From an uncultured Deinococcales bacterium (GTDB lineage: Bacteria > Deinococcota > Deinococci > Deinococcales > JAAFIG01), in assembly GCA_964244895.1 (NCBI GenBank), contig CAXTKV010000128.1, forward strand, positions 1 through 15,275: 15,275 nt of DNA, read 5' to 3'. How positions within the stretch are numbered: position 1 is the stretch's first letter; every line of letters starts with the position of its first letter. The translations under genes and the position numbers were made by a program. Of this stretch, positions 1 to 15,275 are shown piece after piece. Below the pieces are notes generated by a model, which saw nothing but the letters and a program-made list of their open reading frames with translations, searched no databases and had not been told where the DNA came from.

Positions 1-2
1 TC

Positions 3-1516
<1,514 letters not shown>

Positions 1517-1519
1517 TCA

Positions 1520-1569
1520 AGAACACCGTCCTGGACGCGAATCTTAAATTGCGCTCAGGACGGTGTTCT
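1520..1569. repeat. 50-bp palindromic REP-like element, family A, copy 1
   Basis: AGAACACCGTCCTG (1520-1533) and CAGGACGGTGTTCT (1556-1569) form a perfect 14-bp inverted repeat around an AT-rich centre, 3 nt after the 1516 stop. Confidence 0.9.
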
Positions 1570-1589
1570 CGCGCCTCGAGCGTGAACGG

Positions 1590-1595
1590 TAGACT
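1590..1595 (+). promoter_or_regulatory. -10 box (TAGACT) of a probable leaderless transcript
   Basis: TANNNT 6 nt before GTG 1602, with no Shine-Dalgarno. This architecture is established in Deinococcota. Confidence 0.7.
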
Positions 1596-1601
1596 CAACA
1601 C

Positions 1602-2132
1602 GTGATCGTCTGCGGCAGCACCAACCCGGCCAAAGTCGAACCCGTCAGGAGCGTTTTCGCCAGCCTGGAACCCGCACTCGAGGTCGCGGGCGTCAACGTT
1701 CCTTCGGGCGTGCCGGATCAACCCATCGGTTGGGATGAAACCGCGCTGGGCGCGAGAACCCGCGCCAGAAACGCTCTGGCACAACCCGGTGCACGGTATG
1801 GCATCGGGCTCGAGGGCGGGGTGCTGGTGAACGCGGATGGCGCGTGGCTGGTCAGCATCGCCGCGATTGCGCGCAGCGACGGGCTCGAGGGGCTGGCCTG
1901 CGGCGGGATGCTGCTGCTGCCGCCGTCCGTCGCGGCTCGAGTCGAATCCGGCGAGGAACTGGGGCACGTGATTGACGCCCTGGCAGGGGAGACGGGCACG
2001 AAAACGCGGGGCGGCGCGATCGGTTTCCTGACCAACAATCGCTACTCCCGGCGCGAGATGTGGGCGGGTGCGCTCGAGATGGCGCTCGCACCGATTCTGA
2101 CGAGTGCCATCTACGCGCGTTCGAGATTCTGA
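1602..2132 (+). CDS. yjjX: Inosine/xanthosine triphosphatase (YjjX/DUF84 family)
   Basis: 176 aa. Motifs GSTNPAK, VPSGVPDQP, ETALGARTRA, GIGLEGG, ELGHVID and GGAIGFLT. Confidence 0.88.
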   Translation: MIVCGSTNPAKVEPVRSVFASLEPALEVAGVNVPSGVPDQPIGWDETALGARTRARNALAQPGARYGIGLEGGVLVNADGAWLVSIAAIARSDGLEGLACGGMLLLPPSVAARVESGEELGHVIDALAGETGTKTRGGAIGFLTNNRYSRREMWAGALEMALAPILTSAIYARSRF

Positions 2133-2165
2133 CGCTGGGGTCTCGAGTCGAGGCCACCGACGCGG

Positions 2166-2171
2166 TAAACT
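2166..2171 (+). promoter_or_regulatory. -10 box (TAAACT) of a probable leaderless lysZ transcript
   Basis: TANNNT 7 nt before ATG 2179, no SD. Confidence 0.7.
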
Positions 2172-2178
2172 CCGGCTC

Positions 2179-2982
2179 ATGATTGTCGTCAAGGTCGGCG
2201 GTTCAGAGGGTATCAATTACGACGCGGTCTGCGACGACATCGCGGACTTGTGGCAGGCGGGCCAGAAGCTCGTGCTGGTTCACGGTGGCAGCGCAGAAAC
2301 GAACCGAGTAGCGGAGTTGCTGGGCCACCCGCCCAGGTTCGTGACTTCCCCGTCCGGGTACACGTCGCGGTTCACGGATCGGGAGACGCTGGAAATCTTC
2401 GAGATGGTCTACTGCGGCAAGCAGAACAAGGGCATCGTGGAGCGTTTGCAGCGCCAGGGTGTCAACGCGGTGGGATTATCCGGTCTGGATGGTCGCATCT
2501 TCGAGGGCAAGCACAAGGATTCCGTGCGCATCCTCGAGGATGGCAAGACCAAAATCTTGCGCGGCGATCACACGGGAACCGTCGAGAAGGTCAACACCGC
2601 CTTGCTCGAGTTATTGCTTGAAAACGGCTATCTGCCCGTGCTGACGCCTCCCGGAGTGAGCTTCGAGGGCGTGGCCGTCAACGTGGACGGCGACCGGGCG
2701 GCGGCGGCGGTGGCGGTGGCGTTGCGCGCCGAAGCGTTGTTGCTCCTGTCAAACGTGCCCGGATTGCTTCGGGATTTCCCGGACGAGGCCAGCCTGATCC
2801 GGGAAATTCCGGCGCGGGACGTGGAATCGTTCATGGATTTTGCCAAGGATCGCATGAAGAAAAAAGTGTTGGGGGCAGCTGAAGCCGTACAGGGCGGCGT
2901 GCGGCGCGTGATCTTCGGGGATGCGCGCCTGGAAAAGCCAGTCAGTCGGGCGCTCGAGGGACGGGGAACGGTCGTGAGTTGA
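2179..2982 (+). CDS. lysZ: [LysW]-aminoadipate kinase (LysZ, ArgB family)
   Basis: The true start is ATG 2179 (MIVVKVGGSEG), giving 267 aa. Motifs LVHGGS, SPSGYTSRFTD, GLSGLDG, NVDGDRAAA, LSNVPGLL and RMKKKV. Confidence 0.92.
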   Translation: MIVVKVGGSEGINYDAVCDDIADLWQAGQKLVLVHGGSAETNRVAELLGHPPRFVTSPSGYTSRFTDRETLEIFEMVYCGKQNKGIVERLQRQGVNAVGLSGLDGRIFEGKHKDSVRILEDGKTKILRGDHTGTVEKVNTALLELLLENGYLPVLTPPGVSFEGVAVNVDGDRAAAAVAVALRAEALLLLSNVPGLLRDFPDEASLIREIPARDVESFMDFAKDRMKKKVLGAAEAVQGGVRRVIFGDARLEKPVSRALEGRGTVVS

Positions 2983-3308
2983 TGGTGGCTTGACTCGATC
3001 ATCTGAAAATTGGAGCGCGCTGATTGAGCGTATTGGCGAACGTTGCTCGCATAAAGCGTGAATCGCCATCCCGGACGATCAACAACGTGTTTCGGATGAC
3101 GTGCCCGTCGACGCTGATTCAATTTGTGAGATTCCATACGGTACGTCGTGATGAATCTGTACACGAGACCATTTCATCTTCGGTTATGCTTGCCCACAGA
3201 CCAGTAACCAAGGACGGTTCAACCCATGGAAATGAGCGTTCGAAAAGGGGATAGGGAGGGTTCTGAGCGTCATCTCGTGCGCTTCAGTCCGACCGGGGAG
3301 GAGCGCGC

Positions 3309-6300
3309 TTGATCGACATGTTTGACATGGCGCTCGAAGCGCTCGAGGGTGTTCTCAGCCAGAAAGCGGCGCGTTCGTGCCTCGAAGCTGGCCTGAGCGT
3401 GCAGGGAAAATCCATCGACACGGCCTCGCTCGAAGATTACCGGGCGGCGCTCAGATCGAACGTCTTCCGGCAGTTGCAGGTCGTCATGCCCGCCACGGCG
3501 GCGGCGCAGTTGATCCGCGAGGTGGAGTTTCAGCTCGAGCAACTCGATAACGAACGCAACGAAACCGATGCGCGCCGCGATGGCAAGGCGGTCGTGCCGC
3601 AAACGATGGTGGACGAGACCAAATCCACCGCAATCCGCGATCCCGACTTGCTGGCGATGGCGGGTTCAAACCTGTTGACGCTCAACTTGCGCTCGCTCGG
3701 CAGTTTGTCCGTGGAATTCGGTGACGTGCTGTTCGCGGAACGCGACCTGAAACTCGAGGTGCGCACCATGCGCCGCACGCTCGACGAGGGCCAGCACATC
3801 GAGCGCGACAAAATAGAGAATCTGCGCGACACGCTGCGTTTGCGCCGCAATATCTTGCTGGTGACGCAACGCGAGCAGCTCGGGACGCTCGACCACCAGA
3901 TCCGCGAACTCTCGCAACGCATCGTGGTGCCGCGCGAACTCGAGGCCCGTCTCGATTCGGCGCATCGTTTGCTGGCGTCCGGCACGTTGGCGACCTCCGA
4001 TTTGCGCCAGATGGAACGTCTGGTCGAGAACGTCGCGGGTGCGCCGCACGATCAGGTCGCCGTCGCATCGCACGGCTCTGGTGAAATTGCGCCTGAATTG
4101 ACGCTCTCGCCTGAACCCGCCGCGTTGGAACCGATCATCTCGGAACCCGCCTCGATGCTCGCTGCCGAGGTGACGTCGGTGTTCGCGTCAGAAGCCCAAA
4201 TAGAGCCCGAAGCCGAATCGGAACCCGTGCTGGTGATCGAATCCCAGACGGTAACGATCATCTCTGACGCGCCAGAACTCGATCAGATCGAGCCGCAGAT
4301 TGCACCTGAAATCCTGCCCGAACGCGCCATCGATACGGGGCTCGAGTTCGATCCGGTCTGGGCTTCGAGCGATCCCGCGAGTTCCATCGCGGTTCCAGCC
4401 GTCGAGACGGGACTCGGTGCGTTCGATTCCGTCGAGCGTTTCGAGCCCGAACCCGTCAAGTTTGACGCGCCCCGCTCGGTCTTCGGATCGTGGGACGCTT
4501 CGGTCATCGACACGCCTACAGAAGCCCTGCCAGCGGAAGCAACCTCAGGGCTCATCCATCAGGAACTCCAGGTTCAGGATTCGACATCTCAGGTTCTCGG
4601 CACAGACCATTTCGAGCCGGTCGTGTCAATCACGGAACTGAGCGACTTCGCGCCCGCTACCGCGCCGGAAGCTGATCCGGTCATGGCTTCCGTCCTGCGA
4701 TCCTTCGATCACGCGCCACAAACCGAGACGCCCCAGTCGATCCTCGAAACCACCGAGTCCGCCGCGACCGAACCGGAAGCTGAATTCGGCGTGGATTTCG
4801 ATCAGGAACCCGAGCCCTCGGAATTTGCCGAATCGGTCAGCCCCAGGACGGATGCGGAAGTGTTCGCATCGCAAGCGCACGAAGAAGCAGAAATCGTCCA
4901 ACACGCGGAAACGCGGGTTGCGAATCTCGAGCCTGAGTACGAGCTTGAAGTCGCGCCAGCGCCCGAAACCGAAGTTGCGCATGAACGCGCAATCAAAGCT
5001 GAAATGGCGCAGCCGATGGCGCACGCGCTCGAGTCTGAGCCCGAATTATCGGCGCACGAAGCTGATCAGCCGATCACCGTGGAACCCGAAGCAGCGCTGC
5101 AACCCGAGGCGTCCGAACGCGACGAACCAGCTGAAGCCGCGACCGAGATCGGAGCTGCGCACGGACATCCGCACGAAACCGCGCCGGAACTCGAACCCCA
5201 GATCGCGGAGGTTCACCACGAACCCGCGCTGGAACCAGTACTGGAACCGATGGATACGGTCACAGGTGCGAGCGCAGAAGAAGAATCCGAACACGCCGAG
5301 GCTGTTCCGACCCAGGTGAACGAAGAGCATCCTGAAGTCGATACGGTCGTGGAAGCCGAGATTGAACCAGCTGCACTTGAGCTCGAGCCCGCGATGTCTG
5401 AAACTGCGCCGTCCGAATCCGCACTGTCCGAGCCCGCAATATCCGAAGTAGTGCTGTCCGAAGTAGCGCTGTCCGAACCCACAATGCCTGAAGCTCCGGC
5501 GTCCGAACCCGAAGTCGTCCTCGAGCCGGAAGCCATCGAAGCGACCACCGAAGCTGAACCCTCGCTCGAGCCCGAGATGCTCACGCCTGAACCAGCGATG
5601 GCCGAGGCCAACGAAGCTGAGCCGGAAGCGGTATTGACGCCCGCCGAGGATCACCCGGAATCTGCCGCGACAGCCATCGAAGAACCCGAGTCAGAAACCG
5701 CCTTGACGCACGTGGAACCCGCACCGATCATCGAGCCGGATCGCGGCGCGTGGTACGCGCCGAGCAGCGCCTTCGCGCAACCCGTCAACCCGACCACCGC
5801 GCATCACGAACCGCCCACCGCACCGTCCTACATCACCGCGAACTCAGGCTTTGCCCTGAGGGAGGAGACCCAAGTGGAAAACGAGATTGTTGAACACACC
5901 GACGCCCCAATTCCGACGCCGCAACCCGCCACCAACGGCGAGGAGGGCATCGTCTGGTTGGCATCCGCTCGCCGCGACGCCTCGAGCCGCAACGCTGACC
6001 GGTTGCGCAAGGACCCGATGGCCCTCAAGCCCGGTCGCCTCGAATCCGAGCACGGTCTGGCCGAAGCCGAAGCGCACGTTCTGGAAGCCAAACTGCACGC
6101 CGCCTGCGACGGTGCGGGACTCCAGCACCGCCGCCTGGAAGCCGAGTTCGCGCTGAAGGTCGCTCAGGCCGCCGTGGAACTCGCCAGCAAACGTGTCGAA
6201 GCCGTCAGCCTGCGCGAGCGCTACGGCGCGGCCAGCAAAGCGGAACTCGAGCACGCGCAACTCGAACTCGAGCGCGCACAGGAAGAACTGGCGTTGGCCA

Positions 6301-6821
6301 AACTCTCAGAAGGCGTGGTGCAGAACGTGCCCGTCAACGGTGAGCCGAACGTCAACCGCGTCGAAGTGGACGCCGAACGCCTCAAGGTCGCGCTGCAGTC
6401 CACCCCGCAAATGCTCTCCGCGCGCCACACGCTGGAACGCGCCGAACTCGAGCTGGCCATCCGCGACAACCCGGCCTACCCGGCTTCTGAAATCGCCTCG
6501 GTGCGCAACGTGGTGAACCAGGCGCGCGAGCACTTCTCGACCCTGGAGGCGACCCTGCACGCCGAACTCGAGGCCGCGATGGCTTCCATGCGCTACTACG
6601 GTGCGCGCATGGGCGAGAAGGATTCCGCCTGGAAGACCGCCGAGAGCGAACTCCACCACGCCGAGGAAGGCGTCCGTCAGGGCTTCGTGGCTTCATTGAC
6701 GCGCGACGAAGCGCAACTCAAGGCGCTCCGTGCGGACATGGAGAAGCGCAAGGCGTCCCACAAGTACCTCGAGGCCGTGCATCGCCTCCAGTGCCTGACC
6801 CATCAGTACATGCTGGGCTGA
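3309..6821 (+). CDS. Large multidomain protein: N-terminal helical region, ~620-aa acidic E/P/A linker, C-terminal TolC/outer-membrane-efflux-like helical domain
   Basis: 1170-aa ORF with SD GGAGGAG (3297-3303) 5 nt before TTG. The last ~280 aa have two OEP-like repeats (ERYGAASKAELEHAQLELERAQ; VRQGFVASLTRDEAQLKALRA...YLEAVHRL) and a RDNPAYP turn like Deinococcota TolC proteins. No signal peptide. A terminator follows. Confidence 0.8.
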   Translation: MIDMFDMALEALEGVLSQKAARSCLEAGLSVQGKSIDTASLEDYRAALRSNVFRQLQVVMPATAAAQLIREVEFQLEQLDNERNETDARRDGKAVVPQTMVDETKSTAIRDPDLLAMAGSNLLTLNLRSLGSLSVEFGDVLFAERDLKLEVRTMRRTLDEGQHIERDKIENLRDTLRLRRNILLVTQREQLGTLDHQIRELSQRIVVPRELEARLDSAHRLLASGTLATSDLRQMERLVENVAGAPHDQVAVASHGSGEIAPELTLSPEPAALEPIISEPASMLAAEVTSVFASEAQIEPEAESEPVLVIESQTVTIISDAPELDQIEPQIAPEILPERAIDTGLEFDPVWASSDPASSIAVPAVETGLGAFDSVERFEPEPVKFDAPRSVFGSWDASVIDTPTEALPAEATSGLIHQELQVQDSTSQVLGTDHFEPVVSITELSDFAPATAPEADPVMASVLRSFDHAPQTETPQSILETTESAATEPEAEFGVDFDQEPEPSEFAESVSPRTDAEVFASQAHEEAEIVQHAETRVANLEPEYELEVAPAPETEVAHERAIKAEMAQPMAHALESEPELSAHEADQPITVEPEAALQPEASERDEPAEAATEIGAAHGHPHETAPELEPQIAEVHHEPALEPVLEPMDTVTGASAEEESEHAEAVPTQVNEEHPEVDTVVEAEIEPAALELEPAMSETAPSESALSEPAISEVVLSEVALSEPTMPEAPASEPEVVLEPEAIEATTEAEPSLEPEMLTPEPAMAEANEAEPEAVLTPAEDHPESAATAIEEPESETALTHVEPAPIIEPDRGAWYAPSSAFAQPVNPTTAHHEPPTAPSYITANSGFALREETQVENEIVEHTDAPIPTPQPATNGEEGIVWLASARRDASSRNADRLRKDPMALKPGRLESEHGLAEAEAHVLEAKLHAACDGAGLQHRRLEAEFALKVAQAAVELASKRVEAVSLRERYGAASKAELEHAQLELERAQEELALAKLSEGVVQNVPVNGEPNVNRVEVDAERLKVALQSTPQMLSARHTLERAELELAIRDNPAYPASEIASVRNVVNQAREHFSTLEATLHAELEAAMASMRYYGARMGEKDSAWKTAESELHHAEEGVRQGFVASLTRDEAQLKALRADMEKRKASHKYLEAVHRLQCLTHQYMLG
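5391..5510 (+). repeat. Eight imperfect in-frame 15-bp tandem repeats encoding xxSEx pentapeptides
   Basis: gcgatgtctgaaact / gcgccgtccgaatcc / gcactgtccgagccc / gcaatatccgaagta / gtgctgtccgaagta / gcgctgtccgaaccc / acaatgcctgaagct / ccggcgtccgaaccc. Confidence 0.8.
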
Positions 6822-6835
6822 AGATTCGTGCATCC

Positions 6836-6871
6836 AAAGGGCTCGAGTCAGTATCTCGAGCCCTTTTTCTT
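6836..6871 (+). terminator. Rho-independent terminator
   Basis: AAAGGGCTCGAG-tcagtat-CTCGAGCCCTTT followed by TTCTT, 14 nt after the stop at 6821. Confidence 0.88.
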
Positions 6872-7025
6872 GTGTCAGGTCATCTGGCCTGATATCAAAT
6901 CCGATTTGATTTGAAGAGGTATTTTGATCGAATCAAAACCGCGTTCTGGCGTCGGATACGAATTTCAGATGAAATTCCAGGCTCTGACGAGGCTTTTGCG
7001 CGGGAGCTTCTCGCCGTATGCTCGA

Positions 7026-7077
7026 GAAACACCGTCCAGCACGCATATTCTAAACTGCGTGCTGGACGGTGCGCTCG
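7026..7077. repeat. Family A palindromic element, copy 2
   Basis: CACCGTCCAGCACGCA (7030-7045) and TGCGTGCTGGACGGTG (7056-7071) form a perfect 16-bp stem with a 10-nt AT-rich loop. Confidence 0.9.
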
Positions 7078-7131
7078 TGTTCGCCAACTCGTCAGATCGG
7101 GTCATGGAAGTGGCGTATCGCGCGGGCGATC

Positions 7132-7165
7132 AACGCAAACTCGAGCCTGAAAGTCCGGGCTCGAG
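7132..7165 (-). terminator. Probable terminator of the Roadblock/DUF3467 cluster
   Basis: Minus strand reads CTCGAGCC-cggactttca-GGCTCGAG-TTTGCGTT, 22 nt after the DUF3467 stop. The U-tract is short. Confidence 0.5.
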
Positions 7166-7187
7166 CACTCGGTTCAACTCGGTTCTC

Positions 7188-7499
7188 TCAGTTCGTCTGG
7201 GTGCTGGAACTGATCTGCATCACGGCTTCTTCGATCGTGCCGAAGTTCGCCTCGTAGCGCCGCAGGTTCTCCTCGAGCGCGCGCAGGAAGGCTTTGGCGT
7301 GGCGCGGGTTGGTGACGATCCGGCTGACGACCAGCGCGCTGGGTTGACCGGGATAGGCCGCCGCGAAATCGAACACGAATTCGTTCGGGCTGTGCGAGAT
7401 CACCGCAAAATTCGCGTATTTGCCCTGCGCGGTCTCTGGGGAAAGCTCGAGCCGAACCTCGTTGGTCGTCGGAGCCTCGGCTGCATTCTCGGGAGGCAT
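7188..7499 (-). CDS. DUF3467 domain protein
   Basis: 103 aa. GKYANFAVISHSPNEFVFDFA, VVSRIVTNPRHAKAFLRALEENLRRYEANFGTI is the characteristic DUF3467 pattern. The start overlaps the upstream stop (TGATG). Confidence 0.88.
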   Translation of the reverse strand: MPPENAAEAPTTNEVRLELSPETAQGKYANFAVISHSPNEFVFDFAAAYPGQPSALVVSRIVTNPRHAKAFLRALEENLRRYEANFGTIEEAVMQISSSTQTN

Positions 7500-7864
7500 C
7501 AGGCTTTCGCGGCTTCCGCGACTTGCGGCAGGTACTTCTTGAGCTGGAAGCGCACGCGGCCCAGGTTCTGGCTGGAATCGAGCGTCGCCAGGATGCTGCC
7601 CTCGCCTGGCCCGAGCGGGGCGAGCAGCACGGGACCTTCCTCGAATTCAATCATGACCTGGCTGACATCACCCTTGCCGAAGAATTCGGCCAGCGATTGA
7701 CCGGCGACCAGGCTCGAGGCGGCCACGCCACCCAGAAAATCCAGGTCGATTTCCGTGTCCGGCCCGGTGGCCGATTCGATCACGAAGCCGTCGTCGCCGA
7801 CGAGCGCGACGGAAGTGAGTCCTTTGATCTGAACAATTTCCGTGAGAATCGCGCGCAAGTCCAT
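7499..7864 (-). CDS. Roadblock/LC7 (MglB-like) domain protein
   Basis: 121 aa. GLTSVALVGDDGFVIES, QVMIEFEEGPVLL and NLGRVRFQLK. SD GAGG at 7871-7874. Confidence 0.88.
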   Translation of the reverse strand: MDLRAILTEIVQIKGLTSVALVGDDGFVIESATGPDTEIDLDFLGGVAASSLVAGQSLAEFFGKGDVSQVMIEFEEGPVLLAPLGPGEGSILATLDSSQNLGRVRFQLKKYLPQVAEAAKA

Positions 7865-7983
7865 GTCGTACCTCGTTCGGTTGAAGTGTCAGGTTCGAGT
7901 GCTGAAATCAGATGTGGGGATCGAAGCTGATGCTCGAGAAATGACGCGTTATCGGGATGAAATCGCGTATTGAACGCGATTGA

Positions 7984-8331
7984 TCAAGCCAATTCTTGCA
8001 CGAGCTGCAAAGCCAACCGGGCCATTTCGACCTGGATGGCGCGCAGGTCAGCGCCGCGTTGAGCCACGACCGTCAGGGAATAATTCGTGCCCGCCCGGAT
8101 CGTGATCAGCTCGAACTGGTCGGTGGTCACGCTGAAGCGGAACAGGCGTTGCGCGCCCAGACTCAGGCTGGAATTGGTGGCAACCCGCACGATGGACGCG
8201 GTTTCGGCGGCCAGCATCTGGATTTGTTCGGGTTCGCCGATCGATTCGATCTCGAGCCCATCGTCGGACACGAGCACCGCCGAGAGCAGGTGCGCCGTGC
8301 CGTCGAGCGCGTTGAGCCATCGGAGCGCCAT
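7984..8331 (-). CDS. Roadblock/LC7 (MglB-like) domain protein
   Basis: 115 aa. SAVLVSDDGLEIES, MLAAETASI and ADLRAIQVEM. SD GGAGG 8 nt before ATG. Confidence 0.82.
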   Translation of the reverse strand: MALRWLNALDGTAHLLSAVLVSDDGLEIESIGEPEQIQMLAAETASIVRVATNSSLSLGAQRLFRFSVTTDQFELITIRAGTNYSLTVVAQRGADLRAIQVEMARLALQLVQELA

Positions 8332-8403
8332 CTCAGCGACCTCCGGTCGGACGAGAACCTGCGGTGAGCTGGGTCAACGGGTGCTCCTTGAGGGCTGGCG
8401 CGC

Positions 8404-8766
8404 TCATCCGACGATCTCGCGGAGTTGTCTGACCGCCTGGTCGCCCAACAGACGAGCCTTGCCGATGTTGCCTTTCGGGTCGAGCATCAGCGTCAAGAAG
8501 AATTCGTCGTTGACCTGCCGGGTGTAACCGAGCATCTGTTCGGCGCTGACCAGCACCTCGCGCACCTGTCCCGCGTTCAGGCTGGACGAGTACGCGGTCT
8601 TGGCGTTCCTGAGGATGTTCGAGTGTTCCGCGATGACCGTCGAGAGGTTCAAGCGGGCTTCGACGGCGTGCTGTTCGACCAACAGGCCGTCCATACCGCC
8701 CAGAGCGGCACCGATTGCGCCGTCAACGCCTGTGACCAGATTGGAAAGGATTTCTTCGAGTTCCAC
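8404..8766 (-). CDS. Roadblock/LC7 (MglB-like) domain protein
   Basis: Likely start GTG 8766 (MELEEILSNLVTGVDGAIGAALGGMDGLLVEQ...GNIGKARL), 120 aa. The ORF-track extension to 9075 overlaps the GNAT gene and does not look protein-like. Confidence 0.85.
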   Translation of the reverse strand: MELEEILSNLVTGVDGAIGAALGGMDGLLVEQHAVEARLNLSTVIAEHSNILRNAKTAYSSSLNAGQVREVLVSAEQMLGYTRQVNDEFFLTLMLDPKGNIGKARLLGDQAVRQLREIVG

Positions 8767-8774
8767 GCGAGTCA

Positions 8775-8798
8775 AGTGTACCCGAGACGCGTCTCGGG
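8775..8798 (-). promoter_or_regulatory. -10 box TACACT with an abutting perfect 18-bp palindrome (candidate operator)
   Basis: Minus strand reads CCCGAGACGCGTCTCGGG (8781-8798), TACACT (8780-8775), 8 nt, then GTG 8766. Confidence 0.55.
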
Positions 8799-8899
8799 AG
8801 TCGGTCAAACCCAGCTTTTGCGCGACGGTCTCGCTCGAGAACCTCGAGGCTGAGGCGCTTGGCGGTGGGGATGCCCCGTGGAATTTGCGCGGATGCTCC

Positions 8900-9337
8900 T
8901 CAGAACTGGTGTCTGAACAGCGCCACGATCGGTTCAAAACCCAATTTTTTCGCCAGTGCGATGGACGCGGCGTTGTTCGGATGCGTCTTGATGGCCACGC
9001 TGCGCGCACCGCGTTTTCTGGCCTCGCCCATGCCTGTTTCCAGCAGGTGCGTGGCGATGCCCTGCCCACGGGCATCTTCGGTCACGAAATAAGCGACGTG
9101 CAGTTCGTCAGGATTGGTGTCCGGCAACCACCAAGCCGCGCCGACGTTGCGCCCATCCAGCGCGGCGACGTGCGAGAAGCCCTCGTTCGAGATGACCTCG
9201 ACGACGTTTTCGACGGCGCGCTCCAGGGTTGCGCCGCCGCGCGCGATCAGGCGCGGGTACTCGTGGTAGGCGGCCTCAATACTGCCTTTGAGGAAGTCTT
9301 CGTCGGCGCTGGTCGAAAGGCGAATGTCAAGCATCAA
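8900..9337 (-). CDS. GNAT family N-acetyltransferase
   Basis: ~145 aa (start TTG 9337 or ATG 9334). Acetyl-CoA motif FVTEDARGQGIATHLL and NAASIALAKKLGF. Confidence 0.85.
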   Translation of the reverse strand: MMLDIRLSTSADEDFLKGSIEAAYHEYPRLIARGGATLERAVENVVEVISNEGFSHVAALDGRNVGAAWWLPDTNPDELHVAYFVTEDARGQGIATHLLETGMGEARKRGARSVAIKTHPNNAASIALAKKLGFEPIVALFRHQF

Positions 9338-9342
9338 GGTTC

Positions 9343-9371
9343 ATTTTACAGATCAACGCCTGTGAAGTCAC
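9343..9371 (-). promoter_or_regulatory. Sigma70-type promoter for the GNAT gene
   Basis: Minus strand GTGACT (9371-9366), 17 nt, TAAAAT (9348-9343), 5-8 nt before the start codon. Confidence 0.6.
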
Positions 9372-9538
9372 GCTTTTTGGCTCAGGTTTTTTGGGGTTCC
9401 GCTCATGAAGTTCCGTTCAGGTCGTGCTGCACGCATCTACGGCTCGCGTGCGAACCCGAGCTGAATTGCCGGGCCGATGGGCGAGCGCACCGCCTTCGCG
9501 ATGCCAAAGCCCGGCGTCTCGAGTTCACCCACGAGGCG

Positions 9539-9586
9539 ACACCGTCCAGTGCGGCGCCTCGAGAAATCCACCCAGGGCGGTGTTTT
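9539..9586. repeat. Family A palindromic element, degenerate copy 3
   Basis: CACCGTCC (9540-9547)...GGGCGGTG (9575-9582), a 43-nt core. On the minus strand it follows the MFS stop directly and aligns with the 14126-14168 copy. Confidence 0.7.
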
Positions 9587-10963
9587 TCAATCGGTCGGCG
9601 ATGCGATCCGGCTGGGGGACGTTGTTCCGGGCAGCGCGAACGCGACCGCCCATGTGGCCGCGCCCAGCGCCAGTGCAAACACGAAGGCTCGGCCCAGACC
9701 GTCCGTCAGGCTCGCCAGGTTGCCGCCGGTTTGCTCGATGGACGCACCGATCAACGCGCCCATGACCGCCGAACCGAGCGCCCCGGCGATGGTGCGCGCA
9801 AACAGAATGCTCGAGGTGACGATGCCCAGATCCTCTTTGGGGACGCTGCCCTGAACTGTCACCAGCAGCGTCAACATCGTGAAGCCCATACCCAAGCCGA
9901 CGATCGCGCCGACCACGGAGAGCGTCAACAGCGGCCCACCCAGCAATACCCGGAAGGCCGCGAAACCGATCACGATCAGGCTCGCGCCCAACAACGTCAA
10001 GCGCCGCACGCCCAGGCGGGGCAGCAGGCGCGCCGAGAGGGTCGCGGAGACCGTCCAGGCCACGATCATCGGGGTCAGAACCGCGCCCGCCGCCGTCGCG
10101 CCGGAGTTCGAGGTGCGCTGCGCGTACAGCGGCAGGTACGCGATGATCCCGAAATACGCCATGCCCGCGAACAGATTGCCCGCCAGACCCAGCCGCACCA
10201 GGCTGGATCGGAACGCCTTGACGGGCAGGATCGGGTTGGAAACTCGCGATTGCAGCCACCCGAACGCCGCCAGGAACGGCAGCGCAGCCATCGCGTAACG
10301 AACATCTTCCACCTCGAGCGCCCAGACCACCAGCCCAGTCGCCGCGCCGAAGGTCAGCGCGCCCAGCCAGTCGACCTTTCCTGAACGCGGTTCAGCCGAA
10401 TCCTGGTAGTAGCGCCAGTTCAGCCAAGCCGCCGCGCCCGCGAACGGCAAGCACAGCAAGAACACCCAGCGCCACGAGAGATGATCCGCGATCACCCCGC
10501 CCAACAGCGGCCCCAACAAGCCCGACACGCCCCACGCGCCGCTGACGAACCCCTGCACCTTGACGCGCTCCTGAAGCGGGTACAGCGTGGCGATCAGCGT
10601 CAACGTCAACGGCATCACGCCGCCCGCGCCCAAGCCCTGCACGATCCGCGCCGCGATGAAGACCCCCATGTCCTGCGCCAGCCCGCACATCAGCGAACCC
10701 AGCACGAACAGCGCGATGGCCCCCAGGTAGAACGGCTTGCGTCCGTACAGATCCGACAAACGTCCCCAGACCGGGCCGCTGATCGTGCTGGCCAACAGGT
10801 AAACCGCGAACGGCAGCGCGTACAGCCGTTCCCCGCCCAGGCTCTGGATCACGCTGGGCATGGCGGTGGCGACCACCGTGGATTCGAGCGCGGCCAGGAA
10901 GATACCGGTGATCAACCCTGCCGTGACGATGATTTTCGGATCGTAGCGTCTGGCGTCGAACAC
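9587..10963 (-). CDS. MFS multidrug efflux transporter (DHA2/14-TMS-like)
   Basis: Likely start GTG 10963 (458 aa). Motifs [37 protein letters not shown] and GPLLGG...SWRWVF, with many TM segments. Confidence 0.88.
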
Positions 10964-10969
10964 GCGGGC

Positions 10970-10975
10970 AGCATA
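10970..10975 (-). promoter_or_regulatory. -10 box (TATGCT) of a probable leaderless MFS transcript
   Basis: TANNNT 6 nt before GTG 10963 on the minus strand. Confidence 0.7.
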
Positions 10976-11094
10976 AGCCCGCCTCCGATTGGGTGACTGC
11001 GATGCGGGTCGTGTTGTGGGCACCTTTCGAGCCTGGATGTACATGATCGCGTCTCGAGGTGCGTCCGTACACGGTTTCTCGAGCCCTACTCGGC

Positions 11095-11124
11095 TGTCAT
11101 TCTGAGGAGAAACGACGAAGAATC
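11095..11124 (+). repeat. TGTC/CGTC-tagged REP-like element (single copy)
   Basis: TGTC-ATTCT-GAGGAGAAACGACGA-AGAAT-C resembles the GTCATTCTGAG...GCGAAGAATC class of palindromic repeats. Confidence 0.5.
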
Positions 11125-11411
11125 GTTCGCGGTCGTTCGGACGCGAGCTGTCGCTCGAAATGGTGTCCTCGATTTTCGTGGCGGCGAAAAACCTTTCACG
11201 GCGTTCAAGCCGACGAGCAGGTGGGAGTGCTTGAGGATGAATCTCTGAGGGTACATTCCCCGAGGCTCGCCTGGTTTTTTCTCGGATACCGCTCGAGCCC
11301 TTCAGTCTTCTCGAGGGTGCGACTTCTGGCTGTGAATACCCCGAGGCTTGCCTCGGAGATCTTGCTATTGCCGCGCCTCGAGCACACGCGCCTGAGCCGG
11401 AATGATGATCG

Positions 11412-11461
11412 AGAACACCGTCCGGGACGCAAATAAAATAACGTGTCCTGGACGGTGTTCT
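11412..11461. repeat. Family A palindromic element, copy 4 (inverted relative to copy 1)
   Basis: AGAACACCGTCC / GGACGGTGTTCT is a 12-bp perfect stem, extendable to 19 bp with G-T pairs. Loop AAATAAAATAAC. Confidence 0.9.
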
Positions 11462-11509
11462 TCGTTGGGCACGTTTCTCGAGATTCTCGAATGCGGTAAA
11501 CGCGGATGG

Positions 11510-11515
11510 TAGCCT
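11510..11515 (+). promoter_or_regulatory. -10 box (TAGCCT) of a probable leaderless addB transcript
   Basis: TANNNT 6 nt before GTG 11522, no SD. Confidence 0.65.
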
Positions 11516-11521
11516 GAACGC

Positions 11522-14110
11522 GTGAAGGCCACGCCAGAATTGCTCGTCGGTTCCGCGCAGAGCGGCAAGACGCGCGAGGCCGCGCGGCGCGCCTTCGAGG
11601 TCGCGCAGTCGGGCGAACGCGCGATCGTGCTGACGCTGCCGAACCAGCGGGGTTTCTTTCTGGAACGCCTCTCCAGCCTGGGGCCGACGTTGGGCGTCGA
11701 GGTCACGAACCTTCAGAACATCGCGTACCGTTTGCTGGATCGGTTGGGCCAGAACCGCCCGGTGGTGCTCAATCCGGGCCGGGTGGCGCTGACGGCTCGG
11801 GCGCTCGAGGGCGTGCTGGAACGCGCCGTCGGCCCCGGCGAGGCGCGCTTGTACGCTCGGGCCATCGCGGAATGCAAACGCCACATGGTCGCGCCACAAC
11901 AAACCGGCGAACCGTACCAGGATGCGTTGGCGGCGGCCTTCGCGCGTTATGAGGCGATGCTCGAGTCGGGCGCAGTCCAGGATCTGGACGACGTGCGATT
12001 GCGGGCGGCGCGGTGGCTGGCCGGATCATCGATTCGGTTGAACGCGCACCTGATCGTGGATGGTTACCGCAGCTTCAACCCTTCAGAACTCATGGCGATC
12101 AAGGCGCTGTGCGACCTGGCGGAATCCAGCCTGGTGACGCTGCCGTGCGGTGCGCCGGACACGGCGCAGGACGCGTGGGCGCACCCGTTGCGGTTCGCGG
12201 AACTCGAGGCGATCGCGGATCGGTTGGGCGCGAAAGCCCGAAGGTTGAGCGCCAGAGGCAAACCCTGGGCCGGGCTGCCCGACGCGGTCACACTCGAGGC
12301 GCACATCAATCCCGTCGAGGAGGCTCGGGCGATCCTGCGGGCGATCAAACGCGCCCTGCTGGACGGTGTTCCCGCCCATGAAATGGCCGTCGTGATTCCG
12401 AACCCCGTACCGGCCCGAGTCCTGGAAGCCTTGGGGCGCGAGTACGGCGTGCCGATCGCACCTGAGACGCAGGGCAGCGCCCTCGAGACACCGGAAGGTC
12501 GCGTTCTGGAAGCCCTGCTGGGTGCGCCCGCCCGCGATTACGCGACGCGCGATCTGAGGGCGCTGGCGGTGCTGGAACCGACGCTGGCGCGGCTGGCGGA
12601 CGCGCTGGAACAATCCGGCGTCAACTCCGGCGTTCGCGCCTACCACCTGGTCAGTCGGGACGCGGAGGCGCTGAGCGCATTGGGGCGGGTGCGGGCGCTG
12701 GCGGAACCGCCCGAATCGGCCAACGCGACCGAACTGGTGGCCTGGTTCGAGCGCGTGCTGGAACGCGCCCTGCACGGTTCCGCGTTTCTGGACACGGCGC
12801 GGGTCGTGGCTCGCGAGGCGGCCAGGTTGCTCGACTCGAGCGGTGCGGATGGTGAAGGTCGGCTCGATGGCGCGATCTTCACCGACTGGGTGCGTTCCCT
12901 GCTCTCGAGCGTGCCCGTGGCGCACCCGCTCGCGGGTCGCGGCGTGGCGGTGCTGGGGCCGGAGGAAGCCAGCGGCAGGCGATTCCGGCGCACCTTCGTG
13001 ATGGGCGCGGTGGACGGCGCGTACCGCGTCGGGGACGGCGAGGATTTTTTTGCGCCCGAAGAGGATCGGATCGCGCTGGAACGCATCCTGTCCGGCGTGC
13101 CGGGATTGCCCGCGCGTCTGGTCGGCCTCGAAGATTCCTCGCTTTACGACGTGCTGACCCGCGCGGACGAGGCCGTGACCGTGACCTACCCTCGCGCGGA
13201 ACGCGGCTCGAGCTTGCGCCCGCACCCCAGGCTCGCGATGCTGAACACGCCAACTTTGGCGATGCTGAACACGCCAACTTTAGCGATGCTCGAGTCGCCT
13301 CGCTCGCACGGGGTCATTCCCGTCCCGACCGCCAGCCCGTTCGAGCTGCTGGCCGCGACCGCCGAACGCGAACCCCACGAAGCCCGCGCCCCGTGGCGCG
13401 TCCGACCGCGCCGAGCCGAGCAAGCCGCGACCTTAGAGCGCGCCAGCGTCTGCGCGGTGCGCGCCTGGGCGGAAACCAGCGTGCCGTCACCATCGCGCGG
13501 GAACGGGTTGGTGTCCGGGGAATTGCTTCGCTCGTGGAACGCCCGCTTGCGCCGCGCGCGCTGGCGCGGCGACGATGCGAACCCGCTCGCCCTCGCGCCC
13601 GACGACCACCGCGACCGCATCCAGGCGCTCTCGCCCCGTTTCCGCGCCAGGCTCGAGGCCGAACTGGACGCCCGCGTGCCGCGCCCGCGACCCAGCGAGG
13701 TACAACTCGGCTACAAGGCCAGCCTGGATGGCCTCGAGATCGTGCTGGATGGCGTGCGCTTCCGCAAGAACCGCGACGATGACGTGATCGCCGTCGAAAT
13801 CTACCGCGTGCTGGACGACCCCGCCGACGGCTACGACAGTTTCATGAAACCGGATCGTCAGCGCGAGTGGTGGTTCGCGGGCTGGTGGTTGGATCGCGGC
13901 GTGGGCGCGTCCTTCTGGGCCTGGAATCTGGAATCCGAACCGCGCCGCGTTTTCGGGCTGGACAAGCCTTACGCCCAACGCCGCCTTCGAGAGGCGATGG
14001 TTTCACTCGAGACCTCTCGGGCCGCGTTGGAATCCGGCGAGATGACGGCCAGTCCCGGTTTTCACTGCCGCGAGTGCGCCTACCGCGACCTCTGCCGGGA
14101 GGCCGTGTGA
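11522..14110 (+). CDS. addB: AddB-like subunit (helicase-like domain plus Fe-S-stapled PD-(D/E)XK-type domain)
   Basis: 862 aa. Walker A GSAQSGKT, AddB-type LIVDGYRSF, LYDVLTRA, a Cys in LERASVC and C-terminal PGFHCRECAYRDLC. It precedes an AddA-like helicase. Confidence 0.72.
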   Translation: MKATPELLVGSAQSGKTREAARRAFEVAQSGERAIVLTLPNQRGFFLERLSSLGPTLGVEVTNLQNIAYRLLDRLGQNRPVVLNPGRVALTARALEGVLERAVGPGEARLYARAIAECKRHMVAPQQTGEPYQDALAAAFARYEAMLESGAVQDLDDVRLRAARWLAGSSIRLNAHLIVDGYRSFNPSELMAIKALCDLAESSLVTLPCGAPDTAQDAWAHPLRFAELEAIADRLGAKARRLSARGKPWAGLPDAVTLEAHINPVEEARAILRAIKRALLDGVPAHEMAVVIPNPVPARVLEALGREYGVPIAPETQGSALETPEGRVLEALLGAPARDYATRDLRALAVLEPTLARLADALEQSGVNSGVRAYHLVSRDAEALSALGRVRALAEPPESANATELVAWFERVLERALHGSAFLDTARVVAREAARLLDSSGADGEGRLDGAIFTDWVRSLLSSVPVAHPLAGRGVAVLGPEEASGRRFRRTFVMGAVDGAYRVGDGEDFFAPEEDRIALERILSGVPGLPARLVGLEDSSLYDVLTRADEAVTVTYPRAERGSSLRPHPRLAMLNTPTLAMLNTPTLAMLESPRSHGVIPVPTASPFELLAATAEREPHEARAPWRVRPRRAEQAATLERASVCAVRAWAETSVPSPSRGNGLVSGELLRSWNARLRRARWRGDDANPLALAPDDHRDRIQALSPRFRARLEAELDARVPRPRPSEVQLGYKASLDGLEIVLDGVRFRKNRDDDVIAVEIYRVLDDPADGYDSFMKPDRQREWWFAGWWLDRGVGASFWAWNLESEPRRVFGLDKPYAQRRLREAMVSLETSRAALESGEMTASPGFHCRECAYRDLCREAV
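13235..13290 (+). repeat. In-frame 24-bp tandem repeat (2.3 units) encoding AMLNTPTL
   Basis: GCGATGCTGAACACGCCAACTTTG / GCGATGCTGAACACGCCAACTTTA / GCGATGCT. Confidence 0.92.
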
Positions 14111-14121
14111 GGTCGTTCTCG

Positions 14122-14172
14122 AGCGCACCGTCCTGGACGTATTTCTTGAAACTGCGTCCAGGACGGTGTTCT
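14122..14172. repeat. Family A palindromic element, copy 5
   Basis: CACCGTCCTGGACG (14126-14139) and CGTCCAGGACGGTG (14155-14168) form a perfect 14-bp stem, ~11 nt after the addB stop. Confidence 0.9.
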
Positions 14173-14245
14173 CGCGTATCGACGCGATCTGGGGCAGCGT
14201 CATCGTTGGGAAGGCGAACGCACAGTTCACCTTCCCGACCATCTC

Positions 14246-14270
14246 GTAGGGGCAGGTCTGCGATCTGCCC
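14246..14270 (+). repeat. GTAG-tagged REP-like hairpin
   Basis: GTAG + GGGCAGGTC-TGC-GATCTGCCC, the canonical tetranucleotide-plus-imperfect-palindrome REP architecture. Confidence 0.65.
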
Positions 14271-14320
14271 TCATCCCAGGCCGCAATCTCGAGGAATCGC
14301 GTTCCGAACGATTCTCGGGG

Positions 14321-14366
14321 ATACCGTCCGGCACGCATTTCTGGAATACCGTCCAGCGCGGTGCTC
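14321..14366. repeat. Family A palindromic element, degenerate copy 6
   Basis: taccgtccggcacgcatttctggaataccgtccagcgcggtgctc aligns with copy 5 (caccgtcctggacgtatttcttgaaactgcgtccaggacggtgttc) with one gap. Confidence 0.65.
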
Positions 14367-14369
14367 CCC

Positions 14370-15275
14370 GTGACGATCCTCGGTGAAAACGAAGCGCTGA
14401 CCCGCCTGGAAGTGCGCGCGGCCTCGGCGGGGACGGGGAAAACCACCAGCCTGGTGCTGGAATACTTGCGCTCGCTCAGGCACGTCCCGGCGCGGCGGAT
14501 CGCGGCGGTCACGTTCACGCGGGTCGGCGCGATCGATTTGCGGGATCGCTTGCGGGCGGGCTTGCGCGAGGTCGTGACCCAGGGCGCGTTTCTGGATTTC
14601 AGACCGCCCGCGTTGGAACCGTACCGCAACGCCCTGCGCGAGATCGGCGGCGCGACCATCACCACGATTCACGGCTTTTACCGCGACCTGCTGCGCTTGA
14701 ACGCGCCCGCGCTCTCGATCGATCCGGAGTTCTCGTATCTGGACGAATCCCAGGCCCGAGAGATTTTTCGGGATGCGGCCTCGCGCGCCCTGGCCCTCGC
14801 GGCGCTCGAGGACGGGCCGGGTGCGGCGATCCTGGCGGCGCTTGGCTGGGAGCGGGTCACGGGCGTGCTGGAGATGCTGTTCACGCGCCGGGTTTACGCG
14901 CCTTTCCGGGCGGCGGGCTTCGAGGACGCGCAGGCCGATCCGCTGGCGGTGTCGTTGCTGGAACTCTACGAAGTGACCGCGCGAGGCTACGCCGCGCGGC
15001 TGGCCTCGCGCTCGCTCGGGCCGACGGACGTGGAACTCGAGACGCTCCGGCTGCTCGGCTTGCCGGACGCCCTTTCGCGCATCCGCTCGCGCTACCGCGT
15101 GCTCCTGGTGGACGAATTCCAGGATGTCAACCCGTTGCAGGCGCGCGTCTTTTCTGGGTTGGGGATCGAGCGCACGCTCCTGGTCGGGGACGCCAAACAG
15201 TCCATTTACGCCTTCCGCGATGCCGACGTGAACGCCTTCTGCTCGCTCGCGCCGAGCGTGTGCGGGCCGGCGTTG
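14370..15275 (+). CDS. addA: AddA/UvrD-like SF1A helicase(-nuclease), 5' part, runs off the window
   Basis: Absent from the ORF track because there is no stop in the window. My translation from GTG 14370 (or 14361) gives RAASAGTGKTT (Walker A), IAAVTFT (Ia), TTIHGF, LLVDEFQDVN (Walker B) and VGDAKQSIYAFRDAD (III). Confidence 0.85.
   Translation, partial: MTILGENEALTRLEVRAASAGTGKTTSLVLEYLRSLRHVPARRIAAVTFTRVGAIDLRDRLRAGLREVVTQGAFLDFRPPALEPYRNALREIGGATITTIHGFYRDLLRLNAPALSIDPEFSYLDESQAREIFRDAASRALALAALEDGPGAAILAALGWERVTGVLEMLFTRRVYAPFRAAGFEDAQADPLAVSLLELYEVTARGYAARLASRSLGPTDVELETLRLLGLPDALSRIRSRYRVLLVDEFQDVNPLQARVFSGLGIERTLLVGDAKQSIYAFRDADVNAFCSLAPSVCGPAL

Follow-up and report, generated by a model that had tools for sequence, protein, structure and literature searches.

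The gene at positions 3309 to 6821 of the window (the whole stretch of DNA analysed, 15,275 nt long) encodes one chimeric protein, in which a TolC-fold domain stands behind a long acidic linker and two helical domains related to Roadblock-associated proteins. It is likely that a piece of an export channel has come to serve within the cell, probably as a scaffold, and on our analysis a cytoplasmic scaffold of RomR/PopZ layout would be the best reading. In its full form, in which a self-associating TolC-fold core carries acidic arms and the N-terminal domains dock on a Roadblock/membrane-protein system, this reading is given a probability of roughly 0.45. TolC-fold domains are known as exported channel subunits, and a conserved cytoplasmic use, if true, would mean that evolution can turn the alpha-barrel into a soluble module for assembly.

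Gene structure and homologues

The original prediction had described an uninterrupted ORF with helical N-terminal regions, an acidic linker and two OEP-like repeats, and had interpreted it as a TolC barrel repurposed in the cytoplasm. The observation is confirmed, the frame being free of stops throughout, and the interpretation is partly supported. The gene and its ends are as follows.

3309..6821, + strand: whole gene, a stop-free ORF of 1170 codons encoding a chimeric protein of 1170 aa
3296..3311, + strand: ribosome-binding site GGGAGGAG and TTG start, 5 nt between them, anti-SD duplex of -10.8 kcal/mol
6836..6866, + strand: intrinsic terminator-like hairpin, a 12-pair stem followed by a T-rich tail, which closes the gene

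The TTG start is supported by the N-termini of homologues, which read MIDMFDM or MTDMFDM. A weak promoter-like match (9/12) lies inside the gene at 5703-5731. Contigs from another run cover 804-5816 (~90% alike) and 5855-6937, with 5817-5854 unbridged among the pieces listed.

A search for homologues carrying both terminal domains, which had been proposed together with the original prediction, returned 12 full-length proteins including the present one. They have the same three-part layout at identities down to ~33%, and fall in three lineages less than 45% identical. An assembly chimera was ruled out, as both ends occur in one chain in the 11 other full-length database proteins, and the fused gene is of single origin. 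Relatives were found as these one-chain fusions and not as separately encoded ends with a signal peptide on the TolC part: such a split form was not recovered with 8000 candidates scored per search, where three close matches below 643 aa all begin in the linker. All five shorter matches start within the linker.

The C-terminal domain and its exported parent

5946..6818, + strand: strand-less OEP/TolC-fold domain (aa 880-1170), two repeats, first helix missing and central segment ~10 aa short

The proposed OEP/TolC ancestry of this region was borne out. The Pfam OEP model finds aa 880-1170 at E 2.6e-4 with 21.3 bits, slightly short of the 22-bit cut-off, and the family profile picks up TolC at E 2e-12. 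The predicted model (pLDDT 94.3) is all helix without beta-strands, and it matches TolC with a Foldseek E of 1e-6 and a Z of 20.5 (rmsd 4.3, 290 residues aligned). A single-sequence PDB search with the domain gave no match. A generic coiled coil was ruled out, TolC-family proteins making up all 43 Foldseek matches listed at E<=0.001 and the top 7 VIA rows.

Judged from sequence, the domain derives from a short OEP subunit of efflux operons, one with a signal peptide but without strands. It is colinear with such subunits (16-25% identity). At 29 of 32 loci these are encoded behind a long OEP within efflux operons of the order, and their Atlas clusters, at 0.97-0.98, occur in Deinococcota, Spirochaetota and Bacillota; no published name for the short strand-less subunit of tandem operons was found. 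In the fusion, the loops DPMALKP and DNPAYP replace the barrel strands. The absence of strands fails as a sign of repurposing, because the exported parent already lacks them. The absence of a signal peptide, in contrast to the parent, was upheld: by the hydrophobicity rule used here (an N-terminal window of at least 2.0), 57/62 stand-alone relatives have a signal-like N-terminus, and none of the 12 fusions has a signal or transmembrane segment.

Changes that arose in the fusion are the missing signal peptide and first helix, 10 residues deleted from the centre, and the basic character of what is now its first helix. The deleted residues (~10) fall at the end of helix 4, with 80 residues here against 83-95 in 80/81 stand-alones, and the 20 residues before the first loop have a net charge of +3/+4 in 9/9 fusions (stand-alone means 0 and +1). 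Moreover, Arg stands at two conserved hydrophobic columns. The nine fusion domains tested group together in a single clade (support 0.996, stem 0.60). Both long helices have retained the family lengths of 71 and 72 residues in 9/9 fusions, and 36 of 42 conserved hydrophobic columns are still hydrophobic, so the fold has been maintained. The DP and DN/DP loops, with the 71/72-residue spacing to the tip glycines, are also kept in 9/9 fusions, as in 80/81 and 79/81 stand-alones, respectively.

The sequences of the tandem OEP pairs suggest six strands in one member and none in the other, and hence mixed 2:1 channels, and the parent short subunit probably worked in mixed trimers with the six-stranded partner, not in homotrimers. 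Self-trimerisation of the fusion therefore cannot be assumed, and a parent that probably was never homotrimeric speaks against the scaffold model. Likewise, the loss of helix 1 and of ~10 residues and the two Arg changes could disrupt the barrel, which speaks against a self-assembling core.

These same changes, common to all three lineages, together with the added basic charge and the confident monomer model, would suit a cytoplasmic two-ended tether, in which the OEP domain is a monomeric helical rod that binds another partner or the membrane, without self-assembly or a polar role. However, the exact helix lengths and tip turns fit a retained barrel-type packing, and a lone curved helical sheet would leave its packing edges exposed. 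We consider such a tether rather unlikely.

The N-terminal domains and the acidic linker

3318..3560, + strand: domain A (aa 4-84), four-helix, which also opens both Roadblock-like proteins of a conserved three-gene operon
3642..4040, + strand: domain B (aa ~112-244), a bundle of helices, homologue of the second helical repeat in the large Roadblock-like protein
4041..5945, + strand: acidic E/A/P linker (aa 245-879), predicted from its composition to be disordered, with short conserved islands

Residues 4-244 are homologous to two domains found in a Roadblock-like protein that a widespread three-gene operon encodes. Domain A matches G000:C92:5353-8391 at 32% over 81 aa, and a fusion-only profile search of 46,006 ORFs found only the two C92 genes. 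Domain B matches residues 310-426 of the C92 frame (E 2.7e-9), the same repeat being matched in relatives. The predicted model gives domain A a pLDDT mostly >95 and also shows domain B as a helical bundle. Elsewhere, domain A is paired with Roadblock-like C-termini in the three-gene arrangement at 16 of 17 loci examined, and the membrane gene of the operon is present in 116/121 genomes sampled. The operon proteins have acidic linkers as well, and the source proteins of the N-terminal domains are without signal peptides. The Roadblock match of the domain-A partners is weak, with a Pfam E of 0.014 for the small one and none for the large one. No Robl_LC7 match was found in fusions P0001, P0011, P0014 and P0015, whose C-terminus is OEP. 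The N-terminal region, in which domain A was not a separate fold query, gave no match in Pfam, among PDB sequences or among folds apart from generic bundles, the best fold match being at Z 9.2 over residues 180-241. An N-terminal Atlas match of 0.78 is a lead only. The N-terminal homology to Roadblock-associated proteins, which the original prediction did not have, is a further ground for the comparison with scaffolds.

The linker is as acidic and as nearly free of Lys and Arg as had been claimed: aa 255-875 consist of 18.7% E, 3.9% D, 15.6% A and 12.2% P, with 0.3% K and 1.6% R, and 19-residue windows never exceed 1.08 on the Kyte-Doolittle scale. It holds the longest acidic K/R-poor stretch of the genome, 350 aa against 210 for the next (six-frame ORFs >=300 aa). 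All 12 orthologues keep such a linker, with 19-28% D+E and a length of 255-845 aa, in line with the proposed long arm; its disorder was deduced from composition and variability. Both ends are strongly conserved while the linker drifts. In 8/9 close relatives the linker is 31-42% identical and the end domains 75-98%, with 75-86% for the N-terminal domains and 86-98% for the C-terminal domain. One conserved island, EPDRGAWYAPS, lies at aa 809-819.

A candidate internal start

5860..5876, + strand: candidate internal start with GGGAGGAG, 6 nt and an in-frame GTG (codon 856), predicted 315-aa product

An independent internal start, which the original prediction held would speak against it, has a sequence-level hint at codon 856. 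There are hints in the sequence that a second, free C-terminal product, predicted to be without signal peptide, is made from this codon. The anti-SD duplex is -12.3 kcal/mol, and -12 is attained by 0.45% of 6192 internal start codons. The TTG at codon 884 was rejected as a start: its duplex is stronger (-13.2), but the spacing is longer, the local folding is stronger and the first helix would be cut.

One explanation takes the free 315-aa domain as the main product, which would hold or titrate OEP or adaptor subunits before export, while the long form links to the Roadblock system. For it, the SD and GTG equal the 5' start in strength, the site contains the sole AGG codon of the ORF as well as one of the two GAG-GAG pairs, and REExxVENE surrounds codon 856 in 15/15 close-group sequences. 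In addition, the strongest of 47 SD/start pairs in the orthologue of the second fusion-bearing genome, G042, lies 15 codons ahead of the OEP domain, and both genomes keep OEP operons. However, resampling P values of 0.0006 to 0.006 apply to a site picked after inspection, the genome-usage P over 33 windows is ~0.2, and the G042 site does not stand out when synonymous codons are resampled (P 0.32). REExxVENE, missing in P0014 and P0015, may be a peptide motif, the N-terminal domains are strongly conserved too, and exported subunits are usually unfolded while in the cytoplasm. We regard a free domain as main product as quite improbable.

Distribution and gene neighbourhood

The fusion is present in 2/363 genomes of the order examined and in 0/18 other genomes of the same family, so it is not a core polarity factor, and this rarity limits its general weight. 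Comparison of the fusion at the DNA level comprises two sequences, those of G042 and of the present genome (G000), as scans for genomic loci of close orthologues found none. The genes upstream encode a semialdehyde dehydrogenase, a DUF84 NTPase, an amino-acid kinase and a membrane protein of unknown type; downstream, on the opposite strand, are DUF3467 and three Roadblock/LC7 genes, with an MFS gene ~3 kb beyond. The G042 orthologue sits between SpoU methylase and NTP-transferase genes, with no adjacent Roadblock genes. A conserved link with the Roadblock/DUF3467 operon was rejected: the adjacency recurs in a close relative's contig but is missing in G042. The fusion is also absent from 12 DUF3467- or kinase-gene neighbourhoods in same-family genomes. 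Both fusion-bearing genomes retain intact long and short OEP pairs (2 and 3), together with the two parent domain-A genes and, next to a Roadblock gene, an MglA-like GTPase.

The claim that no pump partner lies nearby held: no MFP, RND or ABC genes occur near the fusion among the ORFs scanned, and no adaptor or RND/ABC gene adjoins it in either genome. tolC genes can be orphans, away from pump genes. The fusion might instead be exported independently of a signal and associate with long OEP subunits, itself serving as the short one and extending a long arm into the periplasm. The retained tip-turn glycines and helix lengths, and the long OEP subunits encoded elsewhere in both genomes, would allow this, but no fusion has a signal or transmembrane segment, the N-terminal domains derive from signal-less proteins, every long OEP already has its own short partner and pump genes are absent nearby; we hold such export to be very improbable.

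A chance fusion, or a relic in decay, without selected function would fit the very patchy occurrence and the unrelated gene contexts of the two loci. Against it, the frame is intact over linkers of 255-845 aa, the ends are far more conserved than the linker, and the layout is held at ~33% identity. This reading is largely excluded, with hardly any probability left to it.

Proposed model

Under the favoured scaffold model, an ancestral copy of the large Roadblock-like gene would have kept domain A and one helical repeat and lost its Roadblock end, and this truncated copy would have fused to a copy of a short OEP gene that had lost its signal peptide. The OEP part would retain no channel role and would give valency (dimer or trimer), its strand-less TolC fold forming a helical core that associates with itself and holds out long acidic arms, and its basic first helix perhaps serving as an anchor. 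At the tip of each arm, the two helical domains are predicted to bind the Roadblock/membrane-protein system of their origin, and the linker may be a spacer that tunes reach or condensate properties, as in RomR and PopZ. The shorter codon-856 product may co-assemble and leave fewer arms per oligomer. The G042 orthologue without adjacent Roadblock genes and the weak Roadblock match of the partners speak against this model.

A bolder version, which we consider unlikely, would have an OEP subunit captured by a Roadblock/MglA-type system and made into a trimeric hub in the cytoplasm, whose arms run to as many as 800 acidic residues and whose arm number is set by a short form made from the same gene as the long one; its parent would be a strand-less subunit, the third in a 2:1 heterotrimeric TolC channel so far undescribed.

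The original prediction knew of no description of this architecture, and none was found for the fusion or for strand-less OEP partners in the literature searched, which left most subscription papers and supplements outside. According to the accessible text of an OEP family survey, 118 signal-less OEP proteins were dropped as presumed adaptors, so cases like the fusion would have been missed there (PMC8809574). The fusion also points to two unstudied systems, the three-gene domain-A operon and the tandem OEP pairs, both directly testable in culturable relatives.

Comparison with known systems

With the TolC/OMF family (Pfam OEP, PF02321), the fusion has in common two OEP repeats, long-helix hairpins and tip turns. 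Unlike it, the fusion is without signal peptide, beta-strands and first helix, has a shortened central segment, carries ~880 extra N-terminal residues and has no pump genes near. The short strand-less OEP subunits are closer, sharing whole-domain colinearity and the spaced DP and DN/DP loops, but they bear signal-like N-termini and stand behind a long OEP, and the fusion domains form a separate long-stemmed clade. The domain-A/Roadblock-like proteins (G000:C92) share domain A, one helical repeat and acidic linkers; however, they have a Roadblock-like C-terminus and flank a membrane-protein gene, whereas the fusion has neither repeat 1 nor the later repeats, carries OEP at its end and stands alone.

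No Pfam, NCBIfam or fold search found homology to the RomR receiver domain or the PopZ helices. Compared with RomR and PopZ, the fusion has no receiver domain, its linker is several times longer, and its C-terminal part is a 290-residue TolC fold. As far as the accessible text of the sources goes, RomR combines a folded N-domain with a disordered region and a helical C-terminus that trimerises (PMC10329633), and binds the Roadblock protein MglC (PMC10329633, PMC10906006). The likeness of the fusion to RomR of Myxococcus and PopZ of Caulobacter is one of layout only, namely a putative interaction domain, a linker predicted to be disordered and a helical C-terminal part that would oligomerise.

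Gene structure and linker

Features of the window discussed here are as follows.

1522-1571 and 7028-7077: 50-nt palindromic intergenic repeat
3309-6821, plus strand: fusion gene, encoding domain A (aa 4-84), domain B (aa ~112-244), the linker (aa 245-879) and the C-domain (aa 880-1170)
5384-5518, in the linker: 15-nt tandem repeats encoding SE-x-x-x pentapeptides
5860-5876, in the fusion gene: second copy of GGGAGGAG with an in-frame GTG
7188-8781, minus strand: three Roadblock/LC7 genes, then DUF3467, with no GTPase gene
13235-13290: in-frame 24-nt duplication (AMLNTPTL) within an AddB-like gene

As originally predicted, the fusion is encoded by one continuous reading frame of 1170 stop-free codons with an acidic, Lys/Arg-poor linker (aa 255-875: D+E 22.6%, K+R 1.9%), which likely grew by way of the 15-nt tandem repeats. 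The gene starts with a TTG spaced 5 nt from an upstream GGGAGGAG, and a 12-pair hairpin lies 3' of the gene. A hydrophobicity scan of the protein revealed no segment of signal or membrane-anchor length, and the predicted lack of a signal peptide extends to the other fusions, an N-terminal hydrophobic window being present in 57 of 62 stand-alone proteins and 0 of 12 fusions. The palindromic repeat is REP-like, with 615 BLAST matches of at least 35 nt in the source genome. From its gene content and the taxa of Atlas matches, the source is probably a member of Deinococcota.

The C-terminal OEP domain

The C-terminus, expected to be OEP-like, gave a Pfam OEP match slightly below the cut-off, and its structure model (alignment of 20 rows, pLDDT 94.3; seven helices, zero strands) matched TolC with a Foldseek E of 1e-6 and a Z of 20.5 over 290 residues, compared with Z 9.6 for the best non-family row. 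The two long helices (71 and 72 residues) are kept in 9/9 fusions, while the central segment spans 80 residues in fusions (76 in one) versus 83-95 in 80 of 81 stand-alones. The fusions have lost helix 1, and the first helix left is basic. Among 42 conserved hydrophobic columns, 36 are still hydrophobic in fusions, two are Arg across all three fusion lineages, and two are deleted. The fusion is a conserved signal-less chimera with the TolC fold maintained, and it is very probably cytoplasmic and not a channel (about 0.9). In a tree of 90 sequences, the nine fusion domains included formed one clade (support 0.996), whose sister group was not resolved.

Short OEPs and tandem pairs

The closest sequence relatives of the C-domain are short OEPs of ~320-380 aa rather than ordinary TolC. 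They occur in 28 of 41 genomes (source genome counted) with 20-36% identity, and they make up most of the 72 non-fusion proteins among 77 matches of a representative search. Short OEPs align along the entire C-domain and carry the same short loops in place of TolC strands; their Pfam matches start late, at model positions 82-97, versus 1-18 in their long partners. From these loops and late starts it follows that strand loss preceded the fusion event. A TolC barrel repurposed within the fusion had been envisaged; the monomer model does lack strands, but these were gone already.

After removal of five duplicates from 37 loci, a long OEP gene lay immediately upstream of the short one in 29 of 32 distinct loci, the others having a contig edge (two) or a different gene (one) there. 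In long OEPs, the second strand region has a median length of 60 residues and the first of 43 (29 sequences). Among the 18 of these 29 listed, the second appears as four alternating segments and the first as two. The TolC barrel has twelve strands, which two long subunits would supply, and we therefore infer that a long and a short OEP may form a 2:1 mixed trimer. Such tandem pairs are found in the source genome on C111 (L025:811-3227) and C74 (L024:8613-11365) and at 27 other loci, in the order long subunit (2+4 strands), short subunit (none), adaptor gene; their sequences suggest 2:1 heterotrimeric channels with twelve strands. No paper on pairs of 2+4 and 0 strands was found in the literature searched.

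N-terminal domains and their parent operon

A profile of four fusion N-termini, searched against 46,006 six-frame ORFs of the source genome, matched two other genes (E 3e-18 and 5e-9; next match 0.52), both in one unannotated operon.

C92:2240-8391 (L023): three genes, encoding domain A + linker + Roadblock-like domain; membrane protein; domain A + helical repeats + Roadblock-like domain

The middle protein (641 aa, signal-bearing) begins like a signal peptide and has hydrophobic segments towards its C-terminus. This arrangement recurs in 16 of 17 loci, themselves selected by match to the N-terminal profile; of 121 genomes sampled, 116 have the middle gene. Both flanking proteins start with domain A and end with a Roadblock-like domain; for the small one there is a weak Robl_LC7 match (E 0.014). 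The large one has no Pfam match, but its C-terminal profile aligns to that of the small one (probability 90.7), and the second-ranked match of this profile in the genome is a Roadblock gene of the window. The fusion has domain A and the second helical repeat of the large protein. In its N-terminal model (pLDDT 91) a loose segment connects two helical domains, and a fold search with this model matched nothing informative.

Distribution and neighbourhood

Twelve full-length proteins have the fusion layout: ten close ones and two distant orthologues, P0014 (42% and 43% identity in the two end regions) and P0015 (32% and 34%). Five more matches start within the linker, probably because contig ends truncate them. 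Linker length varies from 255 to 845 residues, with acidic content steady at 19-28%; in 8 of 9 close relatives, the linker is 31-42% identical and the ends 75-98%.

Among 363 genomes of the order, with 6-7 candidates scored per genome, only the source genome and G042, of a different family, carry the fusion. The Roadblock operon adjoining it in the window is not a conserved neighbour, because the G042 fusion gene sits between SpoU methylase and NTP-transferase genes. The run of three Roadblock genes and DUF3467 itself recurs at 3 of 7 DUF3467 loci in same-family genomes. In both genomes the OEP pairs and the two domain-A genes are retained, as is an MglA-like GTPase adjoining a Roadblock gene, so the fusion was added to its parent systems and did not replace them. 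The fusion is real, rare and of single origin, an unusual reuse of the OEP domain with a putative function.

A candidate internal start

The second GGGAGGAG lies 6 nt ahead of an in-frame GTG (codon 856), with an anti-SD duplex of -12.3 kcal/mol; 0.45% of 6192 internal start codons of the genome reach -12 or lower. For this site, chosen after inspection, synonymous resampling gave P 0.0006 (gene codons) and 0.006 (genome codons), and 1 of 106 xEExxV sites of other genes equalled it. The motif REExxVENE is conserved in 15/15 close-group sequences and absent from P0014 and P0015. The best internal site of the G042 fusion is likewise just ahead of the C-domain (resampling P 0.32). Against an internal start speak the choice of the site after inspection, the lack of the motif in P0014 and P0015 and the P of the G042 site; a second, shorter product from codon 856 may be made, with the odds rather against it. 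For CcmM, a single gene yields both a long and a short form.

Comparison with known systems

No description of the fusion architecture was found in the literature searched, including passages of PMC13082787, PMC8277102, PMC4316618, PMC8809574, PMC10329633, PMC10906006 and bioRxiv 10.64898/2026.03.19.712371. In PMC8809574, 118 signal-less proteins were taken out of the TolC set; how new the short OEP subunit is may depend on the list of proteins in that study. Unlike TolC channels, the fusion lacks both signal peptide and strands and does not belong among them.

The OEP domain would self-associate, which we slightly favour, and domain A would dock onto its parent Roadblock/membrane-protein system, for which the chances seem even; together these would give the layout of RomR and PopZ. 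In RomR, a receiver domain is followed by a disordered region and then by a helical C-terminus, which assembles into oligomers no larger than trimers and binds MglC, a Roadblock protein (PMC10329633). PopZ condensates depend on how long the linker is and on the valency of the C-terminus (PMC10906006). The originally predicted scaffold, with a disordered arm as in polar hub proteins, would share their arrangement; the fusion has no homology to RomR or PopZ and at best works as they do.
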